Notes under the pieces: model-generated | What the model saw: the letters and a program-made list of their open reading frames with translations, nothing else | What the model was told of the DNA's origin: nothing | Database searches by the model: none | Position numbers and translations under genes: made by a program | Part shown: positions 1-17,434 of the stretch, piece by piece | Numbering within the stretch: the stretch's first letter is position 1 | How the letters are laid out: the number at the start of each line of letters is the position of its first letter | Virus genome (UHGV): UHGV-1770886 | DNA: 17,434 nucleotides | DNA from: a virus | Reading direction: 5' to 3' (one strand)

Positions 1-31
1 CCGGGCGCACTTTCCAGTGAAACGTCTCCAT
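1..31 (-). CDS. M: minor tail protein M, N-terminal fragment (runs off window start)
   Basis: ATG at 31..29 overlaps the tape measure stop (TAATG). Translation METFHWKVRP matches the recalled lambda M N-terminus MKTFRWKVKPG. Position immediately after H as in lambda. Confidence 0.5.
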   Translation of the reverse strand, partial: METFHWKVRP

Positions 32-3000
32 TACCGATATGCTCCACTTAACCGACCACCATCACGGGCCTGCTGTTGCATAAAGTCCGCTGCCGCTTTT
101 TTCCCGAGGTCATAAACCGCCTTCAGGGCAGCCGGACCTATCTGCCCGTTCGTGCCATCGTTATTGATCTCGATGTTGTACTGCGGGGAAAACATCGCCA
201 TACCTGACCCCCCAATATCCGCCACAACCCCCAGCTTACCGTCAGCACCACGACGCAATGGCAGAATGGCTTCAGGTCCCGCTTCCCCCATCACACCCGC
301 GCCTTTTGCAAAAGCAAAAAACGTCGGACGGTTAACCACCGTGCCACTGTAACGACTCAAATCAGCAGACTGATAAATCCCCCCATTGGCATTCAGGGAA
401 AGGCTGCTGAGATCAAATCCCAGTACACTGCCAATCCCTTTTATCGATTTCATCATGGTTGCCTGCGCCAGGATTTTCGCCATATCTGACAGCACAGAAG
501 AGGTGAAGGATTTGAAATTGAGTTTGCCGGTAGTGACAAAAGTTGCCAGGCCATTTCCCATGTTGCTGAAGGCTGACGAGAACACCTGTTCTGCTGTTTC
601 TGCCGTATTATCTGCATCCACGGTAAAATCCTGAAATGCACGCAGGACTCCGTTTTTCCAGTTACCCTGCACAACTTCAAGCTGTTGCCAGTAACGGCGA
701 TTCTCATTCAGTTGTCGGTTCAGGCTCTCCGTCAGCGCCTGCTCGGCCTTTCTGTAGTCATCCGTGTTATATGTCCCTTTCTGCTCACTATCCCGCCTCA
801 ACTGCTCCAGCTGTTGCTGGTATTTCTGGCGAAGACTCAGTTGTACCTGATATCGCTGTCGCTGCTGATCACCCATACCCACCGTGGCGATATCCAGGTC
901 ATGTTGCTGACGCTGAGCGCGCTCTTCTTCAGCCAGTTGACTGGTCAGCTGAATTGTTTTTTTCTTCAGCTCGTTGAGTGCCGTCTGTTTCTGAAGCTCC
1001 TGCTGTTTTACATCCAGCAGCGTCAGTGCCTGAATCAGTTCATCTTTACGGGCCAGCACACTCTTTTCATCTGCCGTCAGTTTTTTCCCGTCCAGGTCGC
1101 TGATGCGCTGCTGCAGAGCCAGAAGCTGTTTATGCGCTTCTGTCATCCTTTCCGTGGCAATGCCTGCTGACTGTCTGGCAGCAGCAATCTGTCCTTCCAC
1201 CTGTGCCTGTTGCTGACTGTACTGCAGCAATAACCGGGTGGCCTCATCATTACGGGTTTCGCGTGTTTTTTTCTTACCGGATGCCAGGGCTTTCTCGTAA
1301 CGTTCATTTTCACGTTGTATCGCCGCATCCCTGACAGCCTGATCGGCGTACTGCATGGCATTAATACGCGCAATTTCACGCTGATGTCGTGCTGCTTCCG
1401 TTTCATTCATCCGGTTCAGTGCAGCATTTTCAGCATTACGGCGTTTCTGTTGCTCCTGATAATTCCGCTCTGCCTGCTCTTTTGCATCCTGCAAATCCTT
1501 CTGGCGTTTTTTCTCCTGAAGATCGTTAAGACGCTGCTGATCGTATTCAACCTGAGAAGATGATGCCGTCCAGGGGAGTCTTTTCGCCCGCGACACTTTC
1601 TCCTGTAAAGCGGCAATCTGTTCATCCAGCGAGTCTTCACGACCAATATTCATGGCCGCATCCCAGAAACGACTCCACAAATCAGACAGATACTTCAGCG
1701 TACTGCCAAGCGCATTGAGGTTATTATCAATATCCGCAGTACGCCGACCGGTTTCCTCTGCCAGTGCAGACATGGCTATCCGTGCAGCATCACTGGACCG
1801 CCCCTGCTCCCCAAGGACGCGTATCTGCTCAAGCTGAGTGGCAGTAAGAAAATGCAGCTCATTGTCCAGAGCCTTCGCGGCATTTACAGGATCATCCTTC
1901 AGCCGCTTAAACTGATTTATGGTATCGCTGACCGACTGGCCAACCGATCGCTCCATCTGTGCGGCAACTCTCGCCACCATACCGATATCGTTTCCACGAA
2001 ATGCACCACTCCCCACCACCTGAGCCAGCGCACCGGCTGCAGCATGTTGCGTGATACCATTCCCGGAAATAGCACGACTGAGCGTCCACAGCTGCCCGGC
2101 AGTGACTCCGGCATAATGCCCCGTCAGCGACAACTGGCGGTTAAATTCTTCCCCCTCCTTCTGACCGTCATACCAGGCTTTACCCAGACCATAGACGGCC
2201 GCGGCAATACCGCCAATAACCCCGCCAAGCATCATGCCTTTCGGTGACATCAGTGTGTCTATCCATCCGGCACGGTTAGCCAGCGTTATCCCGGATCCCC
2301 TCAGCGCCCCTAAATTGCCGCGGGCCAGTTCACCTATCAGAACGCCTATCTCCTGGCGGGCTGCTGCACTTTTCAGACCCAGCGAATGCGTGGCTTTTCC
2401 TGCCTGCTCCATTTTGCGGATATACACTTCTGCAGCACTGCTTACCCCCAGCTGGGCTGCCTTAGCACGAAGCAACTCAGAAGATGAAAGATTCAGGCGG
2501 GTTGCCTGCTCTTTAAGCTGACGGATAAACGCCACTTTCTGTCGGGTAGCCTCTTCCTCAGCCTGTGTAAGAACACGGGTTTTCGCAGTAACCTCAGAAA
2601 TCAGCGCCAGATAATCCTGCTGACCAATCCCGCCACTGTTTCTGGCCTGTCGGATCTGCTGCTGAATACGCTGTAATTCCTGCAGCCCCGCACTGGCCTG
2701 TTTCACACTGTCAATCTGACGATAAAACGCAGCAGCCGCTTTATCCTGAGCCTCCGCCAGAGCCATGGCCTGCGCCTGTTCCTCGCGCATTTTCTGGCTC
2801 AGTGCCTCCATGCGCTGGCGGGTTTTCTCCACCTCGCGGGCCATGCGTTCATGAGCCTGTGCGTTCTTCTCCACCGTCTGCGCATGGACGGATGCGGCTG
2901 TTGCAGCCGAAGAAGCTGCCTGCGTTGTCTGCCGGGCGGCCTGAGTCTGACGCTCCATAAAACGCTGCATACGGGCAGAAGACCGTTCTGCATCGCTGGC

Positions 3001-3096
3001 TGCACCATTCAGAAGGTTTTTGATACGGGGAATTTCATTTTTAAACTCTGCCGCATCAATCCCCAAATCAATGACCAGGTTGGCTATCTGGTCCAT
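31..3096 (-). CDS. H: tail tape measure protein (lambda gpH-like), 1021 aa from internal Met
   Basis: ORF track 31..3126. Start moved to ATG at 3096 (MDQIANLVIDLGIDAAEF, cf. lambda H MAEPVGDLVVDLSLDAARF), preceded by GGAGGT 8 nt upstream. C-terminus INNDGTNGQIGPAALKAVYD matches lambda H. Long Q/E/R/K-rich helical middle typical of tape measures. Confidence 0.9.
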   Translation of the reverse strand: MDQIANLVIDLGIDAAEFKNEIPRIKNLLNGAASDAERSSARMQRFMERQTQAARQTTQAASSAATAASVHAQTVEKNAQAHERMAREVEKTRQRMEALSQKMREEQAQAMALAEAQDKAAAAFYRQIDSVKQASAGLQELQRIQQQIRQARNSGGIGQQDYLALISEVTAKTRVLTQAEEEATRQKVAFIRQLKEQATRLNLSSSELLRAKAAQLGVSSAAEVYIRKMEQAGKATHSLGLKSAAARQEIGVLIGELARGNLGALRGSGITLANRAGWIDTLMSPKGMMLGGVIGGIAAAVYGLGKAWYDGQKEGEEFNRQLSLTGHYAGVTAGQLWTLSRAISGNGITQHAAAGALAQVVGSGAFRGNDIGMVARVAAQMERSVGQSVSDTINQFKRLKDDPVNAAKALDNELHFLTATQLEQIRVLGEQGRSSDAARIAMSALAEETGRRTADIDNNLNALGSTLKYLSDLWSRFWDAAMNIGREDSLDEQIAALQEKVSRAKRLPWTASSSQVEYDQQRLNDLQEKKRQKDLQDAKEQAERNYQEQQKRRNAENAALNRMNETEAARHQREIARINAMQYADQAVRDAAIQRENERYEKALASGKKKTRETRNDEATRLLLQYSQQQAQVEGQIAAARQSAGIATERMTEAHKQLLALQQRISDLDGKKLTADEKSVLARKDELIQALTLLDVKQQELQKQTALNELKKKTIQLTSQLAEEERAQRQQHDLDIATVGMGDQQRQRYQVQLSLRQKYQQQLEQLRRDSEQKGTYNTDDYRKAEQALTESLNRQLNENRRYWQQLEVVQGNWKNGVLRAFQDFTVDADNTAETAEQVFSSAFSNMGNGLATFVTTGKLNFKSFTSSVLSDMAKILAQATMMKSIKGIGSVLGFDLSSLSLNANGGIYQSADLSRYSGTVVNRPTFFAFAKGAGVMGEAGPEAILPLRRGADGKLGVVADIGGSGMAMFSPQYNIEINNDGTNGQIGPAALKAVYDLGKKAAADFMQQQARDGGRLSGAYR

Positions 3097-3418
3097 AACG
3101 CACACCTCCGGAAATACCTTCCCCAAGATGCATCAGTTCTTCGTCCGTTCGCTCCGGTATCCCGTTCTCTTCCGGTAAAAGGCTGAAATCAGCCACCGCA
3201 GCATCACTGCTGCCGGACACCATTCTCACGATCAATGCCTTCAGCGAGGCAAACTGCGCATCCATCCACACATCACTGAAGCTCTGCATCCGGAAATAAT
3301 CGCCCCACTCACCAAGCTCAGTGGCCGACATTTCCGACAGCATCCGCCGCCAGTCTGCCCGCCGGAACTCCCGGGCAAGCCGCATGACAAACTGCATTTC
3401 CCGCGTCAGGACTTTTCC
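3068..3418 (-). CDS. T: T-frame extension of the tail assembly chaperone (G-T fusion via programmed -1 frameshift)
   Basis: Open -1 frame continues from the end of G through 3068 and overlaps the H start by 29 nt, as in lambda G/T/H. Heptamer GGAAAAG (mRNA sense, plus 3412..3418) sits 2 codons before the G stop; lambda uses GGGAAAG at the equivalent place. Confidence 0.6.
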   Translation of the reverse strand, partial: GKVLTREMQFVMRLAREFRRADWRRMLSEMSATELGEWGDYFRMQSFSDVWMDAQFASLKALIVRMVSGSSDAAVADFSLLPEENGIPERTDEELMHLGEGISGGVRYGPDSQPGH

Positions 3419-3795
3419 GGCGTCAGCGCCTCATGCTCATCATCCACGGCATTATCAATGGCCCCCATACCGCTCAGCGACAGAACCATCTCCGCCCCCG
3501 CACCCAGGGCATCATACGACCATGTTGTAATAACGGATGCGCAAAGCGTCTCTACATCCTTAGACTGATCCGCATTCCACAGTGAGCGGGAAACCAGCCA
3601 GGCATTGATATCCATCCCCATCCGCAGAAAAGCAATCTGTCGTTCAGCCTCCGGCAGTTCTCCCTCCCCGGCATCAAACTTTGCCGTTCGCTGCTGAACA
3701 AACGTCAGATATTCAATTCTCTGCAGCCCGGACAGCTCACTGAGCACCACGGACTGTTTTTCATAATTAAACGTGTCCTGTTTCAGAAACATCAT
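3406..3795 (-). CDS. G: tail assembly chaperone (lambda gpG-like)
   Basis: MFLKQDTFNYEKQSVVLSELSGLQRIEYL aligns with lambda G MFLKTESFEHNGVTVTLSELSALQRIEHL. Position between V and H. Start ambiguous between tandem ATGs at 3795 and 3792; GGTGGAG lies upstream. Confidence 0.8.
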   Translation of the reverse strand: MMFLKQDTFNYEKQSVVLSELSGLQRIEYLTFVQQRTAKFDAGEGELPEAERQIAFLRMGMDINAWLVSRSLWNADQSKDVETLCASVITTWSYDALGAGAEMVLSLSGMGAIDNAVDDEHEALTPEKS

Positions 3796-3852
3796 GTTCT
3801 CCACCTGCAAAAAAGCCCCGAATAACCGGGGCAAATGATGAGTATCGTCCTG

Positions 3853-4596
3853 TTAACCTGCTGCGCTGACAGTCACCGCAGTCACAGCCACAAAATTCCC
3901 GTCAGCGGTCATGCCCACAATGCTGACACTGCCCTGCTTCACGCCTTTTACCGTGGCCACAAGTCCGTTCAGGGTAACCGTGGCAGTCTGTGGATCTGAC
4001 GAATGCACACTGATCGCTTTGTCACTGGCTCCGTCAGGTTTTACTGTAAAGGTCAGCGTGGTGGTTGCTCCCACTTTTACACTGGCAGACGCCGGTGATA
4101 CTGTCAGCCCGGTAACGCTCACGGTTTCAGTGCCTTCCTCTGCCAGATACGGACGCCCCACACCGCTGATTTTCACAGTGCGGGTCATCACGTCTTTTGA
4201 GGCAATGGTTTTACCCAGTGAGCTCAGCCAGCCACGGAAAACATCAACAGTGCCGTTGGGATATTTGATACGAAACGCGCAGACTTCACCGGAGTCGAAC
4301 AACTGAACCAGTTTTTTCTGCCCGCTGTCACCCGGACGCCAGGCCAGCGTCGCCGAAGTATCACCAACGGATTTCTGCCCCTGGGTTGTCGTTTTCCAGT
4401 CTGCATCTTCATCATCGAGATAAGTGTCATCTTCTGCATCAGCGGTCATTTCGCCAGGTTGCAGATCCTTCACCATCGCAAGACGCAGCCAGTCAGTGTC
4501 CGACAAAGGGTTCGCAAACGCATCGCCGTTGCCGGTATACATCCAGAACGTCGTCCCCGCACCTTTCGTCTTTGCCAGTGGATTTGGTGTGGTCAT
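3853..4596 (-). CDS. V: major tail protein (lambda gpV-like) with C-terminal Ig-like domain
   Basis: From ATG at 4596 (MTTPNPLAKTKGAGTTFWMY), preceded by AGGAGGT. Strong collinear similarity to recalled lambda V ([20 protein letters not shown] ... NGTVDVFRGW ...). C-terminal TVSVTGLTVSPASASV... resembles a Big_2-type Ig domain. Confidence 0.9.
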   Translation of the reverse strand: MTTPNPLAKTKGAGTTFWMYTGNGDAFANPLSDTDWLRLAMVKDLQPGEMTADAEDDTYLDDEDADWKTTTQGQKSVGDTSATLAWRPGDSGQKKLVQLFDSGEVCAFRIKYPNGTVDVFRGWLSSLGKTIASKDVMTRTVKISGVGRPYLAEEGTETVSVTGLTVSPASASVKVGATTTLTFTVKPDGASDKAISVHSSDPQTATVTLNGLVATVKGVKQGSVSIVGMTADGNFVAVTAVTVSAAG

Positions 4597-4606
4597 TACC
4601 ACCTCC

Positions 4607-5008
4607 TTAATTCGTGTACGTGATCTGGTACGTGATTTCCGCCATCGCCCAGGTGGCCATCTCATTATCACGTTGATAGTTAAAACCGAGTGGGATCAGG
4701 GTGTCGATGAGTCCGGAAAGTGCCGGTATATCATTCAGGGCAGGGAAAATGGTGCTCTCCATCCACATATCCAGCTCTGAATCCGGTGCCTGTGCCCGGA
4801 TGAAGACGGCAATATGCAGAACAGCCTGCCAGTCATCTTCATCCGTCATTTTTCCGGTGTACTGAGCATCACTCAGCCACACCGCCACGGCAGGCAGTTC
4901 CTGCGCATCAATAAATGCCGGAAGCCCGTCAAAAAACGTGGCGCTGTCTCCACACTGTTCCCGAAGGCGTGCCAGTACGGCCTGGCGGATTTGTGTATGT
5001 CGGTTCAT
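4607..5008 (-). CDS. U: tail terminator protein (lambda gpU-like)
   Basis: ATFFDGLPAFIDAQELPAVAVWL ... DSELDMWMESTIFPALNDIPALSGLIDT aligns with recalled lambda U. Start placed at ATG 5008, which overlaps the Z stop (ATGA); the track start at 5020 is 4 codons longer. Confidence 0.85.
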   Translation of the reverse strand: MNRHTQIRQAVLARLREQCGDSATFFDGLPAFIDAQELPAVAVWLSDAQYTGKMTDEDDWQAVLHIAVFIRAQAPDSELDMWMESTIFPALNDIPALSGLIDTLIPLGFNYQRDNEMATWAMAEITYQITYTN

Positions 5009-5583
5009 CGGGTCAGCCATAACCTCAGTTGTTGTTTTAGTGCATACCCCAGCTGTTTCGGCATTTCCGCAGCAATGATGTGGTCGCGGGCATCTTCAAA
5101 TGCCTGTGTCAGCGGTCCGGACAGCGGGATTTTCACCACATCAATGGGGTAACGATTTTTGCCATCAATACGTCGCATCACATGCCAGCGACCATTCGCC
5201 AGTTGCTGAATAAACGCATCCCGGAAAAGATATTTACCCACCTTCAGCACACTGCCACGGTACTGCAGTTTTCCACCACGCCGGGCCAGTCTGACCCGGG
5301 CTGTCCCCAGCTTAATGGCGGGCAGATTGCCCCGGTTAACGCGGATCCTGACCGTCATTTTTCCTGACGGACTGGCTTTAAACACCCGGACACGCTGACG
5401 TACCAGTTTCAGGGGGATCCCTTTCACCTGGTTATCTCCCGCAACGGTATTCCCGGCAACCTGCCGGGTGGCAACCGAGACCGCTTTCTGTGCCACACGG
5501 TTTATCGCCCATGCGCTGGCCTGTGGCACCATACGGGTATCAAGGCTGTTCAGATTGCGGATGGCATTCTCAAGCCCCTTCAT
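5005..5583 (-). CDS. Z: tail completion protein (lambda gpZ-like)
   Basis: MKGLENAIRNLNSLD ... ANGRWHVMRRIDGKNRYPIDVVKIPL ... ELGYALKQQLR is collinear with recalled lambda Z. GAGGTG lies 6 nt upstream of the ATG. Confidence 0.8.
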   Translation of the reverse strand: MKGLENAIRNLNSLDTRMVPQASAWAINRVAQKAVSVATRQVAGNTVAGDNQVKGIPLKLVRQRVRVFKASPSGKMTVRIRVNRGNLPAIKLGTARVRLARRGGKLQYRGSVLKVGKYLFRDAFIQQLANGRWHVMRRIDGKNRYPIDVVKIPLSGPLTQAFEDARDHIIAAEMPKQLGYALKQQLRLWLTR

Positions 5584-5594
5584 CCCACACCTCT

Positions 5595-5870
5595 TTACTC
5601 AATAAAGATCATTGGCTTACCGTTAAAACGTTCATGCCGTGTGACCGTCCATTGTTGTCCGTCATAAACAACGCGATCCCCGCGCCGTGGGCGGTATCCC
5701 GAAGAAAACACCACCAGAGAGACCGCAGGTCCGGACAGAGCATTCAGCTCTGCCAGTGTTTCTCCCGGGATCACAGTCATATCGACATCATTAATCGAGG
5801 CTGTCTTTCCCATCTTTCTGACCGTGATCGCATCCATACGCGCTGCCAGCCGGGAAAAGGGATCAGACAT
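5595..5870 (-). CDS. FII: head-tail joining protein (lambda gpFII-like)
   Basis: FSRLAARMDAITVRKMGKTASI and RPRRGDRVVYDGQQWTV parallel lambda FII FDAAIARADETIRGYMGTSATI and LRRGDTLTIGEENFWV. ATG overlaps the stop of the upstream gene (ATGTCTGA). Sits directly before Z. Confidence 0.65.
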   Translation of the reverse strand: MSDPFSRLAARMDAITVRKMGKTASINDVDMTVIPGETLAELNALSGPAVSLVVFSSGYRPRRGDRVVYDGQQWTVTRHERFNGKPMIFIE

Positions 5871-6186
5871 TGAGTTTTACCGGCACTTCTTCTGCACTGG
5901 TTCCGGCATCTGCCCAGACAACCCCGACCAGCGGCTCAGAGCCGCTGTTAGTCAGCTGAACTTTTCCTGACTTCAGATAAACCTTCTTACCCGTTTTCAT
6001 GTCATCCGTTTTCAGCTTAGGCAGCATAAACACACCTTCGGTTATGCCGTCGCCTGTTTCTCCCTGTGGAATATCGGTCAGCGCCACCGCAAAAACATCC
6101 CCCACCTGCACCAGATCTCCGCTGCTGATGGCTGCACTGGCAACAATCGCCACCGTTTTTCCTTCTTCTACAAAATTCTTTGCCAT
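5863..6186 (-). CDS. small head-associated protein, DUF2190-like (occupies the lambda FI/decoration position)
   Basis: From ATG 6186 (MAKNFVEEGKTVAIVASAAISSGDLVQVGDV...), GGAGA 5 nt upstream. About 107 aa, Gly/Val-rich, immediately downstream of the capsid ORF. Family assignment is from memory of the DUF2190 N-terminal pattern and is not verified. Confidence 0.5.
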   Translation of the reverse strand: MAKNFVEEGKTVAIVASAAISSGDLVQVGDVFAVALTDIPQGETGDGITEGVFMLPKLKTDDMKTGKKVYLKSGKVQLTNSGSEPLVGVVWADAGTSAEEVPVKLNV

Positions 6187-6272
6187 AACTGTCTCCGCAC
6201 AGCCCCGTTCAGGGGCTGATTTCAGGTACAAAAAAAGCCCTTACGGGCCATCAGAGTTGTTGTCTGCGACGT

Positions 6273-8231
6273 TTACGCCGTACATTTCACCAGGCCGCGG
6301 TGATCAACTGGCGCAACACCAGCGTCAATACGCACTTTCGTTGTCACGCCATCCACACTGAAGCCCTCCATCTGATCAATATATGGCGTATCCACACCGT
6401 TGAGATAAGCCACTTCAATCGTATCGGAGCCTTTGGACGCAGCCAGGTAGAAGGTGGTCTGGCTGTTATCATCAAGACGAGGCTCTGCAATAACGGTCGC
6501 AAAATCTTTCACCGGGTTAATAATACCGGCGTTAATGTCAGCCCCCTTGACACTTGAGGAGCGAATGACCTGGTTAGCAACAGACTCCATCGCCGTCGGT
6601 ACCAGTACGAACGCAGGACGAATATTCAGATGACGCTCACCCTCTTTCTGAACGCGCATCAACTGGCGGGCTTTATCCAGCGATGCCACGTCCATTGCCG
6701 CGCTCTCCAGTACGTTTGCATGTTTCGCTTTATCGAACAGACTTACATTATCTGTGGAGATTTTCGGGTTAGACGTCAGAATGGCATAAACCAGATCGGC
6801 AATAGTGGATTTCGCCGCACGGCCCAGCTTCATCGGGACATCGGTCAGCATATTCAGATCATCATTGATAATGGCCTGACGGGTGATACTGAACAGCTCG
6901 CCATAGGTCGCCAGTGCAATAGTGGCCTGTTTATCTCCGGTGGTGACGTATTTATATTCTGCCCCTTCACGCACCTGACGCAGAGCACTGAAGCCCCCCA
7001 TACCCACACGATGGGCAATTTTAAAATCAGACAACTGACCTTTCCGCGTCCACTGTTCATAGGTTTCAGGGGCATCTTCCCAGCCCTGCAGAATGGCTTT
7101 GTTCGCAACATCCAGCAGAATATTACCGAAGTCAGACGTACTGTGTGTGAACGCCGCACCGACCATCTGCATCGGGTTATAACTGGAAACACCAATACCA
7201 CGTTCAGTCAGTGACATACGGGCATATTCACGCAGGGTCATCCCGTTGTAGACATTATCACGTTCAGTTTTTTCAAACCCGGCGCGCGCCATCAGCGCCT
7301 GGCGGATCCCGTCCCCCACAAAATTACCGTTACCGGCATAAATATGAGCCGGGGTATTTTTATTGGATGGCGTGGACTCGCGCCCCATCTCGTTCAACAG
7401 CTTTTCGCGGGCCTGCTCCAGCGAACATTCAGGATCGGCAAGACACTGAGCCTGCAACGACTGATAACGCCCGCCAAACATGGCAAACAGATCATTAATA
7501 CCGTTTACACGCGCTTTTTGCTCTGCCAGGACCTGCGCACGGATGCTGTTTTCATCCACCACGGGTGCTGCTGCCTGCACTGGCGTCCGGGAGGCTGCAG
7601 GTCCATCATCCTGTACGCGTGGAGCACTGTTGCGTGGCGGAGTAATCATATTTCGAATGGATTCCGGCATCTTTTTAAATTCCTCTGTACGTTTTGACTG
7701 AATACATGCCATTGCCTTAACGGCTGGTGTCACCTGATCAGCAAATCCCTGTGCCAGACATTCGGCACCGGACATCCAGGTCTCATCCGCCAGCATGGCA
7801 GCAATTTCATCGGTGGTTTTCCCGGTTTTCTGTGCATAAGCGGGTAACAGAACCGCCTCAACTTTATCGAGCAGGTCGGCATAGGTGCGCATGTCCTCCG
7901 CATCACCGCCCGTAAAGCCAAATGGTTTATGAATCATCATGAAGGAGTTTTCCGGCATAATGACCGGGTTTCCCACCATCGCAATGACCGACGCCATTGA
8001 CGCCGCCACACCGTCGACATAAACGGTAATGGACGCACCATGTGTTTTCAGTGCATTAAAAATGGCGATGCCTTCAAAGACATCGCCACCCGGTGAATTA
8101 ATATGGAGATTAATGTGGGTGATATCGCCCAGTGCATTCAGATCACTGATAAACTGCTTCGCCGTAACACCCCAGAAACCAATCTCGTCATAAATATAAA
8201 TATCCGCGTCACTCTGGTGACCTGCCTGCAT
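6273..8231 (-). CDS. prohead protease (ClpP/S14-like) - linker/scaffold-like - major capsid protein in one ORF
   Basis: One uninterrupted frame of 652 codons from ATG 8231 (13 nt after the portal stop). N-terminal ~200 aa look ClpP-like (DIYIYDEIGFWG ... INSPGGDVFEGIAIFNAL ... GVAASMASVIAM ... MMIHKP). A helical Q/E/R-rich linker follows. The C-terminal ~350 aa are of capsid size and position. Upstream track residues 1-87 rejected because they overlap the portal gene. Confidence 0.75.
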   Translation of the reverse strand: MQAGHQSDADIYIYDEIGFWGVTAKQFISDLNALGDITHINLHINSPGGDVFEGIAIFNALKTHGASITVYVDGVAASMASVIAMVGNPVIMPENSFMMIHKPFGFTGGDAEDMRTYADLLDKVEAVLLPAYAQKTGKTTDEIAAMLADETWMSGAECLAQGFADQVTPAVKAMACIQSKRTEEFKKMPESIRNMITPPRNSAPRVQDDGPAASRTPVQAAAPVVDENSIRAQVLAEQKARVNGINDLFAMFGGRYQSLQAQCLADPECSLEQAREKLLNEMGRESTPSNKNTPAHIYAGNGNFVGDGIRQALMARAGFEKTERDNVYNGMTLREYARMSLTERGIGVSSYNPMQMVGAAFTHSTSDFGNILLDVANKAILQGWEDAPETYEQWTRKGQLSDFKIAHRVGMGGFSALRQVREGAEYKYVTTGDKQATIALATYGELFSITRQAIINDDLNMLTDVPMKLGRAAKSTIADLVYAILTSNPKISTDNVSLFDKAKHANVLESAAMDVASLDKARQLMRVQKEGERHLNIRPAFVLVPTAMESVANQVIRSSSVKGADINAGIINPVKDFATVIAEPRLDDNSQTTFYLAASKGSDTIEVAYLNGVDTPYIDQMEGFSVDGVTTKVRIDAGVAPVDHRGLVKCTA

Positions 8232-8244
8232 CCTGAACCAGGAA

Positions 8245-9753
8245 TTATTCTTCGGACTGGTCGTCGGTGTGCTGCGGCTCCTGTCGTTTCGTTGCGGCAC
8301 TGCTGCCTCCTTTATCACTGGCCGGATCGGTATCAAATACCAGATCCAGCTTGCGGTTTTCATCAATTTCGGCCTTGCGCCGACGTTTGACATCATCTGG
8401 ATTACGACCACCTGCACGTACCCAGTCTGATTCTGTCGCCGCTCCACCACGAATCTGAATTTTCCAGGCCTCAGCCTCCTTAACAGGGTCAATCCACGGC
8501 ATCACCGGTCCGGAATACACCGCGGTATACAGTGAAGAACGATCAAGATCGCGGGGTAGCCTGATAACACCGGATGCCACAGCCTGTTTCAGCCAGGCAC
8601 GATACATCGGGCGGGTGACGGCACCAATAAACCAGTCCTGCAGGATCAGGTAGCCATCAGTGGATTCAACCAGCTCCTGACGCTGGGCGCTGTAAGTGCC
8701 GTTATAGTTGCGCGCTGTACTGGAAAAACTCAGACGACTGCCCGCCGCCACGGCACGCAACTGACCATTACGAAAAGTTTCAAGATTAGGATTGGGGCGA
8801 TCCGACTTCACCATTCCGATTTCTTCGCCGGGTTTCAGATCGTCGTAAATAATGCCTGGCTGAATGGTAAGCTCGCGTTCCTTATCCTTGCTGCCATTAC
8901 CATCCGGTTCATAGCTCTGCCCGTCGCCTTTCCGGATGTACATCCCCAGAGCAGCGGCGATCCTTGCTGCAGTCAGCTCAGAATCTTCATACTCTTTCAG
9001 GGCACTGAGGCGGATCAGCACACCGGACAACAAAGACGTCCCGCGCATCTGGTGCAGACGGCGAACAAATTTAAGATGCAGCATTCGCTCTGCATCCACT
9101 TCTTTGGTTTCCATCTGCCGTCCGGATACGGGACGGCTTTTATACACCAGATATTTTTCGGGACGCCCCCAGTCATCAACAAACACGCCCTGATTCAGCC
9201 TGTTGCTCTCATCACTGGTCATGGGAATAAAGTCCGGCTCGAGCGCCTCCAGCCAGAAATGAACACCGGCAGAAGGCGTCAGGCTGTTTATGCGCCCGGA
9301 AACCATCTGGGCAAACACCTCACCATCGCGCAGCCAGGTACGCAACATCAGACGTTCCAGCATCGGACGGGTAAACTGCCCGGTGACTTCCGGACTGACA
9401 GACCATTCACTCCATCGGGTGCGTATCTCCGCTGCCAGATCACGGGCAATGGCCCCATTGCGTAATACCGGATGTGGCTCGACAATAATCCCGTTTTTCC
9501 CCACCACCCGTTCTTCCAGCTTGTCAAATACACCAATGACCAGATCGTGGTTGTTATCAAGGTAACGGGCCTGCTCACGTAACGACACGGCCCCGTACTG
9601 GCTTAACTGGTCGGCAGTTCGGTTTTCCCGCCGGGCTTTGTGTGTCCGCGTCGTTTTTACGGCCTCATAAGCCTGGATCACCGCACGGGAACGCAGCCTT
9701 GCCGCTTTCCATCCTGGTGAAAAAACGCCAATCACATCATCAAGAATTGCCAT
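8245..9753 (-). CDS. portal protein
   Basis: 502 aa from ATG 9753, which overlaps the gpW stop (ATGA). Size and position (after terminase and W, before protease/capsid) match lambda gpB. Not aligned residue-by-residue to lambda B. Confidence 0.8.
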   Translation of the reverse strand: MAILDDVIGVFSPGWKAARLRSRAVIQAYEAVKTTRTHKARRENRTADQLSQYGAVSLREQARYLDNNHDLVIGVFDKLEERVVGKNGIIVEPHPVLRNGAIARDLAAEIRTRWSEWSVSPEVTGQFTRPMLERLMLRTWLRDGEVFAQMVSGRINSLTPSAGVHFWLEALEPDFIPMTSDESNRLNQGVFVDDWGRPEKYLVYKSRPVSGRQMETKEVDAERMLHLKFVRRLHQMRGTSLLSGVLIRLSALKEYEDSELTAARIAAALGMYIRKGDGQSYEPDGNGSKDKERELTIQPGIIYDDLKPGEEIGMVKSDRPNPNLETFRNGQLRAVAAGSRLSFSSTARNYNGTYSAQRQELVESTDGYLILQDWFIGAVTRPMYRAWLKQAVASGVIRLPRDLDRSSLYTAVYSGPVMPWIDPVKEAEAWKIQIRGGAATESDWVRAGGRNPDDVKRRRKAEIDENRKLDLVFDTDPASDKGGSSAATKRQEPQHTDDQSEE

Positions 9754-9965
9754 CAGAACCTCGCAAGCCGGTACCCGGGATGCCCCCGTCGTCGTGTAAT
9801 CAGAGCCGCAAGGCGGCGCTCCCACTCCTGCCGTCCCTGCCGGATCTCAGATAAGTTTTCCATGGTCATCTGCTGACCATTAAAGGTGACGGATTTTCCG
9901 TCCAGCACCGCCATTTCAGCTTCCGTATAACGCTGAATCATGGCTTCGATATCATTCTGGTTCAT
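9753..9965 (-). CDS. W: head-tail joining / head completion protein (lambda gpW-like)
   Basis: 70 aa, AVLDGKSVTFNGQQMTMENLSEIRQ ... ITRRRGHPGY is gpW-like (lambda W: ...[28 protein letters not shown]...RRRGPAGFYV). ATG at 9965 has GGAGG 6 nt upstream and overlaps the terminase stop (ATGA). Confidence 0.8.
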   Translation of the reverse strand: MNQNDIEAMIQRYTEAEMAVLDGKSVTFNGQQMTMENLSEIRQGRQEWERRLAALITRRRGHPGYRLARF

Positions 9966-12064
9966 AACCATCCTCCGGAAGTCAGCCAGGGGTTAACATC
10001 GTCAGTTACTGTTTTCTTCCGTTTTTGTTTTTTAACAGGCGTGGATACCGGTTCCGGTGTGGGTGACGGTTCGGTACTGTCCGGGACACACTCCAGCCAG
10101 GTTTCCCGGCTCGCCCACTCCGGTGCATCCGGCCAGCGGATCTTTTCGTATCCATGCAGAATGACCAGAGCCTCGGCATACACCATCAGGTCAAAAGCTT
10201 CGTTGGCACCGCGACCCGGCTTACTCCATTTCCCGTCACTGCTCCGCTCTTCATACGTCAGTTCGTCGTAAAACCAGCTCCCCAGCCAGTCAGGGAAATG
10301 CACATAGCCGGGACCTGGCGAGTCACGCCATAACGCGTTATTCACCCGGTCTTTCAGGGCATCCGTCTGAAGAAGCCAGAGCGGTACATCACCTGCGGCC
10401 TGCGCCCGTCGGCCCGTTCGTCCGGTGTTATCAGGGAATGTACGGGTGATCAGTTTTGCGCGCCGGATGCTGTCGCCCTTAAACAGGTAAATACGTTTAC
10501 CAAGGCCATCACGACGGCAACGACGCCAGAATTTATAGGCATTATCAGTGACTCCGTCTTCACCGCCGGAGTCCACCGCCATTGCCATCAGTCGCATTTG
10601 TTGAGAAGGATCGGAGGCCAGCGGCCAGCTTTTATGAAAAACATCCGTCAGCAGGACATCCCAGTCTTCCGGATAGCTGGCCGGATCAATTCGCTGGCTC
10701 TCCCCGTCGCTGTCACCGCGCAATGACTGCGTGATGTTGTAACGATCAATAATCCAGCGTTCGCCACGGCTGCCATAGCCCGTTACCTGAACCACAAAAC
10801 GGCGATGACGTCCCGCCTGCACATCAACTGTCGCCACCAGGAAATTAACGCCATCCGGCACACTGCGGGAAGGAACTGGCTCTGCCCGCTGCTCAAGCAG
10901 TTCACTTTTTCGTTGCTCCATGCTGGCACGGGGAAGATAAGGTAATCCCCAGTCGGTATTGATAACCGTCTTGAGTGTTTCTTCACTTCCGGTTGTCTCG
11001 TATTCCTGTTCTGCAGCAAGCAGTTTGTAAACGAGTTGCGAGAGTGTCTGGTAAGCAGCTGCCGGACCCTCCATCCAGAATGACGCAATACGTGAGCGTC
11101 GGGGATCACCATAACGACTGCCATCCGCATTGATGGATTCACCATCCCGCAACCAGACCCCACGTCCGTTCAGCTCACGTTTTTGTTCAGGCATAATCCG
11201 TCCTGAACAGGAAGGACACTGAATATAAGCCGCCTCACTTGCCAGCACGGGATCGGCAATATCACGGAAACCAGCAACCACATCGCCGCAGGGCTGAAAA
11301 TACTCACCACAGTGTGGACAGGGCCAGTACCAGCGACGGCGATCGCCACGGTTATAGAGCGACAGTATCCCCGTGGTTGGTGGAGCCTCATGCGGTGAAG
11401 TCCGTCGCCATTTCACATCCTTCACATCCCTGCCGGGGGAACTCTCCACCAGCGTCATACCACTGGACATAAATGTGGTGGTACGTTTTGAGGCAAGAGA
11501 GAAGGCATCCCCCTCGCCATCAATATCTTCCGGAAAACGGTCATAATCCGTCAGCGCCACGCATTTATAATCTGATGAGGACATGATATTGACTGACGGC
11601 CAGCCGATTTTCAGGTAGTTGCCAGCAAGGAATGTTCTGTCATAAACGTTGTTGTCATTTTTGTTCGGACTCAGGCGACTGACCACTTCCGGGCTGACGC
11701 GAAACGTTCTGGCAAGTCGTTTTTTGGAGTGTTCGCGGGCTTTTTCCTCCGTCATCTGAATGATCAGCATATCAGCAGGATCGCAAATCACGTTGTAAAT
11801 CACCCAGCCGTCAATCAGGCCGATAGTCTTGCCAGTTCGTGCCGGGCCAACAAATATCACTGCGTCGTATTCACGCGAGGCCAGGCAGTTCATCGGCTCA
11901 ATAACATACGGTGCCACCAGCGGATCCCACGGGACTGAGTTCCCGGCCCCCATGGGCACCCGCATATACTGAGCAACGGCATCAGCAACCCGCATTCGTC
12001 TCGGTGCGCGAAGGATATAACCTGAATCGGTTCGTGCTGCCTTTGCGGTTTCCTGATTCAGCAT
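9962..12064 (-). CDS. A: terminase large subunit (lambda gpA-like)
   Basis: 700 aa. Walker A-like GPARTGKT. CPHCGEYFQP zinc-ribbon-like motif parallels lambda A ACPHCGEEQYL. Start ATG overlaps the small-subunit stop (TAATG) with AGGAGGAG upstream. Confidence 0.9.
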   Translation of the reverse strand: MLNQETAKAARTDSGYILRAPRRMRVADAVAQYMRVPMGAGNSVPWDPLVAPYVIEPMNCLASREYDAVIFVGPARTGKTIGLIDGWVIYNVICDPADMLIIQMTEEKAREHSKKRLARTFRVSPEVVSRLSPNKNDNNVYDRTFLAGNYLKIGWPSVNIMSSSDYKCVALTDYDRFPEDIDGEGDAFSLASKRTTTFMSSGMTLVESSPGRDVKDVKWRRTSPHEAPPTTGILSLYNRGDRRRWYWPCPHCGEYFQPCGDVVAGFRDIADPVLASEAAYIQCPSCSGRIMPEQKRELNGRGVWLRDGESINADGSRYGDPRRSRIASFWMEGPAAAYQTLSQLVYKLLAAEQEYETTGSEETLKTVINTDWGLPYLPRASMEQRKSELLEQRAEPVPSRSVPDGVNFLVATVDVQAGRHRRFVVQVTGYGSRGERWIIDRYNITQSLRGDSDGESQRIDPASYPEDWDVLLTDVFHKSWPLASDPSQQMRLMAMAVDSGGEDGVTDNAYKFWRRCRRDGLGKRIYLFKGDSIRRAKLITRTFPDNTGRTGRRAQAAGDVPLWLLQTDALKDRVNNALWRDSPGPGYVHFPDWLGSWFYDELTYEERSSDGKWSKPGRGANEAFDLMVYAEALVILHGYEKIRWPDAPEWASRETWLECVPDSTEPSPTPEPVSTPVKKQKRKKTVTDDVNPWLTSGGWL

Positions 12065-12555
12065 TACTCCTCCTGCTGTAATTCCTCCTCATCATCCGCA
12101 CCTGCTTCGGTCACCCGCAGGGCTATCTGATCGCGCAGATCATCAATAATGGACTGAACACGGCTCACAGCGGCAGGCTGCAGGCCGCAGTCACGTTCCA
12201 GAATATCCGGTAATGTCTCCAGCACCTGCACGACCGCTTTTGCCCAGATGGCAAACTCCCGTCTGACATCACTGGCCGGAATGAGTTGTGCCGTTTCCTG
12301 TTCGAACTTAAGACGCTCACGTTCAGACTGATACCAGGCTTTGCGTTCATGTGGATCCATTTCGCCCTCAGCAACCGGCGGTGGTAACCCCATAAATTCA
12401 GTCAGAATATCGGTCAACCGGTATAGCTTGAGTTTGTCATGTCCACCAGCGGGACGAATGTTTTTCAGTCTTGCCACGACAGTCTGGCGGTGCAGACCAG
12501 ATAAAGCCGCCAGTTGATTAATATTCAGCACCAGGTTTTTCAACTCATGATCCAT
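12064..12555 (-). CDS. Nu1: terminase small subunit (lambda Nu1-like), N-terminal HTH
   Basis: 163 aa. N-terminal LNINQLAALSGLHRQTVVARL is a winged-HTH like Nu1. Acidic C-terminal tail. GGAGG upstream of ATG 12555. About 185 bp downstream of the putative cosN, the same spacing as lambda. Confidence 0.8.
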   Translation of the reverse strand: MDHELKNLVLNINQLAALSGLHRQTVVARLKNIRPAGGHDKLKLYRLTDILTEFMGLPPPVAEGEMDPHERKAWYQSERERLKFEQETAQLIPASDVRREFAIWAKAVVQVLETLPDILERDCGLQPAAVSRVQSIIDDLRDQIALRVTEAGADDEEELQQEE

Positions 12556-12724
12556 ATTTCCTCCGGAGAGCTTTAAACATGCATCGTGCGAACAACTTTA
12601 AGAAAACGCGTTCGATGTCGAACAAAAAACACTCAACTCGACATACAAAAAACAAACAACCATTAATAATCAATAAGATGCAAAGATGATGGTGGCCGAT
12701 AAAAATGCAAAAACTAGCCTTTTT

Positions 12725-12775
12725 CCGCGACGCTCCCGCCCCGTGGCAGGGACCCCCACTGGGAGGACCCGACAG
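12725..12775 (-). other. cos site (cosN with flanking cosQ-like sequence) of a lambda-type packaging system
   Basis: Minus-strand sequence ...CCACG GGGCGGGAGCGT CGCGGAAAA... aligns without gaps to recalled lambda ...TTACG GGGCGGCGACCT CGCGGGTTTT... (8 of 12 overhang positions identical, both flanks conserved). Upstream GGGAGGACCCG parallels lambda GGAAAGGACCCG. Confidence 0.5.
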
Positions 12776-13107
12776 CCTGACAACCGTGACGAGCATCTGA
12801 AACAGAGCGTTACATAATGGCATGGGGATAATTCAGAAGGACATCACAGCATGCCCACACAAATTAGTGTGAGTGTCCTGTTTCTTACTACGCGCAGGAC
12901 TGACGAGCATGAGGGGAAAATACGCGAACCGAAATGCCTTATCTTCAGAAATGCAGCCGGCATCCGAACTGGACGATATTGTAAATTCACCTAAATACGA
13001 GGCATTGCTGTAGTTGAATTGCAGTACTGTATTAGCCTTACAGTGACAGAATACGATATTGACTCTGTCACTTGTGAAATGGTCAGAATGGTTAGCAGTT
13101 ATGGTGA

Positions 13108-13314
13108 TCAGTCAACCACCAGGGAATAATCCTTCGTATTCTTATCGTGCTTTACTAACGCGGCCTCAATTGCCCTGAATGCTTCCAGAGATACTTGATG
13201 TTCTATACATGCAATTACAACATCCGGGTAACCCATCGAAATGGTGCTATTAAGCATAGTTTTTACACGAACCTGCTCCTGGGAGGGGGCATCAGTGTAT
13301 TGATCTTTATGCAT
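13108..13314 (-). CDS. small conserved lambdoid hypothetical protein (68 aa)
   Basis: ATG 13314 with GGAG 8 nt upstream. Protein ...[53 protein letters not shown] recall a near-identical 68-aa ORF near the right end of lambda, but could not verify this. Confidence 0.5.
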
Positions 13315-13510
13315 TTTGTCGCTCCATTCGTTTGCTCTTCACTTGCGGCTAAAAATATAACGTCAAATCACTCAGCATGAAAGAGTGAAAGTTTCAGCGC
13401 GTTTCCCTTACATAATCTGTCGTTTGTATTCTCTTCAGGCATACCGGAAAGACTAGGTATTGTCACACAACCAATACCATTGACAATCGAGATTTATATC
13501 TATTCGGTAA

Positions 13511-13546
13511 TGTTTAAATATAACAAAACCCCGTAAAAACGAGGTT
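13511..13546 (-). terminator. putative rho-independent terminator downstream of the gns-like gene
   Basis: Minus-strand AACCTCG-TTTTTA-CGGGGTT (7-bp stem with one G.U) followed by a U-rich run (TTGTTATATTT). Confidence 0.4.
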
Positions 13547-13609
13547 TATGGGTAATTTGTATTGTTGAATAGCATCTGATGAGAAATTGATGCTAATACT
13601 ATAAACATG

Positions 13610-13783
13610 CTAGATTAAATCAATCTTGATATCATAGCTTTCAAGACCAGTCATTTTTTCCCGTGCAGTAAACTGGATACTGGTAACTTCTTTCCCGGTC
13701 TTTTTCTTAAGCTCAATGATTTTTTTTGTTATATATTCAGAAATATCTGCTTCTGTTTTTGTTTTTAACTCTTCAATGTTCAT
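13610..13783 (-). CDS. gnsB: GnsA/GnsB-family small protein (57 aa)
   Basis: MNIEELKTKTEADISEYITKKIIELKKKTGKEVTSIQFTAREKMTGLESYDIKIDLI matches my recollection of E. coli GnsA/GnsB in length and motifs. AGAGGAA upstream; second of two tandem ATGs chosen for spacing. Symbol gnsB is from Qin-prophage-like synteny and is not verified. Confidence 0.55.
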   Translation of the reverse strand: MNIEELKTKTEADISEYITKKIIELKKKTGKEVTSIQFTAREKMTGLESYDIKIDLI

Positions 13784-13955
13784 CATTTCCTCTTTTAGTC
13801 TGTTATGACTGTCCTGGTACACAGTAGTGTCAATTATATGGAGCAAACGTATAAAAGATAAGATGAAACATCGCAATAATCAACATACGACGGTCTAAAT
13901 TTCACACAAACAGATAAAGATGATTATCATTTATTATCAATGCATTAGAATCAAA

Positions 13956-14186
13956 TCAATTCAAGAGTCTCATTGCTGCTTCCAGAATTTCTTCTGAAGT
14001 TACATGTCGATCCGCTGCTACATAAATGACTTTATGATCTCCGGTCAGAGATGGAAACCCTGCAGCCATTACAGTGAGGTGTGTTGTTTCGCCATTTGGA
14101 TATTCACGCATGATGGTGTTAACTCCGGTCATCACTGGCACTACCATTGCTGGTTCAGAGTTAAAAAAAACTATTATTTTTTTCAT
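13956..14186 (-). CDS. hypothetical small protein (76 aa from ATG; track gives an 89-aa GTG-initiated version)
   Basis: ORF track 13956..14225. The GTG start at 14225 would sit inside the terminator U-tract, so ATG 14186 (MKKIIVFFNSEPAMVVPVMTGVNTIM...) is preferred despite a weak SD. AT-rich. No family recognised. Confidence 0.35.
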   Translation of the reverse strand: MKKIIVFFNSEPAMVVPVMTGVNTIMREYPNGETTHLTVMAAGFPSLTGDHKVIYVAADRHVTSEEILEAAMRLLN

Positions 14187-14230
14187 AATGTTACCGTAAT
14201 ATGTGAGTATCCATCGACTAGACACTAAGC

Positions 14231-14250
14231 AAAAAAGCTCCCGAAGGAGC
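14231..14250 (-). terminator. putative rho-independent terminator downstream of the csp gene
   Basis: Minus-strand GCTCC-TTCG-GGAGC (5-bp GC-rich stem, tetraloop) followed immediately by TTTTTT (plus-strand AAAAAA at 14231..14236). Confidence 0.5.
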
Positions 14251-14457
14251 CTTCATTTTCACTTTCTTAAATCTAACGACAGATGGCTAACATTTAAGTA
14301 TTGTGAAATATTATCAAATGTAATCATCATTGATTTACAAAAGATACATTTTGCCCCGAAAGGATTTCTGTCAGAAACATCAAAAGATGATGTTCTATAC
14401 TGAGAACCATGGCAACACGGGCATCTAAAGTGAATATGGTTTGTAATATTTTCTACC

Positions 14458-14670
14458 TCAAAGTGCCACTACATGAACAGCTGCAGGGCCTTTAGGTCCG
14501 TTCTCAATACCAAATTCGACTTCCTGATTCTCAGTTAACGTTTTGAAATCGTTGCTCTGAATAGCTGAGAAATGCACAAACACATCTTTGCTACCATCTT
14601 TCGGCGTGATGAAACCAAAACCTTTTTCAGGGTTAAACCATTTCACTAAACCAGTCATTTTGTTAGACAT
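14458..14670 (-). CDS. cspI: CspA-family cold-shock protein (70 aa)
   Basis: [38 protein letters not shown]... carries the canonical RNP1/RNP2 cold-shock-domain motifs (KGFGFI, VFVHF). AAGG SD and csp-like leader (AAAGGTAATAA ATG). Paralog call cspI rests on synteny (csp next to Rz) and recalled sequence. Confidence 0.85.
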
Positions 14671-14814
14671 CATTATTACCTTTTGAAGAAGTTAGCCCTT
14701 GGGCAGAATGGTCCGAAAAAAAATATCAGAGAGAAAAACCAACAAGGAAATCTCAAGAGGTACAAATAATAAAATTATAACAATGACTGCTTCAGATAAT
14801 TTTGTAACAAACCA

Positions 14815-14850
14815 GAACACCATTAACGCATGATTAACCAACCATAGCAA
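14815..14850 (-). promoter_or_regulatory. candidate sigma70 promoter for the csp gene with ~145-nt leader
   Basis: Minus-strand TTGCTA (plus 14845..14850), 17-nt spacer, GTTAAT (plus 14822..14827), resembling the cspA promoter (TTGCAT / CTTAAT). AT-rich UP-like sequence upstream. Sequence inspection only. Confidence 0.3.
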
Positions 14851-15033
14851 GGATTACTTTTGTAAAGAAAAACACACGAATGAAACAATAGCTTTATTTA
14901 TTAATAAAACGTGTCATTCTGTCTAATGACCTTTTATCTTACCCTTAAGATTTCAAGGATTTTGACTCATGGAAGAGTCCTTTTTATTTAAATTTCACAT
15001 TCAGCGCTAAAAATAATCCGATTTAATATTAAT

Positions 15034-16061
<1,028 letters not shown>

Positions 16062-16195
16062 GGATATTTATCAGGATTTATCGGTTTCTGAACCCTGGAT
16101 ATGTTAAGCATTCAGCCCGTCAGTGGTAGGACACTGGCGCTCTGGTTAAGGATTATGGGGGATGCTGGCTGAGCTACCCCATCTGAGGATTTGAT

Positions 16196-16435
16196 ATGCA
16201 AAAAGAAGTTTTTATCAATATTACAGCTGACTGCTCATCTCCTGCATCAACAGCAAAAGAAATTGAAGCTCTTAAATATATGATTACAGTAATATTTTCC
16301 GTATTGGACCAGAATGAAAAAAATGGAATCATTCATCAATTAAATGAACATGTAAATAATCCATATATCAAAAGCAATCTGGAAATGCTGCTACCAATGA
16401 AAGATATTGGAAAACCAACTGAAACAAAAGGCTAA
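16196..16435 (+). CDS. hypothetical 79-aa protein on the opposite strand; AT-rich cargo ORF inserted between YdfR-like gene and endolysin
   Basis: ATG 16196 with GAGGAT 7 nt upstream. Markedly AT-rich relative to flanking phage genes. Stop overlaps the stop of the convergent minus-strand ORF. A hairpin CGCGCC-N10-GGCGCG follows at 16482..16503. No family recognised. Confidence 0.45.
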   Translation: MQKEVFINITADCSSPASTAKEIEALKYMITVIFSVLDQNEKNGIIHQLNEHVNNPYIKSNLEMLLPMKDIGKPTETKG

Positions 16436-16746
16436 CAACCAGTAATCGAGTTATCTGAACTGTTAATTTTTATGGTATACCGCGCCTCTGAACAGGGGCG
16501 CGTTTCTGGCAACAGCTCGTCCCCTTCACATAACCCGGCAGCAACATCCAGGAAGACCTGTCTGATGCTCCTTCTGGCTGCAGCCTCATAAAACTCCAGC
16601 GCGGCACCTTCAACACGGTCCAGCGAGATGTCCAGGTCAAAAATTTCACCGTCAAAGCGTTCTTTGTCCTGTAATGCTAAAGTTACCGTAACTTTATTCT
16701 CAAAATTGCGGATCCCTTTCACAATCAGTTCATAGTTTTGAGTCAT
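16432..16746 (-). CDS. hypothetical protein, YdfR-like (between holin and endolysin)
   Basis: 104 aa. ATG 16746 with GGAGAG upstream, 4 nt after the holin stop. Same position and size as the ydfR gene between essQ and rrrQ in the K-12 Qin prophage, as I recall it. Sequence similarity not verified. Confidence 0.5.
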   Translation of the reverse strand: MTQNYELIVKGIRNFENKVTVTLALQDKERFDGEIFDLDISLDRVEGAALEFYEAAARRSIRQVFLDVAAGLCEGDELLPETRPCSEARYTIKINSSDNSITGC

Positions 16747-16750
16747 TGAA

Positions 16751-16966
16751 TTACTCTCCCCGTGCCGCCTTACGACGGTCCTCTCTGATTTTGAAATACA
16801 GGTTAGTCAGATATGTCAGCAGCCCAAACAGCAGACTCCCCAGCACGCCTATTGCCGCCCACTGAGACGGGGAAACCCTGTCCAGCAACTGCAGGAACCA
16901 GTAGCCCGTTCCCACCGCTGACGTGGTGTATGACACACCTGTTGTGATTTTTTCCATCTGGTCCAT
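16751..16966 (-). CDS. S: class II pinholin, phage 21 S-like, with dual start (antiholin/holin)
   Basis: 71 aa from ATG 16966: [71 protein letters not shown], near-identical in the C-terminal two-thirds to recalled S21. Met1 and Met4 (MDQM) mirror the S21 71/68 dual start. GGGAGA upstream. The track's 106-aa N-terminal extension would run through the upstream terminator. Confidence 0.85.
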
Positions 16967-16993
16967 ACCCCGTCTCCCGTTATCCGGAAGCTG

Positions 16994-17032
16994 AAAACAA
17001 TAAAAAAGCCACCAGTTAACTACTGATGGCTC
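16994..17032 (-). terminator. rho-independent terminator immediately upstream of the holin (tR'-like late terminator)
   Basis: Minus-strand AGCCATCAG-TAGTTAA-CTGGTGGCT (9-bp stem including one G.U, 7-nt loop) followed by TTTTTTATTGTTTT, about 30 nt before the holin SD. Confidence 0.6.
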
Positions 17033-17234
17033 TGATAACTCATGCAAGCGTCTCAGACGACCCACTGACACTACCGGTGAGTTTAACGATACCTTCCATT
17101 TGACTGGCTCACTTTTTATGATGATGCCGGTGCATTTATCTCCAGCGCCAGACTTTCTATCTCAACGCCATACGTTACATTTTTGGTAATATCCATCAGC
17201 GTCAGTGCATTTAGTCCCACTGCCAGACTGTCTT

Positions 17235-17434
17235 TTATGGCCTGGAATGCCGGGCCAGTACGATGACGTAGTACCAATCCGGCTCAGTTGCACCACTGAC
17301 CACCACATCACCTTCTGCTGCAATCGCCTGCATCAGGGTATAAGGGGTTATGGCCACCGGACTACCAAACGGCTGCCAGCCCTCCTTCAGTTTTTGTGTC
17401 AGTCGTTTCGCAAGGTCTGACGGCGATGCCGCCC
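17235..17434 (-). CDS. C-terminal fragment of an upstream ORF (start beyond window); possibly the late antiterminator Q or a small conserved pre-lysis protein
   Basis: Open minus-strand frame from the window edge to TAA at 17237..17235: ...LAKRLTQKLKEGWQPFGSPVAITPYTLMQAIAAEGDVVVSGATEPDWYYVIVLARHSRP. Looks more protein-like than the overlapping plus ORF 17205..17420. Ends ~200 nt upstream of the tR'-like hairpin. Confidence 0.35.
   Translation of the reverse strand, partial: AASPSDLAKRLTQKLKEGWQPFGSPVAITPYTLMQAIAAEGDVVVSGATEPDWYYVIVLARHSRP

What the first reader, a model, noticed from the sequence alone, without database searches (positions are those of the whole stretch)
3395..3420. Conserved G/GT programmed -1 frameshift with a non-canonical slippery heptamer
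The T reading frame is open in the -1 frame across the last codons of G and has no reasonable independent start: the first ATG in that frame at 3397 lies after the G stop and has no SD. The heptamer is GGAAAAG (plus 3412..3418), two codons before the G stop, versus lambda GGGAAAG. The P-site codon GAA would not re-pair perfectly after slippage, so efficiency may rely on the A-site Lys AAG to AAA shift.
Basis: partly seen in the sequence, partly recalled or inferred. Interest (0 to 1): 0.5.

Follow-up and report, generated by a model that had tools for sequence, protein, structure and literature searches.

The report
Lambda-type G/GT tail-chaperone frameshift site
This is the well-known ribosomal -1 frameshift that lambda-like phages use to make a small amount of a fused G-T tail-assembly chaperone, and the "unusual" slippery sequence GGAAAAG is the commonest version in this gene family, so the finding is real but ordinary.

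Summary
All the genes are on the minus strand. A lambda gpG homologue (3792..3406) ends ...CCG GAA AAG TCC TGA. The -1 frame is open from 3430 and encodes a lambda gpT homologue down to 3068. The shift must therefore happen within 22 nt, and G_GAA_AAG (3418..3412) is the only slippery motif there. The genes lie between the major tail gene V and the tape-measure gene H, as in lambda.

The heptamer is not a novelty. The phage N15 GenBank record marks exactly GGAAAAG, at the homologous position, as the "slippery sequence for -1 translational frameshift". In my survey of 30 family lineages (90% protein-identity clusters), 24 use G_GAA_AAG, 5 use G_GGA_AAG (lambda) and 1 uses A_AAA_AAG. AAG, GAA and the leading G never vary at synonymous sites. 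The T-frame protein is conserved from the slip site onward, while the ATG at 3397 is not conserved.

I found no conserved downstream RNA structure. An SD-like GAGG lies 10 nt upstream, but its role is inconclusive.

The window is an E. coli mEp460/cdtI-type prophage, and this G-T segment occurs in 1845 of 5426 complete E. coli genomes. The checked phage and RefSeq records annotate G and T as separate genes. No fusion protein or frameshift efficiency has been measured for this lineage. Verdict: already known, low interest.

The parts
3406..3792 (-). Gene G, the tail assembly chaperone (lambda gpG homologue). It encodes 128 aa from ATG 3792, or 129 aa if ATG 3795 is used. Stop TGA is at 3408..3406.
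   Evidence: PF06894 Phage_TAC_2, E 3.8e-40. Family members all begin MFLK (alignment A1). GGAG at 3802..3799 lies 6 nt before ATG 3792. RefSeq calls it 'phage tail assembly chaperone G'.
3412..3418 (-). Slippery heptamer G_GAA_AAG. The P-site codon is GAA (Glu) and the A-site codon is AAG (Lys). After the -1 slip the tRNAs sit on GGA and AAA.
   Evidence: Sequence read directly. It is the only slippery motif in the 22-nt overlap. It is identical to the annotated N15 slippery sequence at the homologous column. It is conserved in 24 of 30 family clusters, with AAG in 30 of 30 and the leading G in 29 of 29.
3431..3433 (-). TGA stop in the T (-1) frame. It sets the 5' limit of where the frameshift can occur.
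   Evidence: Translation of 3436..3389 gives A*GADAGKVLTREMQF.
3068..3430 (-). Open T frame (-1 relative to G). The T segment of the fusion is 114 aa, read from GTC 3412..3410 to the stop at 3070..3068. The predicted GT fusion is 241 aa (127 + 114; my own codon count from the coordinates, using ATG 3792).
   Evidence: PF06223 Phage_tail_T, E 4.6e-15. Translation. The T-frame residues are conserved from the slip site onward in 30 lineages.
3395..3397 (-). First ATG in the T frame. The checked public records of this lineage use it as the T start (Ayreon uses a later one), but it is not conserved in the family.
   Evidence: Ayreon. The first Met in the T frame falls at codon 5, 9, 15 or 23 after the slip site in different lineages. 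Gifsy-1 has CTG at this position.
3429..3432 (-). SD-like GAGG, 10 nt 5' of the heptamer. It is a possible weak stimulator but is unproven.
   Evidence: An SD-like tetramer lies 9-12 nt upstream in 11 of 30 lineages against a 5% background. It coincides with a conserved Glu codon and is absent from lambda, N15 and phi80.
3853..4596 (-). Gene V (major tail tube protein), the upstream neighbour.
   Evidence: PF16461 Phage_TTP_12, E 5e-67, plus a Big_2 domain.
31..3096 (-). Gene H (tape measure protein), the downstream neighbour. Its ATG at 3096 overlaps the end of T by 29 nt, and GGAGG at 3109..3105 lies 8 nt upstream.
   Evidence: PF06791 TMP_2, E 3.4e-49, and PF09718 Tape_meas_lam_C. Sequence.

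Best explanation
Genes G and T of an E. coli mEp460/cdtI-type lambdoid prophage are decoded as in phage lambda. Most ribosomes translate G to its stop and make the ~14 kDa (my estimate) chaperone gpG. A small fraction slip back one nucleotide on G_GAA_AAG (3418..3412). tRNA-Lys moves from AAG to AAA. tRNA-Glu moves from GAA to GGA, which pairs as G:C, G.U, A:U. These ribosomes continue in the T frame and make a 241-aa G-T fusion. By analogy with lambda, the G part binds the tape-measure protein H and the T part recruits the tail tube protein V. The fixed low GT:G ratio is what the frameshift sets. Shown here: the anatomy, the homology, and the conservation of the site. Inferred: that the slip really occurs, that both tRNAs slip together, and how efficient it is.
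For: The two ORFs match PF06894 (gpG) and PF06223 (gpT) and lie between V and H. The T frame is closed by a TGA at 3433..3431 and the G frame by a TGA at 3408..3406, so the frames overlap by only 22 nt, and G_GAA_AAG is the only slippery motif in that stretch. N15 annotates GGAAAAG at the homologous position as the -1 slippery sequence. The Gifsy-1 record, whose sequence has the same ACG CCG GAA AAG TCC TGA, describes its T as made 'by translational frameshifting'.

Across 30 clusters at 90% identity, the heptamer is G_GAA_AAG in 24, G_GGA_AAG in 5 and A_AAA_AAG in 1. The Lys codon is AAG in 30 of 30, against 36% AAG usage elsewhere in these genes. The Glu codon is GAA in 24 of 24, against 54%. 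The preceding fourfold-degenerate base is G in 29 of 29, against 31-59%, and it is A in the single A_AAA_AAG case. That pattern fits P-site re-pairing.

T-frame residues are conserved from the slip site onward (V/A-L/F-x-x-E-L-x-F-x-x-x-LAREF), whereas the first Met moves between codons 5, 9, 15 and 23. Published background: the lambda G:GT ratio of about 30:1 is essential for tail assembly (PMC5009743). A_AAG is the most shift-prone tetramer in E. coli (PMC4066793).
Against: No protein data exist for this phage or, as far as I could find, for any G_GAA_AAG member of the family. In a reconstituted E. coli system, AUG GAA AAG gave mainly 0-frame product and was called 'less slippery' than G GGA AAG (PMC6924986). 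I found no significant or conserved downstream RNA structure (z = -0.77, -1.41 kcal/mol with 0 covarying pairs). The efficiency may therefore be well below lambda's. All the records I checked for this phage group annotate T as an independent CDS. The conservation statistics ignore shared ancestry among the lineages.
Confidence: 0.9

Rival explanations
1. The slip involves only tRNA-Lys on A_AAG, the hexanucleotide NNA_AAG mechanism seen in B. subtilis cdd and IS1222. tRNA-Glu in the P site does not genuinely re-pair. GT is still made, but the motif is functionally a tetramer or hexamer rather than a heptamer.
For: The Atkins 2016 review describes -1 shifting at NNA_AAG in which only tRNA-Lys re-pairs (PMC5009743). 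tRNA-Glu on GGA has a second-position mismatch (PMC6924986). A_AAG is the best tetramer in E. coli.
Against: The base before GAA is G in 29 of 29 G-type lineages at a fourfold-degenerate position, and it switches to A in the one A_AAA_AAG lineage. A single-tRNA slip does not predict that constraint. The same review lists heptamers with imperfect X_XX, such as G_GA, as recognised intermediates.
Confidence: 0.2
2. T is made as a separate 109-aa protein. Ribosomes terminate at the G stop and re-initiate at ATG 3397, which begins 11 nt downstream of the first base of the stop. No frameshift occurs.
For: The ATG lies close to the G stop. Apart from Ayreon, which uses a later ATG, the checked phage records and RefSeq annotate T from this ATG.
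Against: There is no usable SD. The ATG is not conserved: Gifsy-1 has CTG there, and other lineages have their first Met at codon 9, 15 or 23, inside the conserved domain. The T-frame amino acids upstream of the ATG are conserved, and the heptamer is fixed at synonymous sites. The review describes only two products for lambda, gpG and gpGT (PMC5009743).
Confidence: 0.05
3. The frame change is made at the RNA level, by RNA polymerase slippage on the A run of GGAAAAG. It is not made by the ribosome.
For: The motif contains a homopolymeric A run.
Against: The run is only 4 A. From general knowledge, productive transcriptional slippage needs runs of about 7 or more. The family conserves the codon phase and the final G of AAG (30 of 30), which matters for tRNA-Lys but not for polymerase slippage.
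Confidence: 0.01

Closest known systems
Phage lambda G/GT programmed -1 frameshift (Levin, Hendrix & Casjens 1993; Xu, Hendrix & Duda 2004, 2013, 2014, as cited in PMC5009743)
   Same: The Pfam families are the same (gpG PF06894, gpT PF06223). The V-G-T-H gene order is the same. T is in the -1 frame, the slip is on the homologous Lys AAG codon near the end of G, and no conserved downstream structure was found.
   Different: Lambda has G_GGA_AAG with perfect wobble re-pairing (GGA to GGG), and its G stop is 5 codons after the site. Here the heptamer is G_GAA_AAG with a second-position G.U after the slip, and the G stop is 1 codon after the site. The G proteins are about 31% identical.
Phage N15 genes 14/15 (GenBank NC_001901)
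   Same: The heptamer is the identical GGAAAAG at the homologous alignment column. The record explicitly annotates it as 'slippery sequence for -1 translational frameshift'.
   Different: The G protein is about 31% identical to the window's. The N15 G stop is 5 codons downstream of the site. N15 has no SD-like tetramer upstream.
Salmonella prophage Gifsy-1 STM2596/STM2595
   Same: This is the closest diverged relative, at 58% G identity. Its site has the identical ACG CCG GAA AAG TCC TGA. Its T is annotated as 'part of ... gpG by translational frameshifting'.
   Different: It has no ATG at the position of the window's ATG 3397 (CTG instead). Its overlap is 28 nt rather than 22 nt.
NNA_AAG hexanucleotide -1 frameshift sites (B. 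subtilis cdd A_CGA_AAG; IS1222 G_CGA_AAG; Licznar et al. 2003) and E. coli dnaX A_AAA_AAG
   Same: All rely on E. coli-type tRNA-Lys slipping from AAG to AAA. dnaX also has an SD-like element about 10 nt upstream, the same spacing as the GAGG here.
   Different: These are unrelated genes. dnaX and the IS elements use strong downstream stimulators, and none was detected here. The leading G here allows partial P-site re-pairing, unlike C_GA.

Membership tests
Lambda-type G/GT tail assembly chaperone with programmed -1 frameshift | The upstream ORF is homologous to lambda gpG. | tested here: met
   PF06894 Phage_TAC_2, E 3.8e-40, covering 121 of 129 residues. It aligns with lambda, N15 and phi80 G proteins.
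Lambda-type G/GT tail assembly chaperone with programmed -1 frameshift | The downstream ORF is homologous to lambda gpT and lies in the -1 frame relative to G, overlapping its 3' end. | tested here: met
   PF06223 Phage_tail_T, E 4.6e-15. The -1 frame is open from 3430 and the G stop is at 3408..3406.
Lambda-type G/GT tail assembly chaperone with programmed -1 frameshift | The gene pair lies between the major tail protein gene and the tape measure gene. | tested here: met
   V (PF16461) is upstream, and H (PF06791, PF09718) is downstream.
Lambda-type G/GT tail assembly chaperone with programmed -1 frameshift | A slippery sequence lies in the overlap, in phase with G. | tested here: met
   G_GAA_AAG at 3418..3412. 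It is not a strict X_XXY_YYZ motif, but it matches N15's annotated site and is the majority form in the family.
Lambda-type G/GT tail assembly chaperone with programmed -1 frameshift | The slip site is under purifying selection at synonymous positions. | tested here: met
   AAG in 30 of 30, GAA in 24 of 24, leading G in 29 of 29, against 31-59% background usage. Caveat: the lineages are not independent.
Lambda-type G/GT tail assembly chaperone with programmed -1 frameshift | A G-T fusion protein is produced at a low fixed ratio and is required for tail assembly. | not testable with these tools
   This needs a western blot, mass spectrometry or genetics. It is known only for lambda (PMC5009743).
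dnaX-type stimulated -1 frameshift (upstream SD plus downstream hairpin) | A conserved downstream stem-loop or pseudoknot. | tested here: not met
   The window fold gives z = -0.77. RNAalifold over 24 family representatives gives -1.41 kcal/mol with no covarying pair.
dnaX-type stimulated -1 frameshift (upstream SD plus downstream hairpin) | An SD-like element about 10 nt upstream of the heptamer. | tested here: inconclusive
   GAGG at 3432..3429, with a 10-nt spacing. An SD-like tetramer is present in 11 of 30 lineages against a 5% background. It is confounded by a conserved Glu codon and is absent from lambda, N15 and phi80.

The most novel reading that the evidence does not exclude
G_GAA_AAG was characterised in vitro as poorly slippery, yet it is the predominant heptamer of lambda-type G/GT genes (24 of 30 lineages). 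These phages may therefore be tuned to a GT:G ratio well below lambda's 1:30. Alternatively they may compensate with unrecognised local stimulators, such as the SD-like GAGG 10 nt upstream and the 0-frame stop one codon after the site. Either would make this family a natural titration series for how P-site mispairing sets frameshift efficiency.
Probability: 0.2. Interest if true: 0.3.

Novelty: already known. Interest (0 to 1): 0.15.

Why it matters
The practical value lies in annotation. This G-T module is present in 1845 of 5426 complete E. coli genomes. The checked phage and RefSeq records split it into two independent genes and give T a non-conserved ATG start, so the real product, a 241-aa G-T fusion, is missing from those protein sets. 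Biologically it adds nothing new to the lambda paradigm. The one modest point is that the textbook lambda heptamer G_GGA_AAG is the minority form, and the imperfect G_GAA_AAG is the family norm.

Tried and rejected
1. A downstream stimulatory RNA structure. The 102 nt 3' of the heptamer fold no better than shuffles. There is no consensus structure or covariation across 24 family representatives. Rejected.

2. An upstream SD-like stimulator. It is enriched, at 11 of 30 lineages against a 5% background. But it sits on a conserved Glu codon, does not correlate with heptamer type (Fisher p = 0.37), and is absent from lambda, N15 and phi80. Left inconclusive.

3. Rarity of the heptamer. GGAAAAG occurs 5 times in the window against 2.7 expected. 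By my own phase arithmetic, the two minus-strand copies inside other genes (2400..2394 and 5967..5961) are out of phase. The motif alone is not evidence.

4. Database 'fusion' proteins P0025 and P0039, which carry both the G and T domains. They turned out to be internal deletions, not products of the slip site.

5. IMG/VR scans with single G proteins returned only near-identical copies. Diversity came from the alignment-based genome scan and from named phages.

6. Literature. I could not obtain Licznar et al. 2003 or Xu et al. 2004. The PRFect supplement held no list of heptamers. I found no paper measuring G_GAA_AAG frameshifting in a phage G/T context.

Full report
**What is there.** All the relevant genes are on the minus strand. 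Reading that strand, an ORF matching Pfam PF06894 (lambda tail assembly chaperone gpG, E 3.8e-40) runs from ATG 3792 (or 3795) to TGA 3408..3406. It ends ...GAG GCG CTG ACG CCG GAA AAG TCC TGA, which translates as ...EHEALTPEKS*. The -1 frame carries a TGA at 3433..3431 and is then open to 3070..3068. It reads GADAGK-VLTREMQFVMRLAREF... and matches PF06223 (lambda minor tail protein T, E 4.6e-15). Upstream is the major tail tube gene V (PF16461). Downstream, overlapping the end of T by 29 nt, is the tape-measure gene H (PF06791, PF09718). The rest of the late operon is a standard lambdoid head and tail set: terminase, lambda-family portal, ClpP-capsid, cement protein, Z and U.

**Checking the observation.**
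- GGAAAAG is at 3418..3412, in phase G_GAA_AAG.
- One sense codon separates it from the G stop.
- The first T-frame ATG is at 3397..3395, after the G stop.
- That ATG has no usable Shine-Dalgarno sequence, because the GGA ends 1 nt before it.

The two frames overlap by only 22 nt (3430..3409), and the heptamer is the only slippery motif in that stretch. The heptamer alone is not statistically unusual, with 5 copies in the window against 2.7 expected. The signal lies in its phase, its position and its conservation.

**Where the window comes from.** The G-T region is 97-100% identical to E. coli lambdoid phages PhiR55_1, mEp460, cdtI, Tritos and Ayreon. It is found in 1845 of 5426 complete E. 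coli genomes. None of the records I checked annotates a frameshift. mEp460, Tritos and RefSeq start T at the ATG, and Ayreon starts it at a later ATG.

**Comparison across the family.** I collected 279 loci: IMG/VR scans, an alignment-driven scan of one genome per species, and the named phages lambda, N15, phi80, VT1-Sakai, mEp043, Gifsy-1, Fels-1 and a Klebsiella phage. They reduce to 149 distinct complete G-T sequences and 30 clusters at 90% fusion-protein identity. At the homologous column:

| Heptamer | Clusters at 90% identity | Clusters at 70% identity |
|---|---|---|
| G_GAA_AAG | 24 | 14 |
| G_GGA_AAG (lambda type) | 5 | 4 |
| A_AAA_AAG (VT1-Sakai) | 1 | 1 |

The Lys residue is invariant in the protein alignment. 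The synonymous positions of the site are also fixed:

| Position | At the site | Background in the same genes |
|---|---|---|
| Lys codon is AAG | 30 of 30 | 36% |
| Glu codon is GAA | 24 of 24 | 54% |
| Fourfold-degenerate base before the P-site codon is G | 29 of 29 | 31-59% |

In the single A_AAA_AAG lineage, that preceding base is A. Neighbouring codons vary freely, so the constraint is on the nucleotide motif. The covariation of the first base with the P-site codon fits tandem re-pairing of both tRNAs. These figures ignore shared ancestry and should be read qualitatively.

**The heptamer is already known.** The N15 GenBank record carries a misc_feature 'slippery sequence for -1 translational frameshift' at 10027..10033. 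Its sequence is GGAAAAG, at the column homologous to 3418..3412. Gifsy-1 has the identical ACG CCG GAA AAG TCC TGA, and its record describes T as made 'by translational frameshifting'.

**Is T made on its own?** The T-frame amino acids are conserved from the codon immediately after the slip site (V/A-L/F-x-x-E-L-x-F-x-x-x-L-A-R-E-F). The first Met in that frame falls at codon 5, 9, 15 or 23 in different lineages. Gifsy-1 has CTG where the window has ATG 3397. Together with the lack of an SD, this argues against independent initiation or termination-reinitiation. The review describes only two products for lambda, gpG and gpGT (PMC5009743).

**Mechanism.** Established knowledge covers three points.
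- Lambda makes gpG and about 1/30 as much gpGT by a -1 shift, and that ratio is essential for tail assembly. The G moiety binds the tape-measure protein and the T moiety recruits the tube protein (PMC5009743).
- A_AAG is the most shift-prone tetramer in E. coli, and X_XXA_AAG motifs are the best heptamers (PMC4066793).
- NNA_AAG hexamers, and heptamers with an imperfect X_XX such as G_GA, are recognised intermediates (PMC5009743).

Here tRNA-Lys re-pairs from AAG to AAA. tRNA-Glu would sit on GGA with a second-position G.U. In a reconstituted system, AUG GAA AAG was 'less slippery' than AUG GGA AAG for exactly this reason (PMC6924986). The efficiency here is therefore unknown and could be lower than lambda's.

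**Stimulators.** I found no stimulatory structure. The 102 nt downstream fold no better than shuffles (z = -0.77). Twenty-four family representatives share no consensus structure or covarying pair. An SD-like GAGG lies 10 nt upstream, at 3432..3429. Such tetramers occur 9-12 nt upstream in 11 of 30 lineages against a 5% background. However, they coincide with a conserved Glu codon, are absent from lambda, N15 and phi80, and do not correlate with heptamer type. This stays inconclusive.

**Verdict.** The finding is a correct identification of the lambda-type G/GT programmed -1 frameshift in an mEp460/cdtI-type E. coli prophage. It meets every sequence-level criterion of that family. Only the protein-level criterion, a GT fusion at a low ratio, is untestable here. 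The heptamer is neither new nor unusual within the family. The residual value is for annotation, since the checked public records miss the 241-aa fusion. A modest open question also remains: how efficient G_GAA_AAG is in vivo without obvious stimulators.

Noticed in passing
window 3832..3809 (minus strand), between V and G: A terminator-like hairpin, GCCCCGGTTATTCGGGGC followed by TTTTTT, sits in the V-G intergenic space. mEp460 and Ayreon annotate a terminator at the same place, and N15 annotates a putative one. A partial terminator here would lower G/T/H expression relative to V.
   Followed up: partly
window 3432..3429 (minus strand): An SD-like GAGG lies 10 nt 5' of the heptamer, the same spacing as the dnaX stimulator. 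SD-like tetramers occur 9-12 nt upstream in 11 of 30 family lineages against a 5% background. This is confounded by a conserved Glu codon, and the tetramer is absent from lambda, N15 and phi80.
   Followed up: partly
window 6273..8492 (minus strand): One 739-aa ORF carries both a ClpP-type protease domain (PF00574) and a major capsid domain (PF25209) in a single frame. It appears to be a protease-scaffold-capsid fusion gene. The listed TTG start overlaps the portal gene, so the true start is probably later.
   Followed up: no
loci L264-L276, L281-L285 (genome-contig scan): G loci with the same 32% identity to the query as lambda's own G protein sit on short contigs, several labelled with about 1x coverage. 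The assemblies are of unrelated taxa (Kitasatospora, Pseudomonas, Shewanella, Paenibacillus, Psychrobacter and others). The full-length ones (L264-L276) carry lambda's exact junction sequence. This is most likely lambda DNA contamination of those assemblies.
   Followed up: no
proteins P0025 and P0039: Two database proteins carry both the G and T domains in one ORF. Both arise from internal deletions that join the frames, not from an indel at the slippery site. P0039 joins directly into ...GKVLTREMQF, the predicted post-slip reading.
   Followed up: yes
family loci, G 3' ends: The G stop falls into two discrete classes: 1 codon after the heptamer (12 of 30 lineages, including the window) or 5 codons after it (18 of 30). 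The two classes differ by single-base changes such as TGA versus TTG or TCG. Whether the adjacent stop affects frameshifting is unknown.
   Followed up: partly
window 12556..17434: I did not examine the region beyond the small terminase gene. It contains only short ORFs on both strands.
   Followed up: no

What the first reader, a model, noticed from the sequence alone, without database searches (positions are those of the whole stretch)
6273..8231. Prohead protease, scaffold-like linker and major capsid encoded as one 652-codon ORF; mosaic head module
Lambda encodes C, Nu3, D and E separately. Here a ClpP-like protease domain, a helical linker and a capsid-sized C-terminal domain share one uninterrupted frame, followed by a small DUF2190-like gene instead of lambda D/FI, and then a lambda-like FII. 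The head module is therefore of a different lineage from the otherwise lambda-like terminase/W/portal and tail genes, and the capsid must be liberated by autoproteolysis.
Basis: partly seen in the sequence, partly recalled or inferred. Interest (0 to 1): 0.55.

Follow-up and report, generated by a model that had tools for sequence, protein, structure and literature searches.

The report
Fused protease–scaffold–capsid phage gene (Gifsy-2 type)
One long prophage gene encodes the head-maturation protease, a scaffold-like linker and the major capsid protein as a single chain; this is real, but it is a named family already studied in Salmonella phage Gifsy-2 and found in about 40% of complete E. 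coli genomes.

Summary
On the minus strand, 6273..8231 is an uninterrupted 652-codon frame. It has an N-terminal ClpP-like domain, a linker of about 130 residues and a C-terminal capsid domain. An AlphaFold2 model of that capsid domain (pLDDT 94) matches HK97-fold capsids.

It is not new. The protein scores 984 bits (cutoff 475) on NCBIfam NF045540, [quoted passage not shown]. The gene is 100% identical in DNA to phage mEp460_ev081 and the protein is 70% identical to the Gifsy-2 "tripartite capsid gene" product (Effantin et al. 2010). It is 56% identical to Pseudomonas phage MD8 gp5, described in print as protease, scaffold and MCP in one gene. It occurs in 2125 of 5426 complete E. coli genomes.

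- The start is probably GTG 8300 (AAGGAGG, 5-nt spacer), giving 675 aa as in RefSeq. Gifsy-2 and MD8 have Ile where this window has the ATG-8231 Met.
- There is no mosaic joint at portal|protease. Terminase, adaptor, portal, fusion gene, decoration gene and head-closure gene are all Gifsy-2-type. Only tail genes Z and U approach lambda, at about 50% identity.
- The "FII-like" gene belongs to Pfam PF13856 (PDB 2PP6), not to the lambda FII family.

Autoproteolytic release of the capsid protein is inferred, not shown here.

The parts
6273..8300 (-). Probable full coding sequence of the protease-scaffold-capsid fusion protein. It is 675 aa (73.4 kDa) from GTG 8300, with the stop codon at 6273-6275.
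   Evidence: ORF. RefSeq WP_001136588.1 has the same coordinates in E. coli S88. NF045540 scores 984 bits against a cutoff of 475. phrog_133 covers residues 15-675.
6273..8231 (-). Most GenBank phage records use this start.
   Evidence: There is no SD before this ATG. The aligned residue is Ile in Gifsy-2 and MD8.
8306..8312 (-). Shine-Dalgarno AAGGAGG, 5 nt upstream of GTG 8300, lying inside the 3' end of the portal gene.
7716..8258 (-). ClpP-like (MEROPS S14-type) head-maturation protease domain, residues ~15-195 of the 675-aa form. Ser101 (7998-8000) and His124 (7929-7931) align with the ClpP nucleophile and base. Invariant Glu173 (7782-7784) aligns with the ClpP Asp.
   Evidence: Pfam CLP_protease 4.6e-36 and NF045542 'head maturation protease, ClpP-related' at 217 bits. 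PDB ClpP hits down to 8e-16 with alignments. Invariant columns. Codon positions.
7335..7715 (-). Linker, residues 196-322. It has a conserved segment containing invariant Met211-Pro212, a variable Pro/Ala/Gln-rich hinge (222-248), a conserved predicted three-helix segment (249-306), and a variable stretch (307-322) where the maturation cleavage is presumed to fall.
   Evidence: No Pfam family matches it. It is the least conserved segment, at 50% identity to Gifsy-2, but still shows a coding pattern. Helices at 250-307 are the only part of the full-length model with pLDDT 59-83. NF045541 covers linker plus capsid, residues 197-649. Linker-plus-capsid proteins without a ClpP-like domain exist.
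6276..7334 (-). Major capsid protein domain with the HK97 fold, residues 323-675, about 38 kDa.
   Evidence: PF25209 6e-55 and PF10124 3.7e-08. The AF2 model of residues 333-675 has pLDDT 94.4 and pTM 0.89. Foldseek finds 387 PDB matches at E <= 1e-3, the 50 listed all HK97-fold capsids or encapsulin-type shells, with HK97 2ft1 at 2e-10. It is 84% identical to Gifsy-2.
5863..6186 (-). 107-aa head decoration / cement protein gene (DUF2190, Phage_cement_2). It occupies the position of lambda D.
   Evidence: PF09956 2.7e-20. phrog_122 'head decoration' 1e-46. It is 61% identical to Gifsy-2 STM1034 and has no match to lambda D.
5595..5870 (-). 91-aa protein at the FII position, probably head closure or head-tail joining, of the Gifsy-2 STM1035 family.
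   Evidence: PF13856 1.8e-17, with the FII family PF05354 only at 0.0018, below its cutoff. PDB 2PP6 at 1e-19. It is 45% identical to STM1035 and has no match to lambda FII.
8245..9753 (-). Portal protein gene (lambda-family portal fold, Gifsy-2 lineage). Its 3' end overlaps the probable start of the fusion gene.
   Evidence: PF05136 5.7e-82 and TIGR01539. It is 64% identical to the Gifsy-2 portal and 23% to lambda B.

Best explanation
This is the head gene of an mEp460/Gifsy-2-type lambdoid prophage. One polypeptide of probably 675 aa carries three parts: a ClpP-like serine protease domain, a largely helical scaffold-like linker, and an HK97-fold major capsid protein domain.

Proposed mechanism, with the status of each step:
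- Shown here: all three parts are translated in one frame, and each part is under purifying selection.
- Inferred from Gifsy-2, HK97 and lambda: subunits co-assemble on the portal into a T=7 procapsid, with the N-terminal protease and linker portions facing the interior. Each capsid subunit thereby brings in its own scaffold and protease.
- Inferred: once enclosed, the protease domains cleave the chains. They remove roughly the first 305-322 residues (about 35 kDa) and digest them, leaving a mature capsid protein of about 38-40 kDa.
- Inferred: the shell expands during DNA packaging. Trimers of the downstream 107-aa DUF2190 cement protein then bind the three-fold sites, as lambda gpD does.

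The gene is an ordinary, widespread member of an already named and experimentally studied family.
For: - Family membership: NF045540 scores 984 bits against a cutoff of 475 over profile positions 2-651 of 652. phrog_133 scores 1200 bits.
- Identity to known phages: 100% DNA identity to mEp460_ev081, and 98-99% to mEp460, cdtI, Ayreon and Tritos.
- Relatives: 70% protein identity to the Gifsy-2 gene, with a fully syntenic module. 56% identity to Pseudomonas phage MD8 gp5.
[quoted passage not shown] 2010)'. PMC8538268 lists Gifsy-2 among phages with a trimeric cement protein at three-fold axes. PMC8814770 lists it as T=7. PMC8508860 argues that protease, scaffold and MCP are one gene in MD8.
- Protease: Ser101 and His124 are invariant and align with the ClpP Ser and His.
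- Capsid fold: AF2 model at pLDDT 94.4 with Foldseek hits to HK97-fold capsids.
- One frame under selection: the third-position excess holds in all three segments.
- No alternative genes: only three genes lie between the portal and gpZ, so there is no other MCP, scaffold or protease candidate.
- Prevalence: 2125 of 5426 complete E. coli genomes carry it.
Against: - No processing data were generated here. The cleavage site, the order of the steps and the cis or trans nature of cleavage are all inferred.
- The primary Gifsy-2 paper could not be read. Its content is taken from its title, from citing papers and from my memory of the abstract.
- The full-length AF2 model was unusable at pLDDT 35.7. 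The fold of the protease domain and of the linker therefore rests on sequence profiles and on weak secondary-structure prediction.
- The residue aligned with the ClpP catalytic Asp is Glu173. The neighbouring Asp172 is not conserved; it is Lys in Gifsy-2 and Glu in MD8. The third triad member is therefore uncertain.
Confidence: 0.93

Rival explanations
1. The fusion protein is not the only product. An internal start at the invariant Met211 (ATG 7668-7670) would also give a ~50.6-kDa scaffold-capsid protein without the protease domain, much as lambda Nu3 is made from within gene C. Procapsids would then contain few protease copies. This would refine the main explanation rather than replace it.
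For: - Met211-Pro212 is invariant from E. coli to Pseudomonas phages.
- A GAGG or AGGAG motif lies 10-11 nt upstream of it in the window, in Gifsy-2 and in MD8.
- Lambda sets the precedent with nu3 nested in C.
- Relatives exist that consist of the linker plus the capsid domain only.
Against: - The purine-rich motif is encoded by conserved Glu-Glu or Gln-Glu codons, so its conservation may only reflect the protein sequence.
- The spacing is long for a Shine-Dalgarno sequence.
- The scan found only 4-nt SD matches at internal starts, against 7 nt at GTG 8300.
- There are no expression data.
Confidence: 0.12
2. The long ORF is an artefact. A sequencing or assembly error, or a recent frameshift or stop-loss, has joined separate protease and capsid genes.
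For: Most phages with a ClpP-like head protease encode it as a separate gene. More than 1500 phage records match only the protease part.
Against: - The same uninterrupted ORF is in 1988 complete E. coli genomes and in 74 phage records.
- Among 50%-identity cluster representatives, most of the 150 best capsid-domain matches are 600-800 aa long.
- Two curated NCBIfam models exist for the fusion.
- The coding-type substitution pattern continues through the linker.
Confidence: 0.01
3. The ClpP-like domain is catalytically dead and serves only as an internal scaffold or core. In that case a host protease processes the capsid protein, or it is not processed at all.
For: The residue aligned with the ClpP catalytic Asp is Glu, and the adjacent Asp172 is not conserved. 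The protein scores far below every bona fide ClpP equivalog cutoff.
Against: - Ser101 (in the motif AASMAS) and His124 (in MIHKP) are invariant in all 30 aligned homologs.
- Glu173 is also invariant and could act as the acid.
- NF045542 'head maturation protease, ClpP-related' matches at 217 bits against a cutoff of 120.
- Standalone homologs serve as the head protease in many phages.
Confidence: 0.03

Closest known systems
Salmonella phage Gifsy-2 'tripartite capsid gene' (STM1034.3n, 696 aa; Effantin et al. 2010, Virology 402:355)
   Same: It is an ortholog, 70% identical over residues 18-674, with the same ClpP-like / linker / capsid order. The neighbourhood is also the same: TerS, TerL, adaptor, portal, fusion gene, 107-aa DUF2190 gene, PF13856 gene, then Z, U, V, G, T and H.
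   Different: The domains diverge unevenly: protease 58%, linker 50% and capsid 84% identity. Gifsy-2 has a longer N-terminus and an 8-residue insertion just before the capsid domain. This window's tail genes Z and U are slightly closer to lambda than to Gifsy-2.
Escherichia phages mEp460, mEp460_ev081, cdtI, Ayreon and Tritos (lambdoid siphoviruses)
   Same: The gene is essentially the same, at 98.3-100% DNA identity. About 12.6 kb of the window, from terminase to tape measure, is collinear at 97-99% identity.
   Different: Nothing of substance differs in the gene itself. GenBank names for it are inconsistent: 'Major head protein', 'protease/scaffold protein', 'head-tail preconnector protein Nu3' and 'head maturation protease'. 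The window region 12.6-17.4 kb (lysis genes and morons) matches other phages better.
Pseudomonas phage MD8 gp5 and F10-like phages (PMC8508860)
   Same: The three-in-one architecture is the same, at 56% identity, and a head decoration gene follows it. The paper proposes the same protease-scaffold-MCP reading.
   Different: The host genus differs and the hinge is more divergent. MD8 has a separate annotated FI-like gene in its module.
Phage HK97 gp4/gp5 (separate S78 protease; delta-domain scaffold fused to the MCP)
   Same: Both have the HK97 capsid fold. In both, the scaffold function is carried as an N-terminal extension of the capsid protein and is removed by a phage protease. This comparison rests on established knowledge summarised in PMC8508860.
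   Different: In HK97 the protease is a separate gene of an unrelated fold (S78). HK97 stabilises its shell by covalent cross-links, not by a cement protein. Crosslinking residues were not examined here.
Phage lambda C/Nu3, D and E
   Same: Both are lambdoid, with the same gene order and a T=7 head carrying a trimeric decoration protein. Lambda also fuses the protease with the scaffold, since Nu3 lies in frame within C.
   Different: The lambda protease is S49, not ClpP-like S14. The lambda capsid protein is a separate gene of a different sequence family. BLASTP finds no match between the fusion protein and lambda C or E, nor between the cement protein and D.

Membership tests
NCBIfam NF045540 (ClpP-like prohead protease/major capsid protein fusion protein) | Whole-protein score above the curated cutoff, with end-to-end profile coverage | tested here: met
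   984 bits against a cutoff of 475. Residues 9-651 align with profile positions 2-651 of 652.
NCBIfam NF045540 (ClpP-like prohead protease/major capsid protein fusion protein) | N-terminal ClpP-related head-maturation protease domain with the Ser and His catalytic residues | tested here: met
   NF045542 scores 217 bits against a cutoff of 120, and Pfam CLP_protease gives 4.6e-36. Ser101 and His124 are invariant and align with ClpP. The acid position is Glu173.
NCBIfam NF045540 (ClpP-like prohead protease/major capsid protein fusion protein) | C-terminal major capsid protein domain with the HK97 fold | tested here: met
   PF25209 gives 6e-55. The AF2 model has pLDDT 94.4. Foldseek gives probability 1.0 to HK97 and other capsids.
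NCBIfam NF045540 (ClpP-like prohead protease/major capsid protein fusion protein) | Proteolytic maturation that releases the capsid protein | not testable with these tools
   This needs virion or procapsid protein analysis. It is inferred from the Gifsy-2 literature.
Gifsy-2-type head module | Orthology of the fusion gene and of its neighbours, in the same order | tested here: met
   Identity to Gifsy-2 is 70% for the fusion protein, 70% for TerL, 64% for the portal, 61% for the cement protein, 45% for STM1035 and 48% each for TerS and the adaptor, all in the same order.
Gifsy-2-type head module | T=7 capsid decorated by trimers at the three-fold axes | not testable with these tools
   This is reported for Gifsy-2 in citing papers. 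No particle data exist for this prophage.
Lambda-type head genes (C/Nu3, D, E, FII) | S49 protease (gpC), gpE-family capsid protein, gpD decoration protein and FII head-closure protein | tested here: not met
   No Pfam S49, gpE or gpD family match was found. BLASTP finds no match to lambda C, D, E or FII at E <= 1. The FII family reaches only 19 bits against a cutoff of 26.
Bona fide ClpP (ATP-dependent Clp protease proteolytic subunit) | Score above the ClpP equivalog cutoffs | tested here: not met
   TIGR00493 scores 60 bits against a cutoff of 308.6, and NF001368 scores 79 against 249. The protein has a ClpP-like fold only and is not a cellular ClpP, despite many 'Clp protease ClpP' database names.
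HK97-type head genes (separate S78 protease plus delta-domain MCP) | Protease of the S78 family encoded as its own gene | tested here: not met
   No Peptidase_S78 match was found in this protein or its neighbours. Some relatives of the capsid domain do carry an S78 domain, but fused to the capsid protein.

The most novel reading that the evidence does not exclude
The most novel reading left open has two parts.

First, the linker-capsid module of this family has been joined independently to three unrelated protease folds. These are ClpP-like S14 (this gene), HK97-type S78 and lambda-C-type S49.

Second, within the ClpP-fused genes, a conserved internal start at Met211 may set the protease-to-capsid ratio, as Nu3 within C does in lambda.

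If both hold, this family would be a natural system for asking why and how phages fuse or split protease, scaffold and coat. Neither point is specific to this window.
Probability: 0.12. Interest if true: 0.35.

Novelty: already known. Interest (0 to 1): 0.1.

Why it matters
It matters little as a discovery. The architecture has a curated NCBI family name and a cryo-EM study in Gifsy-2. It has a published bioinformatic description in Pseudomonas phage MD8, and it is present in roughly two fifths of complete E. coli genomes.

The practical value is for annotation:
- The gene should be read as the major capsid protein precursor. GenBank names such as 'Clp protease ClpP' and 'Nu3' are misleading.
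- Its start is probably GTG 8300.
- The 107-aa neighbour is the head decoration protein.
- The 91-aa neighbour is a head-closure or head-tail joining protein. RefSeq calls it a 'DNA breaking-rejoining protein', and the PDB and Pfam name for its family is 'ATP-binding sugar transporter'.

No high-resolution structure of this capsid lineage was found in the PDB by sequence search, so a structure of an mEp460-type head would fill a small gap.

Tried and rejected
- **Full-length structure prediction.** AF2 on the 675-aa protein with 23 close homologs (>=75% identity) failed, at pLDDT 35.7. I did not use it, apart from noting the helical segment at 250-307. The capsid domain with a 129-sequence diverse alignment then worked.
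- **PDB sequence search.** It gave only ClpP hits for the N-terminus. For the capsid domain it gave a weak match to a Mu GpT-domain capsid, 8rkc at 2e-4. The cement protein matched nothing.
- **Reading Effantin et al. 2010.** The paper is not held. Several combined literature searches returned nothing useful.
- **Sequencing-artefact explanation.** Considered and rejected.
- **Genes on the opposite strand or overlapping ORFs inside 6273-8390.** Considered and rejected, because none has a Pfam match.
- **A lambda-type GGGAAAG slippery site at the G/T junction.** None lies at the end of gene G. I did not pursue this.
- **A strong internal ribosome-binding site after the protease domain.** Only weak 4-nt matches were found.
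Full report
**1. Observation**

All long genes in the window lie on the minus strand. The ORF overlapping the finding runs 6273..8492.

- Pfam places a CLP_protease domain at residues 23-168 (E = 4.6e-36).
- Pfam places a Phage_capsid_4 domain at residues 354-649 (E = 6e-55), with a secondary Mu-like gpT match.
- Nothing matches the stretch between them.

The description is therefore correct. ORFs on the opposite strand, and one in another frame of the coding strand, have no family match.

**2. What it is**

NCBIfam identifies the protein end to end as NF045540, [quoted passage not shown]. It scores 984 bits against a cutoff of 475, over profile positions 2-651 of 652. PHROGs gives phrog_133 at 1200 bits.

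- The DNA is 100% identical to Escherichia phage mEp460_ev081.
- It is 98-99% identical to mEp460, cdtI, Ayreon, Tritos and others, and about 77% identical to several Stx-converting phages.
- About 12.6 kb of the window is collinear with the left arm of mEp460-type genomes.
- The gene is present in 2125 of 5426 complete E. coli genomes. RefSeq gives it the fusion-protein name there.
- At the protein level, 74 phage records hold it over at least 80% of its length. These include Klebsiella, Providencia, Salmonella (Fels-1 and Gifsy-2) and 31 Pseudomonas phages.

**3. The experimentally studied relative**

The Gifsy-2 gene STM1034.3n (696 aa) is 70% identical over residues 18-674. The surrounding genes are orthologous and in the same order.

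The primary paper is Effantin et al. [quoted passage not shown] It is not held in the library, but citing papers confirm its content:

- Gifsy-2 has a trimeric protein at each three-fold axis, as lambda does (PMC8538268).
- It is listed as T=7 (PMC8814770).

From my memory of the abstract (not a tool result), that paper describes a ClpP-like N-terminus, a central domain of about 200 residues with a possible scaffolding role, and a C-terminal MCP.

Independently, PMC8508860 argues that protease, scaffold and MCP are encoded by the single gene 5 of Pseudomonas phage MD8. That protein is 56% identical to this one.

**4.

*Capsid fold.* A full-length AF2 run with only close homologs failed at pLDDT 35.7. 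I then searched the capsid domain against 1.84 billion cluster representatives. That gave 10,639 relatives at E <= 1e-3. I aligned 128 of them, at 39-59% identity to the query. The resulting model of residues 333-675 has pLDDT 94.4 and pTM 0.89. Foldseek against the PDB returns 387 matches at E <= 1e-3. The 50 listed are all HK97-fold capsids or encapsulin-type shells, among them HK97 Head II, phage D3, T5, SaPI1 and mycobacteriophage Adjutor. The refutation condition "no capsid fold" is not met.

*Protease.* Ser101 (AASMAS) and His124 (MIHKP), in 675-aa numbering, align with the ClpP nucleophile and base. Both are invariant in all 30 aligned homologs. The residue aligned with the ClpP Asp is an invariant Glu173. 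The adjacent Asp172 varies.

*Frameshift or stop.* Thousands of independent sequences carry the intact frame. Against Gifsy-2, differences at codon positions 1, 2 and 3 are:

| Segment | Position 1 | Position 2 | Position 3 |
|---|---|---|---|
| Protease | 0.30 | 0.23 | 0.57 |
| Linker | 0.32 | 0.33 | 0.54 |
| Capsid | 0.13 | 0.09 | 0.45 |

All three segments are therefore translated in this frame.

**5.

*(a) The start codon.* ATG 8231 lacks a Shine-Dalgarno sequence. GTG 8300 has AAGGAGG with a 5-nt spacer.

- In Gifsy-2 and MD8 the residue aligned with this Met is Ile.
- The upstream motif NSW(F/Y) is conserved in protein.
- phrog_133 aligns from residue 15 of the 675-aa form. Protease-only PHROG families, phrog_1684 and phrog_2976, align from residues 7 and 16.
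- RefSeq annotates 675 aa.

The gene is probably 6273..8300, overlapping the portal gene by 56 nt.

*(b) The mosaic claim.* Identities to Gifsy-2 and lambda are as follows:

| Protein | Identity to Gifsy-2 | Identity to lambda |
|---|---|---|
| TerL | 70% | 24.6% (A) |
| Portal | 64% | 23% (B) |
| Z | 42% | 49% |
| U | 52% | 54% |

The small terminase (DUF1441), the W-position adaptor, the fusion protein, the cement protein and the FII-position protein match only Gifsy-2. The packaging and head genes therefore form one co-inherited Gifsy-2-type block, with no junction at portal|protease. V is 69% identical to Gifsy-2; it was not compared with lambda V, which was cut off in the fetched region.

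*(c) The 'FII-like' gene.* It belongs to PF13856 and matches PDB 2PP6 at 1e-19. The FII profile is below its threshold.

*(d) Lambda Nu3.* It is nested in frame in C. Lambda therefore already fuses protease and scaffold. This gene adds the coat protein to that arrangement.

**6. Mechanism**

Shown here: one frame, three conserved segments, intact Ser and His, an HK97 fold, a downstream decoration-family gene, and no other MCP, scaffold or protease candidate between the portal and gpZ.

Inferred by analogy with Gifsy-2, HK97 and lambda:
- The ~73-kDa precursor assembles on the portal with its N-terminal ~35 kDa inside the shell.
- The enclosed protease domains cut away and digest the protease and linker portion. 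The cut probably falls within the variable stretch at residues 307-322, just before the conserved GNGNF block.
- The ~38-40-kDa shell protein expands on packaging.
- DUF2190 trimers then cement the three-fold sites.

The linker has a variable Pro/Ala/Gln hinge at residues 222-248 and a conserved predicted three-helix segment at 249-306. It also travels with the capsid domain in relatives that lack the ClpP-like domain. Both facts fit a delta-domain-like scaffold role.

**7. Context noticed while building the alignment**

Among the 150 closest cluster representatives of the capsid domain, 82 carry a ClpP-like N-domain detectable with this protein's protease domain. A Pfam scan of ten of the remaining 68 showed:
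- an S78 (HK97-type) protease domain in five;
- an S49 (lambda C-type) protease domain in two;
- no Pfam protease match in three, namely one 642-aa protein and two of 443-471 aa that have only a ~100-170-residue N-terminal extension.

NCBIfam's second model, NF045541, matches residues 197-649 of this protein, which is the linker plus the capsid domain. Fusion of a protease to this capsid lineage is thus recurrent.

An invariant Met211 preceded by a GAGG or AGGAG motif raises an untested possibility of Nu3-like internal initiation.

**8. Verdict**

The feature is real and correctly recognised in outline, but it is already known, common and named. Interest is low. The useful output is a corrected annotation: the start codon, the module boundaries and the roles of the neighbouring genes.

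Noticed in passing
window 8298-8312 (-): GTG 8300, with an AAGGAGG Shine-Dalgarno sequence 5 nt upstream, is the likely true start of the fusion gene (675 aa). It overlaps the last 56 nt of the portal gene. Most GenBank phage records annotate the ATG at 8231 instead, while RefSeq uses the GTG.
   Followed up: yes
window 7782-7787 (-), residues 172-173 of the 675-aa form: The residue aligned with the ClpP catalytic Asp is an invariant Glu (E173). The neighbouring Asp172 is Lys in Gifsy-2 and Glu in MD8. The protease may therefore use a Ser-His-Glu triad or only a dyad.
   Followed up: partly
window 7668-7690 (-), Met211: Met211-Pro212 in the linker is invariant. A GAGG or AGGAG motif lies 10-11 nt upstream of it in this window, in Gifsy-2 (L002) and in Pseudomonas phage MD8 (L003). 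This could be a Nu3-like internal start, but conserved Glu codons confound the signal.
   Followed up: partly
proteins P0141, P0142, P0147, P0179, P0199 (S78); P0191, P0238 (S49); P0131, P0139 (no protease): Close relatives of the capsid domain (42-57% identity) are fused to different protease families. Some carry HK97-type S78, some carry lambda-C-type S49, and some carry only a short N-terminal extension. Protease-capsid fusion is therefore recurrent in this capsid lineage.
   Followed up: partly
window 13000-15000 (GC 31-41% against ~53% elsewhere): A low-GC island lies between the lysis genes and the terminase. It carries a cold-shock-domain protein (14458..14673, -) and a GnsA/GnsB-family protein (13610..13876, -). 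These look like moron or cargo genes, as seen in other E. coli lambdoid prophages.
   Followed up: partly
window 15034-17071 (-): This is a lysis cassette. It has a P21-type holin S (16751..17071), a DUF1327 protein (16432..16746), a phage lysozyme (15528..16061) and a DUF2514 protein (15034..15531), which is probably spanin-like.
   Followed up: partly
window 5595-5870 (-): The 91-aa protein at the FII position carries misleading names in public records. RefSeq calls it a 'DNA breaking-rejoining protein', and PDB 2PP6 and Pfam PF13856 name the family 'ATP-binding sugar transporter'. Its position and a weak FII-profile hit point to a head-closure or head-tail joining role.
   Followed up: partly
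window 3068-3792 (-): The tail chaperone pair G (3406..3792) and T (3068..3397) is arranged as in lambda. However, no canonical GGGAAAG slippery heptamer lies at the end of G; the sequence there is CCGGAAAAGTCCTGA. The frameshift site was not worked out.
   Followed up: no
database proteins P0006, P0009, P0033, P0061, P0079: Several database 'proteins' join this fusion protein to terminase, portal, tape-measure or tail-fibre domains, giving products of 800-1135 aa. These look like assembly or gene-calling chimeras. They could mislead automated domain-architecture surveys.
   Followed up: no

Follow-up and report, generated by a model that had tools for sequence, protein, structure and literature searches.

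A lambda-type cos site with a predicted 12-nt cohesive end upstream of a DUF1441-type small terminase gene in an E. coli prophage

How the DNA of this phage is packaged, and at which base its virion genome would begin, are the questions raised by a short interval of the window (the whole 17,434-nt stretch of viral DNA that was analysed, UHGV virus genome UHGV-1770886). A lambda-type cos site with a variant 12-nt cohesive end had been proposed there from the letters alone, and all the strings quoted in this original prediction occur on the plus strand at the expected positions (Table 1). The genes in this part of the window are all on the minus strand. On that strand, positions 12770-12725 read GGGTCCT-N19-ACG/GGGCGGGAGCGT/CGCGG, the slashes bounding the putative overhang, in the wider context 5'-...GTCGGGTCCTCCCAGTGGGGGTCCCTGCCACG GGGCGGGAGCGT CGCGGAAAAAGGCTAGTTTTTGCATTTTTATCGG...-3'; the plus-strand string ACGCTCCCGCCC is the reverse complement of GGGCGGGAGCGT. 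Below, bp are counted from the first overhang base (12741).

We aligned this segment with the authentic genome ends of lambda (J02459), whose right end is ...CGGGTCCTTTCCGGTGATCCGACAGGTTACG and whose left end is GGGCGGCGACCTCGCGGG. The alignment, which also bears out the lambda cosN sequence of the original prediction, requires no gap and keeps both flanks as predicted: ACG precedes the nick, 8 of the 12 overhang bases are identical, and CGCGG follows. Mismatches are found only at bp 7, 8, 9 and 11, with bp 1-6, 10 and 12 the same, and the overhang's left half matches lambda at all six bases. CG dinucleotides flank both predicted nicks (12743-12742 and 12729-12728), and the rotational symmetry of cosN covers 8 of 16 bp in the window vs 10 of 16 in lambda. 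Work of the Feiss laboratory showed that natural cosN differences among lambda-like phages sit in bp 7-12, that mutations in this interval, such as C11G, are phenotypically silent, and that the CG flanks, the left cosN half and cosQ are maintained, N15 and Gifsy-1 being natural variants that deviate from lambda in the right cosN half (PMC4669245). Since the overhang in the window differs from that of lambda at four positions of this interval only, it fits the published rule exactly. Judged by its sequence, the site is a genuine lambda-type cos of an already known kind, with nicks placed by homology with lambda. It makes no conceptual addition, as right-half cosN variation with cosQ and CG flanks kept was previously described.

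The composite pattern shared with lambda, GGGTCCT-N19-ACGGGGCGG-NNNCNT-CGCGG, has a single occurrence in the 17.4-kb window (12725-12770, minus strand) and was found in 0 of 200 dinucleotide-preserving shuffles, so the resemblance to cos is not a matter of chance. The same figures bear on the view that the likeness to lambda is fortuitous, with headful packaging or with the region being merely part of a 92-aa ORF (12545-12823, minus strand), which we regard as extremely improbable. This ORF does cover cosQ, cosN and cosB, and several phage records annotate its equivalents as "hypothetical protein" (for example mEp460_059 and the one in PhiR40_1). However, it has no match in Pfam or PHROG, its would-be N-terminal part, encoded by the upstream half, is unrelated between copies, and only the stretch from cosQ to bp 34 is conserved; we therefore rejected it as a gene, which it almost certainly is not. 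In addition, the large terminase subunit (TerL) is of the gpA family, where 5' cohesive ends are made by lambda and by the further lambda-like phages cited (PMC4856287, PMC12315714).

Table 1. Positions of the strings, cos elements and terminase genes in the window
Feature	Positions	Strand	Basis or description
String CCGCG	12725-12729	plus	
String ACGCTCCCGCCC	12730-12741	plus	
String CGT	12742-12744	plus	
String GGGAGGACCCG	12761-12771	plus	
cosN, 16 bp, CG/GGGCGGGAGCGT/CG	12728..12743	minus	gap-free alignment to lambda cosN
Predicted nick	12742/12741	minus	by homology
Predicted nick	12729/12730	plus	by homology
Predicted 12-nt 5' cohesive end	12730..12741	minus	left end 5'-GGGCGGGAGCGT; right-end overhang 5'-ACGCTCCCGCCC (plus strand)
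cosQ core heptamer GGGTCCT, packaging-termination signal	12764..12770	minus	identical to lambda 48473-48479
bp 13-34, CGCGGAAAAAGGCTAGTTTTTG, poly-dA/poly-dT block	12708..12729	minus	position of lambda I2
cosB type A, bp 35-186, type-specific, presumed DUF1441 TerS-binding region	12556..12707	minus	type divergence from bp 35
CAC/CAT triplet-periodic tract TATCGGCCACCATCATC, bp 41-57	12685..12701	minus	position of lambda R3
IHF-like site CATCTTATTGATT, bp 62-74	12668..12680	minus	one mismatch to YAANNNNTTGATW
Two 16-nt T-tract direct repeats	12645-12660 and 12622-12637	minus	within bp 82-127 (12615..12660)
7-nt inverted-repeat arms, one after each T-tract repeat	ATGTCGA 12638-12644; TCGACAT 12615-12621	minus	
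terS, 163 aa, DUF1441/phrog_141, N-terminal HTH-like segment	12064..12555	minus	profile searches
terL, 700 aa, gpA family, ATPase and endonuclease	9962..12064	minus	Pfam GpA_ATPase 8.6e-72, GpA_nuclease 1.2e-85

The small terminase subunit gene, terS, stands directly upstream of terL, and its stop overlaps the terL start. Its ATG falls at bp 187 (bp 191 in lambda), with the predicted cos lying 186 nt upstream of the gene, in good agreement with the original estimate of about 185 bp. The designation of the gene as Nu1-like holds for its position and probably for a remote ancestry, whereas the family is a different one. The product matches Pfam DUF1441 (4.6e-44, 150 bits vs a cut-off of 35.1) and phrog_141, "terminase small subunit" (2.7e-77); Pfam gave no Phage_Nu1 match, DUF1441 being the best one, and BLASTP of TerS against lambda Nu1 returned nothing at E<=100. 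Weak reciprocal PHROG cross-matches, from the window's TerS to phrog_57 (8e-9) and from Nu1 to phrog_141 (5.6e-8), suggest a remote homology between the two families. TerS is 42% identical to that of cdtI and 86% identical to that of mEp460_4F5. TerL, which is presumed to make the staggered nicks, shares 25% identity with lambda gpA, 70% with Gifsy-2, 88% with cdtI and 99.7% with mEp460. Compared with cdtI (L003:733-2832), it is a mosaic: residues ~381-700, that is, the nuclease and the C-terminus, are nearly 100% identical, divergence is visibly greater in the ATPase part, and no relatedness is left in the first 20 aa, an N-terminal difference that parallels the swap of TerS type. After terL come a small DUF6148-like ORF (a weak Pfam match, below the cut-off), a lambda-family portal gene and a ClpP-protease/capsid fusion.

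The overhang itself is not new, as the same 12-mer opens two deposited phage genomes. The records of cdtI (AB285204, NC_009514; 2007) and of Tritos (OV696610; 2022), a siphovirus that strain LF82 produces and that forms plaques (PMC9928086), both begin GGGCGGGAGCGTCGCGGAAAAAGGCTAGTTTTT..., at the predicted first base, and the last base of the Tritos record (...CTGCCACG) is the one that precedes the predicted nick. Beyond the 12-mer, identity to the window extends over bp 1-33 in both phages and over bp 1-39 in Tritos. In contrast, both carry cosB type B (with a GGCGGCGGC tract), unlike the type A of the window, and the TerS of cdtI, although of the same DUF1441 family, differs in its N-terminal DNA-binding part. 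The deposited phages PhiR40_1, PhiR47_1 and PhiR55_1 have the complete left arm of type A (bp 1-186) at 98.4% identity. Phage mEp460 (JQ182728) keeps the cosQ and the bp 13-34 block of the window with cosB type C and the overhang GGGCGGGAGCGG (bp 12 = G), a variant present in 67 IMG/VR contigs. Among 5426 complete genomes of E. coli, 2120 (~39%) contain the 79-nt core.

Other phages share parts of this design. The overhang of the Salmonella phage Gifsy-1, GGGCGGCAGCGT, equals that of the window at 11 of 12 bases, bp 7 being C and not G, and its CG flanks and GGGTCCT cosQ are shared; its flank after the overhang, CGCAGG, differs, and its Nu1/21-type terminase and heads represent a different terminase lineage. 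Gifsy-1 is counted among the lambda-like phages with 12-base 5' ends (Feiss laboratory; PMC4669245, PMC4856287). A putative cos of mEp213/LLS, GGGCGGCGCGCT, was described as an inferred lambda-like variant changed in the right half only (PMC12315714); these changes are at bp 9 and 10 relative to lambda, and its bp 13-34 block differs from that of the window. Lambda has, like the window, an AT-rich block after cosN, a terS start at ~bp 190 and a gpA-family TerL, but its cosB is unrelated and its TerS is Phage_Nu1 where that of the window is DUF1441. We dropped Gifsy-2 as a cosN comparator: its cosN and cosQ differ (GGTGGCTTCGGG), though its TerL is 70% identical. A full-text literature search with the GGGCGGGAGCGT 12-mer on both strands returned only an unrelated rat promoter paper, and no experimental termini for any phage with this cosN were found in the literature within reach. 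The papers on Tritos (PMC9928086) and on infant-gut coliphages (PMC6969025) do not describe how the ends were assigned, and the Ayreon announcement only guesses the cos location.

The named phages also bear on the exact position of the cuts. The cos could be real with nicks off the lambda positions, giving an overhang that is shorter, longer or shifted by at least one base, for instance 10-11 nt. In relatives whose TerL is 70% identical, the same CG flanks stand 11 bp (VT1-Sakai) or 10 bp (CP-1639) apart, these two forms are real, as they occur in 62 IMG/VR contigs, and the part of PMC9303873 that cites Vahanian 2017 reports cohesive ends down to 7-9 nt in lambda-like phages. Yet in the window exactly 12 bp separate the flanks, which is also the spacing of lambda, Gifsy-1 and mEp213, with both CG dinucleotides kept, and the depositors of cdtI and Tritos set the ends at the same bases, so that we give displaced nicks little probability. 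With the spacing found in lambda and Gifsy-1, a 12-nt 5' overhang is the simplest reading of the window.

Within the clade as a whole, the distance from ACG to CGCGG was observed to be 11, 10 or 9 bp in VT1-Sakai (L128), CP-1639 (L130) and Flotzy (L131), which read GGGCGGGCGGG, GGGCGGGCGG and GGGCGGCGC, respectively; the contigs with 10- and 11-bp spacing are loci L201-L262. Either members of the clade differ in overhang length, or the flanks do not dictate the place of one of the nicks. We also considered mEp460_4F5 (LR595868) as a natural 9-nt variant and rejected it, its exact sequence having 0 matches in IMG/VR. This linear record starts 5 nt before the predicted nick (L126:1-30, L127 end) and is without 3 nt of cosN (GCGTCGCGG to GCGCGG) exactly at the predicted right nick, a loss that is probably an assembly artefact at the physical genome ends.

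We then compared the copies of the site in IMG/VR. Exact-match scans retrieved the T12 or G12 form from over 180 contigs, and 206 copies were oriented and aligned on the nick; almost all of these matches are prophage-derived with an intact junction and are uninformative on the ends. Upstream of about -31, the copies fall into many unrelated classes (at least 10 contexts), which include lysis-proximal phage DNA and several terminator hairpins. Homology begins at GGGTCCT, the information content rising from ~0 to ~2 bits at cosQ, and the sequence from the nick to bp 34 is invariant, at maximal information, whichever of the 10 or more unrelated contexts lies upstream and whichever of at least 4 cosB types follows. 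Past bp 34, the copies split into discrete cosB types: A in the window (TATCGGCCACCATCATC...), B in cdtI and Tritos (CATGGCGGCGGCAGC...), C in mEp460 (CATTCGTCATCACCACTACTG...), an island-specific D (CATTCGTCATCATCATC...) and E in one copy only (GGGACACCACCAC...). Types A-C are each tied to their own TerS N-terminal (HTH) sequence, with a terS start at ~bp 185-187 in all three. One upstream class was found joined to different cosB types, indicating recombination within the shared core. We interpret this pattern as a common cosQ-cosN-bp 34 core read by the TerL nuclease of the clade, next to a swappable cosB read by the DUF1441 TerS variants. By analogy, this division would follow the logic of lambda, 21 and N15 in another terminase lineage, and it offers a clean illustration of a cos built from a shared TerL-recognised core and swappable TerS/cosB modules.

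Concerning the core, the cosQ-like string of the original prediction does contain the lambda heptamer, while its placement was one base off: cosQ starts 29 nt before the top-strand nick vs 30 nt in lambda (29-31 in relatives), and a strict gap-free lambda alignment leaves it one base out of register. On the other side of cosN, the bp 13-34 block is invariant or nearly so in cosB types A-D, and its bp 18-33 (AAAAAGGCTAGTTTTT) form an AT-rich, I2-like stretch that is unchanged across the cosB types. The I2 of lambda is AT-rich, covers ~bp 18-50, contains poly-dA/dT runs and is required for efficient termination (PMC4856287; PMC4669245). Between cosQ and cosN, an imperfect second cosQ-like string, GGGGTCCCT, was noticed at 12748-12756 on the minus strand; most other copies read GGGGTGGCCT or GGGGGCCCCT in its place, and it is probably incidental.

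Within cosB, the CAC/CAT tract at bp 41-57 is a candidate primary TerS site. Most cosB types of the clade have such a tract at bp 41-60 (for example CCACCATCATC and CGTCATCATCATCATC), and kindred ones, equally far from the nick, are present in types A, C and D, VT1-Sakai, mEp213, CP-1639 and Flotzy, type B having its GGCGGCGGC tract at this place. The IHF-like site at bp 62-74 may be the equivalent of lambda I1, on weak evidence: about 0.26 such sites are expected by chance in the region, and types B and C have perfect matches (TAATTTATTGATA and TAATAGATTGATA) at about the same place, the consensus having been read by eye. Finally, the repeats at bp 82-127 could be accessory TerS sites; Gifsy-2 shows the same layout of T-tracts and inverted repeats with different arms (GTGTCGAA ... 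TTCGACAC).

Taken together, the families of terS, terL and portal, the opening bases of the cdtI and Tritos records, the conserved core and the confinement of the differences to bp 7-12 support the lambda-type reading. Positions 12556-12770 of the minus strand are very probably the cohesive-end site of a lambda-like prophage (mEp460/cdtI/Gifsy-2-type) with a lambda-like packaging mechanism. By analogy with lambda, the DUF1441 TerS would bind the type-specific cosB (bp 35-186), probably aided by an IHF bend near bp 62-74, and would place the gpA-family TerL on cosN, where the endonuclease domain would nick the minus strand at ACG^GGGC and, 12 bp away, the plus strand at CCGCG^ACGC. Such staggered nicks would give virion DNA whose 5' overhangs read GGGCGGGAGCGT at the left end and the complement of this 12-mer at the right end. 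Packaging would then proceed from terS and terL into the head and tail genes and would stop at the next cos of the concatemer, through recognition of cosQ (GGGTCCT at -29), cosN and the bp 13-34 poly-dA/dT block. It counts against this scheme that the nick geometry of lambda would be transferred over a long distance, TerL being only 25% identical to gpA.

As to the host, several E. coli strains, S88, APEC O1 and MS7163 among them, carry a prophage that matches the window at 100% identity over the 3.5 kb compared (window positions 9900-13400). In S88, this 45-kb prophage comprises an integrase gene adjoining yjjG, repressor/cro, Q, holin, lysozyme, Rz, cos, terS and terL, followed by portal, protease-capsid, a full tail module and fibres, and it looks essentially complete. 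RefSeq annotates a truncated ydfR-like pseudogene between holin and lysozyme as well as a truncated tail-fibre assembly gene, and gives the cos site no annotation at all. Many E. coli lambdoid prophages are cryptic, and the two truncated genes would be in line with a relic, that is, a prophage defective in this strain whose cos is never cut or packaged. We consider this unlikely, however, since the S88 prophage keeps the set of genes listed above, from int through the fibres, with intact cos, terS and terL, the 3.5-kb segment is fully conserved across ST95-type strains, and near-identical cos and terminase modules are present in deposited phages. This particular prophage is probably active. 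For the prophage of the ExPEC/APEC strains S88, APEC O1 and MS7163, the result fixes how the DNA is packaged and at which bases the genome probably begins and ends, which is of use for annotation, helps to choose the correct base at which a phage assembly is opened and aids the reading of termini in virome data. In the interval between the lysis genes and cos (window ~13100-15000; S88 L134:22360-23922), we also observed a series of small, moron-type genes, namely cspI, ymcF, ynfN, gnsB and a 68-aa hypothetical gene.

The scans also brought out a second kind of element. In at least 19 IMG/VR contigs, two cos cores stand as direct repeats ~2.5 kb from each other, and between them lies the gene of a 637-aa ClpP-protease/capsid fusion with 57% identity to that of the window (L010, L168, L163, L172, L197, L175, L066, L139, L164, L166, L167, L169, L174, L176, L182, L184, L190, L191 and L125). 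The first core is usually followed by a phage-type B cosB and the second by the island-specific D, which adjoins the terS of the island. In L168, the full island of ~10.5 kb carries int, a Bro-N-like segment, an AAA_25 replicase, SSB, cos, the capsid fusion, cos, terS and a 95-aa ORF, its terS product being a DUF1441 protein ~70% identical to that of the window; Pfam Bro-N was confirmed on the L010 copy of the island. The L168 island presumably adjoins the host gene smrB. These elements look like cos-mimicking satellites of this phage group. They are unlike the cf-PICIs, which use hnh-terS-terL (bioRxiv 10.1101/2022.09.08.507074). Tentatively, and with more doubt than confidence, we suggest that the 63-bp block from cosQ through cosN to bp 34 could be a freely exchangeable packaging module, common to at least four TerS/cosB specificities and to the ~10.5-kb islands. 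If so, prophages like that of the window would supply TerL and tails to the satellite family, in which mimicry of cos would go together with a TerS of its own and with a homologue of the capsid.

Contig L010 has cos nicks at 96, 8231 and 10767. In its 776-3171 segment, a terL 99% identical to that of the window ends after ~333 aa, and the integrase gene of the island follows 160 nt on, reflecting either an island inside a prophage terL or a rearrangement. This broken terL is preceded by a type-C cos together with its terS.

Follow-up and report, generated by a model that had tools for sequence, protein, structure and literature searches.

In the Qin prophage of E. coli K-12, the cold-shock gene cspI is followed by ynfQ, ynfR, ynfN and gnsB (b1552, b4724, b4749, b1551 and b1550 in the order cspI to gnsB), with ynfN annotated as 51 aa and ynfR as 21 codons. 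Paralogous csp, ymcF and gns genes make up the K-12 cspG-ymcF-ymcE-gnsA locus, which is chromosomal, adjoins yccM and is not part of a prophage; GnsA and GnsB are 63-65% identical. However, this locus lacks the ynfN segment and instead has a 76-codon ymcE that is unrelated to YnfN. In published work, additional copies of either gnsA or gnsB led to more unsaturated fatty acid and acidic phospholipid at low temperature. In multicopy, both genes raise the level of unsaturated fatty acids, including 16:1 and 18:1, and suppress the defects of fabA6, secG-null, relA/spoT/fadR and lapC190 strains (bioRxiv 10.1101/2024.03.27.586906; PMC10607373).

The window analysed here, a stretch of 17,434 nucleotides from the viral genome UHGV-1770886, contains the Qin genes in the same order, on the same strand and with nearly the same spacing, at about 95% DNA identity over 900 bp and with the same Rz gene upstream (Table 1). 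A preliminary description of this DNA had pointed to a csp / small ORF / gns arrangement in E. coli, and the order and spacing in Qin bear this out. The window differs from Qin in that ynfN encodes 76 aa, ynfR is reduced to 12 codons, and cos and the terminase genes are retained downstream, where Qin has decayed. We conclude that ynfN and gnsB are the already known, annotated tail of a cold-shock cassette found in lambda-like E. coli prophages. With a probability of about 0.8, they are the last two genes of a phage-borne cold-adaptation cassette and do not form a dedicated toxin-antitoxin pair.

Since thousands of E. coli genomes already carry annotations for both genes in this arrangement, the finding in itself matters little. 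A megablast search with positions 13000-14900 returned DNA of 100% identity from many genomes, E. coli S88 and APEC O1 among them, with matches in 2644 of 5426 complete genomes, and the phages HannyBb and mEp460_ev081 were 99.9% identical to this region. Over the 1.9-kb island as a whole, mEp460_ev081, HannyBb and 2H10 show 99.4-99.9% identity and carry it in the same place, close to their right genome end; these records name the 76-aa gene only as a hypothetical protein and differ in nothing of substance. In S88, RefSeq gives the order rzpQ, cspI, ymcF (labelled "cold shock small protein"), a 12-codon pseudo-ORF, ynfN, gnsB, a 68-aa hypothetical gene, DUF1441 (Nu1-like) and terminase. The exact YnfN and GnsB sequences of the window are recorded under these names, each on at least 1000 public contigs. 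Both small ORFs singled out in the preliminary description are real minus-strand genes, located where it had placed them, and each is contained in a longer ORF of the mechanical listing.

Table 1. Features of the cold-shock cassette and its surroundings in the window, in order of position.
Feature	Position	Strand	Basis or remark
Large terminase gene	9962-12064		flanks island
Nu1-like small terminase gene	12064-12555		flanks island
YbcW-like ORF, 68 aa	13108-13314	-	phrog_657 E 4.6e-48
Terminator-like hairpin and U tract after gnsB	13526-13547	-	pattern scan, 9 pairs; RNA fold -11 kcal/mol
gnsB, 57 aa, GnsA/GnsB family	13610-13783	-	ATG at 13783; PF08178; RefSeq gnsB
Mechanical ORF containing gnsB proper	13610-13876	-	ORF listing
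Promoter-like block TTGATT-N17-TATCTT in ynfN-gnsB spacer	13855-13883	-	conservation
ynfN, intact 76-aa form	13956-14186	-	phrog_3425 E 1.1e-55, positions 1-76 of 76; RefSeq
Mechanical ORF containing the 76-aa protein	13956-14225	-	ATG at 14186
T8 homopolymer, ynfN codons 6-8	14163-14170	-	pairwise DNA alignment, column 291
ynfR remnant, 12 codons	14218-14256	-	RefSeq pseudo-CDS 'too short'; K-12 Qin alignment
Intrinsic-terminator-like hairpin and U tract after ymcF/ynfQ	14231-14254	-	RNA fold -12.5 kcal/mol; pattern scan
ymcF/ynfQ, 62 codons, ATT start, CxxC...CxxC	14259-14447	-	PF23641 (YmcF-like) E 1.5e-34; RefSeq
cspA-type thermoregulator (5' leader and cspI CDS)	14412-14828	-	Rfam RF01766
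cspI, cold-shock protein gene	14458-14670	-	PF00313 E 1.7e-31; RefSeq cspI in identical S88 locus
Rz lysis gene	15034-15531		flanks island

The cassette lies in what had been described as an AT-rich island between lysis genes and cos, and both parts of that description hold. The GC content is 0.32-0.38 over about 13400-15200 compared to 0.50-0.59 in the flanks, and the island has Rz on one side and the Nu1-like and large terminase genes on the other. AT-rich, equipped with its own terminators and placed between late lysis genes and cos/terminase, it has the properties of a lambdoid prophage moron island, and its slot is that used in Citrobacter prophages. The series cspI - ynfQ/ymcF - (ynfR) - ynfN - gnsB is a known cold-shock accessory ('moron') block, which lambdoid prophages of the Qin and mEp460 types carry between Rz and cos/terminase in both Escherichia and Citrobacter. 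Such a package would supply an RNA chaperone (CspI), a small zinc-ribbon-like protein, YnfN and a modulator of membrane lipids.

At its upstream end the cassette has the makeup of a CspA-type cold-shock operon, with a thermoregulator leader and a CSD protein. The match to RF01766 spans the full model (1-428) and reaches 110.1 bits, where the gathering score is 78 (E 1.4e-28); it was the sole Rfam match, and Rfam reported no RNA gene in the ynfN-gnsB spacer. CspI matches the NCBIfam CspG/CspA/CspE models with E values of 1e-40 to 1e-36, and a PADLOC run over the locus gave no defence-system match beyond the generic CSD model on this protein. The two small genes had been placed downstream of the cold-shock gene, which is correct, but they do not follow it directly: ymcF/ynfQ, the ynfR remnant and a terminator hairpin intervene. 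The first of these, ymcF/ynfQ, had been overlooked in the first reading. Its ATT start and its YmcF/YnfQ protein are kept in all of the Escherichia and Citrobacter loci, and its dN/dS is 0.12. The hairpin that follows, of the type GGCUCC-UUCG-GGAGCC, is conserved in the Citrobacter loci and at the paralogous cspG-gnsA locus. The ynfR remnant overlaps this hairpin; in K-12 the YnfR ORF also spans it, and YnfR is strongly cold-induced (PMC6001520).

The gene ynfN is found where it would be expected, downstream of cspI and flanked by ynfQ/ynfR and gnsB. RefSeq gives the exact 76-aa sequence as "protein YnfN" (WP_000720960.1), and elsewhere it appears as YnfN or as a Qin prophage protein. The 51-residue K-12 YnfN (b1551) aligns with residues 26-76 of the window protein, with 48 of 51 residues identical (94%), and the same residues match the 51-residue phrog_4911. 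Within ynfN, the sole structural difference between the two DNAs is a homopolymer that is T8 in the window and T7 in K-12. As a result of the missing T, the upstream frame in K-12 runs into a stop and the annotation starts at an internal Met, yielding 51 aa. This alignment indicates that the K-12 YnfN is a frameshift remnant and that the 76-aa form of the window is intact; the latter is the ancestral-type version of the gene. In the preliminary description the 76-aa ORF was raised as a possible different partner for a Gns-family protein. Instead, it is the YnfN of the very cspI-ynfN-gnsB locus that was named there, and it seemed unfamiliar only because K-12 carries the truncated version.

Conservation of the 76-aa ORF, which had been named beforehand as a check, was clear. 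In the comparison of Escherichia with Citrobacter, the ATG at 14186 marks the precise point from which the nucleotides are conserved; the GTG extension ahead of it shows no conservation. The orthologues give a dN/dS of 0.10; the csp value from this calculation, inflated by one misplaced coordinate (L017), was left out of consideration. Full-length homologues in Citrobacter species are 66-77% identical, and homologue and profile searches recovered more distant relatives of ~75 aa at 30-59% identity. Judged by this pattern of substitutions, ynfN is a real gene under purifying selection rather than a chance ORF. The AlphaFold2 model of YnfN is confident (mean pLDDT 88.7, pTM 0.76) and consists of five strands and then a C-terminal helix; it found no match in the PDB, and the 76-aa protein fell into no Pfam, NCBIfam or PADLOC family and had no functional assignment in PHROG. 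YnfN is thus predicted to be a small soluble protein with a beta-rich, five-strand and one-helix fold that has no recognisable relative. The impression that the 76-aa ORF is unlike the membrane protein YmcE was correct. Besides its predicted soluble fold, YnfN gave no Pfam match to PF15939 even at E <= 1, whereas K-12 YmcE matches this family at 1.6e-56, and BLASTP of YnfN against YmcE returned no alignment at E <= 100.

How ynfN is expressed may be judged from the conservation of the locus together with K-12 expression tables. From the ymcF/ynfQ hairpin to the ynfN start there are only about 45 poorly conserved bases, which makes read-through from the cold-inducible cspI promoter the simplest way in which ynfN might be transcribed. 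If there is read-through, ynfN would belong to the cspI operon as a distal and attenuated gene. Proteins of the CspA family are transcription antiterminators, a plausible route to more read-through in the cold, and it is possible that this activity aids transcription past the hairpin. In K-12, azidothymidine (AZT) treatment induces cspI 6.5-fold, ynfQ 5.9-fold and ynfN 5.8-fold, with similar dependence on LexA and SspA, and gnsB does not appear in the list that gives these values (PMC11228462).

The downstream gene had been assigned to the GnsA/GnsB family, and the assignment is secure: its product matches PF08178 over the whole profile (1-54 of 54) at 114.5 bits, the cutoff being 27 (E 2.1e-33). 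GnsB also matches phrog_2301 (E 1.9e-39) and, over residues 1-56, the sequences of the GnsA crystal structures 4XO1 and 4XO2 (phmmer E 7.9e-20). It carries the invariant AREKMTGLE.YD motif and is 93% identical to K-12 GnsB, and the dN/dS of gns between Escherichia and Citrobacter is 0.065. Given that GnsB is a homologue of GnsA, and given the lipid effects described in the literature, the cassette is best read as a cold-adaptation package.

The two genes had been called tightly ordered, but from the stop of ynfN to the start of gnsB there are 172 bp, and the corresponding distance in Citrobacter is about 210 bp. Apart from the promoter-like block and the ribosome-binding site, the spacers of Escherichia and Citrobacter have diverged. 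A related promoter-like block (TTGATTATTGAATCTTTC) is found upstream of gnsA, inside 'ymcE'. We infer from its conservation that the TTGATT-N17-TATCTT block is probably the gnsB promoter; it was not reported by a simple consensus promoter scan, and two registers of it are possible. Taken with the K-12 expression tables, this conservation suggests that gnsB would be transcribed from its own promoter-like block and end at its own terminator.

Such an arrangement bears on whether ynfN and gnsB could be a toxin-antitoxin-like pair, in which GnsB would inhibit growth via phospholipid synthesis and YnfN would neutralise it by binding. Such a pair would resemble the one proposed in print for YmcE and GnsA, except that the two antitoxins are not homologous. 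The likeness to type II operons such as relBE and yefM-yoeB is that a small upstream gene precedes a small gene labelled as a toxin in databases. Both ynfN and gnsB are under purifying selection, Pfam and RefSeq call Gns proteins addiction-module toxins, and surveys of toxin-antitoxin systems include GnsAB together with a partner gene upstream (PMC6265476; PMC10790755). However, the genes of type II systems typically overlap or abut, whereas here a 172-210 bp spacer with a promoter-like element lies between them, and in K-12 it is cspI and ynfQ that ynfN tracks. Furthermore, YnfN has no recognisable DNA-binding fold or known antitoxin fold, unlike the upstream proteins of relBE and yefM-yoeB.

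The known effects of gns genes also speak against a toxin. When cloned without a partner, multicopy gnsA and gnsB were recovered as suppressors that improve growth, not as killers, and were beneficial in several genetic backgrounds, so the idea of a potent toxin fits badly. The opposing claim comes from Wei et al., who in 2015 reportedly found GnsA to be toxic and to be neutralised by YmcE; the toxin label on Gns proteins in Pfam and RefSeq traces to that work.

The model case of YmcE and GnsA is itself weak when examined by comparative genomics. The ymcE ORF overlaps both ymcF and gnsA, and the promoter-like block as well as the conserved terminator lie within it. Its start codon is lost in E. 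albertii, and 1-bp deletions interrupt it in E. whittamii and in Escherichia sp. E1V33. In E. ruysiae, YmcE is 56% identical compared to 98% for YmcF and 95% for GnsA. Between E. coli and E. albertii, ymcE has an omega of 0.81 at a dS of 0.08, whereas the flanking genes have omega values of 0.02-0.12 at a dS of 0.3-0.6. Values of this kind are those of constrained non-coding DNA. On comparative grounds ymcE thus looks doubtful as an antitoxin gene, its protein not being conserved in other Escherichia species. The name 'addiction module toxin' given to Gns in RefSeq has poor comparative-genomic support.

We surveyed Gns loci in one genome per species from Escherichia, Shigella and Citrobacter, and located Csp, YmcF/YnfQ, YnfN, YmcE, Gns, Rz, Nu1 and YccM in each by tblastn. 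The survey comprised 26 loci; the contigs were scanned with two exact peptide patterns, which under-sample divergent Gns genes such as that of L038. All 26 loci have csp and ymcF immediately upstream. On the other hand, ynfN is patchy: it is present in 15 of the 17 GnsB-type loci, being absent from two of Citrobacter (L023 and L025), and the GnsA-type loci (9 intact and 1 degraded, all chromosomal and adjoining yccM) are without it. The genes that accompany gns without exception are therefore csp and ymcF, and ynfN is not among them. Despite having no ynfN beside it, gnsA has an omega of 0.02, indicating that Gns is strongly selected without YnfN at this locus throughout the genus.

The conserved order of a small upstream gene and gns in prophages of Escherichia and Citrobacter, at 15 of 17 GnsB-type loci, is nevertheless what a toxin-antitoxin pair would predict. 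The Citrobacter prophages carry the block Rz-csp-ymcF-ynfN-gns-Nu1, and 160 IMG/VR loci show the cassette block as well, although these matches are near-identical E. coli prophages only, which confirm the cassette and add no independent evidence of co-occurrence. The adjacency of ynfN and gns is thus confounded by the common descent of the whole cassette. In addition, an intact gnsB lies beside a frameshifted ynfN in K-12, which is viable, and likewise in C. murliniae and some 6 of 80 IMG/VR loci.

Distant YnfN relatives give a view of independent events, and in 7 of 7 such contexts they have no adjacent gns. Chromosomal relatives adjoin csp (L004 and L206) or ynaE (L209), and one in a distant lineage follows HSP20 (L038). 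Others (L042-L045) occupy the Rz-terminase slot of other prophages with neither csp nor gns, one (L210) lies beside a transposase fragment, and one (L211) lies beside an Acb2/Tad1-hairpin-like gene. At L038, a gns gene is found 2.6 kb further on, which places it in one 3-kb stress island with the YnfN relative; this point favours a toxin-antitoxin pair and, together with the 15/17 adjacency, may reflect some functional link between YnfN and Gns. In general, however, the comparison of gns neighbourhoods that had been suggested as a check showed that ynfN and gns separate where independent events are visible. Across the surveyed Gns and YnfN loci the two partners fail to co-occur in the manner of a type II system. 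Taken together, the long spacer with its promoter-like block, the occurrence of each gene alone, the intact gnsB at frameshifted ynfN, and the co-induction of ynfN with cspI and ynfQ in K-12 do not support the candidate two-gene module of the preliminary description, and we regard a YnfN/GnsB toxin-antitoxin pair as improbable.

It is likewise unlikely that YnfN modulates GnsB in some other way. One form of this idea, a non-canonical modulator or neutraliser in which a cold-induced read-through antidote behind the cspI terminator is combined with a separately transcribed membrane-lipid effector, strikes us as very unlikely. If YnfN did act on GnsB in this way, the cassette would work as a switch for addiction or adaptation that is gated by temperature.

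The same distant relatives raise the question of whether YnfN might simply benefit the phage, for example in anti-defence or superinfection exclusion, from its place in a moron slot and unrelated to cold or Gns. The relatives found between Rz and terminase without csp and gns would be consistent with this, as would the neighbour of the L211 relative and the fact that YnfN belongs to no known fold or family. Against this, neither PADLOC nor PHROG gave YnfN a functional assignment, and the chromosomal relatives reside by genes linked to cold or stress, namely csp, YnaE and HSP20. Since the K-12 gene is also co-induced with cspI and ynfQ, we think such a role for YnfN highly improbable. Our best guess is that YnfN is a cold-stress accessory protein that acts with the Csp part of the cassette. 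If the cassette is indeed a cold-adaptation package, it is one more case of prophages giving enteric hosts stress-tolerance genes.

For annotators, the comparison could be of use in three respects: the 51-aa YnfN of K-12 is the frameshift remnant of a 76-aa protein, ymcE is unlike a conserved coding gene in other Escherichia species, and the toxin name of Gns proteins is poorly supported. Two antisense ORFs on the plus strand, at 13716-13808 and 14004-14228, were set aside as by-products of genes on the minus strand. Towards cos, the island ends with the 68-aa YbcW-like ORF, which adjoins the ynfN/gnsB pair but does not belong to it; it is named hypothetical or YbcW in phages and is present in most of the related prophage contigs.

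The reading frame of ymcF/ynfQ is absent from the mechanical ORF listing because its start is non-canonical; the same ATT start is found in the window, in E. coli K-12, and in all of the Escherichia and Citrobacter loci examined. The frame has a dN/dS of 0.12, and its product carries a zinc-ribbon-like pattern, CPCCHG...CIFCKS. In K-12, the product of the adjacent ynfR is a validated, cold-induced protein of 21 aa (PMC6001520). In the window, a stop codon shortens ynfR to the remnant listed in the table.

Features of the csp-gns cassette and related loci (window coordinates unless a comparison locus is named)
Feature	Location	Strand	Remarks
YbcW-like ORF	13108-13314	-	68 aa; phrog_657, E 4.6e-48
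TATAAT hexamer	13833-13838	-	perfect match; ~50 nt upstream of gnsB start
T8 homopolymer	14163-14170	-	within ynfN, codons 6-8
ynfR remnant	14218-14256	-	12 codons; overlies terminator hairpin
ymcF/ynfQ	14259-14447	-	ATT start (Ile codon)
ymcE (K-12)	L003 2848-3078		Pfam 'YmcE_antitoxin'
YnfN paralogue 1	L004 3037-3279		chromosomal, near icd; enterobacterium
YnfN paralogue 2	L004 4001-4228		chromosomal, near icd; enterobacterium
YnfN relative and Gns gene	L038 2201-5979		distant lineage; 2.6 kb apart

When the K-12 cspG-gnsA locus (L003) was compared with four other retrieved loci (L027, L031, L032, and L035), ymcE showed no conservation at the coding level. E. albertii has lost the start codon, E. 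whittamii and Escherichia sp. E1V33 have 1-bp deletions, and omega is 0.81 with an unusually low dS. Both the ymcF terminator and a gns promoter-like block lie inside the ymcE span, and ymcE may be a regulatory region instead of a gene. Upstream of gnsB, the TATAAT hexamer, which is present in E. coli and not kept in Citrobacter, is a candidate -10 element alternative to the conserved block TTGATT-N17-TATCTT.

The T8 run in ynfN looks like a hotspot for frameshifts. In K-12 the run is T7, yielding the 51-aa YnfN, and the same truncation was seen in about 6 of 80 IMG/VR loci. In C. murliniae, a +1 insertion lies just downstream, a few bases from the position of the run.

Relatives of YnfN were also observed elsewhere. 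The two paralogues in L004 share 35% and 59% identity with the window protein and lie on either side of a csp gene and a ymcF-like ORF that is truncated; gns is absent from this locus. In L038, the order is HSP20, YnfN-like, two unknown ORFs, Mn catalase, and Gns, a gene set that looks like a stress island. The Gns protein encoded there is 60-65% identical to GnsA/GnsB; the family therefore reaches beyond Escherichia and Citrobacter. Other Gns sequences, from contigs attributed to Veillonella parvula and Mucilaginibacter MAGs (L015 and L029) and from a cluster 2 member attributed to Bacteroides thetaiotaomicron (P0233), are essentially identical to those of E. coli and most likely reflect binning errors or contamination. 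The 90%-identity cluster containing YnfN (cluster 1) also includes YmcF proteins of 62 aa, to which YnfN has no relation; the grouping is probably an artefact of clustering that arose via a fused or mis-called ORF.

The final gene ahead of cos is the YbcW-like ORF. Phage lambda 47629-48051, which carries no annotated feature in J02459, matches the 430 bp around this ORF at 82%.

Follow-up and report, generated by a model that had tools for sequence, protein, structure and literature searches.

Which transcription serves a cold-shock gene that lies between the lysis and the packaging genes of a prophage: the late transcript of the phage, or a promoter of its own from which the gene would be expressed as cargo of the lysogen? 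The question is raised by a stretch of viral DNA of 17,434 nucleotides (UHGV virus genome UHGV-1770886), hereafter the window, in which the genes are all encoded on the minus strand and a csp cassette is co-oriented with the lysis and terminase genes. An initial annotation, made from the letters of the sequence, had described the gene as a member of the CspA family with its own promoter, a long leader and a terminator, likely expressed from the prophage and also read through during late-gene expression. The locus is the known Escherichia coli gene cspI, already published, in a more complete relative of the Qin prophage. We favour, with a probability of roughly 93%, the reading that cspI forms a self-contained, cold-inducible moron cassette of a lambdoid prophage of the mEp460/Tritos/Qin type, located between Rz and cos/terminase. 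In minus-strand order the relevant features of the window are the following.

16966..16751, minus strand: holin gene (Pfam P21 holin S), the first in this order
16746..16432, minus strand: DUF1327/YdfR gene, between holin and lysozyme
16061..15528, minus strand: lysozyme gene
15034..15531, minus strand: Rz-type spanin gene, rzpQ homologue and last lysis gene (Pfam DUF2514, E = 3.6e-38; named rzpQ in identical E. coli records)
363 nt, minus strand: AT-rich gap from Rz to the csp ATG
14458..14670, minus strand: cspI, 70 amino acids plus stop
14259..14447, minus strand: YmcF/YnfQ-like second cistron of 62 codons, starting 10 nt past cspI
14231..14253, minus strand: GC-rich terminator hairpin with a T6 tail
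14186..13956, minus strand: ynfN-like gene
13783..13610, minus strand: gnsB-like gene
13547..13526, minus strand: second terminator-like hairpin (minus-strand scan); the next feature downstream is an ORF of 68 amino acids
12555..12064, minus strand: terminase small subunit gene (DUF1441)
12064..9962, minus strand: terminase large subunit gene

The cassette thus has Rz upstream and cos/terminase downstream, and its placement between lysis and packaging genes in the initial annotation is borne out. The cos site is expected at about position 12580 of the window, where the records of phage mEp460 start, and mEp460-type phages share 97-99% identity with the window in the structural genes. The description of the csp gene as lying 'directly after' Rz needs correction: Rz ends at 15034, and the −35 element and the csp ATG follow 183 nt and 363 nt downstream, respectively.

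Two further elements of this region deserve mention in their own right. A second AT-rich island (16062..16435, 33-38% G+C) separates the DUF1327/ydfR gene from the lysozyme gene and is absent as an insert from K-12 Qin. It holds an ORF on the opposite, plus strand (16196..16435, 79 amino acids) that has no Pfam match and is labelled 'hypothetical protein' in E. coli S88; the island looks like another moron within the lysis cassette. Between Rz and the csp promoter, an inverted repeat at 14964..14979 (GACTCATGGAAGAGTC), which also occurs in K-12 Qin, has the form of an intrinsic terminator on the plus strand only, with the tail CTTTTTATTT, and that strand opposes all nearby genes. The repeat could be a stop for antisense transcription over cspI or the relic of an opposite-strand moron.

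The product of the csp gene is 100% identical over its 70 amino acids to CspI of E. coli K-12 (b1552). The Pfam cold-shock domain model (PF00313) matches residues 5-69 at 108.4 bits (cut-off 27; E = 1.6e-31), and both RNP1 (KGFGFI) and RNP2 (VFVHF), as defined in PMC6719143, can be read in the translation. The best NCBIfam match is the CspG equivalog with 137.8 bits, which is under its cut-off of 144; NCBIfam has no CspI-specific model. The assignment of a CspA-family gene on the minus strand together with the late genes was therefore correct, and orthology to cspI is given by the identity to the K-12 protein, the synteny with rzpQ on one side and ynfQ-ynfN-gnsB on the other, and the RefSeq name cspI. 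The ORF (14673..14458, minus strand) opens with an extra in-frame ATG at 14673..14671; since K-12 has ATT where this first ATG stands, the second ATG, at 14670, was taken as the homologous start. The additional ATG immediately 5′ of the annotated cspI start (AATGATG here, AATTATG in K-12) is common to the 20 of 79 viral loci that have exactly this promoter and leader, and to several minor variants. It could supply one more methionine or change the choice of start site.

The elements from which transcription of cspI would start are listed below.

14854..14861, minus strand: AT-rich block AAAAGTAA, directly upstream of the −35 element and aligned with AAAATAA of cspA, cspB and cspG
14845..14850, minus strand: −35 element TTGCTA
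14822..14830, minus strand: extended −10 element, consisting of TGC (14830..14828) and GTTAAT (14827..14822), with a 17-nt spacer from the −35 element
14815, minus strand: putative transcription start, the C of CTGGTTTG, placed by counting the published 145-nt UTR back from the ATG at 14670

The promoter proposed in the initial annotation (TTGCTA, 17 nt, GTTAAT) is present exactly, at 14850..14845 and 14827..14822, and is homologous to the promoters of cspA, cspB and cspG. A generic sigma-70 scan did not call this site and returned 7 sites in the region, compared with an expectation of 8.8 from shuffled sequences. The promoter was missed because its −10 element lacks an A at position 2, and since the scan found no more sites than occur in shuffles, consensus matching carries no weight here and homology was used as the evidence. 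In the alignment with K-12 upstream regions, ATGCGTTAAT is identical among cspB, cspG and cspI, the TTGC of the −35 element is found also in cspA, and the AAAA(G)TAA block upstream of the −35 element lines up across the csp paralogues. By comparison with the cspA promoter, the AAAAGTAA block is a likely UP-element-like region. Compared with K-12 cspI the promoter differs at one base of the spacer, and promoter and leader together differ at 4 positions. The 79 viral loci compared have no more than nine promoter-plus-leader variants, all with the same hexamers.

PMC6719143 gives 5′ UTR lengths of 159, 160, 155 and 145 nt for cspA, cspB, cspG and cspI, and describes cspI as cold-induced, citing Wang et al. 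1999. The four starts that follow from these lengths share a single alignment column, one base before (C/T)GGTTTG. The start that had been placed at 14815 agrees with both the K-12 UTR length and this column, and is probably homologous to the +1 of cspA, cspB and cspG, its position being transferred from the K-12 literature.

Downstream, the cspI unit extends further than had been recognized. A second cistron (14447..14259, minus strand) matches the Pfam model PF23641 (YmcF-like) over its full length with E = 6.2e-34, its protein contains two CxxC pairs (CxxC...CxxC), and matching E. coli records annotate it as 'cold shock small protein YmcF'. The cistron opens with ATT, as annotated for K-12 ynfQ and ymcF, and its GAGG Shine-Dalgarno sequence overlaps the cspI stop codon. 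With no ATG, GTG or TTG start, this cistron went unseen in the initial annotation, which also missed the name of the gene and its literature, the two-gene unit with cspI as its first gene, and the non-conserved cold box discussed below. The combination of an ATT start and an overlapping Shine-Dalgarno sequence suggests translational coupling, reinitiation or IF3-sensitive control. The name ynfQ is also used in PMC6001520 for a different small ORF, located between ydfJ and ydfK and distinct from b4724, and that description was not used for the YmcF-like gene.

The terminator that the initial annotation had placed after csp exists, but it does not lie immediately 3′ of the gene: the second cistron is in between. 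It has the form AAGGCTCC-TTCG-GGAGCTTTTTT, with the hairpin at 14253..14234 and the T6 at 14236..14231 on the minus strand, and a folding energy of −12.5 kcal/mol. A generic terminator scan reported a hairpin at 14237..14250 in the plus-strand reading only, and our own scan of the minus strand identified the terminator for the csp strand. That minus-strand scan detected only two terminator-like hairpins on the coding strand from 15600 to 13500, at 14253..14234 and 13547..13526, and none between Rz and cspI. The csp transcript should therefore end at about 14231, past the second cistron, which would give a cspI-ymcF-like transcript of about 585 nt; judging from this arrangement the second cistron is probably co-transcribed with, or coupled to, cspI. 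K-12 cspI, ynfQ and ynfN respond alike to AZT, with an induction of about 6-fold (PMC11228462), and the similar induction is compatible with shared transcription.

The small genes next to the terminator differ from their K-12 counterparts. The ynfR homologue (14218..14256, minus strand) overlaps the terminator hairpin and is cut by a TAG to 12 codons (MKAPSGAFLLSV, then stop), which RefSeq labels 'too short'; K-12 YnfR has 21 amino acids and is reported to be cold-induced (PMC6001520). The ynfN gene (13956..14186, minus strand) encodes 76 amino acids, with an N-terminal extension of 25 residues (MKKIIVFFNSEPAMVVPVMTGVNTI...) compared with the 51 amino acids of K-12 YnfN, and its product has no match in Pfam or NCBIfam.

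An orientation shared with the late genes, with no coding-strand terminator to separate csp from Rz, would also suit a gene that lacks a functional promoter of its own at this locus and is transcribed only on the Q-dependent late transcript, which would make cspI a lytic-cycle gene and not cargo of the lysogen; the generic scan, with no call for TTGCTA/GTTAAT, points the same way. We consider this very improbable. Apart from one spacer base the promoter is that of K-12 cspI, and Qin is cryptic, yet cspI is cold-induced there (PMC6719143). The −10 block ATGCGTTAAT is present also in front of the chromosomal cspG gene, outside any late operon. Moreover, in the uninduced lysogen of Tritos (LF82), expression of cspI was 93-fold above the prophage background, with values of 59-fold for cspB and 27-fold for ynfN, and these genes are listed as morons (PMC9928086). 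Tritos is a functional prophage of LF82 and its cspI module is 94.5% identical to that of the window. By analogy with this prophage, cspI of the window would be expressed in the lysogen while the flanking phage genes are silent. Expression independent of late transcription, as claimed initially, thus agrees with what has been published for near-identical loci, namely K-12 cspI (PMC13271884, PMC6719143) and Tritos (PMC9928086).

The preferred reading, a moron cassette with a promoter of its own, includes transcription of cspI during the lytic cycle as well. Because there is no terminator between Rz and cspI, the strand is the same and the block is situated between Rz and terminase, late transcription would be expected to cross the cassette. 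In lytic growth, Q-modified late transcription starting upstream of holin would proceed through the cassette and into the terminase genes. The late read-through proposed in the initial annotation is thus probable from the arrangement of the genes. As for its cargo character, the block has a promoter (14850..14822), a terminator (14253..14231), a deviating composition and a location between Rz and cos/terminase, as is typical of morons; the G+C content is 31-40% over 13350..15000, compared with about 50% in the flanking phage genes. In K-12, where cspI sits in the cryptic prophage Qin, cspI and cspB are counted among the horizontally acquired Qin genes (PMC6379469).

If cspI is transcribed from its own promoter, its regulation would reside largely in the leader RNA, for which two features are relevant.

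14671..14815, minus strand: 5′ UTR of 145 nt, with 32% G+C compared with 50.5% for the window
14647..14795, minus strand: long stem-loop predicted at 37 °C, in both the minimum free energy (MFE) and the centroid structure

The AT-rich leader of about 145 nt in the initial annotation coincides in length with the 145-nt cspI UTR given in PMC6719143. It differs from the K-12 leader at 3 positions, one of which creates the extra ATG at 14673. It contains GGTTTG close to the transcription start (+3..+8), AAGCAGT, a T8 run (14723..14716) and the Shine-Dalgarno sequence AAGG (14682..14679). A GCCCAAGGGC hairpin occupies the position of the 'upstream box', with the GCC-N4-GGC pattern before the Shine-Dalgarno sequence conserved in the csp paralogues. 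The length of the T8 run varies among otherwise near-identical viral contigs, and the run is apical in the predicted long stem-loop.

A comparison of the leader with those of other csp genes, including a search for a cold-box element, had been set out beforehand as a check on the initial annotation, and its outcome is divided: the leader is conserved relative to other csp 5′ UTRs, but the strict motif is lacking. The Rfam model of the cspA thermoregulator (RF01766) matches 14828..14412 over its complete length (model positions 1-428 of 428) with 110.1 bits against a gathering threshold of 78 (E = 7.6e-28). In global alignments the leader shares 97 of 169 columns with cspA (z 5.4 against shuffles), 96 of 175 with cspB (z 3.0) and 89 of 165 with cspG (z 2.3). 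The conservation is concentrated in islands, which are the 5′ GGTTTG, AAGCAGT, the GCC-N4-GGC hairpin and AAAATGACTGGT; the latter, the 'downstream box' in the first codons, is invariant in 5 of 5 aligned sequences. The strict cold box is not conserved. In the paralogue alignments the 11-mer, with TGACGTACAGA as its canonical cspA form, retains only TG at +7..+17 of the cspI leader, compared with 9 of 11 matching positions in cspB and 8 of 11 in cspG. Locally, the cspI leader comes closest to the 11-mer with a gapped TGAAG--CAG at +22. In the MAFFT alignment cspI has a 16-nt gap at the cold-box site, which accounts for the shorter leader. PMC6719143 lists cspI among the cold-box genes, and the published definition of the cold box may be looser than the 11-mer used here.

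In the fold predicted for 37 °C, the segment 14795..14751 (+21..+65) pairs with 14688..14647, that is, with the Shine-Dalgarno sequence, both AUGs and the first ca. 24 nt of the coding sequence. For the first 220 nt the MFE is −50.5 kcal/mol, with a modest z of −1.96 against shuffles. Conservation of the fold was evaluated on the four paralogues, as the 80 viral loci are too alike for this purpose with their nine near-identical leader variants. When mapped onto an alignment of five rows (cspI, cspB, cspG and cspA), 76% of the cells hold standard pairs, compared with 35-47% in controls with the 3′ partners shifted by 1-3 columns, in a test that leans toward the structure because this was derived from one of the five rows. 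Ten pairs are altered on both sides in this alignment, and pairing across the paralogues reaches about 80% in the two helices covering the start region. Equilibrium folding at 10 and 15 °C returned the long stem-loop of 37 °C and recovered no cold conformer, so that thermodynamic prediction does not reproduce the cold form.

The switch has been described for K-12, where experiments identified the cspI leader as an RNA thermometer (PMC13271884). At 10 °C a register-shifted, shorter stem-loop forms inside the UTR in cspI, cspG and cspB, and the cspI UTR diverges in sequence from those of cspG and cspB while it behaves similarly (PMC13271884). The fold predicted here for 37 °C agrees with the 37 °C conformer described for cspI in that study, and by analogy the allele in the window would switch as K-12 cspI does. 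The proposed mechanism would then be as follows. Transcription would start from the sigma-70 promoter (TTGCTA, 17 nt, TGc-GTTAAT) at about 14815. At 37 °C the AT-rich leader would draw the Shine-Dalgarno sequence, the AUG and the initial codons into a single long stem-loop; the mRNA would then be poorly translated, and according to the literature it is short-lived. At about 15 °C or below, a shorter fold within the leader would leave the ribosome-binding site free, and CspI, with its single cold-shock domain carrying RNP1 and RNP2, would serve as a chaperone that binds single-stranded RNA or DNA. The same transcript would also bear the ATT-initiated YmcF-like gene 10 nt downstream and would end at the hairpin 14253..14231.

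The cassette is common and uniform. The region 14200..15050 (851 bases) was matched in 2146 of 5426 complete E. coli genomes (about 40%), with at least 99% identity in 513 E. coli records and 100% in all 25 of the matches listed; the features annotated under the E. coli matches are rzpQ, cspI, ymcF/ynfQ ('cold shock small protein') and a hypothetical protein. The block also occurs, at 94.5-100% identity, in the records of phages HannyBb, mEp460_ev081, 2H10, PhiR63_1, PhiR42_1 and Tritos. IMG/VR contains 484 stretches with a gene for a relative of the CspI protein, and the 80 loci that were fetched all have, as far as their sequence extends, lysozyme and Rz upstream and YmcF, YnfN and GnsB downstream; TerS follows beyond GnsB in 29 of them, and many have a second csp gene upstream of the lysozyme gene.

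Such uniformity bears on the view that the cassette is an inert relic, left from recombination with the chromosome of the host and retained as a passenger without selection. In favour of this view, the region is AT-rich and compositionally foreign, and the small ORF next to it (ynfR) is truncated. The CspI protein is invariant, however, being 100% identical in 79 of 80 viral loci and in K-12, the promoter hexamers are unchanged across the nine leader variants of the 79 loci, and regulated expression is documented (PMC9928086, PMC13271884). We regard an inert relic as the least credible of the explanations considered.

A different view, which is compatible with the moron interpretation, holds that the cassette mainly serves the phage: CspI, made from late read-through as well as from its own promoter in the cold and acting together with the cspB/cspF pair across the lysis genes, would be an RNA chaperone or antiterminator for late expression, lysis and packaging at low temperature. 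CspA-family proteins can be transcription antiterminators, the position beside the lysis cassette is kept in 80 of 80 viral loci, many of them with the second csp upstream of lysozyme, and the module is retained in plaque-forming or inducible phages (mEp460 relatives and Tritos). The csp-ymcF-gns module is found, however, also at the cspG locus, which is not part of a prophage, and in the defective Qin, which argues for a benefit to the host, and we think it unlikely that service to the phage is the main role. A more specific form of this idea, which we rate as quite unlikely, is that the csp cassettes bracketing the lysis genes (cspB/cspF upstream and cspI-ymcF-ynfN-gnsB downstream) constitute a cold module of the phage, in which CspI and the coupled, AUU-initiated and zinc-ribbon-like YmcF, produced by late read-through, would be needed for antitermination or translation of late mRNA, or for the timing of lysis or packaging, at low temperature. 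If this were true, phage-encoded RNA chaperones would set the temperature range of productive infection.

As a discovery the moron cassette has little weight, as the gene, its 145-nt leader, the cold induction, the thermometer behaviour and the status as prophage cargo have all been published before. Beyond these publications the window adds allele-level details only, which are the extra ATG, the truncated ynfR and the long ynfN. The locus is useful as a positive control, in which a real promoter, leader and cargo logic were recovered from raw sequence by an unaided reader, and the analysis documents how fixed the cassette is: about 40% of complete E. coli genomes carry it, and the synteny is the same in 80 of 80 viral contigs.

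Morons of the lambda bor/lom type are likewise self-contained units of promoter, gene and terminator with a deviating composition, which lie beside Rz in the late region and are expressed by the prophage. Lambda bor, a lipoprotein gene, lies on the strand opposite to the late operon, whereas the cspI cassette is co-oriented with the late genes and would be regulated by temperature at the post-transcriptional level. With cspA, cspB and cspG, and with RF01766, the cspI locus has in common the −35 element, the extended −10 element, the column of the transcription start, the long leader, the GCC-N4-GGC hairpin and AAAATGACTGGT; the predicted long-range pairing between leader and start region is also kept. 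It departs from these paralogues in having no conserved cold-box 11-mer and in a leader that is shorter by 10-15 nt, with an identity to theirs of about 54-57% of the alignment columns.

The chromosomal cspG-ymcF-(ymcE)-gnsA locus of K-12 is paralogous to the prophage cassette; the DNA is 74% identical along 360 nt that start at the ATG and take in most of ymcF, and 73% identical in the gns gene. In the comparison with 13610..14670 of the window, cspH was seen to lie divergently upstream of the K-12 cspG locus, an arrangement that cspF and cspB repeat in the prophage. The phage cargo may have left the chromosomal locus behind as a fossil, or may have come from it.

The closest relatives are the cspI loci of other prophages. 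K-12 cspI (b1552, Qin) encodes an identical protein, and an overall identity of 96% holds for promoter, leader and coding sequence, as it does for the whole region compared with the Qin prophage, with the gene order rrrQ-rzpQ-cspI-ynfQ-ynfR-ynfN-gnsB kept; rrrQ-rzpQ thus precede and ynfQ-ynfR-ynfN-gnsB follow the gene in both. In comparison with K-12 Qin, the allele in the window has the extra in-frame ATG 3 nt upstream of the start, an ynfR of 12 codons and an ynfN of 76 instead of 51 amino acids, and its prophage retains the genes for terminase, portal, head and tail; in Qin the truncation follows nohA. In Tritos (LF82 prophage 3) and the mEp460-like phages, at 94.5-100% identity, the order is Q - cspB - S - ydfR - R - Rz - cspI - ymcF-like - ynfN - gnsB - cos. 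The cassette described here shows no essential difference from theirs, and the window represents a further member of that phage group.

What the first reader, a model, noticed from the sequence alone, without database searches (positions are those of the whole stretch)
16062..16503. AT-rich opposite-strand ORF inserted inside the lysis cassette
The pinholin/YdfR-like/SAR-endolysin/Rz cassette is interrupted by a ~370-bp AT-rich segment. It carries a well-initiated 79-aa ORF on the plus strand (16196..16435), convergent with the YdfR-like gene and sharing overlapping stop codons. The endolysin lacks a good SD of its own downstream of this insert. This looks like a horizontally acquired moron with its own transcription, at a site where lysis timing could be affected. 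I cannot assign the 79-aa product to any family.
Basis: partly seen in the sequence, partly recalled or inferred. Interest (0 to 1): 0.7.

Follow-up and report, generated by a model that had tools for sequence, protein, structure and literature searches.

The report
Reverse-oriented accessory gene inside prophage lysis cassette
A small, AT-rich gene of unknown function sits backwards between two lysis genes of an E. coli lambda-like prophage; it is a genuine protein-coding "moron" and one of at least nine alternative small genes found at this same slot in related phages.

Summary
Window 16062-16431 separates the YdfR-like gene from the SAR-type endolysin. It carries a plus-strand 79-codon ORF (16196-16435) with a GAGGA Shine-Dalgarno, 30% GC (GC3 22%) against about 50% in the flanks, and a stop codon overlapping that of ydfR.

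The ORF is a real gene. Pairwise dN/dS is 0.17-0.37 among four diverged E. coli alleles, and 44-49%-identical homologues of similar length exist. At least one of these lies in a Klebsiella-like prophage.

The gene is a presence/absence polymorphism:
- In K-12 Qin, ydfR overlaps the endolysin start (ATGA).
- mEp460 and PhiR47_1 keep only a deletion scar holding the last 47 nt of the ORF.
- 102 of 5426 complete E. coli genomes carry the whole unit.

The site is a multi-allelic slot. The same ~50-nt 5' sequence and hairpin precede at least nine mutually unrelated small ORFs in other lambdoid and Stx phages, each checked one with its own plus-strand terminator-like hairpin.

The product is a soluble three-helix protein (pLDDT 86). 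It matches PHROG 21218 and RefSeq WP_001168526.1, both "hypothetical", and no informative fold or family. Its own transcription is not shown: the only promoter candidate matches 7 of 12 consensus positions.

Verdict: a new member of a known kind (a moron). Function is unknown and interest is moderate.

The parts
16062..16076 (-). Relic of the last codons of an ancestral ydfR, directly upstream of the endolysin ATG
   Evidence: It aligns with the K-12 Qin ydfR 3' end (..HHKYL*, ATGA overlap with rrrQ). In the window it contains stop codons.
16077..16105 (+). Conserved leader core with the only promoter candidate: TTTATC (16077-16082), 17 nt, TATGTT (16100-16105)
   Evidence: The same ~50 nt (ATGGATATTTATCAGGATTTATCGGTTyC..CCCTGGATATGTT) precedes every cargo class. 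It matches only 7 of 12 consensus positions and was not picked up by the scan. This is inference, not shown.
16118..16139 (+). 8-bp GC-rich hairpin (CGTCAGTG-N6-CACTGGCG) 13 nt downstream of the -10-like hexamer
   Evidence: Folds at -12.7 kcal/mol. It is present in the c79, c104, c91, c88, c98, c116, c233 and DUF1883 leaders. A hairpin of different sequence sits at the same place in the c90 leaders. There is no statistical covariation support.
16185..16189 (+). Shine-Dalgarno GAGGA, 6 nt before the ATG
   Evidence: Read directly from the sequence. It is conserved in all alleles.
16196..16435 (+). 79-codon gene (8.9 kDa, pI 5.6, no signal peptide or TM segment; three predicted helices at residues 16-35, 39-50 and 56-68)
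   Evidence: dN/dS 0.17-0.37. PHROG 21218 at E 1.9e-57. RefSeq WP_001168526.1. Remote homologues P0010 and P0011 at 44-49% identity. AlphaFold model with pLDDT 85.7.
16317..16323 (+). A7 homopolymer inside the gene; A6 variants give a 48-aa truncated product
   Evidence: Alignments. P0007 (L012-L015) and P0006 are A6 frameshift forms.
16389..16435 (+). Last 15 codons plus stop, retained as a scar in phages that lost the rest of the gene
   Evidence: mEp460 and PhiR47_1 keep this stretch joined to 16076. 344 of 5426 genomes carry that junction.
16481..16502 (+). Terminator-like hairpin (9 bp as folded, -16.3 kcal/mol) followed by TTTCT, lying inside the ydfR coding sequence
   Evidence: z-score -2.3. 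It is kept in all alleles, with a better T run (TTTTCC) in AR_0085, L010 and L012. The built-in scan missed it because the window has only 4 T in the 8-base tail.
16432..16746 (-). YdfR/DUF1327 gene, convergent with the 79-codon gene; stop codons overlap
   Evidence: Pfam PF07041, E 5e-40. The tail ..RYTIKINSSDNSITGC resembles the K-12 tail ..QYSFKIENPANK.
15528..16061 (-). SAR-type endolysin without a Shine-Dalgarno, uncoupled from ydfR by the insert
   Evidence: Pfam PF00959. In K-12 Qin, rrrQ overlaps ydfR by ATGA.

Best explanation
Window ~16077-16435, together with the terminator-like hairpin at 16481-16502, is a moron. That is, it is a self-contained accessory gene unit placed against the direction of the phage late operon, between ydfR and the endolysin gene of a P21/Qin-type lysis cassette.

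Shown:
- It encodes a real 79-residue soluble helical protein kept by purifying selection.
- It is compositionally foreign.
- It is present, absent or reduced to a deletion scar in otherwise near-identical phages.
- The same position, behind the same ~50-nt leader, holds at least eight other unrelated small ORFs in other lambdoid and Stx phages. The ydfR-R junction is therefore an exchangeable cargo slot.

Inferred:
- The unit is transcribed on its own from the weak but conserved TTTATC-17-TATGTT element in the leader, in the lysogen or otherwise independently of Q-dependent late transcription.
- The transcript starts just before a 5' hairpin, is translated from a strong Shine-Dalgarno, and ends at the hairpin inside ydfR.
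- The protein, which has no enzyme-like or membrane features, most likely acts by binding another protein. A role in prophage-host or phage-phage conflict (exclusion or anti-defence) is more likely than a role in lysis itself.
- As a side effect, the insert breaks the ancestral ATGA translational coupling of ydfR and the endolysin.
For: - Coding. Mean dN/dS is 0.25 in the ORF frame against 0.5-1.7 in the other frames. Full-length homologues at 44-49% identity keep the same length and helix pattern. The AlphaFold model reaches pLDDT 85.7 once these are added.
- Foreign composition. GC is 30% and GC3 22%, against about 50% in the flanks.
- Polymorphism. K-12 Qin ydfR and rrrQ overlap. The mEp460 and PhiR47_1 scar is. 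The intact unit is in 102 of 5426 genomes and the scar junction in 344.
- Portability. The same unit lies next to a different lysis cassette (holin_8/holin_3_7/M15_4) in L012-L015. The remote homologue P0011 lies in a Klebsiella-like prophage near the lysis and terminase genes, again counter-oriented.
- Slot. The shared leader is followed by different ORFs. Those assigned to PHROG or Pfam families are PHROGs 2411, 2572, 1853, 18136, 10490 and 25324, and DUF1883; a 233-aa ORF matched no PHROG or Pfam family. Those checked have their own plus-strand terminator-like hairpins.
- Expression signals. GAGGA lies 6 nt before the ATG. The terminator-like hairpin folds at -16.3 kcal/mol and is followed by a T-rich tail.
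- Lysis still works. Phage Perceval carries the identical unit and forms plaques (PMC9928086).
Against: - No consensus-grade plus-strand promoter was found. The candidate matches 7 of 12 positions.
- There is no expression evidence. The ORF is missing from the LF82 RNA-seq tables because it was not annotated there.
- The 5' hairpin has no covariation support.
- The conserved leader could instead be kept for endolysin expression on the other strand, or simply serve as a recombination linker.
- The allele found beside the other lysis cassette is mostly frameshifted at the A run (48 aa; P0007, 185 contigs and 351 index blocks). The C-terminal half may therefore be dispensable, or the gene may be decaying there.
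Confidence: 0.7

Rival explanations
1. The protein is a lysis regulator, for example a modulator of the pinholin, of the SAR endolysin or of YdfR. Its position inside the cassette would then be functional.
For: All family members found lie beside lysis genes: between ydfR and R, upstream of a holin in L012, or downstream of Rz in L021 and L034. The insert also removes the ydfR-R coupling.
Against: It is oriented against the late operon, so it cannot be co-expressed with S and R from pR'. Near-identical phages without it (mEp460, PhiR47_1) and phages with unrelated ORFs at the same site are viable. The partner genes differ between contexts: P21-type pinholin with SAR lysozyme in one, holin_8 with an M15 peptidase in another. 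The protein has no transmembrane segment. Regions next to lysis genes are common moron sites (lambda bor; own knowledge).
Confidence: 0.1
2. The main product is the RNA or the act of transcription. Convergent transcription from the conserved leader would damp leaky read-through of the late operon into the endolysin and Rz genes in lysogens, and the ORFs would be secondary passengers.
For: The leader is conserved whatever the ORF behind it. The transcript would run antisense into the ydfR 3' end and stop inside ydfR. About 40% of sampled leader-bearing junctions have no cargo ORF.
Against: Purifying selection acts on the protein sequence. Protein homologues occur in other genomic contexts without this leader. 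A strong Shine-Dalgarno is conserved. The leader has no strong promoter.
Confidence: 0.1
3. It is a decaying or non-functional remnant: an ORF that persists by chance in an AT-rich spacer.
For: Frameshifted forms are common: A6 giving 48 aa, and a 1-nt deletion giving 67 aa. 344 genomes carry only a scar. The gene is not annotated in phage Perceval.
Against: dN/dS is 0.17-0.37 over dS of 0.3-0.6. The frame stays open in four lineages that are 80-86% identical in protein. Homologues at 44-49% identity have the same length. The structure prediction is confident.
Confidence: 0.07

Closest known systems
Morons of lambdoid phages as defined for HK97/HK022 (Juhala, Hendrix et al. 2000; own knowledge), e.g. 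lambda bor/iss next to Rz
   Same: It is an extra gene present in some but not other close relatives. It is inserted between two genes of an operon, has a different base composition and is followed by its own terminator-like hairpin. It is counter-oriented to the late operon and lies in the lysis region. In Perceval and AR_0085 a bor/iss gene lies 1 kb away in the same orientation.
   Different: Bor/Iss is a lipoprotein with a known phenotype, whereas this product is soluble and uncharacterised. It sits inside the cassette, between ydfR and R, rather than after Rz. No good promoter is evident and expression in lysogens is untested.
Positional analogues: the plus-strand ORF between the YdfR-family gene and R in Stx and lambdoid phages (e.g. 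Stx2-converting phage 86 gp06 YP_794053.1, PHROG 1853; PhiR5_1 / 2H10 86-88 aa, PHROG 2572; 90-aa PHROG 2411)
   Same: Same slot, same orientation and the same ~50-nt leader with TATGTT and a hairpin (a different-sequence hairpin in the 90-aa PHROG 2411 leaders). The Shine-Dalgarno context is a similar GAGGATT in the 104-aa and 90-aa classes, and GAGGTG in the 86-88-aa class. Where checked (Stx2-86 gp06 and the 86-88-aa ORFs) they have their own terminator-like hairpin. Sizes are similar and all are of unknown function.
   Different: No detectable sequence relationship to the 79-aa protein. hhalign E-values are 0.03-0.9.
PHROG 21218 / RefSeq WP_001168526.1 'hypothetical protein'
   Same: Full-length match at E 1.9e-57. 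The protein is identical to the one PGAP annotates in LF82 and many B2 strains.
   Different: Nothing differs; this is the same family. It carries no functional annotation.
K-12 Qin ydfR-rrrQ junction
   Same: Same holin, ydfR, lysozyme and DUF2514 Rz cassette. The endolysin lacks a Shine-Dalgarno in both.
   Different: In K-12 the ydfR stop overlaps the rrrQ start (ATGA) with nothing in between. Here 370 bp and an opposite-strand gene intervene.

Membership tests
Moron (Hendrix-type accessory unit) | Present in some and absent from other closely related phages, at a gene boundary | tested here: met
   K-12 Qin has an uninterrupted junction. mEp460 and PhiR47_1 (PhiR47_1 98% identical over 79% of the window) carry only a scar. 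The intact unit is in 102 of 5426 genomes and the scar junction in 344.
Moron (Hendrix-type accessory unit) | Base composition distinct from neighbouring phage genes | tested here: met
   ORF GC is 30.4% and GC3 22%, against 47-52% GC and 49-52% GC3 in ydfR and the endolysin.
Moron (Hendrix-type accessory unit) | Own terminator downstream | tested here: met
   Hairpin at 16481-16502, -16.3 kcal/mol, followed by TTTCT (TTTTCC in other alleles); fold z-score -2.3. Termination activity itself was not tested.
Moron (Hendrix-type accessory unit) | Own promoter upstream | tested here: inconclusive
   No plus-strand site reached the 9/12 threshold. The only candidate is TTTATC-17-TATGTT (7/12), conserved in all cargo classes.
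Moron (Hendrix-type accessory unit) | Expressed from the repressed prophage | not testable with these tools
   The LF82 RNA-seq tables contain no row for this ORF.
PHROG 21218 | Full-length profile match | tested here: met
   E 1.9e-57, residues 1-79 against profile positions 1-79 of 79.
Holin / antiholin or other membrane lysis factor | Transmembrane segment(s), and co-orientation with the late operon | tested here: not met
   There is no sufficiently long hydrophobic stretch (GRAVY -0.28) and the model is a soluble three-helix protein. The gene is on the opposite strand to S, R and Rz.
Known anti-phage defence proteins (PADLOC-DB) | Profile match to a defence-system component | tested here: not met
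   No hit at E <= 1 for this protein or for four other proteins tested (three cargo ORFs and the remote homologue P0011).

The most novel reading that the evidence does not exclude
The ydfR-endolysin junction of P21/Qin-type lysis cassettes may be a dedicated, fast-turnover cargo slot. In this reading, a conserved ~50-nt leader (weak promoter plus 5' hairpin) acts both as an expression platform and as a recombination linker. Lambdoid and Stx phages would swap small (65-120 aa, occasionally larger) soluble proteins behind it. These proteins, including the 79-aa one, would be effectors of phage-phage or phage-defence conflict expressed from the prophage.
Probability: 0.25. Interest if true: 0.6.

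Novelty: new member of a known kind. Interest (0 to 1): 0.4.

Why it matters
The gene is already in databases as a 'hypothetical protein', so its existence is not new. It was, however, left out of the annotation of the one cultured phage that carries it (Perceval) and therefore out of that strain's moron survey.

What this analysis adds:
- The ORF is under selection.
- It belongs to a small family found in E. coli and at least one Klebsiella-like prophage.
- Its location is a multi-allelic slot with a shared leader and at least nine alternative cargo genes, all of unknown function, including in Shiga-toxin phages.

If those cargo genes prove to be lysogen-expressed conflict or fitness factors, the shared leader gives a simple sequence handle (ATGGATATTTATCAGGNTTTA) for harvesting them. 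The insert also provides a natural experiment on how a SAR endolysin without a Shine-Dalgarno is translated once its coupling to ydfR is broken.

Tried and rejected
- Rfam. At gathering thresholds the only hit in the window is the cspA thermoregulator elsewhere. At E <= 10 over 15950-16600 there are only noise hits. No known RNA family is present.
- Promoter and terminator consensus scan. It found nothing on the plus strand.
- Protein family libraries. Pfam, NCBIfam and PADLOC gave nothing significant for the 79-aa protein. The best scores were DUF1514 at E 0.022 and IraP at E 0.09, both below cut-off.
- Homology among cargo alleles. By eye, the 79-aa and 86-88-aa proteins share a pattern (..ALK/ALR..hh..L(D/P)xxEK..). 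BLASTP found nothing, and hhalign gave E 0.03-0.09 with probability below 3%. I rejected this as unsupported.
- Covariation in the 5' hairpin. The observed values were no better than shuffles. RNAalifold on mixed leaders gave no consensus structure.
- Species-representative genomes (GTDB). Two scans found no relative.
- Literature. Searches for ydfR with endolysin and holin, for DUF1327, and for morons in lysis cassettes found nothing on this site.
- Sakai Sp5. S abuts R with no ydfR and no slot, so it offers no lead.
- Right boundary. I first took the terminator hairpin and the YdfR tail (CSEARYTIKINSSDNSITGC) to be part of the inserted module, because the same tail ends an unrelated ORF in L012. 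Comparison with the K-12 YdfR tail (QYSFKIENPANK) suggests it is native ydfR sequence that travelled with the unit.

Full report
**What is in the window.**
The window is the late region of a lambda/mEp460-like E. coli prophage. Tail, head and terminase genes lie on the minus strand, and the window is 97-98% identical to phages PhiR47_1 and mEp460 over 72-79% of its length.

At its right end the minus strand carries a P21/Qin-type lysis cassette:
- a class II holin (16751-16966, PF04971);
- YdfR/DUF1327 (16432-16746);
- a lysozyme with an Ala/Gly-rich hydrophobic N-terminus (15528-16061);
- a DUF2514 Rz-like protein (15034-15531).

**Checking the observation.**
- YdfR and the endolysin are 370 bp apart.
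- The interval holds a plus-strand ATG ORF, 16196-16435 (79 codons). GAGGA lies 6 nt upstream of its ATG.
- Its TAA shares two bases with the TAG of ydfR.
- GC falls to 30% over the ORF (third positions 22%), against 47-52% in the neighbouring genes.
- The endolysin ATG has no Shine-Dalgarno.

**Is the ORF a gene?**
Four diverged E. coli alleles were compared: the window, AR_0085 (L004), L010, and L012 with its frameshift repaired. They are 80-86% identical in protein.
- Pairwise dN/dS is 0.17-0.37 with dS of 0.3-0.6.
- Mean omega is 0.25 in the ORF frame. It is 0.5-1.7 in the other five frames, which also contain 3-7 stops.
- An exhaustive HMM search of 1.8 billion representatives added P0010 (73 aa), P0011 (74 aa) and P0015 (50 aa) at 44-49% identity. 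P0010 and P0011 are full-length; P0015 covers only the N-terminal ~50 residues. The conserved positions are shared: D12, C13, S18, E22-I23, L26-K27, F34, Q39, K42, Q48-L49.
- With these in the alignment, the AlphaFold model improves from pLDDT 65 to 86. It is a three-helix protein with helices at 16-35, 39-50 and 56-68.

PGAP already calls the gene (WP_001168526.1, 'hypothetical protein'), and it is PHROG 21218, unknown function. I conclude it is a real protein-coding gene.

**Presence and absence.**
- *K-12 Qin.* It has the same cassette with the ydfR stop overlapping the rrrQ start (ATGA) and nothing in between. Window 16062-16076 aligns with the last K-12 ydfR codons, so the extra DNA begins at about 16077.
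- *mEp460 and PhiR47_1.* These are the window's closest phage relatives and have only 55 bp between ydfR and R. That spacer joins 16076 directly to 16389 and so keeps the last 47 nt of the ORF.
- *Why the scar is a deletion.* Predicted helix 3 and the residues conserved in the remote homologues (..NLEMLL) run across this junction. I therefore read the mEp460 form as an internal-deletion scar of a unit like the one in the window, not as the ancestral empty site.
- *Frequencies.* Among 5426 complete E. coli genomes, 102 carry the whole unit and 344 carry the scar junction. Carriers include LF82, NRG857C, NC101 and SaT040.
- *Deposited phages.* Only Perceval, the LF82 prophage, has the gene, and it is not annotated there.

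**The site is a slot, not a single insertion.**
The first ~80 nt after the endolysin start recur in other prophages in front of different plus-strand ORFs:
- a 104-aa ORF in O104:H4 C227-11 and Stx2 phage 86 (PHROG 1853);
- an 86-88-aa ORF in PhiR5_1 and 2H10 (PHROG 2572);
- a DUF1883 protein in strain ARS-C301.

I scanned IMG/VR for the leader word ATGGATATTTATCAGGNTTTA.
- 52 have no cargo ORF;
- 33 carry a 90-aa ORF (PHROG 2411);
- 13 carry the 86-88-aa ORF;
- 8 carry the 104-aa ORF;
- 6 carry a 91-aa ORF (PHROG 18136);
- the rest carry smaller numbers of 233-aa, 116-aa (PHROG 10490), 98-aa (PHROG 25324) and DUF1883 ORFs.

Nearly all have R on one side, and most have a YdfR-family gene on the other. 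None of these cargo families has a known function. None matches PADLOC. Profile-profile comparison shows no significant relationship among them.

The leaders share ATGGATATTTATCAGGATTTATCGGTTyC..CCCTGGA-TATGTT. A GC-rich hairpin follows 8-14 nt later, and then a GAGGA-type Shine-Dalgarno in most classes. Those cargo ORFs I checked are followed by their own plus-strand terminator-like hairpin.

**Other contexts of the 79-aa family.**
- In L012-L015 the whole unit lies upstream of, and divergent from, a different lysis cassette (holin_8, holin_3_7, M15_4 peptidase). The unit there includes the relic CAT of the R start on one side and about 75 nt of ydfR tail on the other.
- In that context an A6 run replaces A7 (window 16317-16323), giving a 48-aa product, P0007. 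This is the most frequently recorded form, and strain TUM1881 has six copies.
- P0011 lies in Klebsiella-like prophages between the lysis genes and the HNH/terminase genes, again counter-oriented. It is absent from the closest deposited Klebsiella phage.

So the gene moves between phage backgrounds and is always a counter-oriented singleton in the late region.

**How it is probably expressed.**
- *Terminator.* A hairpin at 16481-16502 (-16.3 kcal/mol), followed by TTTCT, lies inside ydfR. It is kept in all alleles, with TTTTCC in most.
- *Promoter.* This is the weak point. The consensus scan finds no plus-strand promoter. The only candidate is TTTATC (16077-16082), 17 nt, TATGTT (16100-16105), which matches 7 of 12 positions. 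Its one merit is that it is invariant across cargo classes.
- *5' hairpin.* If that promoter is used, the hairpin at 16118-16139 would sit at the 5' end of the mRNA. It is conserved in sequence, and in the 90-aa class a different hairpin takes the same place. There is no covariation support.
- *Direct evidence.* The LF82 RNA-seq study that catalogued Perceval morons could not see this gene, because it was absent from the annotation used.

Independent transcription is therefore inference.

**What the unit does to the cassette.**
- The endolysin has no Shine-Dalgarno in K-12 either. There it is presumably translated by coupling to ydfR through the ATGA overlap (inference from the overlap).
- The insert removes that coupling.
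- In the window a 17-codon minus-strand mini-ORF (16111 to 16058) ends in a TGA that overlaps the endolysin ATG. It is not conserved in other alleles and is probably just the relic frame.
- Perceval, which carries the identical unit, forms plaques (PMC9928086), so lysis still works.
- Whether lysis timing changes is untested.

**Function.**

The available clues are its counter-orientation, its foreign composition, its patchy distribution, and its membership of a slot that turns over among unrelated small proteins. The most likely role is therefore an accessory (lysogenic-conversion or phage-conflict) protein that works by binding a partner.

Three rivals are less likely, for the reasons given under the rival explanations:
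- a lysis regulator;
- a unit whose point is antisense transcription;
- a decaying remnant.

**Comparison and novelty.**
By the classical criteria it is a moron. Presence/absence, composition and terminator are met. The promoter is inconclusive and prophage expression is untestable here. It is a member of PHROG 21218.

It is not new as a sequence, and the kind of element is well known. What appears to be undescribed, within the limits of the library searched, is the ydfR-R junction as a multi-allelic cargo slot with a shared leader.

I rate it a new member of a known kind, of moderate interest.

Noticed in passing
window 16058-16111 (minus strand): A 17-codon mini-ORF ([17 protein letters not shown]) has a TGA that overlaps the endolysin ATG (ATGA). 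It uses the same frame and last codons as the K-12 ydfR tail. Its ATG is missing in the AR_0085 and L012 alleles, so it is probably a relic rather than a conserved coupling device.
   Followed up: partly
window 16067-16084: The direct repeat ATTTATC(A)GG occurs twice, at the junction between the ydfR relic and the conserved leader. It could be a footprint of the original insertion or a protein-binding repeat.
   Followed up: no
L012-L015 (e.g. L012:2870-3330); E. coli TUM1881: The whole unit occurs beside a different lysis cassette (holin_8/holin_3_7/M15_4 peptidase) with an A6 frameshift giving 48 aa. The downstream minus-strand 143-aa ORF, which is unrelated to YdfR, ends with the YdfR tail CSEARYTIKINSSDNSIAGC. 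One genome has six copies.
   Followed up: partly
IMG/VR loci L057, L058, L062, L077, L084, L085, L088 and others: Leader-bearing junctions without cargo contain a direct repeat GTCTTCAG..GTCTTCAG. Some copies have exactly the intervening segment deleted. This suggests that short-repeat recombination removes or exchanges cargo.
   Followed up: no
L021:4001-4225, L033-L048: A 74-aa homologue at 44% identity lies in Klebsiella-like prophages, between the lysis genes and the HNH/terminase genes. It is counter-oriented and absent from the closest deposited Klebsiella phage (ST846-OXA48phi9.1).
   Followed up: partly
window 14412-14828 (minus strand): An Rfam cspA thermoregulator hit (RF01766, 110 bits) lies upstream of a CspI/CspB-like cold-shock gene (14458-14673). 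It is part of an AT-rich (30-40% GC) accessory stretch between Rz and the terminase region (about 12.9-15.0 kb), which also holds a GnsB-like ORF (13610-13876).
   Followed up: no
window 15084-15380 (minus strand): An ORF embedded in the +1 frame of the Rz-like gene has a lipobox-like LTSC motif. It is an Rz1/RzoQ-type outer-membrane spanin candidate.
   Followed up: no
LF82 NC_011993 1192006-1192245 / phage Perceval OV696612 46887-47256: The 79-aa gene is annotated by PGAP in LF82. It is missing from the Perceval record and from the original LF82 annotation used for the published moron survey, so its expression was never scored.
   Followed up: yes

Follow-up and report, generated by a model that had tools for sequence, protein, structure and literature searches.

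The DNA analysed here (hereafter the window) is the whole stretch of 17,434 nucleotides of the virus genome UHGV-1770886. It represents the late region of a lambdoid prophage resembling Stx phages; the late operon lies on the minus strand and runs from position 17434 towards position 1. The first lysis gene met in that direction encodes a holin of 71 amino acids (16751..16966, minus strand) which, by its match to PF04971 (E = 9e-33; 112.5 bits against a cut-off of 26) and by its N-terminus M-D-Q-M-E-K, with the dual start M-D-Q-M, belongs to the class II (S21-type) family. It is followed by a YdfR/DUF1327 gene, the gene of a signal-anchor-release (SAR) lysozyme and Rz with an embedded Rz1-like ORF; downstream of Rz there is a cold-shock gene and then the terminase genes, on the minus strand as well. 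Immediately before the holin gene both the minimum-energy and the centroid folds give a small stem-loop, CUUCCG/GAUAA/CGGGAG (16974..16990, minus strand), over the Shine-Dalgarno sequence; its stem is nearly invariant (three single-base exceptions) and its loop varies among the 34 variants that share this leader. This stem-loop probably buries the Shine-Dalgarno of the first of the two holin starts and, by analogy, resembles the start-choice structures of dual-start holin genes.

Further upstream, in the same orientation as the late genes, a hairpin of 12 pairs with the loop AGUUA (17005..17033, minus strand) was recognized by consensus scan, folding and conservation. Read from 17033 to 17005 its sequence is AGAGCCAUCAGU/AGUUA/ACUGGUGGCUUU, with a 9-bp core, GCCAUCAGU/ACUGGUGGC, that includes one G-U pair; five of the 12 pairs are G-C. 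The U-tract read from the sequence, UUUUUUAUUGUUUU (16994..17007, minus strand, counted from 17007 to 16994), overlaps the base of the stem, where its first three U are also paired, and six U stand directly 3′ of the stem. The consensus scan ranks this hairpin as the top terminator-like site of the region 14000..17434. When folded as RNA, the 61 nt around it reach −18.9 kcal/mol against −9.5 ± 2.4 for shuffled sequences (z = −3.85), and none of 200 shuffles folds as well. By its anatomy, i.e., a GC-containing stem, a U-run and the orientation of the operon, the hairpin is an intrinsic (Rho-independent) terminator, and the first-pass annotation of this DNA was right in seeing a strong one here, with a 9-bp stem and a U-tract. 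The same annotation placed it some 30 nt upstream of the holin Shine-Dalgarno; this sequence (GGGAG, 16978..16974) is only 15 nt from the end of the U-run, and the figure fits better the holin ATG (16966), which is 27 nt away. The distance of about 200 nt that it gave from the terminator to the end of a partial ORF further upstream is confirmed, the stop codon of that ORF (TAA, 17237..17235) being 202 nt upstream of the hairpin base.

The partial ORF is the 5′ remnant of nanS-p, the gene of the phage sialate O-acetylesterase (17238..17434, minus strand), and holds DUF1737 and the start of the esterase domain. It matches PF08410 (E = 3.4e-12) and, in BLASTP, residues 11-88 of the NanS-p of Stx2 phage 86 (E = 6e-16); it runs off the edge of the window at one end and meets the above TAA, which is out of frame, at the other. 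The copy in UTI89 is a DUF1737 pseudogene in the RefSeq annotation. As to the gap between this ORF and the terminator, its length is as described earlier but it is not truly intergenic, since 17258..17116 is the 3′ coding end of nanS-p, accounting for 143 nt of the proposed leader. This 3′ remnant (17116..17258, minus strand), established by protein and DNA matches, comprises the last 46 codons and the original stop (TAA, 17118..17116). Of its 46 residues 39 are identical to residues 586-631 of NanS-p (E = 4e-24), and its DNA matches the end of the Stx2 phage 86 esterase gene almost completely. A small ORF within the proposed leader (17277..17119) carries this C-terminal match of 46 residues and shares the stop codon at 17118..17116. 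The two remnants meet at a deletion junction with the microhomology CTGGCC(C/G)GGCA (17248..17258, minus strand), and from about 17258 the DNA is colinear with that of Stx2 phage 86 through the hairpin and into the holin gene. Since the DUF1737 head and the last 46 codons both derive from NanS-p and the colinearity with phage 86 resumes at this point, about 1.5 kb of nanS-p (residues ~89-585) must have been deleted, with a shift of frame; the deletion was confirmed in the relatives examined. The gene order Q, (stx), nanS-p, S and the build of NanS-p from DUF1737, SASA and a C-terminal region have been described (PMC10462455). Here the SASA domain of this three-part protein is deleted and its frame is broken, and nanS-p is, to judge from the sequence, a pseudogene. 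What separates its old stop codon from the hairpin is a spacer of 82 nt (17034..17115, minus strand), in which scans showed neither a promoter nor a PasA/PasC sRNA gene nor a match to an Rfam family.

The first-pass annotation took the interval 17040..17234 for a copy of the lambda arrangement of late promoter (pR′), short leader and terminator (tR′), and named the absence of a promoter there as what would speak against it. A consensus scan for late-strand promoters in 17260..16990 finds none. The best position-weight score in the same interval is 5.2 bits, a value equalled or beaten by 76% of the 270-nt tiles of the window, whose median best score is 6.3 bits, whereas the same scoring gives 14.1 bits for lambda pR′, 12.1 for the corresponding promoters of UTI89 and phage vB_EcoS-640R1 and 10.2 for that of 933W, i.e., 10-14 bits for promoters adjoining Q. 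The TTGAGA put forward as a candidate promoter element at 17130..17135 is really at 17165..17160, with a spacer of 20 nt to ATAAAT at 17139..17134. The lambda-type combination of −10 and pause element, TAAATT-N6-AACGATGGG, has exact matches in lambda and, in UTI89, behind the Q gene; in the whole window it has no match, even with up to three mismatches. In addition, the corresponding interval of Stx2 phage 86 falls inside the intact esterase gene. The pR′/tR′ reading of this interval therefore fails by its own criterion, there being no promoter, and most of the interval is filled by the coding end of nanS-p.

The relatives of this prophage, on the other hand, do have such a unit elsewhere. Over its last 735 nt the window has 99.9% identity to a prophage present in UTI89 and in many other ExPEC strains, and of 5426 complete E. 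coli genomes 836 cover at least 80% of this 735-nt query. In UTI89 the gene of a 273-aa antitermination protein of the lambda Q family (PF03589) ends 3.4 kb upstream of the holin gene, and the stretch between the two contains a small ORF, a DNA methyltransferase gene, three tRNA genes, two STnc100-type sRNA genes and pseudogenes, together with 17 terminator-like sites against 4.5 ± 2.0 expected. Behind the stop codon of this Q gene come TTGATT-N16-TAAATT, whose −10 hexamer has a TG one base ahead of it, then AACGAT, CCCGCCGCCUGGCGGG and six U; lambda pR′ reads TTGACT-N17-TAAATT..AACGAT. Phage vB_EcoS-640R1 has the same pR′-like/tR′ unit and Q, 2.3 kb upstream of the holin gene. Eight distinct genomic contexts encode exactly the holin of the window and share with it 449-467 of the 468 upstream nt. 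In all eight the same Q gene, of the lambda family, is found at a distance of 2.3-4.4 kb upstream of the holin, a pR′-like promoter starts 6 nt after the Q stop codon and a terminator comes next, the sequence being TTGATT-N16-TAAATT, then AACGAT, AACAAT or AATAAT, then CCCGCC..GGCGGG-T6. A wider sample comprised 50 further loci in which one of five types of Q was found upstream of the holin gene and on its strand; here the two genes are 1.7-9.1 kb apart, and never less than 1.7 kb. For Stx phages the location of pR′/tR′ directly downstream of Q, and the production of a short RNA from it in lysogens, are established (PMC7547250), and the 933W record annotates pR′/tR′ immediately downstream of Q. 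A Q-family gene (PF03589) upstream, which the first-pass annotation had predicted, is thus present in every relative examined and, with its position relative to the window taken from these relatives, the hairpin of the window would not be immediately downstream of Q.

Some details of these neighbourhoods deserve mention on their own. In UTI89 (our locus L001) the tRNA genes are at 7748-7997 and the STnc100-family sRNA genes, which are relatives of PasD, at 8073-8263 and 8541-8750, all of them on the late strand and outside the stretch shared with the window. In the K-12 prophage DLP12 (our locus L128) essD is preceded, at a distance of about 110 nt, by a hairpin at 5755-5790, CCCGCCGUCGAGCGGG followed by U. 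This hairpin is almost the same as the tR′ hairpin found behind Q in the relatives of the window, although the porin gene nmpC separates it from quuD.

The hairpin ahead of the holin gene is maintained in evolution. Exact matches in IMG/VR to a 21-nt pattern taken from the beginning of the holin gene yielded prophage and phage loci which, together with the other loci collected, gave 123 occurrences of this start; the 77 nt preceding it occur in 42 unique variants. All 42 fold as a hairpin at the same position (−11 to −23 kcal/mol) and have at least four U within the 8 nt after the stem; 33 have at least five. In about nine of them the U-run is interrupted (CUUGUUGUU or ACUUGUUGU), and termination may be weak in these. 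When 24 distinct variants taken from other lambdoid prophages are aligned, the window's 12 pairs are formed in 92.7% of cells, as opposed to only 31-72% when the 3′ partners are slid by 1-3 columns as a control. Five of the pairs show changes on both sides (i.e., compensatory changes), such as A-U to G-C at columns 17/35 in eight sequences. None of 500 shuffles of this alignment reaches the values observed for the percentage of paired cells, for the count of cells in which both sides have changed or for covariation, and the measures of pair count and pair type are reached by 10 and 9 of the 500, respectively.

The partial matches to phage genomes show where the conserved unit begins. The 735-nt query matches 356 records of the phage collection, and only four of these cover all of it. 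In a group that includes Stx2 phage 86 the match begins at the nanS-p remnant, whilst in the remaining 15 partial matches among those listed (more exist) it always begins at query position 399-401, i.e., at 17036..17034 of the window, which is 1-3 nt before the base of the hairpin. At least five different sequences precede the hairpin, namely the nanS-p end with its spacer, the stop of a 933W p43-like ORF, the PasA/PasC region and two others. In 933W the hairpin begins 9 nt after the stop codon of a hypothetical gene located between nanS-p and S, and in E2348/69 a late-strand hairpin with six T stands just before the holin gene, downstream of the antisense pasA gene and its promoter and far from the esterase stop codon. 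Because homology starts at the base of the hairpin and the sequences upstream of it change, the hairpin goes with the holin gene and not with nanS-p. A holin-proximal terminator is, even so, not universal, as essQ of the K-12 prophage Qin has no obvious hairpin at this position; essD of DLP12 has a different one, about 110 nt upstream, and these K-12 cases are not informative for the element studied here.

If such observations are read together, the hairpin is probably an intrinsic terminator inside the late operon, located between the decayed moron nanS-p (a moron being an accessory gene that was inserted in the operon) and the lysis cassette, and not the terminator of the late promoter itself. 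In the close relatives late transcription would start at the lambda-like pR′, 6 nt behind the stop codon of Q, and, without Q, the transcript would end about 65-70 nt further on at the GC-rich tR′, this unit being 2.3-4.4 kb upstream of the holin gene and outside the stretch that corresponds to the window. It is established behaviour of Q-modified polymerase that it is terminator-resistant. Polymerase modified by Q at pR′ would acquire this resistance, pass tR′, the terminators of the tRNA, sRNA and moron genes and then the hairpin, and so reach the holin, endolysin and spanin genes. Polymerase from moron promoters between Q and S, or leaking past tR′, would be expected to halt at the hairpin, which would keep the lethal pinholin (a protein making small-hole lesions in the membrane) silent in the lysogen. 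With a terminator between the Q region and the lysis genes, the holin gene could be reached only by terminator-resistant polymerase; termination in vivo, read-through by Q and the role of a gate are inferred. Of the earlier proposal that the late operon is under Q-type antitermination, the dependence on Q is retained, given a terminator before the lysis genes and Q upstream of it in the relatives, but the local pR′, leader and tR′ are not.

A further step, to be taken tentatively and as somewhat more doubtful than probable, would be to regard the holin-proximal terminator as a selected ‘safety gate’ of the S21-type lysis cassette. Such a gate would move with the cassette across mosaic joints and insulate the pinholin from the promoters of stx1, of tRNA and PasD/STnc100 genes and of nanS-p, so that only Q-modified polymerase triggers lysis. 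In the relatives tRNA and STnc100/PasD-type sRNA genes do stand on the late strand between Q and S; those of UTI89 are independent transcription units, which the terminator would insulate, the 933W record annotates a tRNA promoter, and PasD2 is present in large amounts in EPEC that grows without induction of phage (PMC8550237). The role is also plausible because Pstx1, the own promoter of the toxin gene, yields Stx1 without phage-induced lysis (PMC7547250). If the gate works, it helps to explain how genes between Q and S (Stx1 from its own promoter, tRNAs, sRNAs) can be expressed in a lysogen without lysis, and variants with a weak U-run would then leak, resulting in tuned spontaneous lysis and toxin release.

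Against this interpretation stand three others, of which the original one is hardly credible any more. That the interval 17040..17234 holds pR′ and a short leader, with the hairpin as tR′ and a 6S-like RNA made in the lysogen, has in its favor that the hairpin is strong and close to the first lysis gene, and that lambda itself has pR′, 6S RNA and tR′ upstream of S. Yet the best promoter score of the interval is one that most tiles of the window reach and is well short of those of the Q-adjoining candidates, the TAAATT..AACGAT-type element is absent, the DNA in question is a coding 3′ end that in Stx2 phage 86 belongs to an intact esterase gene, and the unit looked for adjoins Q in each of the eight contexts, with Q at a distance of kilobases in the 50 others. 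It is less far-fetched, though still unlikely, that the hairpin is a mere gene-end terminator of the moron upstream, be it nanS-p or the 933W p43-like ORF, with no selected role in the control of lysis. It is usual for morons to bring terminators of their own, such sites abound in the Q-S region, and the short distance between the preceding ORF stop and the hairpin in 933W is what one would expect of such an element. The hairpin, however, stays with the holin gene as the gene upstream changes, many phages being homologous from 1-3 nt before it onwards; moreover, it has been kept in the window despite the destruction of nanS-p, and in E2348/69 despite its position behind antisense pasA and a promoter, away from the end of the esterase gene. 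This explanation overlaps with that of an internal late-operon terminator rather than excluding it.

The third possibility is that hairpin and U-run act mainly as RNA, either as the 3′ end of an Hfq-binding sRNA from the nanS-p 3′ UTR or as a stabilizing or processing element of the lysis mRNA. Hairpins with U behind them are typical binding sites of Hfq, and the spacer between nanS-p and the holin gene is known to house sRNAs. Hfq-dependent PasA and PasC map between the esterase gene and the holin-lysozyme operon (bioRxiv 10.64898/2026.05.13.724894), their coordinates in E2348/69 being given in table S6 of PMC8550237. In that strain, however, both are on the strand opposite to the late genes, with their own TTGACA promoter and their own terminators, in a spacer of 448 nt as compared to 150 nt in the window, and blastn-short finds in the window only chance matches of 9-12 nt to them (E ≥ 0.19). 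The hairpin was accordingly rejected as a PasA/PasC terminator, the genes being antisense, their spacer longer and the window devoid of similarity to them. Nor is there a credible promoter near the spacer on either strand, the best on the plus strand scoring 6.3 bits at a position that does not fit, and no Rfam family reaches its gathering score in the hairpin region, where a permissive E-value brings up chance matches only (at best 16 bits against a threshold of 60). An action as RNA seems quite improbable on these grounds, if not to the same extent as a local pR′.

On the plus strand a hairpin GUGAG..CUCAC with UUUUU (17076..17120) abuts the old nanS-p stop codon, and the PasC terminator has the same position in E2348/69; an antisense sRNA in the spacer of the window is unsupported, as a candidate of this kind has no credible promoter and an unremarkable fold (z = −2.06).

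The preferred reading, that of an internal late-operon terminator, can be set beside the systems already known. As in lambda, where pR′, 6S RNA and tR′ follow one another, an intrinsic terminator in late orientation stands upstream of the lysis genes and is presumably overridden by a terminator-resistant polymerase, and the relatives carry a PF03589 Q and a pR′ with matching −10 and pause element. Q antitermination is also found in phages 21 and 82. Unlike lambda tR′, however, the hairpin adjoins neither Q nor a promoter, is not preceded by a Q-binding or pause element and would be 2.3-4.4 kb past the pR′-like/tR′ unit, going by the relatives; from pR′ it would not yield an RNA like 6S, nor one like StxS. 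The latter is made from pR′/tR′ of Stx phages (PMC7547250).

Closer counterparts are the internal or tandem terminators of lambdoid late operons. Luk and Szybalski are said to have reported tandem terminators between lambda pR′ and S in 1983. The logic is the same, and so is the class of position, between pR′ and the first lysis gene, although the sequences are unrelated and the present hairpin is specific to S21-type (class II) holin cassettes. The PasA/PasC locus of EPEC E2348/69 has the same spacer, from nanS-p to an S21-type holin gene, and has kept a late-strand hairpin with six T; it differs from the window, which has neither PasA/PasC sequence nor an antisense promoter, and in the length of the spacer (448 as opposed to 150 nt). 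The Q-S region of Stx phages, in which Q, tRNAs, stx, nanS-p and S follow one another (PMC10462455; 933W record), has the same order of genes and the same nanS-p-hairpin-S junction, but the allele of the window has no stx gene and its nanS-p is reduced to a frameshifted DUF1737 and the C-terminus. In the 933W record the hairpin is unannotated, and no name for it was found in the literature. The holin gene of phage 434 is preceded by a different hairpin, unannotated as well, the 434 record having no annotated terminator before S. The hairpin is best read as an ordinary terminator internal to the late operon. Such terminators have long been known from lambdoid phages, and this one is noteworthy only for its conservation with S21-type holins and its absence from the 933W annotation.

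Two things follow for how such DNA is described. The annotation of this region is corrected, in that the late promoter is not in the window, what looked like a leader is a dead esterase gene, and the switch made of Q, pR′ and tR′ would be 2-4 kb beyond the window edge, as it is in the relatives. In addition, many Stx-like prophages can be said to have a conserved terminator directly before their S21-type pinholin genes.

The late region shows other features of its own. No complete E. coli genome was found to contain the whole window, and a mosaic joint lies at ~16870 to 16400. The first ~565 nt of the late-operon end match the UTI89-type prophage at 99.9%, this agreement extending from the end of the window to at least 16700, and the sequence from 16870 on is best matched, at 98.3%, by another prophage, one of S88/APEC O1. 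Between Rz and the terminase genes, a match to the cspA thermoregulator (Rfam RF01766; 14412..14828, minus strand; 110 bits against a threshold of 78) spans the 5′ UTR and the coding region of the gene of a 71-aa cold-shock protein; the gene is inserted there as cspI is in the K-12 prophage Qin. Further terminator-like hairpins with T-runs are found on the late strand at 13547..13526, 6249..6236 and 3832..3815, within the operon of structural genes, and these three fit an operon that is read by an antiterminated polymerase.
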